A DNA stretch of 64,000 nt from Edaphobacter aggregans (GTDB taxonomy: Bacteria > Acidobacteriota > Terriglobia > Terriglobales > Acidobacteriaceae): NCBI GenBank assembly GCA_022736715.1, contig DZDJ01000002.1, positions 26,149-90,148 on the forward strand, read 5' to 3'. Below the pieces are notes generated by a model, which made no database searches, was not told where the DNA came from, and saw only the letters and a list, made by a program, of their open reading frames with translations. This document shows, in pieces, positions 1 to 64,000 of this stretch. The translations under genes were made by a program, and so were the position numbers. Every line of letters begins with the position of its first letter. The stretch's first letter is position 1.

Positions 1-258
1 CGGCTGGTGGATGTATTTGCCCGCCGTTTGCAGGTGCAGGAGCGGCTGACGCGGCAGATTGCAGATGCAATTGAAGATGCGATTCAGCCGCAGGGCGTGG
101 GCGTGGTGATGGAAGCGCAGCACCTGTGCATGATGATGCGAGGCGTGGAGAAGCAACACTCCGCCACGGTGACCTCTGCCATGCTGGGTGTGTTTCGCAG
201 CGAGCAGCAGAGCAGAAGCGAGTTTTTGTCGCTGGTGCGGCAGCGCAGTTCCATTTAG
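1..258 (+). CDS. folE: GTP cyclohydrolase I, C-terminal part (5' end outside window)
   Basis: Frame 1 is open from base 1. Translation ...[22 protein letters not shown]...[19 protein letters not shown] matches the conserved FolE C-terminal core as I recall it. Stop at 256-258. Confidence 0.85.
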
Positions 259-283
259 TCTGGAAGTGGATTGGGTAAGAAAA

Positions 284-310
284 GGCCCTGCGTCAATGCA
301 GGGCTTTTTT
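284..310 (+). terminator. Rho-independent terminator after folE
   Basis: Stem GCCCTGC (285-291) / GCAGGGC (298-304), 6-nt loop, then TTTTTT (305-310). Confidence 0.7.
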
Positions 311-361
311 ATGGCCTCCAGGAAAATTGCAGAGTACTTTGGGGATGAAATCAGAGGCCGT

Positions 362-1237
362 ATGAATGGATTGATCGTGCTGGACAAGCCAGCCGGAATG
401 ACTTCGCACGATGTTGTGAATGCCGTGCGCAAGGCCACGGGAGAGAAGTCGGTTGGGCATTTGGGGACGCTGGACCCGATGGCGACCGGTGTGTTGCCGC
501 TTCTGCTGGGCAAATATACGCGGCTGGCGCAGTTCTATGGACAGGCGGACAAGACGTATACGGGAACGATCCGCTTTGGTCTTGCAACGGACACGTATGA
601 TGCGGAGGGTGAGCCGGCAGCGGAGGAAAAGCCATTGCAGCTTTCGCTGGAGGCGTTGCAGAAGCTGGCTTCTCGTTTTCATGGCGAGATGGAACAGGTG
701 CCTCCGCCATATTCCGCGAAAAAGATTGAAGGCGTTCCGGCATACAAGCTGGCGCGCGCGGGAAAACAGGTTCCGGTGAGGCCGGCGAAGATTGTGGTCC
801 GTCATTTTGCATTGCTGTCACTGGTGGATGATGCGGCGGCGTTTGAGATGAAGGTCTCTGCCGGTGGATATGTGCGGGCGGTGGCGCACGAACTGGGGCA
901 GATGGCAGGTTGCGGTGCGCATCTGGCAAGTTTGCGCCGAACTTGCGCAGGAGCATTTACGCTGGAGCAGGCCATTTCTGTGGAGGCGATGCAGCAACTG
1001 GGGGCAGCGGGCGAGTTGGAGGCGCATTTGCCGCATCCACGAACCCTGCTGCCGGATATGCCGGGTGTAACGGTGGATGTACAGACGGCGGGCCACATTC
1101 GCAACGGAATGGCGATGAATCTGCCGGAATTTTCGAATGCTCCACTGGTAAAGATTTTCTCTGGTCAGCGCGAGCTGCTGGCGATTGGCAAGCGCATTGC
1201 CGGTACGCTCATTCAACCGATGATTGTGATGGGCTGA
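362..1237 (+). CDS. truB: tRNA pseudouridine(55) synthase
   Basis: Motifs LDKPAGMTSHDVV and GHLGTLDPMATGVLPLLLG (catalytic Asp context of the TruB family). ATG 362 lies just before LDKP and downstream of the folE terminator. ATG 311 is an alternative start. Confidence 0.9.
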   Translation: MNGLIVLDKPAGMTSHDVVNAVRKATGEKSVGHLGTLDPMATGVLPLLLGKYTRLAQFYGQADKTYTGTIRFGLATDTYDAEGEPAAEEKPLQLSLEALQKLASRFHGEMEQVPPPYSAKKIEGVPAYKLARAGKQVPVRPAKIVVRHFALLSLVDDAAAFEMKVSAGGYVRAVAHELGQMAGCGAHLASLRRTCAGAFTLEQAISVEAMQQLGAAGELEAHLPHPRTLLPDMPGVTVDVQTAGHIRNGMAMNLPEFSNAPLVKIFSGQRELLAIGKRIAGTLIQPMIVMG

Positions 1238-1240
1238 GCG

Positions 1241-4120
1241 CTACTTGTGCGTGGGGCTACTGGTCGGACGCTCCAGTGCTTTGGGCAGGCTGAGCAGGTT
1301 GGCAAAGAGCCGATATGCGCCGGGAACACCTTCTGGCAATTGGCGGTAGAGCGCGTACGCTACGTAAACATACGCGCCACGACCATAACGTGCATACAGC
1401 AGACCGCCTTTTTGCGGAGCCTGACCGGGATCGTGCGTTTCGGTCAGCGGTTCGTAGTGGCTGTCCCAGCTTTGCAGGAAGGAGTGGCCGCGCTCTTCTA
1501 TCCAGCCGGAAAAATCCTTCGCACTGATTTTATTGGGCCAGTTCAGAATAGGATTCTGCGGAGCCAATAACTGCACGGTGGAAGTTTCGTCGACTACCTT
1601 CTCCGGCAGTCTGCCCATCGTGTAAGGGTATGGGCCGAAGTCGTGGTCGTACTCGTTGGTGTTGTATTGCACAAGGACGACGCCACCATTGTGCACGTAG
1701 TCAAGCAACTTTCCATTGTAGGCTGATAATTCCGGACGAGCGGCGTAGGCGCGGATGCCGAGCACTAGGACATTAAACTGCTGCAAATCGCTGCTGGTAA
1801 TTTCCTCCGCGCTCAACAGATGCACATGCTCACCTATATCTTCGAGGGCCTGCGGCACTTCGTCTCCGGTTCCCATGATGTAGCCAATGCGCAGCCCTGG
1901 GGCCACTTTTACGTTGACTCCGGTGGCCTTGTACGTCGCAGAGCGATAGGCATTGTATGGCCGCACGCCGGGGTAGCCGACGGTGACATAACCAGTGGTG
2001 TATTGCCGGCCAGCGTAGTCTGCAACAGCAGTGATGGCGTAGGCCCTCTCCTGCAAGTGCAGTGGAGTGACGTTGAAGCAGATATTTTGATCTTCGCCAT
2101 CTTTGCTGGTTTGGAAATGAACCGCTGCTGGTTTGCTGGTCCAACCAAGGGGCAGTTGCAGGTGCAGCGAGCCTGTGGCGGGGCCTTTTACGTTGGAATG
2201 CAGCTTGACTGTCAAGGTAAATCCTGTGCTGCTGAGCGGCAGAATGCCAGCATGGGGAGCAATGCCCACGGAGATTGCGGGCGCAATCACAAGCGGTTGA
2301 TACACGTCGCCCGCGCCGGTAACGTGTTCGGAGCTCTGCACATCCTGCCCCAGGCGAAAATGGACGCCGTTATAAGTGAGGTCTGCCCATGCCTCCAGCG
2401 GATAGGGCGGCAGCGATTGATTCAGATATTGTGGATCGTCGATGTCATAGTAGGGTTGTTCCATATTGCTGCGATGGAAGTATGCCTGCGTGGCGTGGGC
2501 ATCTGCTCCGACGGTGACGTGGAAACGGCTGGATGCCGGGTGGTTGTTTTGCAATGGGCCGCTGGCAACTGCTTCCGGCGTGATGGTCCAGTGTTCATCG
2601 GCAGGCGAATGCAGAGAAATCGCGCTGATTTCCACGGGATCTCCCCCGGCATGATTGAGCAGCACGGTGACCGGGAAACTCTGACCAGGGATGGCTGTTG
2701 TAAATGCGGACGTATGTTCAGCGAAGTCGACGGTTGCCAGCAGCGTGATTGCGAGCGCTTCGACGAGTGCGCTGTTGAACTGCACCTGCTTGATATGGAG
2801 TTCGTGCAGGATGTTGTATTTCTCGCTGGCCGTCAGATTGCTTTGCTGCACCTGCTGCATCAAGGCCTGCGTTGCGCGCAGGCCGGAAGCGAGCTCCGGT
2901 GCAATGCGCTCTGTATCGGTTGCGGAGTAGTCTCGCATGGCCTGTTCGACCAGCGCACTGATCTGCTCCAGCCCACGATCGAGAAATGGGTGTGTCCCAT
3001 GTGCGAGTGCGGCGATACCGGCAAGGGAGGTATCAATGCCGTCGAAACAGGAGTTTTCTGTAGTTTTTACTGGAACCAGCGAACCATAGAGGTGGTAGGG
3101 AACATCCACCTGTCCCGCGAAAGGGACACCAGTCCCGCCGTTCTGTGATTTCTGCATGCCCAGCCCGCGGCGGGCAAATTGAAAGTAGGATGCGCCGAGC
3201 AGCGGAGCATAGGCGCCTTCCGGAATGACCACGTTGGTTGCTGGCACGCTCATCGACCACTGTTTAGTAATGTAGTTGTAGAAGCGCACCGGAGCATATT
3301 GCCCGGTTGCGTAGTCAAACATGCCCCCGGCAGAGATGGAATAGGTTGGTACACGCGCGTACACCTTGAGCGGCGTCCAGGGAAGCAGCCCTGCCTTGAT
3401 CTGATCAGGAAAAACATTCGGATCGCCAGCGGCGTGAAATGCCTCCTGCGCCATTTGGCCCGCAACCTGATGCTGGCCATGGCCATCTGCGATGCCGCCA
3501 ACGAAAACCGATGTCAGTACCAGTGGCCGCTCGATGCGGATGGCACGTACAACATCGTATAGAACGCGATCATATCCCCAAAGGCGCAGCGACTCTTCAC
3601 GCGTCTTGGAAAATCCGAAGTCGGCAACGCGGGTCCAGTACTGATGGACTCCGTAATAGCGGTCGGCTGCAAGCAGTTCCTGTGTGCGCAGCAGGCCAAG
3701 CTGGCCCCAGGAATCGTCTGACATCAGGTTCTGCCCGCCTTCGCCACGGTTGAGTGTTAGCAGCGAAACGCGCACGCCCTGGCCGCGAGACTCATAGGTG
3801 AGCATGCCGCCATCTTCGTCGTCAGGATGCGCGGTAATCATCATGAGGCTGGCGCGAGTGTGCAGCTTCTGGAGGGTCTGCCACAGGGCTGCGGCTCCGC
3901 GATCGGCTGCGAGCGGCTGCACGCTGGCTGCTGCGGCGAAGGTGGTTTGCTCCGGGGTCTGCGCAGTGAGTGCAGAAGGGGAAAACAGCGCAAATACAGA
4001 AAGCACGCTCACGGAGACGAAGAAACCCGCCCATTGCAGACGGGAGCTACTACGATGGCCGCGACCGGAGATGTCTGGCAGCGAAGGCAGATGAGCAGGC
4101 AGGCGGCGGGCAATGTTCAT
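1241..4120 (-). CDS. large secreted PIG-L/LmbE-family deacetylase domain protein
   Basis: 976-aa ORF. ITAHPDDEDGGMLTY is the LmbE/PIG-L metal-binding motif, placed after a signal-like hydrophobic segment. The C-terminal part (FNVLVLGIRAY...GGVVLVQYN) resembles a ThuA/GATase-like domain. ATG 4120 (MNIARRLP) is preferred over the ORF maximum at 4171. Confidence 0.75.
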   Translation of the reverse strand: MNIARRLPAHLPSLPDISGRGHRSSSRLQWAGFFVSVSVLSVFALFSPSALTAQTPEQTTFAAAASVQPLAADRGAAALWQTLQKLHTRASLMMITAHPDDEDGGMLTYESRGQGVRVSLLTLNRGEGGQNLMSDDSWGQLGLLRTQELLAADRYYGVHQYWTRVADFGFSKTREESLRLWGYDRVLYDVVRAIRIERPLVLTSVFVGGIADGHGQHQVAGQMAQEAFHAAGDPNVFPDQIKAGLLPWTPLKVYARVPTYSISAGGMFDYATGQYAPVRFYNYITKQWSMSVPATNVVIPEGAYAPLLGASYFQFARRGLGMQKSQNGGTGVPFAGQVDVPYHLYGSLVPVKTTENSCFDGIDTSLAGIAALAHGTHPFLDRGLEQISALVEQAMRDYSATDTERIAPELASGLRATQALMQQVQQSNLTASEKYNILHELHIKQVQFNSALVEALAITLLATVDFAEHTSAFTTAIPGQSFPVTVLLNHAGGDPVEISAISLHSPADEHWTITPEAVASGPLQNNHPASSRFHVTVGADAHATQAYFHRSNMEQPYYDIDDPQYLNQSLPPYPLEAWADLTYNGVHFRLGQDVQSSEHVTGAGDVYQPLVIAPAISVGIAPHAGILPLSSTGFTLTVKLHSNVKGPATGSLHLQLPLGWTSKPAAVHFQTSKDGEDQNICFNVTPLHLQERAYAITAVADYAGRQYTTGYVTVGYPGVRPYNAYRSATYKATGVNVKVAPGLRIGYIMGTGDEVPQALEDIGEHVHLLSAEEITSSDLQQFNVLVLGIRAYAARPELSAYNGKLLDYVHNGGVVLVQYNTNEYDHDFGPYPYTMGRLPEKVVDETSTVQLLAPQNPILNWPNKISAKDFSGWIEERGHSFLQSWDSHYEPLTETHDPGQAPQKGGLLYARYGRGAYVYVAYALYRQLPEGVPGAYRLFANLLSLPKALERPTSSPTHK

Positions 4121-4331
4121 AAGAATGAGATGAGTTTCAACTGAGATTCGATCCGTAAGAAGCAGAACCATTCCTTGCAGGACAAGGCAAACCTCATGGT
4201 CTCATGCTTGTCCGGGCAAGGGAAGCATTCATGTGATATGTCGGCCTGGAGTGCAGACCCGGTATGATGAGCTGCAGGCGCACCACTGCCAGAATTTCTC
4301 AGGACGGAGTTCGCGGTTTGTGTCGAATCCT

Positions 4332-5810
4332 ATGAGGCAGACGAAGCAGCAGGCAGAGCAACAGCCTGCGCTGGTACGTGGCATTGGGCTGGGCAATGCC
4401 ATTGCATTGAACGTGAACAACATGATTGGTGTTGGCCCGTTCATTACGCTGCCGCTGGTGATTCTGGCCATGCATGGGCCGCAGGCGATTCTGGGATGGA
4501 TTCTGGGCGCGGTGCTGGCGGTGTGCGATGGACTGGTGTGGGCGGAGCTGGGTGCGGCCATGCCGGAGGCAGGCGGTTCGTATGCCTTCTTGCGAAGAAT
4601 CTATGGGGCAGATAAGGCCGGCCGATGGATTGCCTTTCTTTACATCTGGCAACTGACCTTTAGCGCGCCGCTTTCGATCGCTTCCGGCTGTGTGGGGCTG
4701 GCGCAGTATGCAGGATATTTATTTCCGGTGCTGCGCAGAATTGATTTTGCGTATCAGCTGCCGTTGGAGATTCCCTTTGCCGGCAGCTTCCATGTGGCGA
4801 TTCTGCTGGGCCCGGCAACTCTGGTTGCGATGGGGAGCTGCGCGCTGGCGGTGGCGCTGCTGTATCGCAACATCCGGAGTGTTGGCGGTGTTTCACAGTG
4901 GCTGCTGGTGGGGGTGTTGCTGACGCTGGGGGCGATGATCTTTGCCGGCATGACGCATTTCCACGCACATCTGGCTTTTGCTTTTCCTCCGGGTGCGTTT
5001 CATCTTTCTACGGCCTTTCTGGAAGGTCTGGGCGCGGCCATGCTGATTACGACTTACGACTACTGGGGTGCATACAACATCTGTTTTCTGGGTGGAGAGG
5101 TGCGCAGTCCTGGACGCACGATTCCTCGCTCTATCTTATGGTCGATTGTGCTCGTGGCGGCGCTGTACCTGCTGATGAATATCAGCGTGCTGGGCGTGAT
5201 TCCCTGGCAGGATCTGGTGGGCCGGGCCGGTGCGGAGGAGCGGCTGTCGGTGGCGGCGGTCTTTATGCAGCGCATTTACGGAACTCTGGCTGGGCAGGGA
5301 ATCGCCCTGCTGGTGATCTGGACGGCCTTCGCTTCCGTGTACTCGCTGTTGTTGGGATACTCGCGCGTGCCTTATGCCGCGGCACTGGATGGCAACTACT
5401 TCCGCATCTTTGCGCGCGTGCATCCGAAATACAAGTTTCCAAACCTTTCACTGTTGTTGCTGGGCGGGCTGGCCATGCTGTTCTGTACGCTCCAACTGAC
5501 GGACCTGGTGGCGGCACTTGTCATTATTCGAATTCTGTTGCAGTTCCTGCTGCAGCAGGTGGGACTGATTGTGCTGCGCTTTACCCAGCCGGATCTGCCA
5601 AGGCCGTTTCGTGTCTGGCTCTACCCGCTGCCGCCCTTGTTGGCCTGTGCCGGCTTTTTGTACATCCTGCTGGAGCGGCCTGCATTTCAGCGGGAGATTT
5701 TTTATGCGGTTGTTCTGGTGCTGGTGGGGTCGGCGATCTATCTGGTGCGGGCATTTGTGCAGAAGGAGTGGCCATTTGCTGCGCGGCCAACGGTAGCGCA
5801 GCCGGACTGA
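4332..5810 (+). CDS. APC-family amino acid/polyamine permease
   Basis: Polytopic membrane ORF. The N-terminal GNAIALNVNNMIGVGPFITLP segment is typical of APC permeases. ATG 4332 (MRQTKQQ) chosen. Confidence 0.85.
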   Translation: MRQTKQQAEQQPALVRGIGLGNAIALNVNNMIGVGPFITLPLVILAMHGPQAILGWILGAVLAVCDGLVWAELGAAMPEAGGSYAFLRRIYGADKAGRWIAFLYIWQLTFSAPLSIASGCVGLAQYAGYLFPVLRRIDFAYQLPLEIPFAGSFHVAILLGPATLVAMGSCALAVALLYRNIRSVGGVSQWLLVGVLLTLGAMIFAGMTHFHAHLAFAFPPGAFHLSTAFLEGLGAAMLITTYDYWGAYNICFLGGEVRSPGRTIPRSILWSIVLVAALYLLMNISVLGVIPWQDLVGRAGAEERLSVAAVFMQRIYGTLAGQGIALLVIWTAFASVYSLLLGYSRVPYAAALDGNYFRIFARVHPKYKFPNLSLLLLGGLAMLFCTLQLTDLVAALVIIRILLQFLLQQVGLIVLRFTQPDLPRPFRVWLYPLPPLLACAGFLYILLERPAFQREIFYAVVLVLVGSAIYLVRAFVQKEWPFAARPTVAQPD

Positions 5811-5832
5811 TGCTTCGGAAGCAGACGGAAGA

Positions 5833-6552
5833 TTATTTGCCCGGTTCCTGGTTCTGCTGTTGCTGGCGGGGCGGATGCGGCGGGGGCAGATATGGCTCGA
5901 CCGCCAGCAGATGATTGAGCACATCCCGCTCATGGTCAGAAAATTGACCATGGAATCGCCGAGAATTGAGCAGCGCCCGTCGTTGCTGTGGCGGCATCTC
6001 CCGCATATCGCGGAAGGCCTTGCCAACAAGCCTGCGGCGGTCAGGCGGCAGACTGCCGAACCGCAGGATTGCGCCACGAACATCTTGCCGTTGCTGCGGC
6101 GTCAGACGTTCCATGGCTTCAATGCGGTTCAGATAACGCTGACGCTCCTGCGGTGGCATGGCATTGAGCTGGCGCAGGCGCTCGCGCATCCGGTCCTGCA
6201 TGGCTGGTGGAAGCCGGTTGAATCCAGGCTCTTCTGACAGCGCTTTTTCCTGCTCTGCCAGAGGGAGGTCCTGATGCTGCTGCAGCCACTGGTTCAGGTG
6301 CTCCCGCCGGCGTGCCCGGTTCTGCTGCCGTTGCTCTCGCCGCTGCTGTATACGAACTTGTGCTGGCCCTGGAGCCCAGAAGCGGCCGCTGCGCGCGAAC
6401 GCATCCTGTGCAGTGAGCAGCATGGGCAGAAAAAGCGCGGCCGCCAGCAACACAGCTTTCCAGCGTGTACACAGCAGGTCTGGCGGACGCATTTTGTGCC
6501 GATCGTGCATGGGCGTCAGGGAAGTATTTTCGTCGTCGCTGTTTTCCGGCAA
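5833..6552 (-). CDS. DUF3106-like secreted Arg/Gln-rich repeat protein
   Basis: Signal-like MRPPDLLCTRWKAVLLAAALFLPMLLTAQDAFA (probable true start near 6492). Repeated xPPxxRxRxxxRL helices (LPPAMQDRMRERLRQLNAMPPQERQRYL; LTPQQRQDV; MPPQQRRALL). Last gene of the sigma/anti-sigma operon. Confidence 0.6.
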   Translation of the reverse strand: MPENSDDENTSLTPMHDRHKMRPPDLLCTRWKAVLLAAALFLPMLLTAQDAFARSGRFWAPGPAQVRIQQRREQRQQNRARRREHLNQWLQQHQDLPLAEQEKALSEEPGFNRLPPAMQDRMRERLRQLNAMPPQERQRYLNRIEAMERLTPQQRQDVRGAILRFGSLPPDRRRLVGKAFRDMREMPPQQRRALLNSRRFHGQFSDHERDVLNHLLAVEPYLPPPHPPRQQQQNQEPGK

Positions 6553-6598
6553 AGAAACCGGAGATTCTGTGAGACCATTCTATTCCGTACGGTCCTTA

Positions 6599-7114
6599 CT
6601 AGGGATTGAGAGCAGCAGCACTGCTATTGGATCCGTTTCCTGAGCCATCGTCCTGCAGCAGCGCATCCATCTGCTCAAAGACCTGCGCGTTTCTGTCCAG
6701 ACTTTGCAGGTCCAGTATGGTTGCGGACGCCTGCGCCTGCGGCGCATGATGCCACTGGTGCATCAGATCAGCGTAAGTGCCGCCGCCAACCAAAACCAGC
6801 AGTGCCAGGGTGCTGACCAGCAATGGCCTCCAGCCCATCCGGTCTCCGAACAGCATGCGCGCACGCATACGCTCAAAAAGGCCCATCGACGGAGCAGAAC
6901 GCTCTTCGCGAAGGCGCGCGGCCATGCGGGTATCAAAATAGGCAGTTGGCTCCGGCGCATGCCAGTCATTCAGCAATGTCACGGTGGAGCGCAGGGCAGA
7001 GAGTTCTTCACGACAGTCAGAGCACTGCTCAATATGCAGGCGCAGCGCCGCAGGAGCCTTTTCCGGCCCAAAGAGTACTTCCGGCAGTCGATTTTTATAG
7101 TCTACGCAGCTCAT
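6599..7114 (-). CDS. anti-sigma factor (zf-HC2 type), single-pass membrane protein
   Basis: N-terminal H-x3-C-x2-C pattern (LHIEQCSDCREEL) and one TM segment (LLVSTLALLVLVGGG). Directly downstream of the ECF sigma gene. Confidence 0.7.
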   Translation of the reverse strand: MSCVDYKNRLPEVLFGPEKAPAALRLHIEQCSDCREELSALRSTVTLLNDWHAPEPTAYFDTRMAARLREERSAPSMGLFERMRARMLFGDRMGWRPLLVSTLALLVLVGGGTYADLMHQWHHAPQAQASATILDLQSLDRNAQVFEQMDALLQDDGSGNGSNSSAAALNP

Positions 7115-7201
7115 CGTTTTTCACCTGAAATCTGCATTCCCTGTCTCATGCGCGTCTTTTCGGGGGTAATCCGGTCTGCACGCTCTTTTACTACCTTACA
7201 C

Positions 7202-8152
7202 TTACACAAAATCTTTCAGCCGCTCCCGCAATGTCTGATATGCGCGAAAAAGCAACGACTTGGTGGCCGATTCGCTCACCTTGAGCACTTCGCCAATCTG
7301 TTTGTAGTCCATTTCCTGATATTTGTGCATCAGCACAGCCATGCGCTGCCTCTCCGGCAGAGCCATCACATGCTGGCGAATCGCATTCTGCCGTTCCCGG
7401 TGCAAAATCGACTGTTCCGCGCCTGGGCTGCCATCGGCGAGATCCGGAGTGGTTCCGGTCCTGGCATCCGGCTCGTCCAGATATACGTTCGACGCTGCCC
7501 GCTCGTAACGGGTATCGCGCGCGTGGTTGACGCCAAGGTTGGTGGCGATGCGGTACAACCAGGTGCTGAAGCGGGCCTCAGCGCGGTAGGTCTGCCGCGA
7601 ACGGTAGACGCGGAGAAATACCTCCTGCGCCAACTCCTCTGCCACCGCCTGGTTGTGCACCATGCGGTACATGAACCGCACAATGGGACGCTGATATTTG
7701 GCAATCAGAAAATCGAACCCGGCATCCTCGCCCTCGCGGACACGTAGCATGATTTCGGCATCCGTCAACTGCGCCCAGAGAGCGTGCGACGCCACCAATG
7801 GGCCATGGGCAAAGTCGCGCTCCGCCGATACGTCGAGCGGCATGTTGGGCGATGCATCCAGCGGTCGATTGAGAACCAGGGTGGCCATGTCCTCTATAAC
7901 CCCGTCCGGGCCTTCGGGTTGCGGAAAATCCTCAGAAACATCGTAGTTTGCCAGGTCAGCCACTGCTTCGGGGTTCTCGCTCAGAAAGCCTTTGGAGTCC
8001 TGCTTGCCGAAAATCTGCTGTTTTTCAGCAAATTTCCACGTTATGGCCTCTCCTGAAGGGGTGTTTTCCTGTGCGGGAGCATCAGCGGCCCCGGAACCCG
8101 ACCGTTTGGGGTCATTTTCCTGCGAAGCCGGCAAATGAGAAAAAGATGGCAT
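7202..8152 (-). CDS. ECF-type RNA polymerase sigma-70 factor with long N-terminal extension
   Basis: The C-terminal ~190 aa carry region 2 (FDFLIAKYQRPIVRFMYRMV, ELAQEVFLRVY) and region 4 (LPERQRMAVLMHKYQEMDYKQIGEVLKVSESATKSLLFRA). The start is uncertain: internal Met codons at residues ~90 and ~104. Confidence 0.85.
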   Translation of the reverse strand: MPSFSHLPASQENDPKRSGSGAADAPAQENTPSGEAITWKFAEKQQIFGKQDSKGFLSENPEAVADLANYDVSEDFPQPEGPDGVIEDMATLVLNRPLDASPNMPLDVSAERDFAHGPLVASHALWAQLTDAEIMLRVREGEDAGFDFLIAKYQRPIVRFMYRMVHNQAVAEELAQEVFLRVYRSRQTYRAEARFSTWLYRIATNLGVNHARDTRYERAASNVYLDEPDARTGTTPDLADGSPGAEQSILHRERQNAIRQHVMALPERQRMAVLMHKYQEMDYKQIGEVLKVSESATKSLLFRAYQTLRERLKDFV

Positions 8153-8325
8153 CCTGTACGCGCCATTGTATCGTGCGGCAACAGAAAACAGCCGGTGAAG
8201 GAATCACTTTCGCGTCAGATGTTTATGGGAAATAAAACGGTTTGCACCGCCCGGTTTGGCATAAAGCACACGACAGTGGTATCCTCAGTAAGTACCATTG
8301 ATTGGTTGCAGTTATCCAACCTCAT

Positions 8326-8400
8326 GGGCGCATAACTCAGCGGTAGAGTGCCACCTTCACACGGTGGAAGTCGTAGGTTCGAATCCTGCTGTGCCCACCA
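8326..8400 (+). tRNA. tRNA-Val (anticodon CAC)
   Basis: Cloverleaf folded by hand. Acceptor GGGCGCA/TGTGCCC, anticodon stem CCACC/GGTGG with loop TTCACAC, T-arm GTAGGTTCGAATCCTGC, encoded CCA at 8398-8400. Confidence 0.95.
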
Positions 8401-8953
8401 TAAAATCAATAATTTACAGGCATGAGTTCCGCAAAGTTTGTGGCATTTTGTGGCAAATCTGAGAGCGGCTGCTTTTCTTCCGCCTGTTCTCGCAATACTC
8501 CTTTCATCAACGATCAGCTATGCCGGGCCGATGCAGGTTGCGGTGCGGAGCGGCTTCCGCGTCGACATAAAGAAAGCAGTATGTCTGAACTGTAAACAGT
8601 AAGGGAGGAACAGGAAAAAGCTGTTTTCCGTTCTCGCCTACAGATCAGACCTGCATACATGGAATTCAGGCTGCCATGCCTGTTTCAATAGATTCGATAT
8701 TTCAGCCACTGACTGGCCAGAATCACAGTAGATCGTTTCTCAGCTCAACACAGAATCTCTCCTGTTCGTATGCCGCCGGATCGCGGACTCTTTGCTCATT
8801 ACCGTTACAGCATTCGCAGGTTTGGCCGGGCCGCAAAGGGTCGTCGCCTGGGCGGAGTTTTAGAAATTGAAGGAAATTCAGCAGATCGAACAGATTTTGC
8901 AAGAATGCCTTGCGGGAATTTGGGAATCTGGTACTGTGGACTATCCAGATGCT

Positions 8954-9325
8954 ATGGAGAACGATCGGTACATAACGTTGGTCGTGCTTCTTGTTGGAGC
9001 CGTTGCCTTTGCCGTGGCCCCATTAGCTCTGGCTTGGCTATGGGCGCGGGTATTTTCACCATCGAAGCCCGGCCCAGAGAAAAATGCCATTTATGAATGC
9101 GGTTTGGAATCTACAGGGGATGCCTGGATTCAGTTTCAACCAGGCTATTACCTATACGCCATTGTCTTCCTCGTTTTTGATGTCGAAGCTATTTTCTTGC
9201 TTCCTATGGCAGTCGCATTCAAGGGGCTTTCTGTCCAGGAATGTGTGGCAGCGCTGGTCTTTCTTCTGTTGCTGGTAGAGGGGTTACTGTGGGCCTACCA
9301 GAAAAAGGTATTTGATTGGTCATAA
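8954..9325 (+). CDS. nuoA: NADH-quinone oxidoreductase subunit A
   Basis: 3-TM ORF with the [10 protein letters not shown]...[13 protein letters not shown] motif of NuoA/ND3. ATG 8954 is preferred to TTG 8867. Confidence 0.9.
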
Positions 9326-9383
9326 AGAAGAATGGTCTGTTTTGTGGTTGACTCTGAAAACTGGGATGCGAGGTGTTCGTGGT

Positions 9384-10025
9384 ATGGAGGAACAACTCAA
9401 ACAGGAACTAGGCAAGCAGGGAATTTTCGTTACAACGCTGCAGAGCCTTTATAACTGGGGCCGTAAAAATTCCTTATGGCCACTCAATTTCGGCCTGGCT
9501 TGTTGTGCCATAGAAATGATCGCTTCGACGATGGCGCGCTACGATCTGGCGCGGTTTGGCGCAGAAGTTTTTCGGGCCTCTCCGCGACAAGCGGACCTGA
9601 TGATCGTCGCAGGGACTATCACCAAGAAAATGGCCCCGCAGGTGGTACGCCTCTATAACCAGATGCCAGAGCCAAAATATGTTATTTCGATGGGGGCGTG
9701 TGCTATTTCCGGCGGACCTTTCAAGCAGGGATATAACGTACTCAAGGGAATTGATCGCTACATTCCGGTGGATATTTATATTCCTGGCTGCCCGCCCCGG
9801 CCAGAGGCATTGATTGATGCACTGATGGCCCTGCAGCGTAAGATCGATGCGCAGCATCTGACTGGTAAAAGTAGACCACGGCACCTGAAAGCCGATGAAC
9901 CAAGTGAATTTCCAGTGCCAAAATTTGGCGAGCACGATCTGGAGCCGCCGCAAAACCCGGCTATATGGCACCCCCCTTTAGTGCAGATCAAACTGGCAGG
10001 CAAACATGAATCTGGAAGCGATTAA
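9384..10025 (+). CDS. nuoB: NADH-quinone oxidoreductase subunit B
   Basis: [25 protein letters not shown] and IPGCPPRPE carry the N2-cluster Cys ligands. A ~60-aa C-terminal tail extends beyond the conserved core. Confidence 0.9.
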
Positions 10026-10638
10026 AGCTGCGCTGGAATCAGAAGTTTCTGGCTGCCGCGTAGAAATCGTACAGAACGGCAGCCCCTCAGCGCAGCACTC
10101 CTTGTTGATGGCGCCGGAGCACGCATTGGATATTGCCCTGCACCTGCGCGATGCGGAAATGTTCTGCTTCGATTATTGTTCGAACGTTACAGGGATTGAC
10201 TGGCCCGGCAGGGAGATCACGGAAAAAATTAAAGTTAGGCACATCGTGGATGGCGTGGAGCAGGAGGTGGAAGAGAGTCGAAAGCGGGAATCTCCCGCCT
10301 ATTTGGAGGCCGTATACCACCTGTACTCCACACAACGGCGCATTGGCCCATTGATTCTTCGTGTGCGCACAACGAACAGAACAGATCAGGTTCATTTACC
10401 GTCGTTGACCGCTGTATGGCGCAGCGCAGAATTTCAGGAACGCGAAATTTTTGATCTCTTTGGAATTATTTTTGATGGCCACCCGGATATGCGAAGGCTC
10501 CTGATGTGGGATGGTTTTATGGACCACCCCATGCGGAAGGACTACATCGAACCAGATGATTACGAGTATGAGCCCACCGCGCACGATGATGTATTAAAGA
10601 AAGCAAAAGTCCATCAAGGCGGACCCGGTTTGTTATGA
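10006..10638 (+). CDS. nuoC: NADH-quinone oxidoreductase subunit C
   Basis: 30-kDa subunit signature [27 protein letters not shown]. Overlaps nuoB by 20 nt. Confidence 0.88.
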
Positions 10639-11795
10639 CCCCTGTCACACTTCAAACTGCGCATCCGGCTCTACGCTCCTCTCACGACGGAGAAAGGGGC
10701 CACTTGATGGAAGTCTCCATGGGTCCGCAGCATCCCTCTACTCATGGTGTTTTTCGCATGGATGTAGTTTTGGAGGGGGAGCGGGTGATTGAACTGAAGC
10801 CTGTTTTTGGCTACCTGCACCGTAACCACGAGAAGATTGCTGAAAATGAGACTTATCTGGGATCGATGCCGTATACAGACCGCCTGGATTACCTATGTTC
10901 TCTTACCAATAACTGGGCATACGCTCTCACAGTGGAAAAGCTTGCGGACATACAGGTTCCAGAGCGGGCTGAGTACTTGCGAGTTATTACTGCTGAGCTT
11001 ACACGGTTGCAGAATCATGCAGGTCTTATTGGGTTCTTGCTGCAGGACATGGGAGCCAGCGCTACTCCATTGATGTACGCCTTCCGTGAACGCGAGAAGA
11101 TATTGGACTTATTTGAGGCTTTAACCGGGGCGCGCATGATGTGCAACTATATGCGCTTTGGCGGGTGTCGTGTTGATGCTCCTGCCGGGTGGATGGAGCA
11201 AGCACGGAAGATAGTGGATGCTTTCCCCCGTTTTTTGGACGAGTATGAACAGTTTTTGACTCGAAACGAAATTCTGATGGCCAGGACCCAAGGTGTCGGG
11301 GTACTCAGTAAAGACCTGGCCGTCAATGCTGGAATCACTGGCCCGATGGCTCGTGCTTCCGGGGTCAGTTACGACATACGAAAGGTGGACCGGTACGGAA
11401 TTTATGGCCGGTTTTCATTCAGCGTTCCATTGGGAGAGCACGGAGATGTTTACGACAGGTTTATGATCCGGCTTCTGGAGATGCGCGAATCAATCAAAAT
11501 TTTACAACAGGCGTTACGGGGCATTCCTGCTGGTCCTGTTATTGATCCGAAGGCAAAAATCCGGGGCTTTCGCCCGAAAGCTGGGGAGGCCTATGGGAGA
11601 ATAGAGTCGCCAAAAGGGGAACTTGGGTTCTACCTGATCAGTGACGGCGGTCCAAATCCATACCGCTATCGCGTTCGGCCCCCAAGCCTGATCAATCTAA
11701 CGGTGCTTGAGGACCTTTGTATTGGCCGCAGCATCGCAGATGTTGTTGTTGTTCTCGGAAGCATAGACATCGTTATGGGAGAAGCAGATCGTTAG
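10635..11795 (+). CDS. nuoD: NADH-quinone oxidoreductase subunit D
   Basis: [13 protein letters not shown] near the N-terminus and [10 protein letters not shown]...[12 protein letters not shown] at the C-terminus. ATGA overlap with nuoC. Confidence 0.92.
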
Positions 11796-11842
11796 ATGGA
11801 GCAGCGGCAGCTCATTGATCTCGTTTGTTTGGGGTGAAGAAC

Positions 11843-12418
11843 ATGCTGGGTGAAGGCATTGTGCGGGGAATGGTGGTAACAGCAAAAAACTTTTTGGGCA
11901 GCTTCGTGAACCGGGACAGGCTGACTACTATTCAGTTCCCGGAAGAACGACTGCCTCACATCGAAGCATCTCGTAATTTTCCATTCCTTGTTTATGATGG
12001 CGACGACTGGCAACAGGGAATGCGCTGTGTAGCGTGTCAGATTTGCGAAAAGGAGTGTCCTCCGAAGTGTATTTATATCGAAAAGAGCACTCAGAAAAAA
12101 GCAGATGCGGCTGGAAAGCCACAGTTTTACCCGGAAACTTTTAATATCGATGTCTCTGTTTGCATGAGTTGTCAGATATGTGTCGAAGTATGCCCGTTTG
12201 AGGCCATTAAGATGGACAACGAATTCGAATATAGTACCGAGAGCCGTTTTGATTTTCTGCTCTGGGACAAAAAGAAACTGTCGAAATCCAATGAATACTA
12301 CAGGAAAATACATCCGACCGAAGCTGCTCTTGTAGATGCACGGTTGCGGGAAGAGCGCGCCCGGATGGAAGCAAAAATGAGTAAAAGTTCTGCAATAAAA
12401 GCTGGTCCTGTACCGTGA
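11843..12418 (+). CDS. nuoI: NADH-quinone oxidoreductase subunit I (2x[4Fe-4S])
   Basis: Two ferredoxin motifs, CVACQICEKECP and CMSCQICVEVCP. Follows nuoD directly, with no nuoEFG between them. ATG 11843 chosen over TTG 11825. Confidence 0.9.
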   Translation: MLGEGIVRGMVVTAKNFLGSFVNRDRLTTIQFPEERLPHIEASRNFPFLVYDGDDWQQGMRCVACQICEKECPPKCIYIEKSTQKKADAAGKPQFYPETFNIDVSVCMSCQICVEVCPFEAIKMDNEFEYSTESRFDFLLWDKKKLSKSNEYYRKIHPTEAALVDARLREERARMEAKMSKSSAIKAGPVP

Positions 12419-12510
12419 TTAGCTCCTGAACGGGTTGCAGGCAGCGCATACACCTTGCTGGAAGTAGCAGTCCGCGAACAGATTGAGATGAGGTCATGAG
12501 GTAGATCAGC

Positions 12511-13686
12511 ATGGCGGAATTTGTCGATCAATTTTTTATACTTCTCAAGCACTGGATGCTGTCCCGTGTCCCCCCGGCTGGACAGCCAATTGTTTCTGCC
12601 CTTCTGTCTGTGGTCCCGGTTCTCATCGTGTTTCCCGCTTTGTTTGCATTCGTCACCGTTTTAGAACGGAAATGGCTGGGAAGAATTCAAAATCGTTATG
12701 GGCCCAATCGGGTAGGTCCTTATGGCCTGCTGCAGCCAATGGCAGACGCTATTAAAACATTGACAAAGGAAGCTGTCCTCCCACGCGGTGCAGATGGGAT
12801 CGCGCATTTGTCAGCACCAGTTCTGTTGGTAGTTGCGGCATTGATGGCATATGCAGTTTTACCAGTTGGACGCAATATGATCGTAGTTGATCTGAACTCT
12901 GGTGTTCTGTATTTCTTTGCAGTTGGTGCTCTGGTAGAGCTGGCCATTTTTATGGCCGGCTGGTCGGGACGCAACAAATACGCGTTGATTGGCGCAATGC
13001 GCGCCATCGCACAGATGATCAGCTATGAGGTCCCGTTGGTGCTTGCTTCAGTTGTCGTCGTCATGGCGGCAGGCACGCTCTCGACTGTTGGAATTGTAGA
13101 AGCACAGTCAGGATACTCCTACGGATGGCCCCATTGGTTTCTATTCACGCCATGGGGATTTGTAGGCTTTCTTTTATTCATGGTTGCGGCAACCGCTGAG
13201 GCAAACCGGTCACCTTTTGATCTGCCAGAAGGTGAATCTGAGATCATCGCTGGGTATTACACAGAGTATGCAGGATTTAAATTTGCATTGTTTTTTCTCG
13301 CAGAGTATCTCGGGATGTTTGCGACAACTGGTATGGCTGTAACACTGTTTCTCGGTGGATGGTCTGCTCCTGCCTCATTTCTTATATGGGTTCCAACGTA
13401 TATATGGTTTTTTGTGAAGCTGTTCATGTTGATAACGCTGTTCATCTGGATCAGAGGTACGTTGCCACGCTTGCGGATGGACCATCTCATGAAACTTGCA
13501 TGGAAAGTTTTGCTGCCACTGGCGCTATTCAATATCGCCTTGATGGCCATATGGAATTTTATTGTCATCGGAATAATTAGATGGGGGATTTGTTTACTCT
13601 TGTCGCTGGTCGTATTGATTTTCCTTCAAAGCTGGTTGGGACAAAGCAAAAGTTGGCGCCGTGAATACAAGTATTCGGAGGAATGA
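12511..13686 (+). CDS. nuoH: NADH-quinone oxidoreductase subunit H
   Basis: 8-TM ORF with GPYGLLQPMADAIK and PFDLPEGESEIIAGYYTEYAGFKF motifs of NuoH/ND1. Confidence 0.92.
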   Translation: MAEFVDQFFILLKHWMLSRVPPAGQPIVSALLSVVPVLIVFPALFAFVTVLERKWLGRIQNRYGPNRVGPYGLLQPMADAIKTLTKEAVLPRGADGIAHLSAPVLLVVAALMAYAVLPVGRNMIVVDLNSGVLYFFAVGALVELAIFMAGWSGRNKYALIGAMRAIAQMISYEVPLVLASVVVVMAAGTLSTVGIVEAQSGYSYGWPHWFLFTPWGFVGFLLFMVAATAEANRSPFDLPEGESEIIAGYYTEYAGFKFALFFLAEYLGMFATTGMAVTLFLGGWSAPASFLIWVPTYIWFFVKLFMLITLFIWIRGTLPRLRMDHLMKLAWKVLLPLALFNIALMAIWNFIVIGIIRWGICLLLSLVVLIFLQSWLGQSKSWRREYKYSEE

Positions 13687-13793
13687 TGGCTGATTTAAAT
13701 AGTAAATAATGATTGGCTGCCTATGATCCAATGGCCATCTACAAGGGCCTCATTTCTCATTTGTTGCGGTAAATCGTTGGAAACGAAAATTCT

Positions 13794-14306
13794 ATGGACT
13801 TCAATTTTTTTGTTGTTGCGATACTGACCATTCTTGGCATGGCCGGAGCAATAAGCTTCCGAAATTTGATCCATTGCATCATGTCACTCATGCTCGGCTT
13901 CCTTGGGCTTGCAGGGTTGTATCTAAAGTTGGGGGCACAATTTGTTGGCTTTGTTCAGATACTCGTGTATTTAGGCGCGATAGGGGTTCTTTTCGCTTTT
14001 GTTGTAATGATGACCCGAAGCCGGAATGAGCGGTCTGATTTTCACTTGAAAAGAACCAGGTTTTTTACGTATACATCCGTGGCCGTTCTTGGGACGGCAA
14101 TGTTGTGGGGCATCTATGGGAGCAGATATTTATTTGCAAAGGCCTCCTGTAGCTTTCAACTTGATGTAAATGAGCTTGGGATCGGGCTTCTGAGAAATAC
14201 CGTCCTGCCTTTAGAAATAGGAGCATTGCTGTTAACGGCATCGCTGATAGGAGCTGTATGTATTGCAATATCGGAATTGGGTGGGCCTGATGGGAAATCC
14301 GAGTAG
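13794..14306 (+). CDS. nuoJ: NADH-quinone oxidoreductase subunit J
   Basis: 170-aa ND6-like membrane ORF in the expected operon position (FVQILVYLGAIGVLFAFVVMM). Confidence 0.85.
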   Translation: MDFNFFVVAILTILGMAGAISFRNLIHCIMSLMLGFLGLAGLYLKLGAQFVGFVQILVYLGAIGVLFAFVVMMTRSRNERSDFHLKRTRFFTYTSVAVLGTAMLWGIYGSRYLFAKASCSFQLDVNELGIGLLRNTVLPLEIGALLLTASLIGAVCIAISELGGPDGKSE

Positions 14307-14601
14307 TTATTTAGTAGTTTCAGCAGCGTTATTTGTAATTGGGCTATTGGGAGTATTGATGCGTAGAAGCGCCATTGTGGTGCTTGTTGGGGTCGAGTTG
14401 ATGTTGGCTGCAGCTAATCTTAATTTCATCGCATTTTGGAGTTATGGGCCACACCCGGAAGCATTGATTGGAGTGACTTTCGTTCTTTTCGCAATTGGCA
14501 TTGCGGCAGCCGAGGCTGCAGTGGGTCTGGGTATTATTTTATTTGCGAATCGTGTATTCAGGACGATCGATTTGCCTGAAATCCGTTCACTGAAGTGGTA
14601 A
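14290..14601 (+). CDS. nuoK: NADH-quinone oxidoreductase subunit K
   Basis: ~100-aa 3-TM ORF with GVELMLAAANLNF and AAAEAAVGLGI motifs of NuoK/ND4L. ATG 14290 overlaps the nuoJ end. Confidence 0.88.
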   Translation: MGNPSSYLVVSAALFVIGLLGVLMRRSAIVVLVGVELMLAAANLNFIAFWSYGPHPEALIGVTFVLFAIGIAAAEAAVGLGIILFANRVFRTIDLPEIRSLKW

Positions 14602-14676
14602 GTACATAAAATTAAAATGAATGTTCTGGGGTATAGAGCAATACCAGATTGTGTTTTGTGATATTGCATAAGCTTT

Positions 14677-16755
14677 ATGGTTCGAATTATCAATATCGTT
14701 TGGTTGATTCCAGTGCTGCCAATAGCATCTTCTGGAGTGACCGCTTTGCTTGGGAGGCAAAAGCGGTTGTTGTCGGCATTGCTGGCGATTTCAATGATCG
14801 CTATTTCATTTCTGTTGTCTGCATTTATATTGGCGGCCGACCTGATATCCAACCAGCATTCTGGTATGACAAGGCTGGTGCGCAATATATGCTGGTTCCA
14901 GTTTGGGGAGGAGCCATTACGAGTTGGCTGGATAATAGATCCTTTAACCTCATTAATGTTGGTAATGGTAAGTACCGTCAGCTTACTTGTATTTATCTAC
15001 AGCACAAAATACATGAAAGAGGATGATAACTTCACTCGGTTTTTCTGCTTTCTGTCGCTCTTTTCCGGAGCAATGTTAGGTGTAGTGATTTCAAACAGCC
15101 TACTTCTTCTTTTTATGTTCTGGGAAGTAGTTGGCCTTTCGTCATATTTACTGATTGGGTTTTGGTTTTCCAGGCCAAGCGCCGTTGCTGCTGCACAAAA
15201 GGCGTTCCTGATAACCCGAATTGGCGATATAGCATTTTTTATTGGGATGGTATGGCTTTATGCCAAATCAGGGACGTTACTTTTCTATGACAATGGCGCT
15301 GGACTCCTGGAGCATACTGCCTTATCGAAGTTCTTGTTGTCAGGAGTTTCAATTGGAACAGCCGGGAATATCGGAATTGCACTGCTAATACTTTGTGGAG
15401 CTATTGGAAAATCGGGGCAGTTCCCTCTACATATATGGCTTCCGGATGCTATGGAAGGCCCCACACCGGTAAGCGCACTGATTCATGCAGCAACAATGGT
15501 AGCTGCTGGCGTGTTTCTGCTTGCTCGTCTATATCCAATTATGTCCGGCAGTGCAGCTGTTCCTGGAGTAGTTCCATCTTCGGTACCACTGCAGGCAATA
15601 ACATGGATCGGCGCATTGACAGCCCTTCTGGGCGCCCTTCTAGGGGTGGCGCAGTTTGATATTAAGCGGATTCTCGCATACTCAACGATCTCACAACTCG
15701 GTTATATGATGCTTGGCTTGGGTACCGGTGGGGTTGCCGTCGGCATGTTTCACCTGATCACACACGCTTTTTTCAAGGCACTGCTTTTTCTGGGCGCAGG
15801 TTCAGTTATTCATGGATGTTCTGGAGAGCAGGATATTCGATACATGGGTGGACTGCGCAAGAAAATGCCAGCAACTTTTATAACGTATACCGTCGGTGCG
15901 ATGGCTCTTTGTGGGGTCCCATTCTGTTTTTCCGGGTTCTGGAGCAAAGACGCCATCCTGCATGCGGCAAAACAGTGGGACGTCTCCATGGTCCCTTTCT
16001 ACATGGGATCAGTAGGCGTTGCCTTAACTGCTTTTTATATGATGCGCCAGATTTTATACGTTTTTGCAGGCGAATCGCGTCTTTACTCCGCGCCGCACGC
16101 TGAGAAACACCATCTCCACAGCCAACATGAGAGCCACCCTCTAATGACAGTACCACTTGTTGTTCTGGCTATTTTTGCTGTCTTTTTGGGGTTTATAGGG
16201 ACTCCCGCCTGGCCATGGCTTCAATATTTTCTGGATGGACAGAGAGCGACAATACAATTTTCAGCCTTGGCGGAAGGCGGCTTTGTTCGGGTGATGTTGT
16301 CATCGTCCCTGCTGCTGATTGTTGGCGTTACTTTGGCGTGGTTGTTGTACTGGTATAAGCGGGGCCTGAATTCAGATGGGCGTGACAATTTAGAAGTATT
16401 GCTGCCAAGGACGTTTTCGTGGCTGGCTCATGGGCTGTATATCGAAACTGCATATGATGTAAGCGTTATTCGGCTAAATAGAATTGCTTCTGGTTTATGT
16501 AAGTGGGTCGATCAAAATATATTTTGTGGGATTTCTACATTAGCGGCCTATGTAGCAGTAGTAACAGGAAGAACTGTCAGCATAAACGATCAAAAGGTTT
16601 TCAACTCCGGCTTTGACACAGGATGCCGCCGGACCTCTGGGGCAGGGCGCGCATTGTCACAATTACAAAGCGGAACAGTGCAAGACTATTTGCGATGGCT
16701 CGTTGTTGCCTTTATATGTATTTTTATATTTATGGTGTGGGGAACTGGTAAATGA
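14677..16755 (+). CDS. nuoL: NADH-quinone oxidoreductase subunit L (elongated, 692 aa)
   Basis: LHIWLPDAMEGPTPVSALIHAATMVAAGVFL is the NuoL/ND5 signature. Long C-terminal region with a putative lateral helix and a final TM anchor (YLRWLVVAFICIFIFMVW). Confidence 0.92.
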   Translation: MVRIINIVWLIPVLPIASSGVTALLGRQKRLLSALLAISMIAISFLLSAFILAADLISNQHSGMTRLVRNICWFQFGEEPLRVGWIIDPLTSLMLVMVSTVSLLVFIYSTKYMKEDDNFTRFFCFLSLFSGAMLGVVISNSLLLLFMFWEVVGLSSYLLIGFWFSRPSAVAAAQKAFLITRIGDIAFFIGMVWLYAKSGTLLFYDNGAGLLEHTALSKFLLSGVSIGTAGNIGIALLILCGAIGKSGQFPLHIWLPDAMEGPTPVSALIHAATMVAAGVFLLARLYPIMSGSAAVPGVVPSSVPLQAITWIGALTALLGALLGVAQFDIKRILAYSTISQLGYMMLGLGTGGVAVGMFHLITHAFFKALLFLGAGSVIHGCSGEQDIRYMGGLRKKMPATFITYTVGAMALCGVPFCFSGFWSKDAILHAAKQWDVSMVPFYMGSVGVALTAFYMMRQILYVFAGESRLYSAPHAEKHHLHSQHESHPLMTVPLVVLAIFAVFLGFIGTPAWPWLQYFLDGQRATIQFSALAEGGFVRVMLSSSLLLIVGVTLAWLLYWYKRGLNSDGRDNLEVLLPRTFSWLAHGLYIETAYDVSVIRLNRIASGLCKWVDQNIFCGISTLAAYVAVVTGRTVSINDQKVFNSGFDTGCRRTSGAGRALSQLQSGTVQDYLRWLVVAFICIFIFMVWGTGK

Positions 16756-18302
16756 TGGCACTCCCATGGCTCTCCATATTGACTGCATTACCTGCAATAT
16801 TTGCGGTTGTTATATTGCTACTGCCCAGTGGTGATGCAAAAAGAATACAGCGCGTTGCCCTAGTTTTTAGCTGCTTTTTACAGATAATAACCTTGATCCT
16901 GCTGTTCGGATTTAATAGAAACGAAGGCGGGATCCAGTTCCAGGAGTTGCATTCCTGGGCAGATGCAATCGGCTTGCAATATCACTTGGGAATCGATGGA
17001 ATTGGGCTGGTGATGCTTCTTCTTTCAGCCATGGTATTTCTAATTGGGACCGTGGCCTCCTGGAACATACAGCAGCGCGCCCCAGTTTATTTCTCCCTTG
17101 TTTTTTTCTTGCAGTCTTGCCTGGTGGGATCCTTTACGGCCCTGAATTTATTTCATTGGTTCATTTTTTGGGAGTTGAGCCTGGTCCCTGCTTTTTTTCT
17201 TATTCGTTTGTGGGGAGGCACAGGAAGAACATCTGCCTCTATACAGTTCCTGGTCTATTCACTGATTGGCAGTATCGCCATGCTTGTGTCCCTTGTTGCC
17301 ATATTTGTGGTAACTCAAAAGAGCGATTTTATTGAGCTTGCAAACTATGCACATAGTGCAAACATACTGCATGTAGTAACTACAGCAACACATTGGAAGC
17401 TGCTTTCACCGGCTGCATTATCACTGTTGATATTTGCGGGAGTATTTGTAGGCCTGGCTGTAAAAGTACCACTGGTCCCGTTTCATGGATGGCTTCCTGC
17501 TGCATATACTGAATCTCCAACAGGTACAACCATTCTTTTGACAGGAGCTATGTCAAAAATGGGTCTTTATGGGTTTCTTAGAATTTTACTTCCGCTATTT
17601 GTTCCGGAGATAAAGTTGCTGCTGACACCGCTTTTGTGGCTTGCTGTTATTACGACAATCTTGCCTGCGTATGTGGCCATCGTTCAGCGTGATTTAAAGC
17701 GGACATTTGCTTATTCCTCAATCAACCACCTTGGATACTGTTTCCTGGCGATGTTGGCGGTTGTCAAAGCTGTCCCCGGAAAACATCTCACAGCCCAATA
17801 TGCGGCATTGAGCGGTGTATTACTGCAGATATTCAATCACGCACTCACAGCAGCAGTAATATTTTTATTGATTGCATGGCTGGAAAAAAGAAGCGGTGGA
17901 GAGCGAGATATAGATAATTTTGGCGGGTTGCGCAAGCACATGCCCGTTTTCACTGGTCTGATGGGAATTGCTTTGTTCTCCTCTCTCGGCCTTCCTGGAC
18001 TCAATGGCTTTGTGGCAGAGTTTATGATCTTTAGCGGGTCATTCGTATCTGCCCCGTGGGAAACGGCATTTGCCTCGTTCGGACTTTTATTGACGGCCAT
18101 TTTTATTCTGAATGTTCTGCAGCGAGTTTTTTATGGCCCCACTAATGAAAGATGGAATGGGATGCGGGACTTGACTGTTTCAGAAAGATGGATTCTGGCG
18201 CCTGCTGTTGGATTGATGTTCATACTTGGAATTTATCCGCAGTTACTTCTGGGCATGACAAATAGTACAGTTATCCGGTTTGTACAAGAGATTCGATTCT
18301 GA
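16752..18302 (+). CDS. nuoM: NADH-quinone oxidoreductase subunit M-type antiporter-like subunit, copy 1 (divergent)
   Basis: ND4/NuoM-type ORF of 516 aa with FHGWLPAAYTESPTGTTILLTGAMSKMGLYGFLRI. ATGA overlap with nuoL. Confidence 0.88.
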   Translation: MMALPWLSILTALPAIFAVVILLLPSGDAKRIQRVALVFSCFLQIITLILLFGFNRNEGGIQFQELHSWADAIGLQYHLGIDGIGLVMLLLSAMVFLIGTVASWNIQQRAPVYFSLVFFLQSCLVGSFTALNLFHWFIFWELSLVPAFFLIRLWGGTGRTSASIQFLVYSLIGSIAMLVSLVAIFVVTQKSDFIELANYAHSANILHVVTTATHWKLLSPAALSLLIFAGVFVGLAVKVPLVPFHGWLPAAYTESPTGTTILLTGAMSKMGLYGFLRILLPLFVPEIKLLLTPLLWLAVITTILPAYVAIVQRDLKRTFAYSSINHLGYCFLAMLAVVKAVPGKHLTAQYAALSGVLLQIFNHALTAAVIFLLIAWLEKRSGGERDIDNFGGLRKHMPVFTGLMGIALFSSLGLPGLNGFVAEFMIFSGSFVSAPWETAFASFGLLLTAIFILNVLQRVFYGPTNERWNGMRDLTVSERWILAPAVGLMFILGIYPQLLLGMTNSTVIRFVQEIRF

Positions 18303-18327
18303 GACCAACTGCTTCGGTGAGCCAACA

Positions 18328-19839
18328 ATGCTTGGGTGGACCATATACATATCATTTACTGGCGCGTTTTGCCTTTTCGTGATGCCGCGCCGATTTAGTA
18401 CTGCTGCACGCATCGTGGCGCTGACCATTGCAGTGGCTTCACTGGCAATCGTCTTACTTGGCTTTGTGCGATATGGTGGTGGATCAATGCAGGCCATCGT
18501 TCGCCTCCCCTGGATTCCATCGTTGGGAATTGACTATTCGCTTTCTGTAGATGGAATCAGTCTTGTGTTGCTGCTGTTGACAAGTGTAATAGGGATTGCC
18601 GGCATCCTGTTTTCATGGAATGTTGACTATCGAACAAATGAATTTTTTGCTCTGTATCTTATTTTGATCGGTTGTACGTACGGCGTATTTCTGAGTTACG
18701 ACTTATTTCTCTTTTTTGTTTTCTATGAAATTGTTATTGTCCCTAAATATTTTCTTATTGCGGGATGGGGATCGACCCGACGTGAATATGGCGCCATGAA
18801 GCTGGCCCTCTATTCATTTACAGGCAGTGCAATGGTCTTGATCGGCTTAATTGCTGCCTATATAACATCTGGCGCAAAGTCGATGGCATTGAACCAGTTG
18901 GCCCAATATCCATTTTCATCACATTTTCAATTGTGGGCATTCCCATTGGTCTTTCTTGGCTTTGCAGTTCTCGCCGGATTGTGGCCATTTCATACATGGG
19001 CGCCAACCGGGCATGTTGCTGCGCCAACCTCTGCATCGATGTTGCTTGCAGGTGTAGTGATGAAACTTGGAGCCTATGGTTGCCTGCGGGTTGCAATGGT
19101 CTTGTTTCCTTTGGGGCTGGATCCGTGGGGATTTCATGTGCTGGGTATGGGATCATGGCGTGACGTGTTTGCACTCCTGGCAGTTGTTGGGATCATCTAT
19201 GGTGCACTGGTCGCCTTGGTTCAGCAGGATTTCAAGTTTGTTATTGGCTATTCCAGCATAAGTCATATGGGATTTGTCTTACTTGGTCTGATGACATTGA
19301 ATCAGATTGGGCTTACCGGTGCCGTCATCCAGATGTTTTCGCATGGGGTCTTGGCTGGACTGCTGTTTGCAATTGTAGGAAGAATGGTCTATGACCGTAC
19401 GCATACAAGAGAATTGCATTTACTGAATAGGATGGACCTCTATCGAGCGATTCCATTTGCAGCAATAATATTCGTACTTGCTGGAATGGCCAGCATGGGG
19501 CTCCCCGGATTTAGTGGCTTTATTGCAGAGTTGATGATTTTGATGGGTAGCTGGCGCTCATATCCACTTTTTGCCATCGGTATCGGGTTGGGCCTGATGG
19601 TAGGAGTTGCATATATCTGGCGCGCACTGCAAAAGGCCTTTTTTGCAGATCGGGAGCACGCTGAAGTTGTGCCGCACGAGCCGCTTGTCCCTATTACGCT
19701 TCCTGAGCGGGTTGGAGCACTTTTGCTGATCGGGTCAAGTATCTTTGTTGGAATCTACCCGCAAGTGTTTTTGCGAGTTATTCAGCCAGCGCTAAACTCC
19801 CCTTTATTTTCTGGATTACATAAAGGGAGCTGGCAATGA
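18328..19839 (+). CDS. nuoM: NADH-quinone oxidoreductase subunit M-type antiporter-like subunit, copy 2
   Basis: ND4/NuoM-type ORF of 503 aa with FHTWAPTGHVAAPTSASMLLAGVVMKLGAYGCLRV. ATG 18328 (MLGWTIY). Confidence 0.88.
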   Translation: MLGWTIYISFTGAFCLFVMPRRFSTAARIVALTIAVASLAIVLLGFVRYGGGSMQAIVRLPWIPSLGIDYSLSVDGISLVLLLLTSVIGIAGILFSWNVDYRTNEFFALYLILIGCTYGVFLSYDLFLFFVFYEIVIVPKYFLIAGWGSTRREYGAMKLALYSFTGSAMVLIGLIAAYITSGAKSMALNQLAQYPFSSHFQLWAFPLVFLGFAVLAGLWPFHTWAPTGHVAAPTSASMLLAGVVMKLGAYGCLRVAMVLFPLGLDPWGFHVLGMGSWRDVFALLAVVGIIYGALVALVQQDFKFVIGYSSISHMGFVLLGLMTLNQIGLTGAVIQMFSHGVLAGLLFAIVGRMVYDRTHTRELHLLNRMDLYRAIPFAAIIFVLAGMASMGLPGFSGFIAELMILMGSWRSYPLFAIGIGLGLMVGVAYIWRALQKAFFADREHAEVVPHEPLVPITLPERVGALLLIGSSIFVGIYPQVFLRVIQPALNSPLFSGLHKGSWQ

Positions 19840-21335
19840 ATTCTGTTAGTTACTGGGAGTTGTTACAACTAACCTGGCCGCAAGTGATCCTGGTGCTAAC
19901 TGCCTTTATGGTATTGACGCTGGATTTGACGTGGCTCCATAACATACAGCCCCGTAAGAGATTTATTTCTGCATCGATGATTGCTGCTGCTGGATGTGTT
20001 CTGGCATGGTTGCATCTGCTGGTGTGGCCTGCTTTTGGCAATTTTCTGGGAGGGGTGCTGATTGCGGACCCGCTCACAAGATTTGTCCAGATCGCACTAA
20101 TATCGCTGACTATAGTTTCGGTGCTGTTGTCCGCTCTATATACCCATACCCAACATTATGGGGAATATCTTTTACTGATCTTATTTGCGACTGTGGGGGC
20201 ACTTTTTCTAGTGGCCACACAGAACCTGCTTGTACTTTTTGTTTCTCTCGAACTGTTGAGCCTCTCGCTGTATGTCCTCACAGCCTTTGATAAAGGCAGC
20301 GCGCGTTCTGCAGAAGCGGCACTAAAATATTTTATATTTGGGGGAGTTTCAGCTGCTTTTTTGCTTTTCGGGTTCAGCCTGCTTTACGGGATTTCCAACT
20401 CGATCAATCTCAAAGAAATTGCCCAGGCGATTCATGGGCCGACTCTTCCCCCGTTGTTCATCATTGCGCTTGGGGCAACGGTGATTGGGCTTGGTTTTAA
20501 GGTGGCGGCCGTGCCATTTCATTTTTGGGCCCCGGATGTATATGAGGGCGCCCCAGTGGCAAGCGCCGCGATGATTGCTTCTATGTCCAAGGTGGCCAGT
20601 TTCTTTTTGCTCTTTCAATTCGTGGTGATTGGATTTGCCGGAGTGCAAGGGGATGCAGCCTGGAGGCATCTGCTTCCTGGTTGGACCCCCGTGCTGGCAG
20701 CCGCCGCAGTGCTTTCTATGTTACTGGGCAATCTTGTGGCGATTGTGCAGAGCAGTGTGCGAAGGCTGCTGGCATATTCTGCGATTGCACATGCGGGGTA
20801 TATGTTGCTTTCCGTAGTCGCTCACACGCAGCAGAGCCTTGCAGCGCTGCTTTATTATGTGGTGACTTATGCGCTGACAACCATAGGCGCTTTTGTGGTC
20901 GTGGCCGTAGTGCAGGAACAAGCAGGGAATGATGATCTGAAGAGTTTTTCTGGGCTAAGCCGGCGTGATCCAGTACTGGCAATGGGAATGGTTGTCTTTG
21001 TTCTGTCGCTGGCGGGGATTCCACCGTTTGCAGGGTTTTTTGCCAAGTTCTATTTATTTGTAGCTGTTCTCCATGCCACGCCGGGGTCCCTCGGTTTGCT
21101 GTGGCTGGTTATTCTGGCGACCGCAATGAGCGCAGTTTCTTTCTACTACTACCTTCAAGTGTTGAAGCGTGTTTATGTGATGGATGCGCCCGAGGAAGCA
21201 AGCAGCCGGTTGTGTGCTCCGCCGCTGATACGGCTGATCGTGCTCCTATTGGCAGGTGCGGTGGTGGTGTTGGGATGCGCACCTGAGCTGTTAGTCAGGC
21301 CAATCGAAATAGCCATTCAGTCGGCTGGCATGTGA
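19836..21335 (+). CDS. nuoN: NADH-quinone oxidoreductase subunit N
   Basis: ND2/NuoN-type ORF with FHFWAPDVYEGAPVASAAMIASMSKVASF. ATGA overlap with the preceding gene. Confidence 0.9.
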   Translation: MNSVSYWELLQLTWPQVILVLTAFMVLTLDLTWLHNIQPRKRFISASMIAAAGCVLAWLHLLVWPAFGNFLGGVLIADPLTRFVQIALISLTIVSVLLSALYTHTQHYGEYLLLILFATVGALFLVATQNLLVLFVSLELLSLSLYVLTAFDKGSARSAEAALKYFIFGGVSAAFLLFGFSLLYGISNSINLKEIAQAIHGPTLPPLFIIALGATVIGLGFKVAAVPFHFWAPDVYEGAPVASAAMIASMSKVASFFLLFQFVVIGFAGVQGDAAWRHLLPGWTPVLAAAAVLSMLLGNLVAIVQSSVRRLLAYSAIAHAGYMLLSVVAHTQQSLAALLYYVVTYALTTIGAFVVVAVVQEQAGNDDLKSFSGLSRRDPVLAMGMVVFVLSLAGIPPFAGFFAKFYLFVAVLHATPGSLGLLWLVILATAMSAVSFYYYLQVLKRVYVMDAPEEASSRLCAPPLIRLIVLLLAGAVVVLGCAPELLVRPIEIAIQSAGM

Positions 21336-21377
21336 GTGGAAGTGCGTGTTTACTTCCATCCACATCCCGCTCCGCCA

Positions 21378-22451
21378 TCAGCCCGGTTCCTGCTGTGTCA
21401 TGCAGTGCAGCGCGCCAAGCCCCCAGATGAGGTCGCCAGAATGAATGCCAACGATCTCGCGATCCGGGAAGCATTCGGCGAGAATATTCAGGGCCCGGCG
21501 ATCATTCGGATCATTAAAAGTTGGTACCAGCACAATCTGGTTGGCGATGTAGAAATTGCCATAACTGGCAGGCAGGCGCTGGCCATCAAAAACAACCGGC
21601 GCTGGCATTGGCAATTCGACGATGCGGAAGTGCTTGCCTTCTGAACTGCGCGCTGCACGTAAACGGTTCAGGTTCTCAGCGAGTGGCAAGTGGTTTTCGT
21701 CATGCGTGTTGTGCTCCACGCAGGTAACGATGGTGTTCTCACTGGCAAAACGGGTGATGTCATCCACATGGCCATGAGTGTCATCCCCCGCGCAACCGCG
21801 ATTGAGCCAGATGACCTGGTCGATTCCAAGGTAATTCGAAAATACAGCTTCTAACTGCTCGCGGGTTACTCCAGGATTACGTTGCTGCACATCACTAAGA
21901 AGGCACTCCTCTGTCGTCAGTAAAACTCCAGCTCCGTTGGTATCGATACTGCCGCCTTCGAGCACAATGCGATGCTCCGTGCCATTGGCCAGAGTTACAG
22001 TTGGTTGCCACTGCTGCATGTTATAGAGTTTGGCAACTTGTCCGGGAATCTGGTCATCATTGTGCCAGTTGTCATACTTGGCCCAGGCATTGAACATCCA
22101 ATTAGTGAGCCCAGGGTTGCCCTCTGTATTACGAACGAAGACCGGTCCTGAGTCGCGCAGCCAGACGCGGTCCGTGCGCCACGGATGAAAATGCAGCCTC
22201 GCCAGGTTTGCACCACTACGCCGCAGAATGCTGATGGCGCGTTTTTCCAGCGCAGCATCGTTCACCAGGATGTGCACATCTTCTACCTGTGACAGATGGC
22301 GGACAATGTCCGCGTAGACCCACGGAATGGGCTGAAACTTGCCAGGCCAGTCCTCGGCATTGTGCGGCCACGCAATCCAGGTAGCTGCATGCTTTTCCCA
22401 TTCGGCGGGCATGTGGTAGCCCTGGGCGCGGGGAGTGTTTTTGGTCATCAT
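21378..22451 (-). CDS. aguA: agmatine deiminase
   Basis: YHMPAEWEKHAATWIAWPH at the N-terminus and GALHCMTQQEP (catalytic Cys) at the C-terminus, as in the PAD_porph family. ATG 22451. Confidence 0.9.
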   Translation of the reverse strand: MMTKNTPRAQGYHMPAEWEKHAATWIAWPHNAEDWPGKFQPIPWVYADIVRHLSQVEDVHILVNDAALEKRAISILRRSGANLARLHFHPWRTDRVWLRDSGPVFVRNTEGNPGLTNWMFNAWAKYDNWHNDDQIPGQVAKLYNMQQWQPTVTLANGTEHRIVLEGGSIDTNGAGVLLTTEECLLSDVQQRNPGVTREQLEAVFSNYLGIDQVIWLNRGCAGDDTHGHVDDITRFASENTIVTCVEHNTHDENHLPLAENLNRLRAARSSEGKHFRIVELPMPAPVVFDGQRLPASYGNFYIANQIVLVPTFNDPNDRRALNILAECFPDREIVGIHSGDLIWGLGALHCMTQQEPG

Positions 22452-22455
22452 ATGC

Positions 22456-23367
22456 TTACTTCCCATCCAGAAAGCGGCTGGTGATGTTGCCATACGCGTC
22501 AATGCGGCGGTCGCGCAGGAAAGGCCAGTTGCGGCGCGTGTCCTCCAACAGTTTCAGGTCAATCTCCGCAATCAGGATGTCCTCGGCATCCTGCGGAGCT
22601 TTGGCCACAAGGCGGCCGAACGGATCCGCCAGGAACGATCCTCCCCAGAACTCCAGCCCGGCGCCGTCCACGCGGTTGCCTTTTACGTCGCCGTGCTCAT
22701 GGCCAACGCGGTTTACTCCGGCCACATACACGCCGTTTGCGATCGCATGGCCGCGCTGGATGGTCTGCCATGCCGAGTATTGCGCATCGCCAAATTCTTC
22801 TTTTTCTGCCGGATGCCAGCCAATCGCCGTGGGGTAGAAAAGCGTCGTCGCTCCCTGCAGAGCGGTGATGCGTGCGCCTTCGGGATACCACTGGTCCCAG
22901 CAGACCAGCGTGCCAATGCACCCAAAACTGGTATTGACCGCCTTGAAGCCCAGATCTCCCGGAGTGAAGTAGAACTTCTCGTAGTAGAGTGGGTCGTCTG
23001 GAATGTGCATCTTGCGGTAGATGTCGAGCACGGACCCGTCTTTCTCCAGATACGCGGCTGTGTTGTGGTAGAGTCCGGGAGCGCGGCGCTCAAACAGGGA
23101 AGCAATGATGACGACTTGTTCTTCGCGGGCAACAGCGGCCAGATGTTCAGTCGAAGGGCCGGGAATCGGCTCGGCAATATCAAACAGCGCATGGTCTTCG
23201 CGCTGGCAAAAGTATTGAGCGCGGAAAAGCTCTGGCAGACAGACGATCTGGGCTCCGGCGCGGGCTGCCTCGCGCACGCGGACGGCAGCTTTTTCCAGGT
23301 TGGCGTCCGTATCCGGGCTGCAGGACATCTGGATCAGGCCGACACGGTAGTTCTTTTCCATAGGCAT
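22456..23367 (-). CDS. aguB: N-carbamoylputrescine amidase (carbon-nitrogen hydrolase family)
   Basis: CN-hydrolase fold with RVGLIQMSCS..., IVCLPELF and GTLVCWDQWYPE (catalytic Cys). Sits between pdaD and aguA. Start is 23367 or 23361. Confidence 0.85.
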   Translation of the reverse strand: MPMEKNYRVGLIQMSCSPDTDANLEKAAVRVREAARAGAQIVCLPELFRAQYFCQREDHALFDIAEPIPGPSTEHLAAVAREEQVVIIASLFERRAPGLYHNTAAYLEKDGSVLDIYRKMHIPDDPLYYEKFYFTPGDLGFKAVNTSFGCIGTLVCWDQWYPEGARITALQGATTLFYPTAIGWHPAEKEEFGDAQYSAWQTIQRGHAIANGVYVAGVNRVGHEHGDVKGNRVDGAGLEFWGGSFLADPFGRLVAKAPQDAEDILIAEIDLKLLEDTRRNWPFLRDRRIDAYGNITSRFLDGK

Positions 23368-23438
23368 AGTTCTATTCTCGCAAATCAAAAGGCGCTGCTC
23401 GCTGGGCAGCGCCTTTGCCTATTTTAGATGGAGTGGCG

Positions 23439-23984
23439 TCACTCCAGAATCAAAATTGCGGCAGCGAGGGTCGTTGTCCAGCGGCCATTTTTGTCGCCCA
23501 CGGCAGATTGCGTCACATTGGCCGTGCGCACGATCTTATTGGAAATACGATAGATCTCCTTTTTCTCGTCCCAGCTCTTGTCCGGGTCAAACTCCACGTT
23601 GAGCGTCGTCGCCAGCATCTCTGCGGCCAGTTCTTCTGCATAGTCCCCGGCCTGGTCTTCGGTTTCGCCAAAGCTGTGGTGCTCGCTCAGGTAGCCATAC
23701 ATCTCCCGGTCCGCAGGAATGGCCACGCCGATGCTGGAAGCAACCAGGCGGTGCGGCTCGCGGGTGGAGTTTTCCGCCACCACGGCAAAAACCACCTCGC
23801 CGGGTGAAAGATACTTCAGCCCTTCCTTTCTGGGGATCAACCTGGCCTGGGGTGGAAAGATCGAAGAAACGCGCACCAGATTCTGGGCGGCAATCCCGGC
23901 GTCCCGCAACGCCAGTTCGAAGGAGGTGAGGCGTTCCTTGTGTTTGCCAACGCCTTTGGTAAAGAAGAGCTTCTTTGGCACCAT
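23439..23984 (-). CDS. pdaD: pyruvoyl-dependent arginine decarboxylase
   Basis: [31 protein letters not shown]...[10 protein letters not shown] (Ser-Ser self-cleavage site) is typical PdaD. ATG 23984 preferred to TTG 23996. Confidence 0.88.
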
Positions 23985-24380
23985 GTTCTTGCCCAATTCG
24001 TAAACCCCCCGTTTTTGAGGTCAAGTTTGCAAATCCGGTCTGAGTCGGTCGATTTCCAGATCGGCTAAACCGTATCACAAGAATGGCCATGTCTGGAGAA
24101 TTTTGCAGAGGAGGGCAGGGACGGGTGTATTTGGATGAGGCACTTTGCTCCGTGACTTCTGGCCGGATTGTGTGAGAAAAATGAATCCTTTGTGAAATTT
24201 CCCAACTCCCCCGTTGATTTTTTGATAATTTGTAAGAGTAGAAGGCAGGTTTTGTCGGCTGCGTACCATCCTGAGTCATAACAAAAAGATAAAACTTACT
24301 TAAAACAACATAAAGATAGAAGTCACATACTTGTAGCACTGCAAAAAGTGGGCCATTTTGTACCTATCCAAAGGAGATTC

Positions 24381-25811
24381 ATGTCAAACGAACTTCGTAA
24401 TTATCTGGCGCTGTCGTATGAAGAATTAGAAGAGTTGAATCTGCAGGCCAAAGCGCAGCGGAAGTCACGCGTAGCCGCACACGTCATTCAGGAAGAGCGC
24501 CTGAAGTACCTGGCCGATGAGAAGCGGATCAAGGCAGTCACAGTGCTTTTCAGTGACCTTGAAGGTCGCTTGCACATGCTCGACTATGACAAGAAGTTCT
24601 TGTTGAAGAGCTGGGACAATCTGACCTTTGACGGCTCTTCGATCCGCGGCTTTACTGCCCAGCGGGAGAGCGATCTGCGCCTGGCGCTTGACTGGAGCGC
24701 ATTCTACTGGACTCCGGCCGACGTGTTTGGCTCCGGCAAGATCCTCGTCTTCGGCGAGGTCATTGATAAGAACGGATCACCCTACAGCGGCGACATTCGC
24801 GGCGTACTCAAGAAGTTTGCCAACGATCTCCACTCCAAGCAGGGTTATACCCTGAATGCCGCCAATGAGATTGAAGGCTTCCTCTTTGCAGGCACTGACG
24901 CCGAGCGCAGGTTCCACGAGACCGGCAAGTTTGAGTACGTCAATCATGGTGGTTATTACCACTCGCTGCCCAGCGACCCGCTGCGTACCTTTATTGACAC
25001 CACTGCCGAAGTGCAGCGTGCAATGGGTTTTGAGAACGAAAAGGACCACCCGGAAGTGGCCCCCTCCCAGTTCGAAATCAACTATAGCTATGGCGAAGTA
25101 GTTGCAGCGGCCGACCAGATTCAGCTCTACAAGCTGATCTGCCGTGAAGTGGCGACCCAGATGGACATGACGGCCAGCTTCCTGCCGAAGCCGGTAGTTG
25201 GCGTCAATGGCAATGGTATGCACACCAACGTCTCCATCACCAAGGGCGGCAAAAACCTGTTCTGGGACCCGAAGGGAGAGGAGAAGATCAGCAAGTTTGC
25301 ATGGCAGTTTGTGGACCGCATTCTGACCCACGGCAATGACATCTGCCTGCTGCTGAATGCCAGCGTGAACTCCTATCGCCGTCTCGATCCGCACTTTGAA
25401 GCACCGAATCAGATCAAGGCCTCGGCCGTAGATCGCGGCTCCATGGTGCGAATCCCGATTGGCAACGAGAAGAGCGCCCGTCTCGAGGTCCGCTCGGTTG
25501 CTCCGGACGCGAATCCTTACATGGTGCTTTACTCTGTCTTCGGCACAGGCCTGAACGGCGAGACGGCCCGCATCAAAAACCTGCGCCAGGCGGAACGTTA
25601 CCTGCCGGACAATATCTACACGGCGCTGGAAAACTTCCGCAACGCGGAGTGGACTGGCAAGCTGCTGGGCGAGGATGTCAAGGAGCGCTATGCTGATCTG
25701 AAGCAGGCTTCAGCAGACCGCTGCCCGCGTCTGCTCGGCACCACGGTAAAGGCTTCGGAAGTGCAGTTCCATCACGAAGTCTATAACCAGTTGCTCTGGG
25801 GCAAGTTCTGA
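24381..25811 (+). CDS. glutamine synthetase-family ligase (GSI-like, 476 aa)
   Basis: AAGGAG RBS 5 nt before ATG 24381. GS motifs FDGSSIRGF, NEIEGFLF, NGNGMHTNVS and NSYRRLDPHFEAPNQIKASAVDRGSMVRIP. A charged ~45-aa N-terminal extension precedes them. Confidence 0.85.
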   Translation: MSNELRNYLALSYEELEELNLQAKAQRKSRVAAHVIQEERLKYLADEKRIKAVTVLFSDLEGRLHMLDYDKKFLLKSWDNLTFDGSSIRGFTAQRESDLRLALDWSAFYWTPADVFGSGKILVFGEVIDKNGSPYSGDIRGVLKKFANDLHSKQGYTLNAANEIEGFLFAGTDAERRFHETGKFEYVNHGGYYHSLPSDPLRTFIDTTAEVQRAMGFENEKDHPEVAPSQFEINYSYGEVVAAADQIQLYKLICREVATQMDMTASFLPKPVVGVNGNGMHTNVSITKGGKNLFWDPKGEEKISKFAWQFVDRILTHGNDICLLLNASVNSYRRLDPHFEAPNQIKASAVDRGSMVRIPIGNEKSARLEVRSVAPDANPYMVLYSVFGTGLNGETARIKNLRQAERYLPDNIYTALENFRNAEWTGKLLGEDVKERYADLKQASADRCPRLLGTTVKASEVQFHHEVYNQLLWGKF

Positions 25812-25833
25812 GCGGCTGCATTTCGGAAGCGGG

Positions 25834-25951
25834 TATGGCGGTTTTCCAGTTGGTGTAGCGGGAACGTGATGCCCTGAAATGGCTTTTTTTCTCAAGAAAA
25901 AGCCATCCGGCATATTCCTGGAAACTCCACGAAAACTGGGGAACCGCTATA
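25834..25951 (+). repeat. 118-bp hairpin-forming MITE/REP-like element, copy A
   Basis: About 95% identical to 63687-63803. 18-nt terminal inverted repeats TATGGCGGTTTTCCAGTT / AACTGGGGAACCGCTATA. Central hairpin ATGGCTTTTT..GAAAAAGCCAT. Confidence 0.8.
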
Positions 25952-25957
25952 ATCCGG

Positions 25958-25995
25958 GGGCATGGTCTTGTGGCCATGCCCTTCTTCATTTTTTT
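25958..25995 (+). terminator. Rho-independent terminator of the GS-like gene
   Basis: Stem GGGCATGG (25958-65) / CCATGCCC (25974-81) followed by TTCTTCATTTTTTT. Confidence 0.65.
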
Positions 25996-26057
25996 GACTT
26001 TTCGGGCCGGCTGGTGCATCCTTGGCGCGTCGATGTTTCTGCATAAGGAGGAGCAGG

Positions 26058-26825
26058 ATGCCGGAAGAGCAGAAATCTGGAATGCAAATACAGTCCGCGA
26101 TCGCTTTTGGAGGGCTGATCGCCTTGGGTCTGGTTCTTGGCGGCTGGATTCTGGGGGCCCAGATCAAAGCCACCCGCCTGAGCGACCGTTATGTGACCGT
26201 CAAAGGGCTGGTGGAGCGCACCGTGAAGTCGGACCTGGCAATCTGGCCGATCAGCTTCAAGGAGGCAGGGAACGACCTGTCACAGGTGTATGCCAAAAGC
26301 CAGGCGGACAAGGGCGCGGTGCTCAAATTTCTGGCGGATCAGGGCATTCCCAAGCAGGACATCGATCTGGGCCAGATTCGCGTCGTTGATACGGAAGCCA
26401 ATGAGTACGGCGGTGGCAACCGTGGGCCGAACCGCTACATCGTCGAGCAGCAGATCACTGTCCGTTCCGCCAATGTGGATAAAGTGGCAGCCGCCGGTCA
26501 AAAGACCGCAGAGCTGGTGCAGGCTGGCGTGGTGCTTTCCAGCAATCCGGGGCAGGGCGGTATCACCTATAAATTCAATGGTTTGAACTCTATCAAGCCG
26601 GACATGATTACCGTGGCCACCAAGAATGCCCGTGCCGCTGCTGACCGCTTTGCCGCTGATTCCGGCAGTGTAGTGGGATCGATTCGGCAGGCCAATCAGG
26701 GAACATTCACCATTTTGCCGGCAGATTCCGGCGGCGATGGCGAGTACGGTGGCTACCAGGCTGACAGCAGCATCATGAAGAAGGTTCGCGTAGTGGCCAC
26801 AGTCGAGTATTACCTGGACAAGTGA
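26058..26825 (+). CDS. SIMPL (DUF541) domain protein, membrane-anchored
   Basis: AAGGAGG RBS before ATG 26058 and an N-terminal TM (AIAFGGLIALGLVLGGWILG). The overall pattern resembles SIMPL/26-kDa periplasmic immunogenic proteins; recognised from memory only. Confidence 0.6.
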   Translation: MPEEQKSGMQIQSAIAFGGLIALGLVLGGWILGAQIKATRLSDRYVTVKGLVERTVKSDLAIWPISFKEAGNDLSQVYAKSQADKGAVLKFLADQGIPKQDIDLGQIRVVDTEANEYGGGNRGPNRYIVEQQITVRSANVDKVAAAGQKTAELVQAGVVLSSNPGQGGITYKFNGLNSIKPDMITVATKNARAAADRFAADSGSVVGSIRQANQGTFTILPADSGGDGEYGGYQADSSIMKKVRVVATVEYYLDK

Positions 26826-26851
26826 GCCTTGCAGGCCCGCTTCTCCGGGTC

Positions 26852-27754
26852 CTATTGGTGCTGCATCGACTTCGGCTTGCGTGTGATCAGGAAGATAATG
26901 CCGATCAGGGCCAGAATCGAGGCCATGGCGGCGATGCTCAGCACCCGCAGGATGGACACAGTGTATTTGCCCACTGCCGGGTTGTAGCTACAGCAATAAA
27001 GCAAAAACAGGTCGGCCGCGTTGCCGATTTTATGGGCCGAAGCATCCACCAGCGCCAGCCGCACGTCCCGCTCCGGATAGTCGATGCCGGAAAGATATTT
27101 CGACATGCGTCCGTCTGGCGTTGCGAACATGATGACGCTGGAGTGGGCAAACTGGGTCATCTGGCCATCCGGGCCGGGAACGCGGACGTAGTGAAACCCG
27201 GTGGCCGCGGCCAGCGCCTCAATGGATGCTTCTTTGCCCACCAAGTAATGCACGCTGCTGGCCGCTGCCGGATCGCCCAGCATGGTCAGGAAGTGCTGCT
27301 TTTCTGAGGCCGCCTCCGCGGGCGTGTCGGTCGGGTCGATGCTCGCAATCAGCACATCGTAGTCCTTGCCCGGCTTGAAGCCAACTTTCTTCAGCGCGCC
27401 AGCCAACCCCTGCTGCACCTGCGGGCATAGCAGCGCGCATTTGAAATAGACCAGAGCCATCACCACTGGACGCTTGCCGAAAAAGTGGCCCAGCGGGACA
27501 GTCTGCCCGGTAGAGTCCGTAAACTCCGCCTGCAAGGGCAGTTCCTGGTTCAGGCGTTGCTGAATACCGGCGTGCTTCAGATAATCCGGCAGTGCCTGCG
27601 CATTGCTGCCAAGCGGCTGCTCGGCGGAATATTGCGCAAAGGTGGGAGCGGCACACAACAGAACGGCGGAAAAAAGAATGAGAGCGCGATTCCAATAGGA
27701 CACTGCAGAATCTCCCCGGCAGTGCCTGGGCGCGCCGCACTGCACCAACATCAT
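26852..27754 (-). CDS. SCO1/SenC-family copper chaperone/thiol-disulfide protein with C-terminal TM
   Basis: Thioredoxin-like core with VYFKCALLCPQV (CxxxC) and a downstream His (FAHSSVIMF). N-terminal signal/TM and C-terminal TM. Start uncertain (27754 or 27811). Confidence 0.7.
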   Translation of the reverse strand: MMLVQCGAPRHCRGDSAVSYWNRALILFSAVLLCAAPTFAQYSAEQPLGSNAQALPDYLKHAGIQQRLNQELPLQAEFTDSTGQTVPLGHFFGKRPVVMALVYFKCALLCPQVQQGLAGALKKVGFKPGKDYDVLIASIDPTDTPAEAASEKQHFLTMLGDPAAASSVHYLVGKEASIEALAAATGFHYVRVPGPDGQMTQFAHSSVIMFATPDGRMSKYLSGIDYPERDVRLALVDASAHKIGNAADLFLLYCCSYNPAVGKYTVSILRVLSIAAMASILALIGIIFLITRKPKSMQHQ

Positions 27755-27891
27755 AGTCACGCAACCCGGAATTGGCGAGCAGGATTTCAGGGACGTAGTT
27801 TCAGATAGCAAGATTTACAATTGCAACTTGTATTTTCAGGGTGTTAGCCTTTTCCTGCTTTGATACCGCTTCATCCAGAGAGGCCTTTTCC

Positions 27892-29313
27892 ATGCAGAAA
27901 GCTTATAACGACAGTGCGTTGCCCGTCGGGGGCGAAGTCATCCAATATGCAGACGGCCAGTACCAGGTGCCGGATCATCCGATTATTCCGTTCATAGAAG
28001 GCGATGGCACCGGGCGCGACATCTGGAAGGCATCGCAGCGTGTCTTCGATGCAGCCGTGGAGAAGGCTTACGGTGGCAAGCGCTCCGTGAAGTGGTTTGA
28101 GGTGCTGGCTGGGGAGAAATCCTATCGCAAAACGCAGAACTGGCTCCCGGACGATACAGTGGCCGCTGCGCGTGATTTGCGCGTGTCTATTAAAGGCCCG
28201 CTGACGACGCCGGTGGGCGGCGGCATTCGCTCGCTGAATGTTGCTCTGCGGCAGACGCTGGACCTGTACCAGTGCGTGCGCCCGGTGAAGTATTATCGCG
28301 GCGTTCCCAGCCCGGTAAAGCATCCGGAGAGGCTGGATGTCGTTATCTTCCGCGAAAACACGGAGGACATTTATGCTGGCATCGAGTTCCGCGAAGGCAC
28401 ACCGGAAGCGAAAAAGTTCATCGACTTTGTGAATGACGAGATGTTGAAGGGCGGCAAAAAGAAGATCCGTCCGGACTCCGGCGTTGGCGTCAAACCGATT
28501 TCCATTACCGGCTCCAGGCGGCTGGTGCGGGCCGCGATTCAGTTTGCTCTCAAGGAGGGCCGCAAGACGGTCACGCTGGTGCACAAGGGCAACATTCAGA
28601 AGTTTACCGAAGGTGCCTTCCGCGAATGGGGTTATGAAGTTGCCACGCAGGAGTTCCGCCAGCAGACGGTGACCGAGCGTGAAAGCTGGATTCTGGGTAA
28701 CCTGGAGGCAAATCCAAACCTGACAATTGAGCAGAATGCCGCGCTGATTGAGCCGGGCATTGAGTTTGCCCCCGCCGAATTCGGCAAGCAGGTTTGCGCG
28801 GAAGTGAAAGGCGTCATCGACACGATTGGCGCATCGCATGGTGGAGGCAAATGGAAGCAGAAGGTCCTGGTAAATGACCGCATTGCCGACTCGATCTTCC
28901 AGCAGATCATCATTCGTCCGGAAGACTACAGCGTGCTGGCGACGACCAACCTGAACGGCGACTATATCTCCGACGCAGCGGCTGCGCAGGTTGGCGGTCT
29001 GGGAATTGCGCCCGGTGCGAATATCGGCGATGGGTTCGCAGTTTTTGAGGCCACGCATGGCACTGCGCCGAAATACGCGGACAAGGACGTAATCAATCCC
29101 GGCTCGGTGATGCTGAGCGGCGTGATGCTCTTTGATTTTCTGGGCTGGAGCGAAGCAGCCCGGTTGATTGAGAACTCCATGGAGACGACCATTCAGCAGA
29201 AATATGTGACCTACGACTTCGAGCGCCAGATGGAAGGTGCAACCAAGGCGCGGACCAGCGAATTTGCAACCCGCATGATTGAAAACATGGAAAAAGTCTT
29301 TGCCACGAGATAG
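27892..29313 (+). CDS. icd: NADP-dependent isocitrate dehydrogenase (473 aa, long clasp insertion)
   Basis: [69 protein letters not shown] and [12 protein letters not shown] are collinear with E. coli Icd as I recall it. Confidence 0.92.
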
Positions 29314-30306
<993 letters not shown>

Positions 30307-30319
30307 GCTGCCGGGCGCA

Positions 30320-30360
30320 GCAAGAGAAAAGGACCCGTATCCGCGGGTCTTTTCTCTTGC
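30320..30360. terminator. long hairpin between convergent mdh and cyclophilin genes (probable bidirectional terminator)
   Basis: 16-bp stem with one bulge, GCAAGAGAAAAGGACCC / GGGTCTTTTCTCTTGC, and an 8-nt loop. The U/A runs lie inside the stem arms. Confidence 0.5.
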
Positions 30361-30372
30361 TTACGGAAAAAG

Positions 30373-30900
30373 CTAGACGCGCTCGATAACGAGGCTCTCA
30401 ATCACCACTGGCTTGTTCGGCTTGTCCTGCGAGTTGCGCGCCATGTTGGAAATCTTCTCAACGTTGGCATAGCCCTCCACCACTTCGCCGAAAATGGTGT
30501 GCCGTCCCGTTAGCCACAGTGTCGGGGCAACCGTGATGAAGAACTGCGAACCATTGGTGTTCGGGCCGGCATTGGCCATGGCGAGTATCCCAGGCTTGTC
30601 AAAGCTGTGTGGAGAGCCCTTGGTTTCGTCGGCAAACCGATAGCCCGGGCCGCCCATTCCCGTGCCGGCCGGGTCTCCGCCCTGAATCATGAACTGGGGA
30701 ATCACGCGGTGGAAGATGGTGCCATCATAGAGCTTGTTCTTGGACTTTTCACCGGTTGCCGGGTGGCTCCACTCGCGTGCGCCTTCTGCCAGTTCCACAA
30801 AGTTGGCAACGGTGGCTGGGGCGTCCTGCTCAAAGAGGCGGCAAACGATGGTGCCTTCGGAGGTGTTGAATACTGCATAGGTTCCGGGTGTGCGGGACAT
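30373..30900 (-). CDS. peptidylprolyl isomerase, cyclophilin type (cytoplasmic)
   Basis: [25 protein letters not shown] and [23 protein letters not shown] 30900 (MSRTPGTYAVF). Confidence 0.9.
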   Translation of the reverse strand: MSRTPGTYAVFNTSEGTIVCRLFEQDAPATVANFVELAEGAREWSHPATGEKSKNKLYDGTIFHRVIPQFMIQGGDPAGTGMGGPGYRFADETKGSPHSFDKPGILAMANAGPNTNGSQFFITVAPTLWLTGRHTIFGEVVEGYANVEKISNMARNSQDKPNKPVVIESLVIERV

Positions 30901-30919
30901 GAAATTCGTTCTCCTGAAA

Positions 30920-31735
30920 TTACTGTGGGGTTGAGGTGGCAGGCGGCTCCGGCTGAGCTGGAGCCGCTGAAGAGGTGGCAGGAGCGGGGAGTGGCGGCAT
31001 CGGCTCGCCATCGCGCACAACCGTGACCTTGTCGAGCACCACGTTGGTCAGCGGCTTGTCATTGGCGTCCCGCGCAACGCGCGCAATGGACTGCACAATC
31101 AGCACAGAATGCGGATCGCATTGGCCAAAAATGGTGTAGTGCTGGTCCAGCTCGTCATTGGGCTGTTCGGTGATGAAAAACTGCGAGCCGTTGGTGTTCG
31201 GGCCGGAATTGGCCATCGCCAGTCGGCCGGCGGCGTCAAAGTTCAGGTCAGGATCCAGCTCGTCGTTGAAGTAATAGCCGGGGTCACCCATACCTGTTCC
31301 GGTGGGGTCGCCGCCCTGAATCATAAAGCCAGGAATCACACGATGGAAGAGGGTGCCATCGTAGAAACGCTTCCCGTGTATCTTTTTGTGCGTGGCCGGA
31401 TCGGTCCAGTCCTTTGTGCCTTCAGCAAGGCCAATAAAGTTGGCCACGGCTACGGGAGCTTCCTGCTGAAACAGCTTGCAGGTGATGCGCCCCATGCTGG
31501 TGTCCATCACCACCGTTGGACCGGTTGGCACTGGAGCAGGCTTTACCTGCGCGGTTGCGCTGGTAGGGGCATCCGGCAACTCGTCCGCACTTTGGCTTGC
31601 AGTGGCTGGCGGGGCAGATTGCTGCTGTGTGGATGCCGGCGCAGAGCCGGACTGGGTGGTGGAATCCGTACCCGTCTGCGCATAGAGTGGCAGTGCGGCA
31701 AACAACAGGGCTGCGACTAAAAAACGTGATTTCAT
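30920..31735 (-). CDS. peptidylprolyl isomerase, cyclophilin type (secreted, low-complexity linker)
   Basis: Signal peptide [19 protein letters not shown], a Ser/Thr/Ala/Pro-rich linker, then [25 protein letters not shown] and [18 protein letters not shown]. Confidence 0.88.
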
Positions 31736-31802
31736 GCGTATGTTGCTCCAACGTTTTAGCCTAACGCACCCGGCGAAATGTGACAAAGGCGCTGGCAGTT
31801 CT

Positions 31803-32951
31803 TTATGCCCGCAGCTTTTTGCCAATCGCTTCCGTCTCCCGGAAGACGCGTAGCAGGTTGCCGCCGAGAATCTTTTGCATCTGCTCGGACGTGTAGCCGC
31901 GGGCCATTAGTGCGGCGGTGATCTTCGGCATGTCGGCAGCGGAATTTATTCCTTCCGGCGCGGCTGGAATCCCGTCAAAATCCGATCCGATTCCAACGTG
32001 ATCAATGCCGGCAACGCGGGCGATGTGGTCGAAGTGATCGATCAATGCTGAAAACGATGCACGCGGCAGCTTTGCCGCAAATTGCTTCAGAATGCGGTCA
32101 TGCTGCAATGCGGTGATGGACTGCCCCAGCGCCTGCAGGCGGTCCGCTTCCGCGGCCAGCGCGGCGCGCCGTTCCGGCTTTTGCGCTTCCCACTGCAAGC
32201 GCCACTGCTCATCGACAAATGCGGAAAAGAAATTCACCATCACAACGCCATTGGTTTCGGCCACCTGCCGGAACATGGCATCGGTAAGGTTGCGCGGCGA
32301 GTTACAGAGCCTGCGCGCATTGGAATGCGAAACCAGCACCGGGGCCTGCGTGGCCTCCAGTGCATCCTGAAAGGTTTTATCCGAGACATGCGAAAAATCC
32401 ACCATCATGCCCAGGCGGTTCATTTCACGGACCACTTCGCGGCCAAAGGCGGTCAATCCATTGTGATGCGGCACGCTGGGCTCATCCAGATCGCCGGAGG
32501 AGTCGGCCCATTCGTTGGAATTGGACCACGTCAGCGTCATGTAGCGGATGCCAAGTTGCGAATAGATACGCAGCAACCCCAGGTCATTTTCAATGCTATG
32601 GCCGCCCTCCAGCCCCATCAGGATTGCCAGCTTGCCATTGTCATGCGCCGCCAGAATATCGTCGGCAGAGTGGGCCAACTGCATGCGGTCCGGATGCCTG
32701 GCCGCCTGCTGCTGCACTGCATCGATCAGTGCCAGCGTGCGATGCGCGAAATGACCCTGGTGGAAGCTGGGTTCCACCCAGATTGCGAAAAATTCGGCCC
32801 CCAGATTCCCCTCGTGTGCGCTGGCAAAATTAAAGTGCCCGCCACGCAGATCCCCTGCCAGGTCAAAAGCCTCATCCAGCAGGCGTTGCGGAGTATCTGC
32901 GTGGGTATCGATGACAAGGGAGGCACGATGCAGGGAAATCGGGTCAGTCAT
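31803..32951 (-). CDS. membrane (renal-type) dipeptidase, peptidase family M19
   Basis: [37 protein letters not shown] and [10 protein letters not shown] motifs. ATG 32951. Confidence 0.85.
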
Positions 32952-33026
32952 TGGGCGTTCGTTTCTCTCTATCTGATTGTATGCGCTCCGATGCCGCAAG
33001 CAGTTCAGTATTCAAGTGAGGGAGGA

Positions 33027-33070
33027 GGAAAAGCAGAAAGCCCCTGAATAGAGCAACTCAGAGGCTTTTC
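33027..33070 (-). terminator. probable terminator after sdhB
   Basis: On the minus strand, GAAAAGCCTCTGA / TCAGGGGCTTTC stem followed by TGCTTTTCC. Confidence 0.5.
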
Positions 33071-33089
33071 CTGAAGAAGCAGATCAGGT

Positions 33090-33839
33090 TTAGCTGGTGA
33101 AGAAGTCCTTCACTTTTTGCACCATTACGTCGCGGCCCACATTGGAGATTGCCTTGGTCAGCGGTAGCTGCTTGGGGCAGGCCTGGATGCAATTCTGCGC
33201 ATAGCCGCACTCCTGCACGCCACCATCGCCAGCCAGCGCGCGGAGCCGCTCTTCCTTGAGCACGGCGCCCGTTGGGTCTTCGTTGAAGAGGTACGCCTGT
33301 GCAATGGTCGCCGCGCCTACGAAATTGGTGGACTCATTGAACTGCGGGCAAACCTCCATGCAGCAGCAGCACGAGATGCAGTTCGACAGTGGATAGCGCT
33401 CTTCCTGCAACTGCGGCAGCACACGAGGGCCAGAGCCGAGGTCGTAGGTGCCATCGATCGGAACCCAGGCCTTGACGGCCTTCAGGTTCTCAAAAAGCAC
33501 GCTGCGGTCGACAGCGAGGTCGCGCACCACGGGGAATTTCGACAGAGGCTCCAGTTTGATTGGCTGCTCCAGCTTGTCGACCAGCGCTGAACAGGCCATG
33601 CGGGCTTTGCCGTTGATGAGCATGGCGCAGGAGCCGCAGATCTCCTCCAGGCAGTTGGAGTCGTAAGTGATTGGCGTGGTGGACTTGCCTTCGCACGTCA
33701 CCGGGTTGCAGGCAACCTCTCCCAGCAGGGAGGTGATGTTCATGTTCGGGCGATACGCTATCTCGAAGTTTTCGACGGCAGCTTTGCCGTCGGGGCCATT
33801 CTGGCGCTTGATTTCAACCTTGATGGTGCGCTCTGCCAT
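33090..33839 (-). CDS. sdhB: succinate dehydrogenase/fumarate reductase iron-sulfur subunit
   Basis: Three Cys clusters: CLEEICGSCAMLING..C, CISCCCCMEVCP and CGYAQNCIQACP. Confidence 0.92.
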   Translation of the reverse strand: MAERTIKVEIKRQNGPDGKAAVENFEIAYRPNMNITSLLGEVACNPVTCEGKSTTPITYDSNCLEEICGSCAMLINGKARMACSALVDKLEQPIKLEPLSKFPVVRDLAVDRSVLFENLKAVKAWVPIDGTYDLGSGPRVLPQLQEERYPLSNCISCCCCMEVCPQFNESTNFVGAATIAQAYLFNEDPTGAVLKEERLRALAGDGGVQECGYAQNCIQACPKQLPLTKAISNVGRDVMVQKVKDFFTS

Positions 33840-33935
33840 TTTCTTACCTCAGGGGCTAAAGCCCGGATTCTTTCGTGCTGTCCTGCCAGGGGCCAAAGCC
33901 CCCCACACCTGCCTCAGAAAGCTGCCGTCGCCAGT

Positions 33936-35717
33936 CTAGCTTGTTGCGTCATAGCGGCGTGGACGCGGCGGAATGTGCTGCGTATCCACGGCCTCAAACT
34001 CGAAGCGGGGCTCGTCGGCATCCGGCGCAAAACAGGCCTTCGTGGTCTTCAGGAACTTCTCATCATTGCGCTCCGGGAAGTCCGGCTTGTAATGCGCGCC
34101 GCGCGACTCGTCCCGCAGTGCTGCTCCTTGTACCACTACACGGCTCAGTTGCAGCATGTTATAGAGTTGGCGGCTGAAGGCGAAGCTGGTATTGGCCCAG
34201 GAACTTTTGTCGCTCAAATTGATGTTGCGGTAGCGTTGCAGCAGTTCCACAATCTTTTCGTCTGCTTCCTTCAGCCCCTTGTTGTAACGGAGGATGGTGG
34301 CGTGCTTGGTCATGGTGTCGCCCAGTTCGCGCCACAACTTGAAGGGATTTTCCGTGCCGGAGGAGTTCAGCAGCACATTGTTCAGTTCCAGCTGGCGCTG
34401 CTTTTCTGCTGCATGGCCGCCATCGCCATCCTGTGCTGGCAGGCTCTTGGCATAGGCCATTGCATTGGGCCCGGCGACAAACCCACCGTGGATGCAGGAG
34501 AGCAGGGAATTGGCGCCAAGACGGTTTGCGCCGTGGATGGAGTAATCGGCCTCGCCAGCCGCGAATACACCGGGGATATTCGTCTTCTGGTCGAAGTCCA
34601 CCCAAAGGCCGCCCATGGTGTAGTGCATGCCGGGGAAAATCTTCATGGGCGTATCACGCGGATCGTCGCCGACAAACTTCTCATAGATTTCGAGAATGCC
34701 TTCCAGTTTGCGGTTGAGTGTCTCGCGGTCAATGTGCGTCAGGTCAAGGTAAACCATCGGCTGACCGTCGATGCCCATGTGGTGCTCGTAGACCACTTTG
34801 AAAATGGCGCGTGTGGCCACGTCACGCGGCACCAGGTTGCCATATTTCGGATACCACTCTTCCAGAAAGTACCAGCGCTCGTTTTCCGGAATCGACTTGG
34901 GATCGCGCTTGTCGTTGGGATTTTTCGGTACCCACACACGCCCACCTTCGCCGCGGGCCGACTCCGACATCAGACGGAGCTTGTCTTCGCCGGGAATCGT
35001 TGTTGGGTGTACCTGAATAAACTCTCCGTTGGCGTAATAGGCTCCTTGCTGGTACAGGGCCGATTGCGCCGAGCCGGTGCAGACGACCGAGTTGGTCGAC
35101 TTGCCGAAGATGGCCCCAATGCCGCCGGTGCAGACGATGATCGCATCTGCCGGGAAGGTGCGCACTTCCATGCTGCGCAGATCCATGGCGCAGATGCCGC
35201 GGCAGACTCCCCTGGAGTCGAGCACAGCGGAGAGAAATTCCCAGCCCTCATATTTGGTCACGCGGCCTTCGGACTCGAACCGGCGTACCTGTTCATCGAG
35301 CGCATACAGCAACTGCTGCCCGGTGGTGGCTCCTGCAAAGGCGGTACGGTTGTAGAGCGTGCCGCCAAAGCGGCGGAAGTCCAGCAACCCTTCCGGAGTG
35401 CGGTTGAAGGGCACGCCCATGCGGTCCAGCAGGTCAATAATGCCGGGGCCAGCCTCGCACATCCGCTTCACCGGCGTCTGATTGGCCAGAAAGTCGCCGC
35501 CGTAAATGGTGTCATCAAAATGCTTGAAGGTGGTGTCGCCTTCGCCCTTCAGGTTCTTGGCGGAGTTGATGCCTCCCTGCGCGCATACGGAGTGCGATCG
35601 TTTGACTGGTACGATCGAGAAAAGATCCACCTTGCCGCCAGCCTCTGCAATCTTAATGACGGCCGAAAGTCCGGCCAGTCCGCCGCCGACTACGATGATG
35701 CGTGGTGTCGCTGCCAT
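33936..35717 (-). CDS. sdhA: succinate dehydrogenase/fumarate reductase flavoprotein subunit
   Basis: IIVVGGGLAGLSA dinucleotide fold and RSHSVCAQGGINSA (covalent-FAD His). ATG 35717 with an AAAGGA RBS; TTG 35726 is the ORF maximum. Confidence 0.92.
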   Translation of the reverse strand: MAATPRIIVVGGGLAGLSAVIKIAEAGGKVDLFSIVPVKRSHSVCAQGGINSAKNLKGEGDTTFKHFDDTIYGGDFLANQTPVKRMCEAGPGIIDLLDRMGVPFNRTPEGLLDFRRFGGTLYNRTAFAGATTGQQLLYALDEQVRRFESEGRVTKYEGWEFLSAVLDSRGVCRGICAMDLRSMEVRTFPADAIIVCTGGIGAIFGKSTNSVVCTGSAQSALYQQGAYYANGEFIQVHPTTIPGEDKLRLMSESARGEGGRVWVPKNPNDKRDPKSIPENERWYFLEEWYPKYGNLVPRDVATRAIFKVVYEHHMGIDGQPMVYLDLTHIDRETLNRKLEGILEIYEKFVGDDPRDTPMKIFPGMHYTMGGLWVDFDQKTNIPGVFAAGEADYSIHGANRLGANSLLSCIHGGFVAGPNAMAYAKSLPAQDGDGGHAAEKQRQLELNNVLLNSSGTENPFKLWRELGDTMTKHATILRYNKGLKEADEKIVELLQRYRNINLSDKSSWANTSFAFSRQLYNMLQLSRVVVQGAALRDESRGAHYKPDFPERNDEKFLKTTKACFAPDADEPRFEFEAVDTQHIPPRPRRYDATS

Positions 35718-35737
35718 TGTTGCCAATCCTTTCTCTA

Positions 35738-36517
35738 CTACTTCGCCGCCGCGGCTGCGGTGGTTGCAGCGGACGGCGCCGCAGAGTTCATGCTCTGCTG
35801 TGTTGTGGTCAAATCCGCCGGCGCGTTTCTGTACCAGGGGCCAACAAAAGCAACTGCGCTGGCGATGCCGATGGCCATCAGCACAACAGCCAGTGCTGTG
35901 GTCACATATCCAAAGCGCTTACGGGCCCTTGTGCCAGGCGTAATGCCCCACTTGGCGGCGAACAACCATATGCCATAGGAAAAGTGCCAGCTTACGGCAA
36001 TAATGCCGAGAATGTAGAAGGCAAACATCCACGGGTTGGAAAGCTCATGCTGCACCTTGGCAAAGGATGCTGCCGGATGGTCTGCCAGGCGGACACCGGC
36101 GAAGCGCATGGTGTAGACATGCTGTGCGATGTAGACGAAGGCGATGCCGCCAGTCCAGCGCTGTGCTGTATATAGCCAATTGCCGGCCCAAGGATAAACT
36201 ACCGTATTCGACTGGCCGCGCGACCATATATAGAGCCCGTACAGCGCATGATAGAGAATGGGCAGAAAGATAAAGGTCCACTCCAGAAAAGGCACCCAGG
36301 GCAGACTGTTGAGGAACTTAACCTGCGCTGCATAGGCAGCCGGACCTTTGATGGCCTCGGCGTTGGACAGAAAATGCTCGATCAGAAAAGCGCCGATGGG
36401 GATGATGCCGGACAGGGAATGCAGCTTGCGCAGCAGAAAGGAGTGTCCCTGGCCTGCGCGGAGTGGTTTTACGCCACGCTGACTCGTGGAGGGTGCTGGG
36501 TGGGCGGCGGTTGCCAT
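35738..36517 (-). CDS. sdhC: succinate dehydrogenase cytochrome b558 subunit (Bacillus-type, 5 TM)
   Basis: 259-aa polytopic ORF immediately upstream of sdhA/sdhB with His-containing TM helices. The sdhCAB order is typical of type-B menaquinone-dependent enzymes. Confidence 0.8.
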   Translation of the reverse strand: MATAAHPAPSTSQRGVKPLRAGQGHSFLLRKLHSLSGIIPIGAFLIEHFLSNAEAIKGPAAYAAQVKFLNSLPWVPFLEWTFIFLPILYHALYGLYIWSRGQSNTVVYPWAGNWLYTAQRWTGGIAFVYIAQHVYTMRFAGVRLADHPAASFAKVQHELSNPWMFAFYILGIIAVSWHFSYGIWLFAAKWGITPGTRARKRFGYVTTALAVVLMAIGIASAVAFVGPWYRNAPADLTTTQQSMNSAAPSAATTAAAAAK

Positions 36518-36686
36518 AGGATGCTTGCTCCTTTTGAATCAGGGCAGAGATGAAAAGGACAGAACTGAACAGGCTCAATCCGAAGAACCATTATTCCGGT
36601 TGGAAACAGTGTCAGTCAAGGATGGAAGTGCGTAATTCATTGAAAATGCTGGATTATTCATGTCGATAATCGCGCCATTGTGCGAA
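36421..36686. repeat. 266-bp direct repeat, copy 1 (sdhC codons 1-32 plus 169 bp upstream)
   Basis: Identical to 37984-38249 at a fixed offset of 1563 bp, except 36446 (T vs C, synonymous GGA/GGG in sdhC) and 36681 (T vs C). Confidence 0.9.
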
Positions 36687-36809
36687 TTATGGCACGTGAG
36701 AAACTCGAATGATTGCTCTGCATCCCCAATCAGGTCTTGGCAGAGTCTATTGAACTGGTGTGAATTTTCTGTTTTGCGGCATTATTGCAAACATCTTGAG
36801 GGTAACGGC

Positions 36810-37928
36810 TTGAATTTTGGAATAAAGCCCGTGGTTCTTGCTTTCTGCGTGCTTTGCGCGGGATGCTTGCCGGCGCAGCAGCGGGCGGCGGACAGGCAGC
36901 AGAGCGCGGCCGACAAATTGATTGCGGAAGGGCACTATCTGCGAGCGCAGCCGCTGGTACAGGAGGCGCTTGGGCGAAATCCAAAGGATGTGCATTCGCT
37001 GGCGCAGGAGTCGATTCTGCGCTGGGCCTTCTATCAGGAGAACGAGTTTCTGGCTGAGGCGCAGAAAGTGGCGGCGGCGGCTGATAATTCTGCGGAGGCG
37101 CATGCGCAGCTAGCCAATGCCCTGGGAGAAAAGCTGGCCAGCGGTTCGACGGGGATGATGGCCAGAATGAGCGCAGCCAGGGGATTTCGTAAAGAGGCCG
37201 AGCGCACGCTGGAACTGAACCCTGGCAATGCTGATGCGTTGCAGGATATGGCTGAATTCTACTGGCACGCGCCGAAATTTGTCGGAGGGGACAAGGAGAA
37301 AGCGCGGCAGATGGTGGAGCAGTTGATGCGGGTGGACTCGGTGCGCGCATACGCTTTGCGTGCTGAATTTGCGGCTGATGCTACTGACACGTCGGCTCGG
37401 AAGAGCGCAGTTGAGGCGATATGGCAACAGGCGGTGTCTGCGCGGCCAGACAGCTACCGGGCACGGACCGGGCTTGCTGAAAGCTACCTTGCGGAAGGCG
37501 GGGACAAGTTGCGGCTGGCCGAGATGGAGGCAAAGAAGGCAGTCGCGTTGAATGCGTCGCGTATCGGGGGCTATCGTCTTCTGGCCGATGTTTATGCGAC
37601 GGAGGGACGGTGGAGCGACCTGGACGCGGTCTTGAGGCAGTCCCGGTCACAGGTGCCGGATGACCTGAGCCCGATGTACGAGGCGGCCCAGTCGATCCTG
37701 GTGACGAACGCTGCGCGGCAGTTGGGGCGTGCGGAGACGTATCTGCGCGACTATTTGCAGCAGCCCACCGAGGGACAGGAGCCCACGCTTGGCGCAGCGC
37801 ACTGGCGGCTGGGACTTGTGCTGGAGAAGGAAGGTAAAAAGAGCGATGCCGTGCGCGAATTGCAGACGGCGGTGAATATGGACCCCTCACTGGATGGGGC
37901 AAAGAAGGATTTGAAGAGGCTGAGATAG
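36810..37928 (+). CDS. secreted TPR-repeat protein
   Basis: Ala/Leu/Tyr-rich TPR-like repeats (AEGHYLRAQPLVQEALGRNPKD...; LGLVLEKEGKKSDAVRELQTAVNMDP). The hydrophobic signal (PVVLAFCVLCAGCLPAQQ) has no ATG in front of it, so TTG 36810 or GTG 36831 is assumed. The ORF maximum is ATG 36660. Confidence 0.65.
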   Translation: MNFGIKPVVLAFCVLCAGCLPAQQRAADRQQSAADKLIAEGHYLRAQPLVQEALGRNPKDVHSLAQESILRWAFYQENEFLAEAQKVAAAADNSAEAHAQLANALGEKLASGSTGMMARMSAARGFRKEAERTLELNPGNADALQDMAEFYWHAPKFVGGDKEKARQMVEQLMRVDSVRAYALRAEFAADATDTSARKSAVEAIWQQAVSARPDSYRARTGLAESYLAEGGDKLRLAEMEAKKAVALNASRIGGYRLLADVYATEGRWSDLDAVLRQSRSQVPDDLSPMYEAAQSILVTNAARQLGRAETYLRDYLQQPTEGQEPTLGAAHWRLGLVLEKEGKKSDAVRELQTAVNMDPSLDGAKKDLKRLR

Positions 37929-37983
37929 GCGTCGTTGGCTGAAGCCTGGAGCATTTCTCCTGTAGGTATACGCCGAAGCTGAA

Positions 37984-38080
37984 GCAGCTTGCGCAGCAGA
38001 AAGGAGTGCCCCTGGCCTGCGCGGAGTGGTTTTACGCCACGCTGACTCGTGGAGGGTGCTGGGTGGGCGGCGGTTGCCAT
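37984..38080 (-). pseudogene. duplicated 5' fragment of sdhC (first 32 codons) fused to antisense of the TPR gene
   Basis: The minus-strand ORF 37751-38080 starts MATAAHPAPSTSQRGVKPLRAGQGHSFLLRKL, identical to the SdhC N-terminus. It then diverges into low-complexity sequence antisense to the TPR gene 3' end. Confidence 0.8.
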
Positions 38081-38249
38081 AGGATGCTTGCTCCTTTTGA
38101 ATCAGGGCAGAGATGAAAAGGACAGAACTGAACAGGCTCAATCCGAAGAACCATTATTCCGGTTGGAAACAGTGTCAGTCAAGGATGGAAGTGCGTAATT
38201 CATTGAAAATGCTGGATTATTCATGTCGATAATCGCGCCATTGCGCGAA
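37984..38249. repeat. 266-bp direct repeat, copy 2
   Basis: See copy 1. Lies between the TPR gene stop (37928) and the 3' end of the LacI gene (38385). Confidence 0.9.
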
Positions 38250-38384
38250 AAATCCAAATGCAAAAGCTCGTAGTGCGATAGATCAATACTTTGGCGGGTA
38301 GCACTCCGAAAATATATTTCTGCGGCCTGGAAGGAAGCGCAGCCACGAATACAGGTGGTTCGTGACCGCGCCGGGCGGGAACAC

Positions 38385-39407
38385 TCAGATTTTCTCGTTG
38401 CCGCCTGATTTTGTTACAGTAGTTGTGCTTTCGCGCACCACTAACTGCGGCAGGATTTCATAGCTGCCGCCCTGCTTGTCGTGCCGCTGAATGGTGGTGT
38501 GCAGGGCATTGAAGGCATGGGTTGCAATTTCAATGCGCGAAAGGCGGACCGTTGTCAGCGCAGGGTATGTGTAGGTGCTGATTTCAATATCGTCGAAGCC
38601 GACAACGGAGAAATCCTGCGGAATACAGACCTGGCGGCCCTGTAAAGCACGAATGGCGCCTATTGCCGTGAGGTCATTGGAGGCCAGCACGGCCGTAATG
38701 CGGTCCGCTTGTGTCAGCAACCGCTCCATGGCCGCATAGCCGCCCTCGATCATGTGATTGCCTTGTTCGATCAGCTTTTCATTGATGGCGAGGCCGCACT
38801 GCTGCATGGCCTTCAAAAAGGCCGTCTTTCTGGCGCGTGCCGAGGCCAGTTCCATTGGCCCGGCAATAAATCCTATGTGCTGGTGCTGGAGCGAAACCAG
38901 ATGCTGCACCGCCTGCCGGACACCTTCAGCATAGTCAATGTTGATGTTGCTGACGCCAAAGCCCGGCGACGCAGTATCCAGAAAGACGAGCGGGATGCGG
39001 CGCTTGTTGAATTCCTCCAGCAGGTGCTGGTCCATTTCTGATGTCATGATTGCCACCCCGTCAACTTTGCGCTCCAGCATGCGCTGTACGCAGAGTTTCA
39101 TGCGCTCCGAACTGTATCCGGTGTTGGCAACAATCACTTCCATGCCGTGCCTGACGGCAACCTCTTCAAAGCCTTTCACCAGGTCGGGGAAGAAGGGATT
39201 GGTGATGTCGGAGATGATGAGCCCGTAGATGCGGCTGCGCCCGGACCCCAGCGCGCGCGCATTGTGATTGGGATAGTAGTTCAGCGTGGCAATGGCGCGG
39301 TTCACACGCTCCGCCGTTTCCGGAGTCACTTTGTCGGACCCGTTGATGGTGCGGGAGACGGTAGCCGTGGAAACGCGCGCCATGCGAGCTACTTCTTTGA
39401 TGTTCAT
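38385..39407 (-). CDS. LacI-family transcriptional regulator
   Basis: N-terminal HTH MNIKEVARMARVSTATVSRTING followed by a periplasmic-binding-protein-like sugar-binding fold. Confidence 0.9.
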   Translation of the reverse strand: MNIKEVARMARVSTATVSRTINGSDKVTPETAERVNRAIATLNYYPNHNARALGSGRSRIYGLIISDITNPFFPDLVKGFEEVAVRHGMEVIVANTGYSSERMKLCVQRMLERKVDGVAIMTSEMDQHLLEEFNKRRIPLVFLDTASPGFGVSNINIDYAEGVRQAVQHLVSLQHQHIGFIAGPMELASARARKTAFLKAMQQCGLAINEKLIEQGNHMIEGGYAAMERLLTQADRITAVLASNDLTAIGAIRALQGRQVCIPQDFSVVGFDDIEISTYTYPALTTVRLSRIEIATHAFNALHTTIQRHDKQGGSYEILPQLVVRESTTTVTKSGGNEKI

Positions 39408-39598
39408 AAGCGTAAAGAGTAATTACCAGATAACTTTACAGGAGATCAGGTAATTGCAAAGCAGTTGTCCCAAAATCCCGCATTTCGGTGTATGCAGACT
39501 GCCGGCGGCCATTGGCCATCATTGCCTCGATTGATCTGGTGCTTTCCGTCCTTTCCAGAAGGCACAGAGAAGCATGTTCTCTGCGCCTCACAGAGTTG

Positions 39599-41683
39599 TT
39601 ATTTGGCCGGCGTGGAGAGCACCGCGACTCCGTATTGCGGCAGCGCAACCGACGGCACCGTTCCACCTTGCAGAACATCAGTCATCGCACTGGGCAATGT
39701 GACGTGCTCTTCAGTGCCAGCAAAGTTCACCAGAATATAGACGGTGTGGTCTTTGCCATAGCGCGGATATACATCCACGCCAGCCGGCACCGGACCAAAG
39801 GCGGGTTTTACACCGCTCATTGCTGTCATCCATTTTGCGGCATTTTCCATTGTGGACTCATCCAGCCACGCACCTATGTAGGTGATCGAGCCTTTGCCGA
39901 CCTTCCGCGTAATGGCCGCGGGCTGCCCATCCAGCCAGCCGTTGCTCTTGCCATAGCGCATCAGCACCCTGGTGTCCGGAGACTTCGCGCTCAGCAATTC
40001 CGCCCAAAGCTGGCTGGTGCCTGTGCCCCATGCGCCTGAGACCGGCACTGGTGAAATCAGCGCGTAATACTGCTCGACGCGCCCGCCCAGCAGAGGAACC
40101 AGCGGTCCGGGCTGGCGCTCCGTCTGCAGGCCGTTGTCAATGTTCTTCATGCCGCTGCGCTGGCCCAGAACCAGGTTGCCGCCCTGCTTCACATACTCGA
40201 TCAGATTCTTCGCTTCCGCATCCGACAGGACATTCAGCCCCGGAGCAACTACCAGTTTGTACCCATCCAGCGGGGCCATCGGGTTAACTATATCCACGGA
40301 TTGCGCAATGTCGCGCAATGGTTTGTAGTAGCTCAGAATTTCAGCAACAGGGTCGTAGTTCTTGTTATGACGCTGCCAGTTGATGGCCCAGCGGCTGTCA
40401 TAGGAATGCAGAATGGCCACCTGCGATTTCGGAGACGTGCCTTCCAGCACAGGACCGGCCTTGGCAAACTCAGCTCCAATCTGCTGCACCTCCGGGTAAA
40501 GCGGAACAGGCGTGCCGTCAGCGCCCAGCAGTGTGCCGTGATACTCCTCCTGCCCGTTGAGCGCGCTGCGCCACTGCCAATAGCTGATGGTGTCAGCCCC
40601 GTGGCCAATGTTGTGCCAGGCCATGGCGCGAACCTCGCCCTTGTCGAGCGAATTGTTGACAGCGGCCCAGTTCACAGAGCCCGGCTGCGTCTCCATCACC
40701 CAGAAATTCTTCCGCTTGAAACCGCGCGTCAGGTCGTCGGCAGCGCCGTTTTTATAGCGATCCAACTGGCCTTCGCCAACATAGTCATCCCAGGAGGCCA
40801 TGTCCAGGTCCTGGCTGACGACATAATGATCGTAGCCATCGAACCAGCCCATCATATTTGTGGTGATGAACTGTCGTGGCTCTGCATTGCCGCGAATCAC
40901 TTCGAGCTGGTTCTTTTGATAGCTGCGCCACGTATCGCTTACAAAGTGCATCCAGCTCAACAGCAACCCAGGGTTGCCGAAGCTGGTCTCAATCGGAATC
41001 TGGTTCCAGTTCGTATACGTCTGGCTCCAGTAGGCTGTTGTCCAGCGCGCGTTCAGGTTGTCCAGCGTTCCGTAGCGCGTCTTCAGCCAGTCCTGAAATT
41101 GCTTCTGCGTGTTGGCGTCGTATGAAACGGCCCTGTATTCATTGTCGATCTGCCAGCCGATTACATGTGGATCGTGGCCGAATTCCCTGGCCATATGTTC
41201 GGCAATGTCGCGCGCCAGTTCCCGATATTTCGGATTGGCCCAGTTGAATTGCTGGCGGTTGCCATGCTGGTCCTTGCGGCCATCCTCCATCGTGCGCAGC
41301 GTCTCCGGATACTTCTGCGTGAGCCACGCAGGTGGCGCAGCCGTTGGGGTTCCCAGCACCGTATAGATGCCGTGCCGGGCAGCGTCATCTATAGCGCGGT
41401 GTAGCCAGCCGAAATCATACTGGCCCTCTTCCGGCTCCATTCGGCTCCAGGCAAATTCGCCCACGCGCACCATGTGGATGTGGGCCTTTTCCATCAGTTC
41501 CAGATCTGCGTCCCAGCGCGACTCCGGCCATTGCTCGGGATACCAGGCCGTCCCCAGCAGAATAGGCGGAGCTTGGTCCGGTACAATAGCCGGCTTCGCC
41601 AGCAGGGAGGCAGGTGTTGCAACAAAATACATGCACGCAATTGCGGCTGCAGCATGCAGCAGCTTTCGGGAAACAGCTCTCAT
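39599..41683 (-). CDS. beta-galactosidase, glycoside hydrolase family 42 (secreted)
   Basis: Signal-like MRAVSRKLLHAAAAIACMYFVATPASLLA. GTAWYPEQWPE, VRVGEFAWSRMEPEEG and GWQIDNEY (acid/base Glu context) are typical GH42 motifs. Adjacent to the LacI regulator. Confidence 0.85.
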   Translation of the reverse strand: MRAVSRKLLHAAAAIACMYFVATPASLLAKPAIVPDQAPPILLGTAWYPEQWPESRWDADLELMEKAHIHMVRVGEFAWSRMEPEEGQYDFGWLHRAIDDAARHGIYTVLGTPTAAPPAWLTQKYPETLRTMEDGRKDQHGNRQQFNWANPKYRELARDIAEHMAREFGHDPHVIGWQIDNEYRAVSYDANTQKQFQDWLKTRYGTLDNLNARWTTAYWSQTYTNWNQIPIETSFGNPGLLLSWMHFVSDTWRSYQKNQLEVIRGNAEPRQFITTNMMGWFDGYDHYVVSQDLDMASWDDYVGEGQLDRYKNGAADDLTRGFKRKNFWVMETQPGSVNWAAVNNSLDKGEVRAMAWHNIGHGADTISYWQWRSALNGQEEYHGTLLGADGTPVPLYPEVQQIGAEFAKAGPVLEGTSPKSQVAILHSYDSRWAINWQRHNKNYDPVAEILSYYKPLRDIAQSVDIVNPMAPLDGYKLVVAPGLNVLSDAEAKNLIEYVKQGGNLVLGQRSGMKNIDNGLQTERQPGPLVPLLGGRVEQYYALISPVPVSGAWGTGTSQLWAELLSAKSPDTRVLMRYGKSNGWLDGQPAAITRKVGKGSITYIGAWLDESTMENAAKWMTAMSGVKPAFGPVPAGVDVYPRYGKDHTVYILVNFAGTEEHVTLPSAMTDVLQGGTVPSVALPQYGVAVLSTPAK

Positions 41684-42002
41684 GAAGAAACTCCTGGACA
41701 GATGAAAATAAGCGCATTGGCTGCGGTTGAGTATGCCGTGCATGTGCTCAAGCCGCCGTTTTTGAAATCGCTTACACTATCTCATTGAGGCTCCACTGTT
41801 GGCAAGAAAAGGGCAAAAAGTGATATGGAACTCATTCTGCCATGCAGCACTGATTGGCAAAGGTTTTCTTTGCGAATCAGGAACATGTGGAAATTGGAGT
41901 GAGGCGTCTATGGTATATTCCTAATAGGGCAGGGGGTTGCTGCTCCTCACCATAGACCGCTGATCCGGTAGTTCCTGCAGATCAGCCGCCATTCCTCAGG
42001 AT

Positions 42003-42078
42003 GGACGCGTAGCTCAACTGGCAGAGCATTCGACTCTTAATCGACAGGTTGAAGGTTCAATTCCTTCCGCGTCCACCA
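42003..42078 (+). tRNA. tRNA-Lys (anticodon CTT)
   Basis: Acceptor GGACGCG/CGCGTCC, anticodon arm TCGA-CTCTTAA-TCGA, T-arm GAAGGTTCAATTCCTTC, encoded CCA at 42076-42078. Confidence 0.93.
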
Positions 42079-42195
42079 TACAACTCAATGAGTTGCAAGC
42101 CTGTTCTGCCCCCACTATAAAACCGGCTGTCGTGGCTTTTGCCGGATTTGCTTCTACATTCGGTGTATTGAGATGGCCCTTTCTGGCTGTTGTGC

Positions 42196-45100
42196 TTATT
42201 GACGAATTCCGCTGCCCCGCTCGTTGTGGGGTGTAAATACCTCATTCTCATCTTTCCACCAGATCAGCTCCGCGATGGAAGGGTAATAGAGTGCAAGGTG
42301 AATGGTGGAGTCTGCTCCATGCTGCATGCGAATTGCCTTGGCGTATCCTTCAAGTTGTTCGCGGTAGGCGCTCTGCTCTCGCTGCAAAAAATCTTTTATC
42401 GACTCCTCTCCTGGCTCAGATGTTTTGTAGTCGACTATCCACCAGCAGCTTCCCTCGGAACTTAAAACTTCATTTCCCGCTTGAAAAATGCGGTCGATGC
42501 GAATGCTTTTTAGTTGCGATGCGCCCTGATCGGAGGTATGCGACTGCATCGGCACCTCACATGCGCTTTGATGATGTGGTTGCAGTATCCAACGGCCAAT
42601 GGGGTGTTGCAGGGCCTTGCGGAGCAGGTTCTGTGTGCGCGAGGTGAGTAGGGTAATCTGCGGCGGCGCAAAGCCCTCTGCCCGATAGAATGCTGCAACG
42701 CGAGATTCCCAGGTCGAAATCTCTGCGAGAACATCTTCCGCCTCGGCTCCCTGCGCAAGCGTGATGGCTAGCTGCTCCAGAAAAGCATGCGCCGCGTTTC
42801 CGAACGAGCGGGCCAGGTCCGCCGATGGAGGTTGAACTGGCGTTTTTCGGAGGGAGCGCCTATTTTCGTTCGTGCCGGGCGGTGCCGGGGAAATAGTATT
42901 TTCACTTCTGCCACCGTCAAAAAAACTGAGTGGCAACCGGCGAAGAAGTTTGGTTGAAGGCTCAGCCGCAGCCGCAAGAGTTTCGACGATTGCGGCGTTG
43001 CGAACAGATTCCTGTTGCTTCGGGAAGTGTAAAAGCTGCTTTTCAGAATTCAGTTTCAATGCCGCAAAATGCTTTTCTGCAACCGGCCAAATGGTTTTCA
43101 AGAGGCTTCGGTTGTTCAATCGGAAACCGGATTTGGACTCTTGTGCTGTTGCAAACAGATGCAGTTCCTCCCGTGCGCGTGTGCAGGCAACATAGAAAAC
43201 GCGCTGCAGTTCCTCGGCTTCGCGCTGCATTTGCAGTTGGTTGATCCACCGCGTCAGACGGCTGCTGCTTTCTCCTTTGCCATGAATCGGGGCAAGCAGA
43301 GCCAGTGTATCGGCTTGGTCGGTACCGTCTGCAACGCTGGGCAGCTCCATCCACGAAAAAAGTGGTTGCGTGTTGTATCTGGGTGCGCGCTGCAGCTCAG
43401 GAACAATAACGATCTCCCATTCCAGGCCTTTTGCCCGGTGAATCGTCATCAACTCCACCACGGGGGCAGAAGAAGGTTCGGGGTTGGCATAGAGCCCTGT
43501 CAGCTTCTGCAGAATCATGTCCGCGCTGATCGGCATCTCATTGTGATGGCATTCGAGTTCACACTCTTCCAGCAGTGCAAAATATGCAAAGGTATTTTGC
43601 ATTTGCTGCTTGTCGAGGCAGTAAGGCCACCCCAGTTTGTTCCATGTACGTTCAATCCATTGCGGCAATGAGAGGTGATTGCGCATATGCTGCGCTCCCT
43701 CCATCACTGTCAGAAGTGCAGTTGCTCGAAGTTGCGCGGGCGGTGAGAGCAGATGCGAACGTTCCTGAATAAGCTCCGGAATGGTCAGCTGCTTTTTAGA
43801 AGTCTCTTCATTATTTGCAATGCAATAAATTTCTGCGAGGGTAAGACCACATACAGGGGAGCGTAAAAGCGAGAGCCACGCAACCCGGTCCGCCGGATGC
43901 AGCAGGGCGCGCGTCAAAGCCAGTGCATCCTGCACTTCCTGCACCTCTCCCAGCAGTTCAATGTCAACTGCGCGGAAGGAAATCTCGCCGTCCGCACGAA
44001 GCGCGCGTGCGACCGGCGCCAGATGTGTACGGGCTCTGGCAAGGATGGCAATGGGTGGCCTGGCGGCATTGCCATTCGACGTACCGTGATGATGCTCGCG
44101 AATCATTTCGAGTATTTGCTGCACGTATTGCTGAGTTTCGGCTTGTAGCGGCTCCTCCGCCTGCGCCTCCTGCACTGGTGCACTGGTTTGGACGTGCCAC
44201 GTAACTGGGTATGCGGCAGGTCGACGTATTGGTGTGGCCTCTGTGAAAGTTACACGGGCCTCTTTTTCGGCATGCGATGGAAAGAGTTGAGCGAAGTCAT
44301 TATTGAGTTGTTCGACCAGCAGGGCTTGTGAGCGGAAGTTTGCTGTGAGTTGCAATGGGTTGAGATGAATTGATCCAAGCCCTTCCTGAGACAGCTTCTG
44401 GAAAAGCTCTACGCGGGCCTGACGAAATAAATAAATCGATTGCTTGGGATCGCCAACCAGAAAGAGTGTCTGGCTATAGCCGTCCCATCCTTCGGTCAGA
44501 TGCCGAATGAGTTCATATTGACTCACCGACGTGTCCTGCATTTCGTCAATCAGCAAATGTTGAATGCGCAGACCAGTTGCTTTTGTGAAACCGCTGATTC
44601 CATTTTCGTCTTCCAGTGCAGACTGTGCAGCCAGTGCAATCTCAGTAAAATCACATTGCTGTGTCTGTGCAAAGACCAACTGCAATTGAATAAGTCCATC
44701 CTGTAATAAATGGAAGAGCGCCTTGGCCACCTGCCACTGCTCATCAGGATATTCCGGGTCCGGCAGTCCCTGAATTTCCTGTAGCGTGGCACGGAGTGGT
44801 TCGTTGCCGCACAGGGCCTCCAAAAGGCGCCTGAAGTCATCCAGTTCCGTACTCTTGGGTTCAAATCCATTCCTGCGATTCACCCCAGACGGCTTTCTCC
44901 AGTTGCCGTCCGTGAGCAGTTGATGCGACAGCGCGCGCCAGGCAGGTAAATCGTTGTAGGTGGCAGCCACAACATCCGTGCGGTCCACCCATGCCTGAAG
45001 TTTGGACTCTCCGCCCAGACTGACAAGTACATGCGCAGCATGATGCGTCAGGCGACATGCTTCTTTGAGCGCATGCGCAGGGAAGTATAGGACTGCTTTA

Positions 45101-45852
45101 TGCAGAGTGCTTTCAATGCACTCTCTTAGAGCCTCTTCCAGTCGAGGTCGGACATTCGCTTCCAGCTCCTCGTCAGAAAGTGGGCGGCCAAACGAAATCA
45201 GCGTTCCCAGCAGGCGGGCCCATTGATCGCGCAGGCGCAGCATTTCCGCAATCAGCATCTCGCAATCTCGGAGGTTGCCATCGCGATGCAGAAGTACAGT
45301 TTCAAGCGCCTTTTGCAAGGAAGTATTTTTTCGTGAGTCGAGCTGTTGCAGTGTTCGCCGTGCCGCTTCCTGGTAAAGAACGCCCGCATCTTCAACCGGT
45401 TCGAGTGTCCCTCCCATCCCGGAAAGAATTGGAAGACTGCGTGCTATTTCCGCACATACGGAATCGATGGTACGAATGTTCAGACGTTGCGGCTGCTCAA
45501 GCAGATTCCATCCCGATGCCTGACTTCTGTGCAAAACCCGTTGAGCAAGTTGCCGGGTTGTCTGCTCAAAGACATCATTCCGCTCCAGGGGGTGATTCCT
45601 ATCTGCAGCCTGTAGTGACTGAAGGATGCGCAAGCGCATCTCGGCTGTGGCCTTTCGGGTAAAAGTGATGGCGACTACTTCTTCTGGCTTTTCGATCTCC
45701 GCGTCTGCTAGCAATTTCAGAAAACGCTGCATCAGCAGGCCGGTCTTGCCAGAGCCAGCAGGCGCTTCAACAATAAAGGAGCAGTGGATGTCCAAAGCCC
45801 GCTCCCGTGCAGGCTGGTCAGATGGTCGAATTTGTTCCAGGCTGTGATCCAT
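42196..45852 (-). CDS. addA: AddA-type UvrD/Rep helicase with C-terminal PD-(D/E)XK nuclease
   Basis: Walker A IVEAPAGSGKTGLLMQRF, helicase motifs (LIDEMQDTS, LVGDPKQSIY, TIHRAKGLEWEIV) and the C-terminal nuclease WWIVDYKTSE. 1218 aa. Confidence 0.85.
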   Translation of the reverse strand: MDHSLEQIRPSDQPARERALDIHCSFIVEAPAGSGKTGLLMQRFLKLLADAEIEKPEEVVAITFTRKATAEMRLRILQSLQAADRNHPLERNDVFEQTTRQLAQRVLHRSQASGWNLLEQPQRLNIRTIDSVCAEIARSLPILSGMGGTLEPVEDAGVLYQEAARRTLQQLDSRKNTSLQKALETVLLHRDGNLRDCEMLIAEMLRLRDQWARLLGTLISFGRPLSDEELEANVRPRLEEALRECIESTLHKAVLYFPAHALKEACRLTHHAAHVLVSLGGESKLQAWVDRTDVVAATYNDLPAWRALSHQLLTDGNWRKPSGVNRRNGFEPKSTELDDFRRLLEALCGNEPLRATLQEIQGLPDPEYPDEQWQVAKALFHLLQDGLIQLQLVFAQTQQCDFTEIALAAQSALEDENGISGFTKATGLRIQHLLIDEMQDTSVSQYELIRHLTEGWDGYSQTLFLVGDPKQSIYLFRQARVELFQKLSQEGLGSIHLNPLQLTANFRSQALLVEQLNNDFAQLFPSHAEKEARVTFTEATPIRRPAAYPVTWHVQTSAPVQEAQAEEPLQAETQQYVQQILEMIREHHHGTSNGNAARPPIAILARARTHLAPVARALRADGEISFRAVDIELLGEVQEVQDALALTRALLHPADRVAWLSLLRSPVCGLTLAEIYCIANNEETSKKQLTIPELIQERSHLLSPPAQLRATALLTVMEGAQHMRNHLSLPQWIERTWNKLGWPYCLDKQQMQNTFAYFALLEECELECHHNEMPISADMILQKLTGLYANPEPSSAPVVELMTIHRAKGLEWEIVIVPELQRAPRYNTQPLFSWMELPSVADGTDQADTLALLAPIHGKGESSSRLTRWINQLQMQREAEELQRVFYVACTRAREELHLFATAQESKSGFRLNNRSLLKTIWPVAEKHFAALKLNSEKQLLHFPKQQESVRNAAIVETLAAAAEPSTKLLRRLPLSFFDGGRSENTISPAPPGTNENRRSLRKTPVQPPSADLARSFGNAAHAFLEQLAITLAQGAEAEDVLAEISTWESRVAAFYRAEGFAPPQITLLTSRTQNLLRKALQHPIGRWILQPHHQSACEVPMQSHTSDQGASQLKSIRIDRIFQAGNEVLSSEGSCWWIVDYKTSEPGEESIKDFLQREQSAYREQLEGYAKAIRMQHGADSTIHLALYYPSIAELIWWKDENEVFTPHNERGSGIRQ

Positions 45853-45864
45853 TTCAGTAACTAC

Positions 45865-48537
45865 TCAATCTGAATTATCGTAAGAAGTGTCTTCAGTTGA
45901 AGCTAAATTGATTTCTGCTACTCGACAAAAAGGCTGTTGTTCGCAGTGTTCGCAGGTTTTTGGGAAATGTTTGGGTGCAACATCAGCAACTCCCTGGTGA
46001 AATTCAACCGCCAGTTCTTCCAGAACCGTGCGCCATTCGTCTACCTTATTGGCATCGGCAGGCTGCTCCAACAGTTTCATACCACCAGCGCGGATCTGTG
46101 CAAAAGCAATGCCACGCAGGGTGTTCGGGTTTCGCTGTGTCGCATAGAGTAAAAGTTGCGGTTCGTCTGGCCGCTGTCCTTGCCATGCGGTCAAAGAGCA
46201 CAGGCCGGTTTTGTAATCCAGAATGACCTCTCCATCGGCAACATTGTCAATGCGATCTGGTCGGATTCGTATGTGCAATGGACCTATCTGCGCATCCTTC
46301 TGAGTCTCTTCACTTTCGAGCACTGTAAATGTGGGCCGTTCTTTTTCAATTGCGAGCCACTGCAGAAGCAGCCGCAGCAACCATTTTTTTCGAATGTTGA
46401 GATAAGCCTGCTCCCACGGTTCCGCTGTTTGCGTCCACTGCGCAAAGGCATGATTAATTTTCTGATCCAATGTATCAGCCGTGGTGGGGGAATCCATCCT
46501 GAGAAGAACTTCCTGAGTTTTTACTTCCTTCCAGAAGTCTTCGAGCACTCGATGGATCAGGTTGCCACGCTCGATAGCATTCAACCCTGTTTCCATAGAC
46601 TTCAAGCCAACCGATGCAAGCCGCTTTTCCGCAAAGGCGCGAAAAGGGCACAGGGACTGGAGTTTCAGTATGCCAGTGCCACCGGAAAGCACCCGGTCCG
46701 GGACTGGAGGGACAGTTCCAACCGGTTCAAATTCCTCCAAAGAGAAGTTGTTGTCCTGCGATTCCGTGATTGCAATAAGATCTTTTGCCTGCACGTGGGA
46801 TGCCTGCACAAACGGCAGTATCAACGTCGAGGGTTCTGTCTCTACTTCGTCCAGCATTTTGCAATAGCTAAAGAGGATGTAGGGTGTGCTTGCGCAGATG
46901 CGTCGCGTTACTGTTGCAGCGTGTTCAGTATCCACGGCCGGATCGGAATGGGGCATCTTCAGTGAGTGTTGCAGATGCCAGGAAAGCAGCGGCTGAAGGT
47001 TGCCTTTCATCGGCCACGACTCTGCCGTTACACCGGCAAACCAGACCGCATCGTATACAGAGCCGGATGATTCCAGAACTCCCATGATCTGGATCGGTGC
47101 ATTGTGTGATTGGGGCGCGAAGAGTGTCTCGCGCACGGTCTGCTCCAACTGCTCCACAGCGGCGGAAAAAGTTACTCTCGTTCCGGAAAAATCCAGTTGC
47201 GACAGGGCCCGTAACCGTTCGTGCCATTTTTCCAGTTGTTGATATTCAGTGCTGCTCAGGGAGGAGAACTCTGTCCATCCGGCAGCCAGAAGAATTCTAG
47301 GAATGAGACCTGACCATTCACGAAAAGTCTTCAACTGACCATCACCACAGTGCTGTTGCGCCAGGGCGTATGCCGCACTCCATTGCTTGCGCAGACCTGC
47401 GAGAGCAGGGACCGCCACCATTCTTTTTAGCACCCAGGGCAGGGACAGTTCAGGTCTCAGGAGCGGACTATTTCGCAGATCGTAAGCGTCAAAAAGCGCG
47501 CGTGCCGGAAGATCTGTGGCGGTATTGCCAAAATAGGATGAAAGCAGGAGGCTGGAAACGGTTTCCAGTGGTAATGGCGTCTTCAGCCATTGCAGAAAAG
47601 TCATCGCAACATTCACGAGCGGGACATTTCTCAGGCTTGTGCCAAGCGTGAACTCATACGGCAGTCCGGCGGCTGTAGCCTCTGCAGCAGATGCCGCTGG
47701 TAAGAACGTCTGCCGGAAAATGCGATCAATCCGGTAGCGCTGCGCGGCCACATCCGGGAGGATGACAGCAATTTTCCCGGTTGGCGCCTGCCCCAGAAAT
47801 TTCTTTGCCCAGCATGCAGAGGCCTGAATTTCGTCATCCGCAGTTGTTGCTTCCACGAGAGACTGCGATGCAATTTCCAGCGGGCCTGGAGCCGCAGGCG
47901 GTGGAGGCGGAAGAACTAGCTCTGTGTACGATATACCAGCATTGCGTAAAGATTCGCACAGCAATTGCTGTGCAGGTGTCATCCGGTCGAAACCGGTCAG
48001 CATTATTTCGGCGCAGACGTAAGACAACTTCCCCGCGTCCGCCGCATGTGCCAGGGCCAGTTCCAACTGGGCCGCCGACAACCATTTTCCCCGCGAGCAG
48101 CGGCGCACAAACTCCTTTGCCCAGCGTTCGAAATGTTCTGTGTCGGCACCGGCTCCAGGTGGGCCTGGTCGGTTCAATCCTGCATATGCCGCTAACAAGC
48201 CCCATGCCTGTTGCGCCAGCGGAGCCAGTGCGGCGGGTTGCCGCAAGGTATGCAAGTGTTTATCCGTATACAGAATTTCCTGCCAGACGAGTCTCTCCTG
48301 CGCAGATGAGAGCAGCAAGCGGTCCTCCTGTCCGCGCAGGATGAGCTGTTGCCAAAGCCCGTTTGTCCAGGCATCCCAGTTCAAGATGCGCGGCGGCTGC
48401 CACACAGTGCGCCCAGCTCTGATCTGCTCCTGCTCGTATGCTATTTGCAGTGCGCGCGCAGACCGCTGGTTAGCAGTGACCACCGTTGCCTGGCGGGCCA
48501 GTGCGCGCGCAACTGCTTCAGGAAGGGACGTGCTCAT
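45865..48537 (-). CDS. addB: AddB-type PD-(D/E)XK nuclease/inactivated helicase partner
   Basis: 890-aa ORF upstream of addA. C-terminal nuclease motif VILDYKTG and terminal Cys cluster KTCEHCEQQPFC. No Walker A at the N-terminus, as in proteobacterial-type AddB. Confidence 0.75.
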   Translation of the reverse strand: MSTSLPEAVARALARQATVVTANQRSARALQIAYEQEQIRAGRTVWQPPRILNWDAWTNGLWQQLILRGQEDRLLLSSAQERLVWQEILYTDKHLHTLRQPAALAPLAQQAWGLLAAYAGLNRPGPPGAGADTEHFERWAKEFVRRCSRGKWLSAAQLELALAHAADAGKLSYVCAEIMLTGFDRMTPAQQLLCESLRNAGISYTELVLPPPPPAAPGPLEIASQSLVEATTADDEIQASACWAKKFLGQAPTGKIAVILPDVAAQRYRIDRIFRQTFLPAASAAEATAAGLPYEFTLGTSLRNVPLVNVAMTFLQWLKTPLPLETVSSLLLSSYFGNTATDLPARALFDAYDLRNSPLLRPELSLPWVLKRMVAVPALAGLRKQWSAAYALAQQHCGDGQLKTFREWSGLIPRILLAAGWTEFSSLSSTEYQQLEKWHERLRALSQLDFSGTRVTFSAAVEQLEQTVRETLFAPQSHNAPIQIMGVLESSGSVYDAVWFAGVTAESWPMKGNLQPLLSWHLQHSLKMPHSDPAVDTEHAATVTRRICASTPYILFSYCKMLDEVETEPSTLILPFVQASHVQAKDLIAITESQDNNFSLEEFEPVGTVPPVPDRVLSGGTGILKLQSLCPFRAFAEKRLASVGLKSMETGLNAIERGNLIHRVLEDFWKEVKTQEVLLRMDSPTTADTLDQKINHAFAQWTQTAEPWEQAYLNIRKKWLLRLLLQWLAIEKERPTFTVLESEETQKDAQIGPLHIRIRPDRIDNVADGEVILDYKTGLCSLTAWQGQRPDEPQLLLYATQRNPNTLRGIAFAQIRAGGMKLLEQPADANKVDEWRTVLEELAVEFHQGVADVAPKHFPKTCEHCEQQPFCRVAEINLASTEDTSYDNSD

Positions 48538-48594
48538 CGTTGTTTCTGGTTCTGGCCTTTCCGGGGTCTATGTTCTGCACGAGCGGACACGGTA

Positions 48595-50583
48595 TCAACT
48601 GAAAAGGAACTCTTTTGTGCGAAGCTCTTTGACCGCATCCCGCAATTTCGCCGCTTTTTCGAACTCAAACTTCTTTGCAGCTTCGCGCATATCGCTTTCC
48701 AGTTTGACGATATGTGCGTCCAACTCATCCTGCGATTTGAACTCCGTTATCGCATCTGCTTCTTCCGTCAGATCGTTATATTCTGCTTGCAGAATGCCTG
48801 CCAGCCCCATTTCCACCGGTCGAATGATGGATTGTGGCGTGATGTTATGCTCCTGGTTATACTCCCGCTGCAGGGCACGCCGGCGGCCCGTCTCGTCCAG
48901 GGCGCGCTGCATGGATTCTGTGATTTTGTCGGCGTAAAGTATGGCCCGGCCGTTCAGGTTGCGGGCGGCGCGGCCGATGGTTTGGATTAGCGAGCCTGTC
49001 GAGCGCAGGAAGCCCTCTTTATCTGCATCCAGAATCGCCACCAGCGAAACCTCTGGCAGATCAAGTCCCTCACGCAACAGGTTGATGCCGATCAATACAT
49101 CGTACTCGCCCTTGCGTAGATCGCGCAGAATCTTCACCCGCTCCAGCGTCTCAATCTCCGAGTGCATATAGCGGCAGCGCACGCCAACCTCAGTGTAGTA
49201 ACCCGCCAGGTCTTCCGCCATGCGCTTTGTCAGCGTGGTTACCAGCACCCGTTCGCCTTTGGATGCACGGTCCCGAATCTCACCGAGCAGGTCGTCAATC
49301 TGGCCGCGCACCGGGCGAATCTCGACCTCTGGGTCGATCAGCCCGGTTGGGCGAATGATCTGCTCCACGACTACGCCACCGGATTTGGTCAGCTCGTAAG
49401 GGCCGGGCGTTGCAGAAACATAAACAATCTGACCAGTTCGATTTTCAAACTCTTCAAATTTCAGCGGACGATTGTCCATTGCCGAAGGCAACCGGAAGCC
49501 GTAGTCCACTAAGTTCTGCTTGCGCGAGCGGTCGCCATGCCACATGCCATGCAATTGCGGCACGGTAGCGTGGGACTCATCGATGAAGAGCAGAAAGTCC
49601 TTCGGAAAATAATCCAGCAGCGTGGGCGGCGGTTCCCCCGGAAGCCTTCCTGAGAAGTGCCGCGAGTAATTCTCAATGCCGTGGCAATACCCCATCGACT
49701 TAATCATTTCCAGGTCGAACCGCGTGCGCTGATGAACACGCTGCGACTCCACCAGCCGGCCTTCCGTTTCCAGTTGCTTTTCCCACCACTCCAGTTCATG
49801 CAGAATGCTATTGATCGCCTCTGTTTTGCGCTCTGGCTGCACAACATAATGCGATTTCGGATAGATGGGCAGCCGGGTATACTTCTGCTTTACGGTGCCA
49901 AAAAGCGGATCAATCAGCGAGAGCGAATCGATTTCATCGCCAAAGAGTTCGATGCGATACGCATTTTCGTCATACGTTGGGTAGACCTCAATCACGTCGC
50001 CGCGAACTCGGAAAGTGCCACGGCGAAAGTCCACATCATTGCGTTCATACAGAATCTCCACCAGCCGCCGCATAATGTCTTTGCGCTGAATACGCTGACC
50101 TTTTTCCAGCAGGAGCAGCATTCCATAGTAGGCCTCTGGAGAACCCAGGCCATAGATGCAGCTCACAGAACTGACAATGATTGCGTCGCGCCGCTCAAAA
50201 AGTGAACGTGTGGCCGAAAGCCGCAGCTTATCCAGTTCCTCATTCACGGTGGCCTCTTTTTCTATGTAGAGGTTGCCGGATGGAATATAGGCCTCCGGTT
50301 GGTAGTAGTCATAATAGGAGACAAAGTATTCAACGGCGTTGTTCGGGAAAAACTGCTTAAATTCGTGGTACAGCTGTGCCGCCAGCGTTTTATTGTGCGC
50401 CAGAATCAGGGCCGGACGATCCAGATCTTCAATAATCTTGGCCATCGTAAATGTCTTACCGGAGCCGGTGACCCCCAGCAACACCTGATGCTTTTCTCCG
50501 CTTAGAATGCCGGACACAAGCTCGCTGATTGCGCGTGGTTGGTCTCCGCGTGGCTGGTAATCGCTGGCTAGTAGAAAATCCAT
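48595..50583 (-). CDS. uvrB: excinuclease ABC subunit B
   Basis: [34 protein letters not shown] and the C-terminal UVR domain ([18 protein letters not shown]). Confidence 0.95.
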
Positions 50584-50651
50584 AGCACCATTCTATCGAA
50601 TAAAAAGCGAATAAGCCCTCCCCGTCCGATTTGCCATGTTGCGGCGTTCGG

Positions 50652-51335
50652 TCAGGCGATTCCCAGGGCACCCAGCCATTCCTGCGGACGATGCACCAAA
50701 ATGTCCGGCGGGGCCGCTTCCAGCGTATGCGGCGAAAGCCCAAACAGACAGCCGACGGCCCATGCCCCGGCATTGCGCGCCGTGCAGACGTCCACGTCGG
50801 AATCGCCGATCATCACCGTTTCCTCTGGTTTCACTCCCGCCTCGTGAATCAGCGTCTCCAGGCCATGTGGATCGGGCTTTTTGGTGTGGAAGCTGTTGCC
50901 GCCGTAGTTTTGGAAGAAGTAGCGGCTCAGGCCAAAGGCCTTGCATATCTCCCGCGAAGGATTCACCGGCTTATTGGTCAGTACGGCCATCGGCCGCTCG
51001 GCGGCCCGCAACGCATCCAGTGCAGGGAAGACGCCATCATAGACGGTGGTGAAGTCCAGTTTGTGAATGCGGTAGTAGTCCAGAAAAAATTGCAGCGCCT
51101 CTTCTACGAAATGCTCGTCGTCCGGATCACCCAGCGCCCGACGCACCAGCATTCCGGCGCCATCCCCAATGTAGCTGGCGATCACATGTTCCGGCAGTTC
51201 ATGGCAGCCGTAATTGCGCAGCATGACATTGATGGAGTTGCAAAGGTCAATGCGAGAATCAATCAAAGTTCCATCCAGGTCAAAGACCACCAGGCGGATG
51301 TTGGCAACAGGGATGGGCTGAAGGATCGTCGGCAT
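50652..51335 (-). CDS. HAD-IA hydrolase, phosphoglycolate phosphatase-like
   Basis: VVFDLDGTLIDS (motif I), LTNKP (motif II), MIGDSDVDVCTARNAG (motif IV). Confidence 0.8.
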   Translation of the reverse strand: MPTILQPIPVANIRLVVFDLDGTLIDSRIDLCNSINVMLRNYGCHELPEHVIASYIGDGAGMLVRRALGDPDDEHFVEEALQFFLDYYRIHKLDFTTVYDGVFPALDALRAAERPMAVLTNKPVNPSREICKAFGLSRYFFQNYGGNSFHTKKPDPHGLETLIHEAGVKPEETVMIGDSDVDVCTARNAGAWAVGCLFGLSPHTLEAAPPDILVHRPQEWLGALGIA

Positions 51336-51442
51336 AGTTCCAGTATAAGGAAGCTCTGCGTAGGCCTCTGATCTTCGGTATGAAGAGAGTCATTGTTGGT
51401 CAAGAGGCGGATTGAGTTGGTTGCAGCGTGTCTTGTGGGGTC

Positions 51443-51683
51443 GATCACCGCAGTGGTGTTGACCCGTTGATTGAATAGAGACCAATGAATAATGCCTTTC
51501 CCGGCTCATGCCCGATAAATGACGCAATATATGCTGCGCGGGTCATGGCGGTCTCAACTTTTTCACCCTGTGTCTGCTGGTATGCGTTGTACAGGTCCGG
51601 TCTTTCTGCGGCTAGCCAGGGCAGTACCTTGTTCAGGGCAGGCTCTGTTGGCCTATGCGCGCAACCCGGAACGCTTCACCCAT
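51443..51683 (-). pseudogene. frameshifted 5' fragment resembling the N-terminal domain found in a widespread GIY-YIG nuclease-family protein
   Basis: Hand translation of the minus strand gives MGEAFRVARIGQQSLP*, then after a -1/+1 shift near 51625, LNKVLPWLAAERPDLYNAYQQTQGEKVETAMTRAAYIASFIGHEPGKALFIGLYSINGSTPLR*. The pattern (R-hydrophobic-xRH.., YxxYQxxQ, ASFIG...LFIGLY) is recalled from memory and not verified. Confidence 0.4.
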
Positions 51684-51708
51684 GCCCGGCCAATGCATCC
51701 GCCCCAGC

Positions 51709-51811
51709 CCACTGCGGTCTGGATCAACCCACCAACTCCGACCACCGCGACAGAGGGAAATCTACACTAAACTCTGACGCATCCTGTCTCAAAGTCGTTG
51801 ACACGCTCCGC
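51709..51811 (+). repeat. 103-bp perfect inverted repeat, left arm
   Basis: CCACTGCGGTCTGGATCAACCCACC...GTCGTTGACACGCTCCGC is the exact reverse complement of 54086-54188, checked base by base by eye. Confidence 0.9.
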
Positions 51812-52105
51812 AGTGCCCAGTGAGGGAAGTTCCCAGCCTTCAAGTGCCGTCCCGGAACTGGCAGAGTCAATGTCGTTGCGCTCCTGGACGGCATGGCAGT
51901 TTTGGCGGAGCTTTGGTTCTGTCAACGTCAACTGATTGCCCAACGCCCGCTCTGTGCGGACAAGTCCTGAGAGCTGTGTGCCGAGCGAGAACTCGCGCAC
52001 GACTGAGAAGTGCGCTTCGCTTTTGCTCTGACCGTCGAAAAGGTCAAGCACCGCATTCACTGCGTCACGCTGGTACTCCTGATTTGGGTCGAACTGAATT
52101 TGCAT
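51767..52105 (-). pseudogene. 5' fragment (98 codons) of a type III restriction Res-like DEAD/DEAH helicase gene, truncated at the repeat
   Basis: MQIQFDPNQEYQRDAVNAVLDLFDGQ... is the characteristic N-terminus of COG3587-type Res subunits. The native sequence ends at residue ~98 (..WELPSLGT), exactly where the 103-bp repeat begins. The frame then runs 14 codons into the repeat to a stop, before any Walker A motif. Confidence 0.7.
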
Positions 52106-52122
52106 ATCGGGTCTAGTCCTGT

Positions 52123-54015
52123 TTATCCCTTCTCTGACGAAGACGGCTTCGGCCCGGGCCATATGCCTAAAGCAAATTTGAACAAGTCTGCCGATCGATC
52201 CACAATTGTCGCTTCATTCCATTTTTCCTTATCTACCAATTGCAGGTTGATGGGCAAAAGCGAGGATTTGAGAATTTCAGGCTTTTTGGTTGCCCAATCC
52301 GAGTTCGACACGGAAGAGTTCAAAGCCTGAGAGACGATGGTCATATTACCAATGGAGTGAATGAGGGAGTTGCGTCGCCTCGTCGCTATTGCTGCTGCAT
52401 CATCTGGTGCGGCATCCTCAAGTTGAGCATAGGTTAGACCTAATGCACCATTGGGAAGAGGCCAGTTCTCGATCCATCCTTGGGGCATGAGGTGCTCGAC
52501 TGTGAGCGGTGAATCAATCGAAATCGCTTCAGACTTTGTATTGAGATACTTTTCATTCAGACGACGAAATAGATGGACGAGGCGACCTGACTGCAACGCC
52601 TGATATGCACCTCCTGTATTCCATGAAGCTCTGAATGCTTCATCACGCGGCCATTCGTTTGAGTCGCCCCCGAAATCTGAGAGCGCCTGATAAATCCGGT
52701 CTGCCGATGTGCCGTCTTTTCGAAGTGTTCTCGTAAGGCCGAGGAAGACCCGGTTGTAGTTCTTTGTGGTCAGCCCACAGACTGCCCTTCGTAGTAGGTA
52801 TGACTCCAGGGCAATCGAAATTTCCTGCCAATCGGCATCTGAAAGATTTTCTTCGAGAAGGTGTAGGAGAAGTGGGTAGGCCGTGCGTATGTCAAAGTTG
52901 TCAAGGAAAGTGACCAGAGGATAGATGATGTCATCTCTTTGCGGTTCGACAATCCGGCGAAACTGGTCCCCTTGTCTGGACAGTGCCGATAGCTCCGCTT
53001 CAACCGAGGGATAAGGTGCTTTGCCGTTGATCCAATTTTTGTATTCGACGAAGAGGTGCTTAATGGGAATATCAACGGTCAACTTGCTGGCCAGAAAATG
53101 CTGGATGTAAAGATCGCTTCGAGGTCTAAGCAATCGTCCTTGTTTGACCTCATCTCGCCAGAACGGATCGTCGAACTTCCTCCAATATTTGTCATAGAGC
53201 TTCTCTTGAGGTTCGTTCGATCTGGCGGCACGCAGAAAGATGAAGTTGCGTAAGAGATCTGCCGGCAGCAAAGGTTCTCCGCGTGCATTGAGCGTCTCAA
53301 AAATTACCTGTGCGTCGTCTCCCGCCTCCAAGTCAATGACCACAACCTTGAGCAAACTCTTGAGTGCGGTAAATGACAGTTCGACACGTTCTGCCAATGG
53401 TCGCTCCGCCTCCAACGCGGCCTCCTTATCCGTGCCGATGAAGAGCTCGTCCATCTGATCCCGGAAGAACAGATAGGCCTCAACCATTCGAGGCCGTGGA
53501 TCGAAGCTGCGAGCGTACTTTCTCTTGACAAGCGGATAGCGCTTTTCAAGTTCCTTCCTCGATCCGCTTGAGATGACGTCTGTGAACTGTTGGCGGTCTG
53601 CTTGGGTCGGCCAGACTTTGAACTTCTCCACGTCGGGATCGACCATCATCCCTTTGTTGAATACGAATCCTTGTAGCTCGGATGCTACGTCAAGACACTC
53701 ATGCTCGGTGCAAAAGTCACGAAAAGCAGCTACGAAAAGCTGCAAGGTCGTCAAGCGTTGCTGACCGTCAATGACCTGTCGCTTTTCAACGTGAGTGGTC
53801 GGAGTCTGTTTTTGATCTAGGACCATAGCTCCGAGGAAATGAACCGGAGCATCTTGACGGCCCTCCATTTGGTCGATGAACTTCCGAGCGATGTCTTCCC
53901 ATAACGCTTCCCACTGGTGCTCCCTGCTCCAGACATATTGCCGTTGGAACAGCGGAACTTCCAATCGCATCTTTTTCTCGAAAATTCCAAGTAGCGTTAC
54001 CGCATCAGCTTTCAT
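52123..54015 (-). CDS. GmrSD-family type IV restriction-like protein (DUF262 + DUF1524)
   Basis: N-terminal DUF262/ParB-like motifs (LEVPLFQRQYVWSREHQWEALWEDI; VIDGQQRLTTLQLF). C-terminal DUF1524 His-Me finger (LTVEHLMPQGW...HSIGNMTIVSQALNSSVSN). ATG 54015 has an AAGGAGAG RBS; GTG 54030 is the ORF maximum. Confidence 0.85.
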   Translation of the reverse strand: MKADAVTLLGIFEKKMRLEVPLFQRQYVWSREHQWEALWEDIARKFIDQMEGRQDAPVHFLGAMVLDQKQTPTTHVEKRQVIDGQQRLTTLQLFVAAFRDFCTEHECLDVASELQGFVFNKGMMVDPDVEKFKVWPTQADRQQFTDVISSGSRKELEKRYPLVKRKYARSFDPRPRMVEAYLFFRDQMDELFIGTDKEAALEAERPLAERVELSFTALKSLLKVVVIDLEAGDDAQVIFETLNARGEPLLPADLLRNFIFLRAARSNEPQEKLYDKYWRKFDDPFWRDEVKQGRLLRPRSDLYIQHFLASKLTVDIPIKHLFVEYKNWINGKAPYPSVEAELSALSRQGDQFRRIVEPQRDDIIYPLVTFLDNFDIRTAYPLLLHLLEENLSDADWQEISIALESYLLRRAVCGLTTKNYNRVFLGLTRTLRKDGTSADRIYQALSDFGGDSNEWPRDEAFRASWNTGGAYQALQSGRLVHLFRRLNEKYLNTKSEAISIDSPLTVEHLMPQGWIENWPLPNGALGLTYAQLEDAAPDDAAAIATRRRNSLIHSIGNMTIVSQALNSSVSNSDWATKKPEILKSSLLPINLQLVDKEKWNEATIVDRSADLFKFALGIWPGPKPSSSEKG

Positions 54016-54069
54016 ATCTCTCCTTGGCACTCGTTGCTGATCGTTACAGAGTTATAGAGTGGAACTCCG

Positions 54070-54099
54070 TTTACACCGTCTCGAAGCGGAGCGTGTCAA
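54070..54099 (-). promoter_or_regulatory. sigma-70-like promoter candidate for the GmrSD gene (TTGACA-N18-TGTAAA)
   Basis: On the minus strand, TTGACA (54099-54094, inside the repeat arm), an 18-nt spacer, then TGTAAA (54075-54070, in unique DNA), about 50 nt upstream of the ATG. Sequence match only. Confidence 0.3.
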
Positions 54100-54188
54100 C
54101 GACTTTGAGACAGGATGCGTCAGAGTTTAGTGTAGATTTCCCTCTGTCGCGGTGGTCGGAGTTGGTGGGTTGATCCAGACCGCAGTGG
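54086..54188 (-). repeat. 103-bp perfect inverted repeat, right arm
   Basis: Exact reverse complement of 51709-51811. Confidence 0.9.
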
Positions 54189-54402
54189 CCAGGATGGATC
54201 ACCCTGGCCCGTGGCGGACAACTCAGCTTTCGCAGGATACTTACGCAGGCCGCGGCGCGAAGGTTCCATAAAAAATTCCGCGACTACGACTAAAGCAAGG
54301 CATCTGCCTTGGGCTGGATACCGAAGGCAACTCCTTTTGTGCCGCAGCTTTGCTCCTGCCATTAGCGTTGGCCTCCATGCCCGGCTGCTTTATGATTGCA
54401 CA

Positions 54403-55857
54403 ATGCTGGAATGGGCACTTTTCCGCGGCGTAGCCATTGCATTCCTGATCCTTGCCAACAGTTTTTTTGTGGCGGCAGAGCTGGCTCTGGTCAGCGTCCG
54501 GGAGACGCGCATTCAACAGTTGATCGCCCAGGGGCGCTCCGGCGCCAGCACCGTCCTGAAGCTGAAGCAAACACTCGACGAATTTTTGCCCGCAGTCCAG
54601 TTTGGCGTCACCCTGGCCAGCCTGGCGCTGGGCTGGATCGGCGAACCCATGGTGGCCCAGATTTTTGAAGGCTGGATGATCGACATCCCCCATGTGCATC
54701 TGTACGCGCATCTTCTGGCGATTCCGGCGGCATTTCTGCTGATTACTTATTTCACCGTGCTCCTGGGAGAACTGGTTCCCAAGGCGCTGGCGTTGCAGCG
54801 CCCGGAGCAGATTGCGCTGGCCGTGGCCGGCCCTATGGATCTTTTTATCCGGATGACCCGGCCTGCCGTGACGCTGATGAACCGCTCGGCTGGACTGGTT
54901 CTGCGCCTCTTCAATACTCCTATGCGCGGCGAAGCTGCGGCCCATTCGCCAGAAGAGCTGAAGATGATCGCCACGGCGACGCGGAAGATGGGCCTGCTGC
55001 CGGCTTTCCAGGAAGAGATCATCCACCGCGCCATTGAGCTGAACTATCTGGTGGTGCGGGAGATTATGACGCCGCGCCGCCGCATTTTTTCGTTGCCCGC
55101 GGACATGCTCATTGAGCAGGCCAGCGCCCGCATAGTGGAGGAGCAGCATTCCCGCGTGCCAGTGTATGACCCGGCGTATGGTCCGGAACATATCATCGGC
55201 ATTGTTTACTCCAAGGACATTTCACGGTTGATGCACTTTCGCATGATGACAGCGCGCAACCAGGACCCGGAGCGCCAGGTGCGGACTCCGTTCATCGATC
55301 TGCGGCTGCAGCAGGTGATGCGCGATGCTCTGGTGATGCCGGAGACCAAGCTCGTTGCAGACCTGTTGCAGGAGTTCCAGAAACGGCGGCGGCAAATGGC
55401 CATTGTTGTGGATGAGTTTGGCACCACGGTCGGTCTGGTGACGGCGGAGGACGCCCTGGAACAGATTGTTGGTGAACTGGAAGATGAGTTTGACATTGCC
55501 GCCAAGCCGGTTCTGAGCACCGCTTCCGGAGCATTGGTGCTGGATGGTAGTGTGAATCTGCGCGACCTGGAAACGCAGATGCAGTGGAAGCTGCCGCGGG
55601 ATGCCGGGGTGGATTCCCTGGCGGGATTTGTGCTTGTGCTGGCTGGGCATATCCCTGAGCCGGAAGAGAGTGTGCAATATGGCGGCCGCAGATTCACCGT
55701 GGTGGAGATGCTGGGCCATCGCATCAGCCGCATTCGCGTCGAACCTTTGGATAAGATGGATGCAGGCAGGGCCCAGGCAGAGTTGAATTTTGACGGTGCA
55801 GGCAGCAACCCCGCACCCCAGGCGAATCTGCCGGGCGGAAAGGATGTAGAGAAATAG
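54403..55857 (+). CDS. CNNM/CorC-HlyC family transporter (DUF21 + CBS pair + CorC_HlyC)
   Basis: N-terminal DUF21 membrane domain (FFVAAELALVSVR), a CBS region (VREIMTPRRRIFSL...) and a C-terminal transporter-associated domain (GRRFTVVEMLGHRISRIRVE). ATG 54403. Confidence 0.85.
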   Translation: MLEWALFRGVAIAFLILANSFFVAAELALVSVRETRIQQLIAQGRSGASTVLKLKQTLDEFLPAVQFGVTLASLALGWIGEPMVAQIFEGWMIDIPHVHLYAHLLAIPAAFLLITYFTVLLGELVPKALALQRPEQIALAVAGPMDLFIRMTRPAVTLMNRSAGLVLRLFNTPMRGEAAAHSPEELKMIATATRKMGLLPAFQEEIIHRAIELNYLVVREIMTPRRRIFSLPADMLIEQASARIVEEQHSRVPVYDPAYGPEHIIGIVYSKDISRLMHFRMMTARNQDPERQVRTPFIDLRLQQVMRDALVMPETKLVADLLQEFQKRRRQMAIVVDEFGTTVGLVTAEDALEQIVGELEDEFDIAAKPVLSTASGALVLDGSVNLRDLETQMQWKLPRDAGVDSLAGFVLVLAGHIPEPEESVQYGGRRFTVVEMLGHRISRIRVEPLDKMDAGRAQAELNFDGAGSNPAPQANLPGGKDVEK

Positions 55858-55919
55858 TGGCAACAGCTTCTGTATCAGTACCCCTTGCATCCACTGGAAA
55901 ATGGTCCCGTGCCGGTGGC

Positions 55920-56840
55920 ATGATGGTGCGCCGGTTGATTTATCTGGTTCCCGTCGTCTGGGTCGTGGTATCGCTGGTCTTTTTTCTCATCCATCTGGTT
56001 CCCGGCGATCCGGTGGTGCAGATGCTGGGCGAGGGCGCCACCGGGTCCGACATCGCCACATTGCGCCACGCCTATGGGTTGGATGCGCCGCTCAGTCAGC
56101 AGTATCTGCACTACTGGGAGCAGGTGCTGCATGGCGACCTGGGACGTTCCTTCCGCCTGAATGATTCGGTGACACACCTGATTCTGCAGCGCTACCCGTA
56201 CACGCTGGAGCTCACGCTCTGTTCGTTGATCGTTGCGCTGCTGCTGGCTGTGCCGGCTGGTGTGGCCTCGGCGCTGCATCGGGCCCGCTGGCAGGACAAA
56301 GTGCTTGGCTTTGTCAGTCTGCTGGGGCTTTCCTTTCCCAACTTCGCACTGGGCCCCATTCTGATCCTGATTGTTTCCATCAAGCTGGGGTGGCTGCCGG
56401 TATCGGGGGCGGGAACTGGTTCCAGTTTTCTGCTGCATCTCATACTTCCGGCCATCACCATGGGCAGCGGACTGGCCGCTATTCTGACGCGCATGGTGCG
56501 CACCTCCATGCTGGAGGAAATGGGGCAGGACTATATCCGGACGGCCCGCGCCAAAGGACTTACCGAGAATGCCGTGGTTTATCGCCATGCACTTCGCAAT
56601 GCCATGGTGCCGGTGTTGACCGTCGTCGGTTTGCAGTTTGGCTCGCTGCTCTCCGGGGCCATTGTGACTGAGACGATCTTCAGTTGGCCGGGAATCGGCC
56701 GGCTGACCATTACTGCCATCTACAACCGCGACTACGCGCTGGTGCAGGGCTGCATCTTGGCAGTGGGGCTCACCTATATTCTGGTCAACCTGCTGACGGA
56801 TGTGCTGTACACCATTGCCAATCCGCGCATGCAGGGATAA
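55920..56840 (+). CDS. ABC transporter permease, DppB/OppB-like (peptide/nickel family)
   Basis: N-terminus MMVRRLIYLVPVVWVVVSLVFFLIHLVPGDPV, the EAA-loop region YIRTARAKGL and the C-terminus LLTDVLYTIANPRMQ. Confidence 0.88.
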   Translation: MMVRRLIYLVPVVWVVVSLVFFLIHLVPGDPVVQMLGEGATGSDIATLRHAYGLDAPLSQQYLHYWEQVLHGDLGRSFRLNDSVTHLILQRYPYTLELTLCSLIVALLLAVPAGVASALHRARWQDKVLGFVSLLGLSFPNFALGPILILIVSIKLGWLPVSGAGTGSSFLLHLILPAITMGSGLAAILTRMVRTSMLEEMGQDYIRTARAKGLTENAVVYRHALRNAMVPVLTVVGLQFGSLLSGAIVTETIFSWPGIGRLTITAIYNRDYALVQGCILAVGLTYILVNLLTDVLYTIANPRMQG

Positions 56841-56849
56841 AACGGCAGC

Positions 56850-57320
56850 TTATCGGCCGGGCGTAGCGCCCAGCTCGATGATTTCTGCTTCCAGTTGACC
56901 GGCCTGCAGGTAAATACGGCCGACCGTGAGGGGCAGGGAAAACCGCCGTGGCCCCGCGCTGCCCGGATTGCAATAGAGCACGCCATTTTTCAGGGAAATT
57001 TCCGGGCGATGCGAGTGCCCGCTCAGAACCACGGAAATGCCAGCCGCTTCAGGCTTCAGGTCCAGTTCGTGCAGGTCGTGCAACAGGTAAAAGAACTTCC
57101 CTCCCAGCTCCACCAGCTCCGTGGCCGGAAGCAGGGCAACGTCGCCAAAGCGGTCGATATTGCCGCGGACAGCCGTCACTGGCGCAATCTGCCGTAGCTG
57201 CTCCAGAATTGCGATGTCGCCCACATCGCCCGCATGCAGAATATGGTCCGAACCCTCCACTGCCCGCAGTGCTTCCGCGCGCAACAGGCCATGTGTGTCC
57301 GAGATCAGCCCAATCTGCAT
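56850..57320 (-). CDS. YfcE/MJ0936-type metallophosphoesterase
   Basis: Motifs ISDTHG, HAGDVGD, GNID and SGHSH in a 156-aa ORF. Confidence 0.8.
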   Translation of the reverse strand: MQIGLISDTHGLLRAEALRAVEGSDHILHAGDVGDIAILEQLRQIAPVTAVRGNIDRFGDVALLPATELVELGGKFFYLLHDLHELDLKPEAAGISVVLSGHSHRPEISLKNGVLYCNPGSAGPRRFSLPLTVGRIYLQAGQLEAEIIELGATPGR

Positions 57321-57323
57321 GGA

Positions 57324-58175
57324 CTATAGGCCTGCGCTCAAGCGCGTGCGCGGATCCATCAGGTCGCGCAGGGCATCGCCCAGAAAGTTGAAGGAAAGCA
57401 CGCACAACATCACCGCAATTGCAGGAAATACAACCATGTGCGGCGAGTCGAACAGATGAGAACGGGCATCATTCAACATGGTGCCCCAGCTCGCTGCCGG
57501 AGGCGGAACACCTAAGCCAAGAAAGCTCATGGTTGCTTCCGCCAGCACGGCGCTGGCCATGCCAATGGTGGCCTGCACAATTACGGGCTGCAGAATGTTC
57601 GGCAGAATATGACGCGACAGAATGCGCAGGTCGCTGGCGCCCAGCGCTCGCGCGGCTTCCACAAACTCACGCTCTTTGACGGTCAGGACCTGCGCGCGTA
57701 CCAGCCGGGCAAAGCCGACCCATCCGCCGATGGCAAGCGCAAGAATCAGATTGAAGATGCCCGGGCCCAGAAAGGCGACGAACGCAATTGCCAGCAGAAT
57801 GCCGGGAAGCGCCAGAAAGGCATTCATCACCAGAATATTGAGGAAAGTGTCCAGCCATCCGCCATAATAGCCAGCCAGAGCGCCTACTACCAGGCCCACC
57901 AGCAGCGAAATACCCACAACGCTGACGGCCACCAGCAGAGAAAGGCGCGCACCGTAGATGGTACGCGAAAATATGTCCCTGCCCAGCTCATCCGTTCCGA
58001 ACCAGTGCGCATGCGAAGGCGGCAACAGCCGGCCATCCAGATGGATGGCCGCCGGACTGTAAGGGGCCAGCTCCGGTGCAAAGATGGCGCAGAGGACGAA
58101 GAGGAGCAGCAGTACCATCCCCGCAAGGGCCAGTGGCTGGTGCTGCAAAGCGCGCTGCAATGATTTCGCTGACAT
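57324..58175 (-). CDS. ABC transporter permease, DppC/OppC-like (peptide/nickel family)
   Basis: N-terminal APYSP...HWFGTDELGRDIFSRTIYGAR, the EAA loop FVEAARALGASDLRIL and the C-terminus FLGDALRDLMDPR. Confidence 0.88.
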   Translation of the reverse strand: MSAKSLQRALQHQPLALAGMVLLLLFVLCAIFAPELAPYSPAAIHLDGRLLPPSHAHWFGTDELGRDIFSRTIYGARLSLLVAVSVVGISLLVGLVVGALAGYYGGWLDTFLNILVMNAFLALPGILLAIAFVAFLGPGIFNLILALAIGGWVGFARLVRAQVLTVKEREFVEAARALGASDLRILSRHILPNILQPVIVQATIGMASAVLAEATMSFLGLGVPPPAASWGTMLNDARSHLFDSPHMVVFPAIAVMLCVLSFNFLGDALRDLMDPRTRLSAGL

Positions 58176-58310
58176 GTATCCGGCAAAGAAGATCCTGCGA
58201 CGATCAAAAAAATGACCGCAGGAGGACCAAAATTGAATTCGTGCTACTCCTTCAGACTACAGCAGAGGTTAAAATGAAGCATCACTCCTGATCAATCGGA
58301 AAGGTTCTCT

Positions 58311-59546
58311 TTGCGGATACTTGTATACGGCATTAATCACGCGCCTGAGCTGACAGGCATCGGCAAGTACACAGGAGAAATGGCGGAATGGCTGGCGGGG
58401 CAGGGCCATGAGGTCCGCGTCGTGACCGCGCCACCCTATTACCCGGCATGGCAGGTGTGCGACGGCTACCAGGCCGGACGGTATAAGACAGAGCAGTTTC
58501 AGGGGGCAACCGTCTATCGTTGCCCGCTCTGGGTACCGTCGCAGCCCAGCGGACTCAAACGGCTGCTGCATCTGTTTTCCTTTGCGCTGACCAGTTTGCC
58601 AGTGATGCTGGCGCAAACGGCCTGGCGTCCCGAAGTGGTCTTTACCGTGGAGCCAGCGTTTTTCTGCGCTCCAGTGGCGCTCTTTACTGCTGGTCTTATC
58701 GGCCAGCCAGCCTGGCTGCATGTACAGGATTTTGAAATTGACGCGGCCTTTGATCTTGGACTGCTGCCTGCCAATGGGCGCATCCATCGCTTTGCTCTGG
58801 CTTTTGAGCAGGCGTTTACGCGGCGCTTCCGGCGCGTCTCCAGCATTTCTCCCAACATGGTGCGCCGCTCGCTGACGAAGGGCGTTGCGCCTGCGCGCGC
58901 AGTTCTGTTTCCTAACTGGGTGGATGTCGATGCAGTGCATCCGGTCCGCGGGGAGAACGCATTTCGGAAGCAGTTGGGTCTTTCGCCAGACCAGGTGCTG
59001 CTGTTGTACTCCGGCAATATGGGAGGCAAACAAGGGTTGGAGATTCTTGGCCCTCTGGCGCAACACTTCGCTGCCGATCCGCGCGTGCGCTTCCTCTTTT
59101 GTGGGGATGGCGCATTTCGCCCGCAACTAGAACAGATTGTGCAGGGCATGAAGAATGTTTCGCTGTTGCCACTGCAGCCAGTGGAACGGCTGAATGAATT
59201 GCTGAACGCGGCCGACATTCATCTGCTGCCGCAGAAGGCCGATGCGGCTGATCTGGTAATGCCGTCCAAGCTGACCGGAATGTTGTCCAGCGGCCGTCCA
59301 GTGATTGCCACTGCGGCGGAAGGCACGCAGGTGGCCGAAGTGGTGCGTGGCCGCGGTCTGGCCGTTCCTGCTGGAGACAGGAATGCCTTGTATCAGGCTG
59401 TGACCCTGCTGGTGGAGAACCGCGAACAGCGGTTGCAGATGGGAACAGCAGCGCGTGCCTATGCGGTCGAAAACCTGGGCAAAGAGCAGGTGTTGCGGCG
59501 TTTTGAGGTGGAATTGCAACAGCTCATTGCAGAAACAACCAGTTAA
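58311..59546 (+). CDS. GT4-family glycosyltransferase, WcaI-like
   Basis: MRILVYGINHAPELTGIGKYTGEMAEWLAGQGHEVRVVTAPPYYPAW is the characteristic WcaI-type N-terminus (TTG start). The C-terminal GT-B region contains PSKLTGMLSSGRP. Confidence 0.8.
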   Translation: MRILVYGINHAPELTGIGKYTGEMAEWLAGQGHEVRVVTAPPYYPAWQVCDGYQAGRYKTEQFQGATVYRCPLWVPSQPSGLKRLLHLFSFALTSLPVMLAQTAWRPEVVFTVEPAFFCAPVALFTAGLIGQPAWLHVQDFEIDAAFDLGLLPANGRIHRFALAFEQAFTRRFRRVSSISPNMVRRSLTKGVAPARAVLFPNWVDVDAVHPVRGENAFRKQLGLSPDQVLLLYSGNMGGKQGLEILGPLAQHFAADPRVRFLFCGDGAFRPQLEQIVQGMKNVSLLPLQPVERLNELLNAADIHLLPQKADAADLVMPSKLTGMLSSGRPVIATAAEGTQVAEVVRGRGLAVPAGDRNALYQAVTLLVENREQRLQMGTAARAYAVENLGKEQVLRRFEVELQQLIAETTS

Positions 59547-59647
59547 GCTGGAAGAATCACCTCTGGATTCACAACTGCTTGCCGTAAAATAACTTAAACC
59601 TTAATGATTTTTAGCCCCGCATCAGCCAAGAAAAGGAGCATGGCAGC

Positions 59648-60733
59648 TTGAAAAAAGCGCTTATCACAGGTGTTACCGGACAGGATGGAGCCTATCTCGC
59701 GGAATTTCTACTGGCAAAGGGATACGAAGTTCACGGCATCAAACGGCGGACATCGCTCTTCAATACGGACCGCATCGACCATCTTTACGAGGACCCGCAC
59801 ATTCCCAGCCGTCACTTTATCCTCCACTATGGAGACATGACGGACGCGACCAGTCTGATCCACATCGTGCAGAAGGTGCAGCCGGACGAAATTTATAACC
59901 TGGCCGCGCAGAGCCATGTGAAGGTCTCATTTGAAGAGCCGGAGTACACCGCGAACTCGGATGCTCTGGGGCCGCTGCGTTTGCTGGAAGCGGTCCGTAT
60001 TCTGGGACTGGAAAAGAAGACGCGCTTCTATCAGGCCTCCACATCAGAACTCTATGGTCTGGTGCAGGAGATTCCGCAGAAGGAAACGACACCATTCTAT
60101 CCGCGTTCTCCATATGCAGTGGCCAAGCTGTATGCCTACTGGATTACGGTGAACTATCGTGAGGCTTACGGCATTTATGCCTGCAACGGCATTCTGTTCA
60201 ATCATGAGTCGCCTCTGCGGGGTGAGACGTTTGTCACTCGCAAGATCACCCGTGCTCTGGCTCGCATCAAGGTTGGCCTGCAGAAGGACCTGTACCTTGG
60301 CAACCTGGATGCCAGGCGCGACTGGGGCCATGCCCGCGATTACATTGAGATGCAGTGGCTCATGCTGCAGCAGCAGGAAGCGAAGGACTACGTTATCGCC
60401 ACCGGAGAGCAGCACAGCGTGCGCGAATTTGTCAGCATTGCGGCAGAGATGCTTGGCCTGAAGCTGACGTGGCAGGGAAGTGGTGTAGAGGAGAAGGCTG
60501 TCGATGAAAAAGGGACCGTCATCGTCGCCGTAGATCCTTTGTACTTCCGTCCGACCGAAGTAGAGACGCTGCTGGGCGATGCTACGCGCGCCAAAACAGA
60601 GCTGGGGTGGACTCCGCAGACGAGCTTCCAGGAGCTGGTGAAAGAGATGATCGAAGCAGACCTTGCTTCTGCAGAGCGCGATGCGCTGGTGCGCAAGCAT
60701 GGTTACAACGTTTACAACGTGCGCGAGACATAG
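59648..60733 (+). CDS. gmd: GDP-mannose 4,6-dehydratase
   Basis: [42 protein letters not shown] and [23 protein letters not shown] start with an AAAAGGAG RBS 10 nt upstream. Confidence 0.93.
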
Positions 60734-60736
60734 GCG

Positions 60737-61726
60737 ATGGAGAAGCAAAGCAAAATTTTTATTGCCGGGCATCGTGGGTTGGTCGGGTCAGCCATTTGCC
60801 GCGAGCTGCCGCAGCAAGGGTTCAATACCCTGCTGCTGCGGACGCGTGCCGAACTGGACCTGACCAATCGCGCTCAGGTGCACGCCTTTTTTGCGCAGGA
60901 GCAGCCAGAGTATGTTTTTCTGGCTGCGGCCAAGGTGGGCGGCATTCTGGCGAACAATACGTACCCGGCCGATTTCATCCGGGAAAACCTGGAGATACAG
61001 ACCAATATCATCGAAGCCAGTCAAGCGGCTGGCGTCAAGCGGTTGTTGTTTCTGGGGTCGAGCTGCATTTATCCCAAGCTATGCCCGCAACCTATCAAGG
61101 AAGAATATCTCCTCACCGGGCCGTTGGAGTCGACCAACCGGCCGTATGCGCTGGCCAAGATTGCGGGAATCGAAATGTGCTGGGCCTACAATCGCCAGTA
61201 CGGCACTAAGTATCTTGCGGCCATGCCGACCAATCTGTACGGCCCGGGCGACAACTACGATCTGAAGAGTTCCCACGTTCTGCCGGCGCTCATCCGCAAA
61301 GTGGTGGAGGCAAAAGCATCTGGAGCGCAGGAGCTTGTTGTGTGGGGTACCGGCACGCCACGCAGAGAGTTGCTGTATAGCGACGATCTGGCAGAGGCCT
61401 GCGTCTTCCTGATGCAATTGCCGGAAGAGAAGTTCAACTCCTTGCTGCGTGAAGACCAGGCCCCGCTCATCAACATCGGTACCGGAGAAGATGTGACCAT
61501 CCGCGAACTGGCGGAGACCGTCTGCCGCGTGCTGGGCTTTGAAGGGAAGCTGGTTTTTGATACCAGCCGTCCTGACGGTACGCCGCGCAAGCTGATGGAC
61601 GTCACCCGCATTCAGTCGTTGGGCTGGAAAGCGCATACCAGCCTGGAAGATGGCATTCGGCGGGCGTATGAGGCGGCGCGAGAGCAACTCGACGCGGCAA
61701 CGGTATGGCCTGCAGGACGCATCTAA
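60737..61726 (+). CDS. fcl: GDP-L-fucose synthase
   Basis: IFIAGHRGLVGSAI, LGSSCIYPK and NRPYALAKIAG. Follows gmd after 3 nt. Confidence 0.92.
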   Translation: MEKQSKIFIAGHRGLVGSAICRELPQQGFNTLLLRTRAELDLTNRAQVHAFFAQEQPEYVFLAAAKVGGILANNTYPADFIRENLEIQTNIIEASQAAGVKRLLFLGSSCIYPKLCPQPIKEEYLLTGPLESTNRPYALAKIAGIEMCWAYNRQYGTKYLAAMPTNLYGPGDNYDLKSSHVLPALIRKVVEAKASGAQELVVWGTGTPRRELLYSDDLAEACVFLMQLPEEKFNSLLREDQAPLINIGTGEDVTIRELAETVCRVLGFEGKLVFDTSRPDGTPRKLMDVTRIQSLGWKAHTSLEDGIRRAYEAAREQLDAATVWPAGRI

Positions 61727-61754
61727 GTTAGTCAGGAGTTTCTTTGACTGCCTT

Positions 61755-62546
61755 ATGATGCGTTCTCGTTTTTTTGCTTGCCTATTGCTCTTGCTCTGCT
61801 CCTTTTATGGAATGCGGCGACAGATCTTCGCCCAGTCACACAGCCATTCTGCTGCGTCAGGCCCGGCAACACCCGCCGAACAATTTCTTTTGCTTGCTGC
61901 CAATCAGGAACGGCAGCAACGCGGCACTGCGCCACTGGCATGGAGTTCGGAGCTTGCTGCGGCAGCATATCAGCATGCCATGCTCATGGCGCAGCAGAAT
62001 GCAATCTCGCACCAGTTTGCGGGAGAACCCGGCCTGACACAGCGCGCCAAAGAGGCACGGGCCCGTTTTAGTCTGATTGAAGAAAACGTGGCGGAAGCTC
62101 CTACCGCATCCATGCTGCATTCGGCCTGGATGCACTCCACCCCGCACCGTACGAATCTATTGAATCCGCAGGTCGATGCAGTTGGCATTGCCGTGGTGGA
62201 GCGTAACGGCGAGTTGTTTGCCGTAGAAGACTTTTCACATCAGATACGCTCAGAAGGATACGCTGCGCAGGAAGAACAAGTAGACGCCATGCTCACGCAG
62301 CAGGGGCTGCAGATTCTGCAGGACTCTGCAAGCGCTCGCCGCACCTGTGCGACAGATTCAGGATATGCAGGTTCACATCGACCACTGTTCATCATGCGCT
62401 ACACTACGACGGACCTGGGCCGCATCCCGGACGTGCTGCTGTCGCGCATCCGTACCGGCCGTTACCACAGCGCAATTGCTGGAGCCTGTTCCGCCGATGA
62501 CGGCAGCGGCTTCACGACCTATCGCCTGGCAATCCTGCTGTACTAA
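61755..62546 (+). CDS. secreted CAP/SCP-domain protein
   Basis: Signal peptide MMRSRFFACLLLLLCSFYG. Core with NQERQQRG..PLAWSSELAAAAYQHA..., WMHSTPHRTNLLNP and VGIAVV resembles bacterial SCP/CAP domains. Confidence 0.6.
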   Translation: MMRSRFFACLLLLLCSFYGMRRQIFAQSHSHSAASGPATPAEQFLLLAANQERQQRGTAPLAWSSELAAAAYQHAMLMAQQNAISHQFAGEPGLTQRAKEARARFSLIEENVAEAPTASMLHSAWMHSTPHRTNLLNPQVDAVGIAVVERNGELFAVEDFSHQIRSEGYAAQEEQVDAMLTQQGLQILQDSASARRTCATDSGYAGSHRPLFIMRYTTTDLGRIPDVLLSRIRTGRYHSAIAGACSADDGSGFTTYRLAILLY

Positions 62547-62775
62547 AACGCCAAATTGCATCCTCGGTCAGGGCTTCCCTGTAACGCCGCTTTTAACACA
62601 CATTGTCAGGATGATTTCGAACTAACGAGCCGCATCCTTGCGTTCTGTTCCGGTTCCGGTCGCGGAGCGTTTGTTCAGTTGCCAGATGGAACAAAAATTT
62701 CATGAGGTGGTCTTTTTGCCGCACTGCTCACGCAGTGCAGCATAAAAGCGAGGGCGCAGAGAATAAATGAACTGT

Positions 62776-63129
62776 ATGGTGGAGGCGGCGGGAGTCGAAC
62801 CCGCGTCCGAAACTGAAGTCAACAGAGAGCTTTCATGCTTTGTCCTGTTCAATTTGTCTCATCATCTACGCTTGGAACGGACAAAGATGCGAAGATGACC
62901 AGCCTGATTGATCTCGTCTGACCCGCTCAGGCGGAGCAGGGAAGACCAGCCTACTGTGCGACGCTCCGTACCAGCCCATAGGCGAAGCCGGAGGGAACGG
63001 CCACTTAATTAATTAAGCAGCGAGTGCGAATTGAGGTTCGGCACTTATAGTTTTGTGAGCGATTACGGGTGTCCACACCCCGACATGCCTCTCTGCCGCA
63101 AGCAATTCCGTCGAAGCCGTGACGCCCCC
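62776..63129 (-). ncRNA. ssrA: tmRNA (transfer-messenger RNA)
   Basis: On the minus strand, 5' GGGGGCGTCACGGCTTCGACGG pairs with 3' ...GCGGGTTCGACTCCCGCCGCCTCCACCA (G3:U70 pair, T-arm, CCA). Internal tag ORF GCC GAA CCT CAA TTC GCA CTC GCT GCT TAA gives AEPQFALAA. 354 nt. Confidence 0.93.
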
Positions 63130-63224
63130 ATCCGGAGCTGGCAACAACCTTGCATTGGGCACTCAAAGAACTGGCTCCATTCTACTCTCTTTTTCGTCTT
63201 TGTTTTCCAGTGGCGGAAGCGCAG

Positions 63225-63662
63225 CTACATTGCCGTCAGGTCAATCTTCTGGAAGTCACCACGTTCCACTCCCTTGCGAATCTCCGCGACGGACTTTCCC
63301 TGCTTCGTCATGCGGTACGCATAGACGCCTTCCTTCATGCAGGTAGAGCACTCAGCAGCATGCAGCCCGGAAAAGCAGCTATGCAGGCTGGTATGCCCCA
63401 GTGCTCTGTCGCAACGGCAGTAGCAGGGCAACTGGTACAACACCTTTGGAATCCTGGCCGCCTCCTGATACGCTTTTACCTGATAGGCATAGGAAAAATA
63501 CGGCCCGGTTAATTGACTACCAGCCAGGATTGGCTTCAGTTGCTCGCCTGCTGCTGGCGGGTGGTCATGGTAAGCCGGAATATCGTCTGCCGGGTTGGAC
63601 CACTGCGCAAAGGCCCCTGCTGTCAACAGTCCTACGGTCAGAATTATCAAAGCGCGCTTCAT
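63225..63662 (-). CDS. secreted CYCxC-motif protein (PCYCGC-like domain)
   Basis: Signal peptide MKRALIILTVGLLTAGAFA and a central LPCYCRCDRALGHTSLHSCF...ECSTC Cys/His cluster. GGAGG RBS upstream. Family assignment is from memory of the CYCXC motif. Confidence 0.6.
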   Translation of the reverse strand: MKRALIILTVGLLTAGAFAQWSNPADDIPAYHDHPPAAGEQLKPILAGSQLTGPYFSYAYQVKAYQEAARIPKVLYQLPCYCRCDRALGHTSLHSCFSGLHAAECSTCMKEGVYAYRMTKQGKSVAEIRKGVERGDFQKIDLTAM

Positions 63663-63686
63663 CCATCTTCCTCCGATTCTCCATAC

Positions 63687-63803
63687 TATAGCGGTTTTCC
63701 AGTTGGTGTAGAGGGAACGTGATGCCCTGAAATGGCTTTTTTCTCAAGAAAAAGCCATCCTGCATATTTCTGGAAACTCCACGAAAACTGGAGAACCGCT
63801 ATA
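63687..63803 (+). repeat. 117-bp hairpin-forming MITE/REP-like element, copy B
   Basis: About 95% identical to 25834-25951 in the same orientation. Terminal inverted repeats TATAGCGGTTTTCCAGTT / AACTGGAGAACCGCTATA. Confidence 0.8.
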
Positions 63804-63883
63804 ACCAGAAAAACGAAACAAGCAAATTACAGAGAAGCTGCGGCAATGATTGGAGAAGAAAAATCCTGGCTGGCAGAAAATTT

Positions 63884-63920
63884 AAAAAAAAGACGGCACG
63901 AATAGTAAACTACTCGTGCC
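63884..63920 (-). terminator. Rho-independent terminator for a minus-strand gene ending at or beyond the right edge
   Basis: On the minus strand, GGCACGA-GTAGTTTACTA-TTCGTGCC stem-loop followed by GTCTTTTTTTT. Confidence 0.65.
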
Positions 63921-64000
63921 GGGAGGCCAGTGACGCAACTTGCCCGAATATCGAAGGAGAATCGCGCTGTAACCGCTGCGGTGCTTCTCTCTGGTTTCAA

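What the first reader, a model, noticed from the sequence alone, without database searches (positions are those of the whole stretch)
8954..21335. Complex-I operon without nuoEFG, with a duplicated NuoM and an elongated NuoL (order A-B-C-D-I-H-J-K-L-M-M'-N)
Seen: twelve co-oriented genes with tight or overlapping junctions (ATGA overlaps at 10635, 16752, 19836). nuoD stops at 11795 and nuoI starts at 11843, leaving no room for NuoE/F/G, and nuoI precedes nuoH. Two full-length ND4/NuoM-type ORFs follow NuoL. Copy 1 has WLPAAYTESPTGTT, with Tyr where the canonical WLPxAHVEAPT has His. Copy 2 has WAPTGHVAAPTSAS, which is closer to canonical. NuoL is 692 aa, roughly 80 aa longer than the ~610-aa E. 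coli and T. thermophilus proteins as I remember them. The stretch between WVDQNIF and LQSGTVQDY (the lateral amphipathic helix region) is about 52 residues and looks internally duplicated (VDQNIFCGIS... / INDQKVFNSGF...). Established: complex I variants with a fourth antiporter-like subunit and a lengthened NuoL lateral helix have been described as '2M' complex I (Chadwick et al. 2018, ISME J, cited from memory). Inference: this is a 2M-type enzyme built on the 11-subunit core, and its electron-input module cannot be deduced from this window.
Basis: partly seen in the sequence, partly recalled or inferred. Interest (0 to 1): 0.6.

Follow-up and report, generated by a model that had tools for sequence, protein, structure and literature searches.

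The report
Four-pump "2M" complex I operon
This is an intact 12-gene operon for an already described "2M" variant of respiratory complex I, with a fourth proton-channel subunit, a lengthened NuoL clamp helix and no NADH-input module, in an acidobacterium that also has a normal complex I; it is an ordinary member of a known kind, although this copy looks horizontally acquired.

Summary
Twelve co-oriented intact genes, nuoA-B-C-D-I-H-J-K-L-M1-M2-N (8954-21335), lack nuoEFG and place nuoI before nuoH.

NuoL (692 aa) carries exactly 26 extra residues inside lateral helix HL. The segment is a tandem doubling of a 26-residue module, as in all seven other two-M operons in the 80-locus survey and three more two-M operons from the host's family.

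This meets the two published hallmarks of "2M complex I" (Chadwick et al. 2018, read only through citing papers). The type is already reported and transcribed in Acidobacterium capsulatum (PMC11636273). This scan has also noted the same kind in many other genomes.

Points added here:
- M1 and M2 are ancient paralogs (33% identity), not a recent duplication.
- M2, not M1, is the non-canonical copy. Its TM7 lysine (E. coli NuoM K234) is Leu, a trait conserved across a large NuoM lineage.
- The genome has a separate canonical 14-gene nuo operon holding its only nuoE, F and G.
- This copy is a compositional outlier (48% vs 59% GC), lies next to tRNA-Val, and is 9-11 points more diverged from relatives than the canonical operon. 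That indicates xenologous acquisition.

The electron donor remains inferred (ferredoxin most likely). Verdict: new member of a known kind, modest interest.

The parts
8326..8400 (+). tRNA-Val (CAC), immediately left of the low-GC block
   Evidence: ARAGORN. The same tRNA with the same ECF-sigma neighbours lies about 10 kb from the 2M operon in relative G117.
8954..9325 (+). nuoA (123 aa; public gene calls use the TTG at 8867, giving 152 aa)
   Evidence: PF00507, E = 2e-29. 69% identity over 123 aa to the 123-aa NuoA of L008.
9387..10025 (+). nuoB, with N2 cluster ligands intact (start codon approximate)
   Evidence: PF01058. The motifs [17 protein letters not shown] and GCPPRPEA align with E. 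coli NuoB.
10006..10638 (+). nuoC (separate from nuoD, not fused)
   Evidence: PF00329, E = 6.7e-35.
10635..11795 (+). nuoD
   Evidence: PF00346, E = 2.1e-93. NF004739 scores 435 bits, above its cut-off of 360.
11843..12418 (+). nuoI, placed before nuoH; two CxxCxxCxxxCP motifs and a basic C-terminal tail
   Evidence: Fer4 families; TIGR01971 NuoI is the best NCBIfam hit but scores 78.2 bits, below its cut-off of 113. Motifs CVACQICEKECP and CMSCQICVEVCP. The I-H order is shared by L008, G092 and G117.
12511..13686 (+). nuoH
   Evidence: PF00146, E = 2.2e-111. NF004741 scores 327.5 bits, above its cut-off of 305.
13794..14306 (+). nuoJ
   Evidence: PF00499.
14290..14601 (+). nuoK (start uncertain; public calls give 80 or 112 aa)
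   Evidence: PF00420; gene calls.
14677..16755 (+). nuoL, 692 aa, with canonical channel residues E150, D184, K245, H359, H363, K367, K424, D425
   Evidence: NF005141, 599.8 bits. Residues mapped against E. coli NuoL. AlphaFold2 model with pLDDT 85.6. The best solved relative is cyanobacterial NdhF1.
16510..16665 (+). Doubled HL module of NuoL: two tandem 26-residue units (D612-N637 and D638-L663). One unit, 26 residues, is extra relative to canonical NuoL.
   Evidence: MAFFT alignments. Repeat test z = 2.84. The unit start aligns with the E. coli NuoL D563-P564-L565-N566 kink, which contacts NuoM (PMC3274701).
16752..18302 (+). nuoM1, 516 aa, with all canonical NuoM residues (E141, K238, K269, H326, H363, E423); Tyr in WLPxAY as in NuoN
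   Evidence: TIGR01972, 433 bits. Residue table. Forms a separate deep clade with the acidobacterial M1 copies.
18325..19839 (+). nuoM2, 504 aa: E135, K247, H314, H340 and E402 are kept. The TM7 Lys is replaced by Leu216 (codon 18970-18972), and there is an extra TM5 Lys141 (codon 18745-18747).
   Evidence: TIGR01972, 423 bits. Residue table. Nested in the TM7-Leu NuoM lineage. The start at 18325 is supported by representative P0121, whose residues 1-503 align to query residues 2-499.
19836..21335 (+). nuoN, 499 aa, with canonical E139, K222, K252, K404
   Evidence: TIGR01770, 377.5 bits. Residues.
8401..21377 (.). Low-GC block: 48.1% GC in the operon against 58.8% for the genome
   Evidence: Composition. 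Both junctions are reproduced in independent assemblies.

Best explanation
The operon encodes a complete, probably functional 2M-type complex I. It has a quinone-reducing Q-module (NuoB, C, D, I), a membrane arm of NuoH, A, J and K, and four antiporter-like subunits, probably arranged as in gene order L-M1-M2-N. The arm is braced by a NuoL lateral helix lengthened by one extra copy of its 26-residue docking module. That is about 39 A as alpha-helix, roughly the width of one added subunit.

The operon has no NADH-input module of its own. The most likely redox partner is a low-potential carrier, ferredoxin, docking directly on the NuoI/B/D surface. The extra channel would let the enzyme couple that larger redox span to one more translocated proton, or run in reverse.

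The host is an Acidobacteriaceae-type bacterium. It keeps a separate canonical 14-subunit NADH-dependent complex I. It appears to have received this copy of the 2M operon by horizontal transfer from a lower-GC carrier of the same acidobacterial operon type.

Shown: gene content, intact cofactor and channel residues, the position and repeat nature of the HL insertion, the composition anomaly and the excess divergence.
Inferred: physical incorporation of M2, subunit order, proton stoichiometry and the identity of the electron donor.
For: Gene assignment and order.

HL insertion:
- Exactly 26 residues are inserted relative to E. coli NuoL and to the genome's own canonical NuoL.
- Across the 80-locus survey the HL span is 26 or 52-54 residues. 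It is 52-54 in the window and in all seven two-M operons of the survey. Three further family operons show the same doubling.
- The segment is a tandem repeat.
- The AlphaFold2 model built on a 79-sequence alignment (pLDDT 85.6) gives helix 586-641, a kink, helix 647-663, then TM16.
- The unit start aligns with the E. coli HL kink that contacts NuoM.

Cofactor and channel residues: N2 and the 2x[4Fe-4S] ligands are intact. Channel residues are intact in L, M1 and N. M2 keeps five of six, and its Leu is lineage-wide.

Electron input:
- No second nuoE, F or G, and no NdhS, FpoF or flavodoxin in the genome.
- One 2-oxoacid:ferredoxin oxidoreductase homolog is present.

Literature:
- Definition of 2M complex I and the ferredoxin hypothesis (PMC6606698, PMC9040806, PMC12342949).
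- Transcription of the duplicated-nuoM complex in Acidobacterium capsulatum (PMC11636273).

Horizontal transfer:
- GC 48.1% against 58.8%, in the lowest 0.3% of 12.4-kb windows.
- GC3 41-57% against 66-79% in the canonical operon.
- Other 2M operons match their flanks in GC.
- tRNA-Val is adjacent.
- 2M subunits are 9-11.5 points more diverged than canonical ones against three relatives. The same difference among those relatives is -1 to +2.6.
- Both junctions are reproduced in other assemblies.
Against: - No biochemical or structural data exist for any 2M complex. No solved structure has an extended HL or an M2-like subunit.
- pLDDT within the inserted unit is only 47-62, and no multimer model could be made.
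- About a dozen related operons have the doubled HL with only one adjacent nuoM (also PMC9040806). A longer HL therefore does not by itself prove a fourth subunit.
- M2 lacks the TM7 lysine, which I recall from memory (Torres-Bacete 2007, Euro 2008; not checked here) is essential in E. coli NuoM. M2 may not pump in the canonical way.
- The ferredoxin assignment rests only on the absence of alternatives.
- For transfer: no integrase, att repeats or empty site were found. Relative G117 has its native 2M operon near the same tRNA-Val/ECF-sigma block, so the locus itself may be ancestral.
Confidence: 0.8

Rival explanations
1. The 2M membrane and Q module borrows the NADH-input module NuoEFG from the canonical operon on contig C220. 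The enzyme would then be an NADH:quinone oxidoreductase with a fourth channel, not a ferredoxin-linked enzyme.
For: The genome has one set of nuoE, F and G. No dedicated alternative input protein was found. In Nitrospira moscoviensis, a separately encoded NuoF was suggested to interact with the 2M cluster (PMC6606698).
Against: The NuoB, D and I of the 2M operon come from a different lineage than the canonical ones: the 2M NuoL is most similar to cyanobacterial NdhF1 among solved structures, and only a minority of the related operons surveyed carry nuoEFG. An NADH-to-quinone span gives no obvious energetic room for a fifth proton; this is an argument from established bioenergetics, not tested here.
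Confidence: 0.15
2. M2 is part of the complex but is not a canonical proton pump. Without the TM7 lysine it would act as a spacer, a gated or altered-ion channel, or a coupling relay. The 2M complex would then not simply translocate one more proton.
For: Leu216 replaces the TM7 Lys in M2 of every two-M operon examined. An extra TM5 Lys (E+6) is present in the acidobacterial M2 copies and some Chloroflexota M2 copies, but not all.
Against: The same Leu, Ile or Phe occurs in the only NuoM of the Bacteroidota, Verrucomicrobiota and Armatimonadota operons surveyed, which presumably pump. M2 keeps the TM5 Glu, TM8 Lys, both His residues and the TM12 Glu.
Confidence: 0.2
3. The operon was inherited vertically within the family. 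Its low GC and extra divergence would reflect local accelerated evolution, not transfer.
For: Six of about 32 sampled genomes of the same family carry the same operon type. G117 has it within about 10 kb of the same tRNA-Val/ECF-sigma/orf171/DUF3106 block. No mobility genes or att repeats were found.
Against: A GC3 drop from about 72% to about 47% confined to 12 kb is not expected from in-place evolution. Every other 2M operon examined matches its flanks in GC. The excess divergence is specific to this genome's copy.
Confidence: 0.1
4. The low-GC block is an assembly or binning artefact: a chimeric contig joining DNA from two organisms.
For: The genome is a 349-contig MAG with 5.9% estimated contamination.
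Against: The block sits inside a 127.7-kb contig. The right junction is reproduced in five other assemblies and the left junction in one.
Confidence: 0.02

Closest known systems
2M complex I (Chadwick, Hemp, Fischer & Orphan 2018, ISME J 12:2668; read here only through citing papers PMC9040806, PMC6606698, PMC7117926, PMC12342949)
   Same: A second NuoM-type subunit is encoded between nuoL and nuoN. There is a 26-residue insertion in the NuoL amphipathic helix HL. Many members lack nuoE/F. The proposed role is a fifth translocated proton, or reverse electron flow to ferredoxin.
   Different: The Nitrospira clade-3 operon is reported to contain an enlarged nuoG homolog (PMC6606698), whereas this operon has no nuoG at all. 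Chloroflexota 2M operons show only A-H-(J)-K upstream of L in the DNA fetched, with nuoBCDI reported elsewhere (PMC7117926), whereas here all 12 genes are contiguous with nuoI before nuoH. Clade assignment could not be made.
The 'unusual complex I with duplicated nuoM' of Acidobacterium capsulatum 161 (PMC11636273)
   Same: Same phylum and, judging by labels, the same family-level group. It coexists with a canonical nuoA-N operon and is transcribed, with nuoABC transcripts rising as oxygen falls.
   Different: That sequence was not compared directly here. The window's copy is only 52-60% (NuoL) and 65-72% (M2) identical to any other acidobacterial copy found, and it is compositionally foreign to its host.
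EFG-less (11-subunit) complex I of Bacteroidota and relatives, and cyanobacterial NDH-1L
   Same: No N-module. M2 nests within the NuoM lineage of these operons and shares their TM7 Lys-to-Leu change. NuoL is most similar, in sequence and in fold, to cyanobacterial NdhF1.
   Different: Those enzymes have one M and a single HL unit, and the gene order is H-I. No NdhS-type ferredoxin-docking subunit is present in this genome.
Complex_I_3 of Ca. Manganitrophaceae (five pumping subunits; Yu et al. 2022, PMC9040806)
   Same: It extends the membrane arm with extra antiporter-like subunits and a 26-residue HL insertion.
   Different: It uses two MrpD-like subunits in place of NuoL, for five pumps in total. 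Here there is a normal NuoL and four pumps.

Membership tests
2M complex I (Chadwick et al. 2018) | A second NuoM-type antiporter-like gene in the nuo cluster | tested here: met
   Two full-length ORFs between nuoL and nuoN both score best on TIGR01972 NDH_I_M, at 433 and 423 bits against a cut-off of 263.8.
2M complex I (Chadwick et al. 2018) | Insertion of about 26 residues in the NuoL lateral amphipathic helix HL | tested here: met
   Exactly 26 extra residues lie between conserved HL anchors, relative to E. coli NuoL and the genome's own canonical NuoL. The insertion is modelled as mostly helical, at low local confidence.
2M complex I (Chadwick et al. 2018) | Complete set of the other core subunits (A, B, C, D, H, I, J, K, N) with intact cofactor and channel residues | tested here: met
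   Pfam and NCBIfam hits. N2 and 2x[4Fe-4S] ligands. Channel residues in L, M1 and N.
2M complex I (Chadwick et al. 2018) | Placement in one of the published 2M clades by phylogeny | not testable with these tools
   The paper is not held, and no Nitrospira or thaumarchaeal 2M sequences could be fetched. In my own tree, M2 groups with the Chloroflexota M2 copies (SH-aLRT 94).
2M complex I (Chadwick et al. 2018) | Fourth subunit physically incorporated, with a higher H+/e- stoichiometry | not testable with these tools
   This needs purification, cryo-EM and pumping assays. No solved homolog exists.
Nitrospira-type 'clade 3' 2M operon (as described in PMC6606698) | Lacks nuoE and nuoF but contains an enlarged nuoG homolog | tested here: not met
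   There is no NuoG-like ORF in or beside the operon. The genome's only NADH-G_4Fe-4S_3 match is in the canonical operon on C220.
Canonical 14-subunit complex I (Nuo14) | nuoE, nuoF and nuoG between nuoD and nuoH | tested here: not met
   nuoD ends at 11795 and nuoI starts at 11843. A separate canonical operon lies on C220:169256-183656.
Cyanobacterial or plastid NDH-1 | Oxygenic-photosynthesis-specific subunits such as NdhS for ferredoxin docking | tested here: not met
   PF11623 (NdhS) has no match in the genome, while the control in Synechococcus rings.

The most novel reading that the evidence does not exclude
The fourth module (M2) belongs to a large, unstudied NuoM lineage that works without the TM7 lysine. 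In the acidobacterial copies and some Chloroflexota copies, a lysine sits two turns below the TM5 glutamate instead. If that charge arrangement changes gating or ion specificity, 2M complexes, and the single-M EFG-less complexes of Bacteroidota, would use a proton-transfer pattern different from every solved complex I. The assumed 'one extra proton' for 2M enzymes would then need revisiting.
Probability: 0.2. Interest if true: 0.55.

Novelty: new member of a known kind. Interest (0 to 1): 0.3.

Why it matters
2M complexes are the proposed route by which some bacteria either gain an extra proton from low-potential donors or drive reverse electron flow to ferredoxin, yet none has been purified or solved. 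This locus adds little to that question on its own.

It does give three usable pointers:
- In two-M operons the lateral-helix lengthening is an exact duplication of a 26-residue docking module, each copy starting with a conserved Asp.
- The extra M comes from the NuoM lineage that lacks the TM7 lysine, which gives a defined residue pair to mutate (L216 and K141 in M2 numbering).
- The operon type can move between genomes as a self-contained 12-gene cassette. That fits an accessory bioenergetic module, not a core enzyme.

Tried and rejected
- The Chadwick 2018 paper is not held, so clade definitions come only from citing papers.
- The first AlphaFold2 run, on a 25-sequence alignment, gave pLDDT 54.6 and was discarded. 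The second, on 79 diverse sequences, was usable.
- The search for att-like direct repeats at the block ends found only chance-level matches.
- The empty-site test failed. In seven relatives the pdaD, CN-hydrolase and aguA cluster is conserved, but synteny breaks beyond aguA, so no empty site can be shown.
Junctions were checked through independent assemblies instead.
Its identities are void. Only the returned coordinates were used, and the comparison was redone with the true proteins.
- In one search my guessed coordinates for the canonical NuoB and NuoI were wrong. Those two rows were ignored, and E. coli served as the reference.
- The TM5 lysine index was off by one and was corrected (K141).
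- The promoter scan upstream of nuoA gave nothing above the shuffle expectation.
- Considered and rejected: a decaying duplicate (all 12 ORFs are intact and the Leu is lineage-wide), a hidden or fused nuoEFG (none found), and an assembly chimera (junctions are reproduced elsewhere).

Full report
**What is there.** On the + strand of the window, twelve intact ORFs run from 8954 to 21335. Pfam and NCBIfam identify them, in order, as NuoA, B, C, D, I, H, J, K, L, M, M, N.
- Both M copies score best on the NuoM model TIGR01972 (433 and 423 bits).
- The last gene scores best on NuoN (TIGR01770).
- NuoL scores 599.8 bits on NF005141, above that model's cut-off.
- Only 47 nt separate nuoD from nuoI, so nothing resembling nuoE, F or G lies inside the cluster.
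- The flanks hold unrelated genes. On the left are an ECF sigma factor, DUF3106 and an amino-acid permease. On the right are agmatine deiminase, a CN-hydrolase, pdaD and a glutamine synthetase.
- The three 4-nt start/stop overlaps follow from the coordinates.

**The NuoL extension.** I aligned the 692-aa NuoL with E. coli NuoL (fetched from NC_000913.3), with the canonical NuoL of the same genome (660 aa) and with relatives. The alignment shows one clean gap of exactly 26 residues in the canonical proteins. It lies inside helix HL, just before the conserved Q-x-G-x-x-x-x-Y motif that leads into TM16.

Of the 79 residues by which this NuoL exceeds E. coli NuoL, only these 26 are in HL. The rest are spread over the N-terminal part and the loops.

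Across 80 related loci fetched from public genomes, the HL span between two conserved anchors (D612 and Q664 here) is quantised:
- 26 residues in canonical, Bacteroidota-type and many other operons;
- 52-54 residues in the window and in all seven operons of the survey with two M genes (two Acidobacteria and five Chloroflexota);
- three further operons from the host's own family show the same doubling.

The 52-residue segment reads as two tandem 26-residue units, each starting with an Asp that is invariant in the close family (D612 and D638). In-register profile similarity is z = 2.84, p = 0.0036, best at offset 0. The repeat is plain in some relatives, for example DRIVVDGIVNG... / DKYLVDGAVNG... 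in L061.

The start of the unit aligns with the E. coli NuoL D563-P564-L565-N566 kink, which a mutagenesis study describes as the contact between the helix and NuoM (PMC3274701; alignment). The added length is therefore a second copy of the M-docking module.

As alpha-helix, 26 residues span about 39 A. From my recollection of solved structures, which I did not measure here, that is about the width of one antiporter-like subunit.

An AlphaFold2 model on a shallow alignment was useless (pLDDT 54.6). A model on a 79-sequence alignment reached pLDDT 85.6 and pTM 0.85. It gives:
- a continuous helix at 586-641;
- a short kink at 642-646;
- a helix at 647-663;
- TM16 at 668-691.

Confidence inside the inserted unit is low (47-62), so the helical state of the insert is supported but not settled. 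Foldseek finds no solved chain with such an extension, and the best match is cyanobacterial NdhF1.

**The two M subunits.** M1 and M2 are 33% identical to each other and 34% (M2) to the genome's canonical NuoM, so they are not a recent duplication. In a maximum-likelihood tree (quick search, SH-aLRT):
- All eight M2 copies form one group (support 94).
- That group is nested (support 99) within the single NuoM subunits of Bacteroidota, Verrucomicrobiota and Armatimonadota operons, most of which lack nuoEFG.
- The acidobacterial M1 copies form their own deep clade (support 99).
- The Chloroflexota M1 copies sit elsewhere.

Mapped onto E. coli numbering:
- M1 keeps every canonical residue (E144, K234, K265, H322, H348, E407 equivalents).
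- M2 keeps five of the six but has Leu216 in place of the TM7 lysine (K234).
- M2 also has an extra lysine six residues after the TM5 glutamate (K141, motif VPKYF).

The Leu is conserved in M2 of every two-M operon examined. It also occurs in the only NuoM of the Bacteroidota-type operons, and in about 30 of 113 diverse cluster representatives. It is a lineage trait, not decay.

The His-to-Tyr change in M1 (WLPxAY) is conserved among the acidobacterial M1 copies and matches the residue that NuoN has at that position. I found no paper that discusses the TM7-Leu lineage and no solved structure of such a subunit.

**Rest of the enzyme and the electron input.** The Q-module looks functional:
- NuoB keeps the N2 ligand motifs.
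- NuoI keeps both CxxCxxCxxxCP motifs.
- L and N keep their channel residues.

The genome is a 3.56-Mb MAG in 349 contigs. It holds a full canonical nuo operon on contig C220 (A to N, NuoL 660 aa), and that operon contains the only NuoE, NuoF and NuoG homologs. There is no NdhS, no FpoF/FrhB and no flavodoxin. One 2-oxoacid:ferredoxin oxidoreductase homolog is present.

The donor therefore cannot be read from the sequence. Ferredoxin docking directly on the Q-module is the most economical inference, and it matches what has been proposed for Nitrospira (PMC6606698, PMC12342949). Sharing of the canonical NuoEFG remains possible.

**Comparison with what is known.** The two hallmarks of 2M complex I are met: a second NuoM and a 26-residue HL insertion, as given in PMC9040806 and PMC6606698, which cite Chadwick et al. 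2018. The primary paper is not held.
- The type is already reported in Acidobacteria. Acidobacterium capsulatum transcribes an 'unusual complex I' with a duplicated nuoM beside its canonical one (PMC11636273).
- NuoL proteins of 685-708 aa of this type are abundant in Acidobacteriaceae metagenome bins.
- Unlike the Nitrospira operon described in PMC6606698, this one has no enlarged nuoG homolog.
- Chloroflexota 2M operons show only A-H-(J)-K upstream of L-M1-M2-N in the DNA fetched, with nuoBCDI reported elsewhere (PMC7117926). Here all 12 genes are contiguous.
- The I-before-H order is shared only by the acidobacterial operons (L008, G092, G117).
- This scan has noted the same kind of operon, and the lengthened NuoL helix, in many other genomes.

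**Origin of this copy.** The host is an Acidobacteriaceae-type bacterium. The flanking glutamine synthetase is 92% identical to one from an Acidobacteriaceae bin and 85-88% identical to Edaphobacter and Granulicella.

The operon is a compositional outlier:
- Its GC is 48.1% against 58.8% for the genome, within the lowest 0.3% of 12.4-kb windows.
- Its GC3 is 41-57%, against 66-79% in the canonical nuo operon.
- Other 2M operons (L007, L008, G003, G092, G117 and the Chloroflexota) match their flanks in GC.

Distribution in the phylum:
- Close M2 homologs (65-72% identity) were found only in the host's own family: 5 of 15 family genomes in a sample of 200 species from the phylum, and 0 of 185 elsewhere.
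- In a separate set of 30 relatives (18 of the same family, 12 of the same order), one genome had a close homolog.

- Between this genome and each of G117, G092 and G141, the 2M subunits are 9-11.5 identity points more diverged than the canonical subunits.
- Among those three relatives, the same difference is -1.0 to +2.6.

The junctions are not an assembly artefact. The right one recurs in five other assemblies and the left one in a second NCBI assembly.

Against a simple island model:
- There is no integrase, no att repeat and no demonstrable empty site.
- In G117 the native-GC operon lies about 10 kb from the same tRNA-Val, ECF-sigma, orf171 and DUF3106 block.

The locus may therefore be ancestral, with this copy a xenologous replacement. 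I rate acquisition from a lower-GC carrier of the same operon type as likely, but the donor is unsampled. The best NuoL identity anywhere in the database is 60%.

**Limits and errors.**
- No multimer model could be made, so subunit order and the docking of the two HL units are inferred.
- The query was mistyped by me and its identities are void. The comparison was redone correctly.
- Two comparison rows used wrong coordinates and were ignored.

**Verdict.** It is a new member of a known kind of complex I. The added details (M2 lineage and its Leu, the modular HL repeat, xenologous origin) raise it slightly above routine.

Noticed in passing
L011:9989-12214 (JAPKMR010000007.1, Anaerolineae MAG MO53): This NuoL of 741 aa has four tandem 26-residue HL units, yet only one nuoM and one nuoN lie next to it. 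Earlier notes of this scan report the same in other Anaerolineae.
   Followed up: partly
L010, L012, L014, L021, L040, L046, L047, L053, L061-L063, L068, L071: These loci have a doubled HL (52-54 residues). In the nine checked with tblastn that have an M gene in the fetched DNA, only one antiporter-like M gene lies adjacent on either strand. HL length therefore does not always track the number of adjacent nuoM genes. Yu et al. 2022 (PMC9040806) noted the same for some Manganitrophaceae complexes.
   Followed up: partly
L017, L022, L026, L031, L036-L039, L048-L050 and other Bacteroidota, Verrucomicrobiota and Armatimonadota loci: The single NuoM of these operons, most of which lack nuoEFG, has Leu, Ile or Phe where E. 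coli NuoM has the TM7 lysine K234. I found no paper discussing this.
   Followed up: partly
G000:C220:169256-183656 (- strand): A canonical 14-gene nuoA-N operon at genome-typical GC. It holds the genome's only nuoE, F and G.
   Followed up: yes
G000:C42:2556-9971 (- strand): A third complex-I-related cluster that resembles an Ehr-type (hydrogenase-related) complex. It has a NuoH-like gene, a HyfE-like gene, a 490-aa antiporter-like gene, a 540-aa NuoCD-like gene without NiFe cysteine motifs, a fused NuoI/NuoB-like gene and a 664-aa antiporter-like gene.
   Followed up: no
G117:C4, about 204000-236000 (L125 and L126): This relative has a native-GC 2M operon. About 10 kb beyond its nuoN, across a stretch of 52-55% GC, lies tRNA-Val(CAC) with ECF sigma, orf171 and DUF3106. 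These are the window's left-flank genes in the opposite arrangement.
   Followed up: partly
window 14677-14745: Some public gene calls start nuoL 23 codons late (669 aa, P0001 and the NCBI assembly). The 692-aa start is supported by alignment to NdhF1 from residue 6 and by the JGI and Logan calls.
   Followed up: yes
window 8401-8953: A 550-nt spacer separates tRNA-Val from nuoA, with no promoter-like site above the shuffle expectation. A terminator-like hairpin at 8429-8443 follows the tRNA.
   Followed up: no

What the first reader, a model, noticed from the sequence alone, without database searches (positions are those of the whole stretch)
51709..54188. Perfect 103-bp inverted repeats bracket a 2.3-kb cassette carrying a GmrSD-type restriction gene
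Seen: 51709-51811 is the exact reverse complement of 54086-54188 (103/103 by eye). The arms enclose 2274 bp containing the DUF262/DUF1524 (GmrSD-like) gene and the 5' stump of a Res-like helicase gene. The interior is AT-richer than the surroundings (lines 52861 and 53101 give 31/60 and 29/60 GC). Each arm has TTGACA at its inner end reading into the cassette. On the GmrSD side this is followed at 18 nt by TGTAAA, so the repeat may supply the -35 box of the GmrSD promoter in either orientation. No clean target-site duplication is visible: the left flank is ...CCCAGC and the right flank CCAGGA..., at best CCAG offset by one base. No recombinase or transposase is in the window. Inference: the structure is one of three things: a segment invertible by homologous recombination, the long terminal repeats of a non-autonomous mobile cassette carrying a defence gene, or the scar of an inverted duplication that destroyed the neighbouring res gene. 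Perfect identity argues for a recent event or ongoing gene conversion.
Basis: partly seen in the sequence, partly recalled or inferred. Interest (0 to 1): 0.7.

Follow-up and report, generated by a model that had tools for sequence, protein, structure and literature searches.

The report
IS3 remnants flank a salvaged GmrSD gene
The two perfect inverted repeats are the leftover right-hand ends of two copies of an ordinary IS3-family insertion sequence; the copies cut a GmrSD restriction gene out of a larger defence operon, so this is a scar of mobile-element activity, not a new kind of element.

Summary
In detail: 51709-51811 is the exact reverse complement of 54086-54188, and it is the only long inverted repeat in the window.

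Each arm is the last 102 bp of a 1611-bp IS3-family insertion sequence. It holds the final transposase codons plus the right terminal repeat. The IS tips point INTO the cassette. The interior is therefore target DNA trapped between two IS insertions, not cargo bounded by transposon ends.

The interior is 99.4% identical to an internal piece of a four-gene SNF2-methyltransferase-GmrSD-Res operon on a conjugative element. Homology stops exactly at both tips. One IS cut the methyltransferase gene 16 nt before its stop. The other cut res after codon 98. GmrSD is intact, with 9 synonymous changes and 1 non-synonymous change against the donor-like copy.

Both IS bodies were later deleted. The left junction lies at an 8-10-nt microhomology.

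One MAG of a near-identical strain shows the cassette flipped with extra DNA. That is either real recombination between the IS ends or misassembly; I could not tell which.

The proposed hybrid promoter is weak: "TGTAAA" spans the methyltransferase stop codon.

Verdict: an ordinary IS-mediated scar in a variable defence hotspot of an Acidobacteriaceae genome. Low novelty.

The parts
50652..51335 (-). gph-like HAD phosphatase, the conserved left flank of the variable interval
   Evidence: Pfam HAD_2/Hydrolase. uvrB-gph-(variable gap)-corC synteny in Acidobacteriaceae.
51445..51657 (-). Internal fragment of a UzuA-like (Uzume) defence gene. It is cut at its 5' side by the IS remnant and loses homology at its 3' side.
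   Evidence: PADLOC UzuA, profile positions 34-85 of 278. Homologues begin MNLNDLL..VLVLRHRP and continue past ..GSKPLT.
51650..51810 (+). Left IS3-family right-end remnant (161 nt). It holds the last ~40 codons of orfB (stop at 51768-51770) and the right terminal repeat. The tip is at 51810 and faces the cassette. The outer junction with the UzuA-like fragment lies at the microhomology GGCCTATG(CG).
   Evidence: 93.8% identical to positions 1452-1611 of a full-length copy. Alignment A1 with copies that have different flanks. Translation. Microhomology.
51709..51811 (+). Left arm of the exact 103-nt inverted repeat (102 nt from the IS plus 1 target base)
51811..52105 (-). 5' stump of a Type III restriction res gene: 98 codons, ATG at 52105, cut by the IS tip
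   Evidence: PADLOC REase_III, profile positions 1-79 of 989. 88% nt identity to the uninterrupted res in L164 ends at 51813. 99.4% identity to L166 ends at 51808-51811.
52123..54015 (-). Intact GmrSD-type Type IV restriction gene, 630 aa
   Evidence: Pfam GmrSD_N and GmrSD_C above cut-off. PADLOC mREase_IV matched full length, E 4.5e-92. DGQQR motif in the translation. Against L166: 9 synonymous changes, 1 stop-to-stop change and 1 non-synonymous change.
54016..54070 (-). Native 55-nt methyltransferase-GmrSD intergenic spacer with the ribosome-binding site (AGGAGA)
   Evidence: Collinear with L166 9946-10000
54071..54086 (-). Last 16 nt of the Type III-like N6/N4 methyltransferase gene, including its TAA stop.
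   Evidence: L166 Mtase CDS ends at 9945, which corresponds to window 54071
54087..54188 (-). Right IS3-family right-end remnant (102 nt). It holds the last 20 codons of orfB and the right terminal repeat. The tip is at 54087 and faces the cassette.
54403..55857 (+). corC/CNNM transporter gene, the conserved right flank
   Evidence: Pfam CNNM, CBS and CorC_HlyC. Gene call in L001/L002.

Best explanation
The arms are the surviving right ends of two copies of one IS3-family insertion sequence. The full element is 1611 bp, with orfA/orfB, an A8G frameshift-type run, and 3-bp target duplications.

The copies inserted in opposite orientation on either side of a GmrSD gene. That gene sat inside a four-gene SNF2-methyltransferase-GmrSD-Res defence operon of the type carried on a conjugative element. 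One insertion cut the methyltransferase gene 16 nt before its stop codon. The other cut res after codon 98. Both right tips face GmrSD.

These steps are shown:
- the identity of the IS;
- the positions of the tips;
- homology to the intact operon stopping exactly at both tips;
- GmrSD intact and evolving under purifying selection.

These steps are inferred:
- The IS-GmrSD-IS block reached, or already lay in, the variable gph-corC defence hotspot. It may have arrived as a composite transposon that used the outer (left) IS ends.
- Most of each IS was then removed by illegitimate deletion. On the left this ran from 161 nt inside the IS to a UzuA-like gene, at an 8-10-nt microhomology. On the right it ran from 102 nt inside the IS to the corC upstream region.

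What remains is immobile. Two 102-nt identical inverted sequences can still act as substrates for RecA-type inversion. Flipping would not change the 102 bp immediately upstream of GmrSD.
For: The repeat is exact.

The arm is an IS3-family transposase end:
- The arm encodes ...AYARNPERFTHARPMHPPQPTAVWINPPTPTTATEGNLH*.
- That peptide matches annotated IS3-family transposase C-termini on plasmids.

The full element is a typical IS3 member:
- A metagenome scan returned 63 loci that carry this end.
- About 20 of them hold full copies of about 1611 bp. All end ...GTTGACACGCTCCG next to different flanks, several with 3-bp duplications.
- The ORF has rve domains and reaches NCBIfam transpos_IS3 at 167 bits against a cut-off of 160.
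- orfA, orfB and an A8G run are present.

The tips are the inner ends of the arms: window arms align to positions 1452-1611 and 1512-1611 of a full copy, and alignment A1 places the tip at 51810 / 54087.

The cassette is a piece of a larger operon:
- L166 9928-12208 equals window 54088-51808 at 99.43%. In L166 this lies inside SNF2-Mtase-GmrSD-Res, beside TraG, TrwC, ArdC and integrase genes.
- The same gene order appears on the contigs returned for two further GmrSD variants.
- The uninterrupted res in L164 aligns up to 51813.

GmrSD is functional-looking: 9 synonymous changes, 1 stop-to-stop change and 1 non-synonymous change against L166.

The flanking genes fit a decayed defence island: PADLOC finds a res N-terminus, a UzuA-like fragment and a full-length mREase_IV.

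The gph-corC gap varies from 77 bp to about 8 kb in relatives.
Against: - No full-length copy of the IS lies in the 64-kb window, so its activity in this genome is not shown.
- The outer IS ends, and any target duplication of a composite transposon, are gone. The delivery route is therefore inference.
- Two independent deletions that each stop 100-160 nt from an IS tip is somewhat coincidental. Other solo remnants of this IS also cluster at 95-111 nt. This hints at a systematic process that I cannot name.
- The element's extreme tips are CCCTC.../...CTCCG, not the TG...CA usual for IS3 members.
- Contigs of a near-identical MAG join the three IS ends to different flanks. The true arrangement in the population is therefore not settled.
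Confidence: 0.85

Rival explanations
1. The segment is a currently active invertible segment. RecA-type recombination between the 102-103-nt arms, and with other copies of the IS end, flips and reshuffles the cassette in the living population. This is compatible with the best explanation and adds ongoing activity to it.
For: L002 (MAG GCA_974324785.1) is 99.99% identical to the window over the 8.7 kb on the corC side. It has res-stump-arm-corC in place of GmrSD-5'-arm-corC. In the same MAG, L156 joins the left IS tip to 1178 bp of new DNA carrying an HTH gene. The three tips and three flanks form a consistent one-to-one rearrangement. The window layout can be reached from it by one inversion and one deletion between IS ends.
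Against: The evidence comes from one short-read MAG only. Its left end runs into a divergent IS copy (3 SNPs in the arm, 5 more in the next 58 nt) and then stops. Metagenome contigs that cross this IS are often chimeric, sharing one flank but not the other. The window and L001 both show the GmrSD-5'-arm-corC junction. Two rearrangements between strains that differ by 1 SNP in 16 kb would imply a very high rate. Inversion gives no obvious switch, because both arms are identical.
Confidence: 0.35
2. The block is a decayed composite transposon. IS-(mod 3' end)-GmrSD-(res 5' end)-IS moved as a unit from the conjugative element into the gph-corC interval using the outer IS ends. It then lost both IS bodies, in the way the ISApl1-mcr-1 transposon Tn6330 decayed.
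For: Only the 2274-bp IS-bounded piece of the donor-type element is present in the window, at 99.4% identity, and nothing else of it is found. The IS copies are inverted with their right ends inward, which leaves two outer left ends as required. Decay of flanking IS copies to 42-90-bp right-end remnants is documented for Tn6330 (PMC5821093).
Against: There are no outer ends and no target duplication: the left flank ends ...TGTT and the right flank starts CCAGG. The two flanks are not halves of one gene (tested). The left deletion also removed part of the UzuA-like gene, so the original insertion site is lost. In-situ decay of an integrated element explains the data equally well.
Confidence: 0.4
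3. The arms are terminal inverted repeats of a non-autonomous mobile cassette (MITE-like or transposon-like) that carries GmrSD as cargo.
For: Long perfect inverted repeats bracket a defence gene of foreign GC content.
Against: The tips recognised in transposition are at the inner ends of the arms, not the outer ends. The outer ends are unequal, at 161 and 102 nt, and lie in the transposase coding sequence. There is no target duplication. None of the 63 loci that carry this IS end shows a second inverted copy.
Confidence: 0.03
4. The structure is the scar of an inverted duplication (template switching) of an arbitrary segment, or an assembly artefact.
For: Perfect identity of the arms.
Against: Both inner boundaries fall on the IS tip to within 1 nt, which an arbitrary duplication would not do. 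Both junctions are insertion sites in two different genes of an otherwise collinear operon. The arms are present in three other assemblies from different samples.
Confidence: 0.03

Closest known systems
IS3-family insertion sequences (IS911, IS2, IS3, IS150 type)
   Same: The transposase has rve domains and scores above the NCBIfam transpos_IS3 cut-off. There is an orfA/orfB layout with an A-rich slippery run, 3-bp target duplications and imperfect terminal repeats. A -35-like TTGACA points outward near the right tip. In IS2 and IS911 such a box forms the junction promoter of the minicircle (PMC3299598).
   Different: The element is unnamed and seen only in Acidobacteriota-type and peat metagenome contigs. 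It is long for the family at 1611 bp. Its extreme tips are CCCTC.../...CTCCG, not TG...CA. In the window only the last 161 nt and 102 nt survive.
Decay of the composite transposon Tn6330 (ISApl1-mcr-1-ISApl1; Snesrud, McGann and Chandler 2018, PMC5821093)
   Same: A gene was captured between two IS copies from a larger native context, with the insertion sites marking the capture. The IS bodies were later lost, leaving short right-end remnants and an immobilised cargo.
   Different: The IS here belongs to the IS3 family, not IS30. The copies are inverted, not direct. The cargo is a Type IV restriction gene. No intact form of the transposon has been found, so the transposon stage is inferred.
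Inversions between inverted IS copies or IS remnants (general homologous recombination)
   Same: Two identical inverted sequences of about 100 bp are a sufficient RecA substrate. One related assembly shows the opposite orientation.
   Different: There is no evidence of a regulated switch, and no site-specific recombinase among the genes called within about 10 kb. The polymorphism itself is unproven.
GmrSD / DUF262-DUF1524 genes embedded in restriction-modification operons (for example RloF between hsdS and hsdR; Machnicka et al. 2015, PMC4619093)
   Same: The native context of this GmrSD is inside an R-M operon, between the methyltransferase and Res. A plasmid homologue sits after hsdM-hsdS.
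   Different: Here the host operon is Type III-like with an extra SNF2 helicase. In the window the partner genes have been removed, leaving GmrSD alone.

Membership tests
IS3 family insertion sequence (the arms as remnants) | DDE (rve) transposase matching the family model | tested here: met
   A full-length relative (L096) has Pfam rve and rve_3 and scores 167.1 bits on NCBIfam NF033516 transpos_IS3, against a cut-off of 160. The window arms are 94-96% identical to its last 160 and 100 nt.
IS3 family insertion sequence (the arms as remnants) | Two overlapping frames, orfA and orfB, with a -1 frameshift signal | tested here: met
   orfA spans nt 76-570. The orfB frame is open from nt 243 to 1571. 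An A8G run lies at nt 503 in the overlap. Frameshifting itself was not tested.
IS3 family insertion sequence (the arms as remnants) | Short (3-4 bp) target-site duplications | tested here: met
   TTC, TTT, TGG, CTC, TTC and CTTG flank full copies L099, L101, L103, L127, L126 and L130. This cannot be tested for the window copies, because their left ends are lost.
IS3 family insertion sequence (the arms as remnants) | Terminal inverted repeats ending 5'-TG...CA-3' | tested here: not met
   The conserved tips are 5'-CCCTCTGTGCC...GACACGCTCCG-3'. The TG/CA-like core lies 5-7 nt inside the tips.
Composite transposon | Two complete IS copies with usable outer ends, and a target duplication flanking the whole unit | tested here: not met
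   Only 161 nt and 102 nt of the inner (right) ends remain. The flanks TGTT / CCAGG share no duplication. The flanks are not halves of one gene.
Site-specific invertible switch (inverton/shufflon) | Short inverted repeats recognised by a nearby serine or tyrosine recombinase | tested here: not met
   The arms are IS ends. Genes called within about 10 kb on either side are CorC, ABC permeases, sugar enzymes, gph, UvrB and AddAB-type nucleases, with no recombinase among them. The rest of the window was not scanned protein by protein.
GmrSD Type IV restriction endonuclease (the cargo) | N-terminal DUF262/ParB-like domain with the DGQQR motif, plus a C-terminal DUF1524 His-Me nuclease domain | tested here: met
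   Pfam GmrSD_N scores 130.9 bits and GmrSD_C 93.1 bits, both above cut-off. PADLOC mREase_IV aligns residues 1-620 to profile positions 1-626 of 629. VIDGQQRLTTL is in the translation. Enzyme activity is not testable here.
Type III restriction Res subunit (the stump) | Helicase domain plus endonuclease domain, about 990 aa | tested here: not met
   Only profile positions 1-79 of 989 are present. The intact orthologue is 996 aa and has ResIII and RE_endonuc domains. The window copy is a pseudogene fragment.

The most novel reading that the evidence does not exclude
The alternative joins in the near-identical MAG are real. Under this reading, 100-160-bp IS-end scars at the gph-corC hotspot act as portable recombination sites. 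They invert, delete and re-insert defence modules (GmrSD cassette, HTH-gene block, Uzume remnant) within an almost clonal Acidobacteriaceae population. The recurrent ~100-nt right-end remnants of this IS would then be produced by a specific transposase-linked process and not by random decay.
Probability: 0.25. Interest if true: 0.45.

Novelty: new member of a known kind. Interest (0 to 1): 0.22.

Why it matters
The result explains a striking repeat as ordinary IS biology, so it need not be followed up as a new mobile element or switch.

There is modest positive value in three things:
- It documents, base by base, how a Type IV restriction gene was cut out of a Type III-like R-M operon on a conjugative element, then kept alone under purifying selection in a chromosomal defence hotspot of an Acidobacteriaceae genome.
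- It defines a previously undescribed 1.6-kb IS3-family element that is common in peat and bog metagenomes.
- It flags a locus where short-read assemblies disagree.

Tried and rejected
1. **Arm against PLSDB plasmids.** blastn of the arm found nothing.

2. **Exact 59-nt arm pattern in metagenome contigs.** No hits, although JGI contigs carrying the arm exist. That collection evidently lacks them. The second scan, with a 24-nt conserved core, worked.

3. **Flanks as two halves of one UzuA-like gene.** The idea was that the 2.5-kb unit is a clean insertion into that gene.
   - The reading frames fit, and the length fits the PADLOC profile offset.
   - The joined protein scores no better than the fragment alone.
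   - 15 homologues start MNLNDLL..VLVLRHRP, which is unlike the right-flank peptide.
   - Rejected.

4. **Hybrid promoter TTGACA-18-TGTAAA.**
   - The consensus scan does not call it.
   - TGTAAA spans the methyltransferase stop codon and is present in the intact operon.
   - A junction-type promoter across the IS ends is not obvious either.

5. **RNA structure or known RNA family in the arms.** Fold z-scores are -1.0 and -0.25. Rfam gives nothing relevant.

6. **Rest of the IS or other donor DNA in the window.** Neither was found.

7. **Relatives' gph-corC intervals.** None contains GmrSD or this IS. The best corC identity is 69%, so no close species representative was available.

8. **The 'NEW' DNA of the MAG.** It was not found in any other fetched locus.
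Full report
**Observation**

The repeat is real. 51709-51811 is the exact reverse complement of 54086-54188 (103/103). Identity falls to chance level beyond that: 108 nt at 98%. It is the only inverted repeat of 35 nt or more in the window, and chance would give about 15 nt. The arms enclose 2274 bp. The interior is 50-51% GC against 55-62% outside. The same arms occur in three other assemblies from different samples (L001, L002, L003).

**What the arms are**

Read on the + strand, the left arm ends an open frame...AYARNPERFTHARPMHPPQPTAVWINPPTPTTATEGNLH*, with its stop at 51768-51770.

- This peptide matches short 'putative transposase' ORFs in metagenomes.
- At 45-58% identity it matches the C-termini of annotated IS3-family transposases on plasmids.
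- Copies of the same end joined to unrelated flanks (L005, L008, L009, L011, L012) all diverge immediately after ...GTCGTTGACACGCTCCG (alignment A1).

A metagenome scan with a 24-nt conserved core returned 63 loci. About 20 of them hold a full element of about 1611 bp. The element has these features:

- It always ends 5'-CCCTCTGTGCCAAC...GTTGACACGCTCCG-3'.
- It has imperfect terminal repeats.
- Several copies carry 3-bp target duplications.
- It has an orfA (nt 76-570), an overlapping orfB frame running to nt 1571, and an A8G run in the overlap.
- The orfB product has rve domains.
- The orfB product passes the NCBIfam transpos_IS3 cut-off, 167 bits against 160.

The window arms align to positions 1452-1611 (left, 161 nt) and 1512-1611 (right) of this element. 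The arms are therefore right-end remnants of two copies of an IS3-family IS. Their transposition tips are the INNER ends, at 51810 and 54087. The IS bodies would have extended outward. The cassette is DNA outside both IS copies, not transposon cargo.

**What the cassette is**

Three features lie inside:

- The 630-aa ORF at 52123-54015(-) is a complete GmrSD. Pfam GmrSD_N and GmrSD_C both pass, and PADLOC mREase_IV matches end to end.
- Downstream, starting at the ATG at 52105, are 98 codons. They match positions 1-79 of the 989-position Type III Res profile.
- A related contig (L164) carries the uninterrupted res, and its 88% nucleotide match stops at window 51813.

The decisive comparison came from members of the GmrSD 90% cluster. 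L166 is a 50-kb contig with TraG, TrwC, ArdC and integrase genes. It carries SNF2 helicase - N6/N4 methyltransferase - GmrSD - Res (996 aa). L166 9928-12208 equals window 54088-51808 at 99.43%. Homology stops at both IS tips. The right tip sits 16 nt before the methyltransferase stop codon. The left tip sits after res codon 98.

The base next to each tip (51811 and 54086) comes from the target. The IS-derived identity is therefore 102 nt, and the 103rd match is fortuitous.

The same four-gene order is found on the contigs returned for two further GmrSD variants. Of the 11 substitutions inside GmrSD relative to L166, 9 are synonymous, 1 is a stop-to-stop change and 1 is non-synonymous. The gene has therefore stayed under purifying selection.

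**Surroundings**

- The left IS remnant is fused to an internal fragment of a UzuA-like (Uzume) gene. The join is at the sequence GGCCTATG(CG), which is shared by the gene (..HRP..) and the IS. This is a microhomology typical of illegitimate deletion.
- The right remnant is fused at 54188/54189 to the corC upstream region.
- The host is an Acidobacteriaceae bacterium.
- In relatives, uvrB-gph-...-corC-oppB is conserved, but the gph-corC gap ranges from 77 bp to about 8 kb. The interval is a variable hotspot.
- No other part of the donor-type element or of the IS is in the window.

**Mechanism**

Shown: two IS insertions, in opposite orientation, flank GmrSD and destroy its methyltransferase and Res partners. 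Both IS bodies have since been lost.

Inferred: the IS-GmrSD-IS block either transposed into the hotspot as a composite transposon using its outer left ends, or it is what remains of a larger element that decayed in place. The first route resembles the documented birth and decay of ISApl1-mcr-1-ISApl1, in which 42-90-bp right-end remnants survive (PMC5821093). I cannot separate the two routes, because the outer ends are gone.

**Is it invertible?**

In MAG GCA_974324785.1, contig L002 has the cassette flipped relative to corC. L002 is 99.99% identical to the window over the 8.7 kb on the corC side. Its other side runs into a longer, slightly divergent IS copy and then ends.

Contig L156 of the same MAG is 100% identical to the window from 44652 to the left IS tip. 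There the tip joins 1178 bp of DNA that is absent from the window and encodes an HTH protein.

The three tips and three flanks form a self-consistent arrangement. The window layout follows from it by one inversion and one deletion between IS ends.

Against this:

- It is a single MAG.
- Contigs that cross this IS are demonstrably prone to chimerism, with shared right flanks but different left flanks.
- The window and L001 agree on the GmrSD-5'-arm-corC junction.
- Two rearrangements between strains that differ by 1 SNP in 16 kb would be remarkable.

I put real polymorphism at about 0.35. Even if it is real, flipping leaves the 102 bp upstream of GmrSD unchanged, so it would not act as a switch.

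**Promoter idea**

TTGACA lies 7 nt from the tip and belongs to the IS right terminal repeat. In IS2 and IS911 the abutted ends form a junction promoter (PMC3299598).

The proposed -10 box, TGTAAA, spans the GTG-TAA end of the methyltransferase gene and is present unchanged in the intact operon. The consensus scan does not call the pair. A fortuitous hybrid promoter is possible but unsupported.

The one substitution in the 5' region (54053) turns TATGAC into TATAAC. It has no matching -35 box.

**Rejected ideas**

- The arms as terminal repeats of a mobile cassette: the tips face the wrong way, the outer ends are unequal, and there is no duplication.
- An inverted duplication: both inner ends coincide with the IS tip.
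- The two flanks as halves of one gene.
- A structured RNA.

**Verdict**

The arms are IS3-family right-end scars. They bracket a GmrSD gene salvaged from a methyltransferase-GmrSD-Res operon, inside a decayed defence hotspot. Novelty is limited to an unnamed IS and a tidy example of gene capture. The only open point is whether the scars still recombine.

Noticed in passing
L116/L152, L120/L136, L125, window 54087-54188 (also L111, L121, L097, L114): Solo right-end remnants of this IS in four independent loci are cut 95-111 nt from the tip. Other remnants are about 70, 161, about 200, 284, 342 and 890 nt long. The cluster could reflect a hotspot or a transposase-linked truncation, or simply that short scars persist.
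   Followed up: partly
window 25834-25952 and 63687-63804: An internally palindromic repeat of about 120 bp occurs in two copies that are 96% alike. The second lies about 560 bp from the tmRNA gene (62777-63129, minus strand). It is also present at the end of contig L001. It looks like a MITE/REP-type element.
   Followed up: no
window 36421-36686 and 37984-38249: A 266-bp direct repeat (99% identity) duplicates the 5' end and upstream region of a membrane-protein gene (MATAAHPAPSTSQRG...). It lies on either side of a 422-aa ORF at 36660-37928, and looks like an insertion with a long duplication.
   Followed up: partly
window 51336-54402; L013-L092: The gph-corC interval is a variable hotspot in Acidobacteriaceae. 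The gap is 77 bp in L016, about 1.2 kb in L014, and 5-8 kb in L026, L028, L030 and L036. None of these carries this GmrSD or this IS.
   Followed up: partly
window 51416-51448; L159, L160: Two contigs from other samples stop at 51448 and 51416. This is just where the UzuA-like fragment loses homology to its family (stop at 51445-51447). It suggests a further strain-variable junction left of the IS remnant.
   Followed up: no
L166 5133-14901; L168, L175: A conserved four-gene operon runs SNF2 helicase - N6/N4 methyltransferase - GmrSD - Res (ResIII + RE_endonuc). In L166 it sits next to TraG, TrwC, ArdC and integrase genes. A Type IV enzyme is embedded in a Type III-like R-M system. I did not check whether this combination has been described as a system.
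   Followed up: partly
L156 1-1178 (MAG GCA_974324785.1 contig 36): DNA absent from the window abuts the left IS tip in a near-identical strain. It encodes an HTH_3/XRE-type protein of at least 282 aa, with weak PADLOC hits to 'control protein' and RmrA.
   Followed up: partly
L098/L115/L134 and L105/L126/L154: Full-length IS copies in different metagenome contigs share one flank but not the other. This is either assembly chimerism across the 1.6-kb repeat or recombination between IS copies. It limits how far such contigs can be trusted for linkage.
   Followed up: no
window 54053: This is the only substitution in the GmrSD 5' region relative to the donor-like operon. It changes TATGAC to TATAAC, 33 nt upstream of the ATG. 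It could be a promoter-improving change after the upstream operon was lost. No matching -35 box was found.
   Followed up: partly
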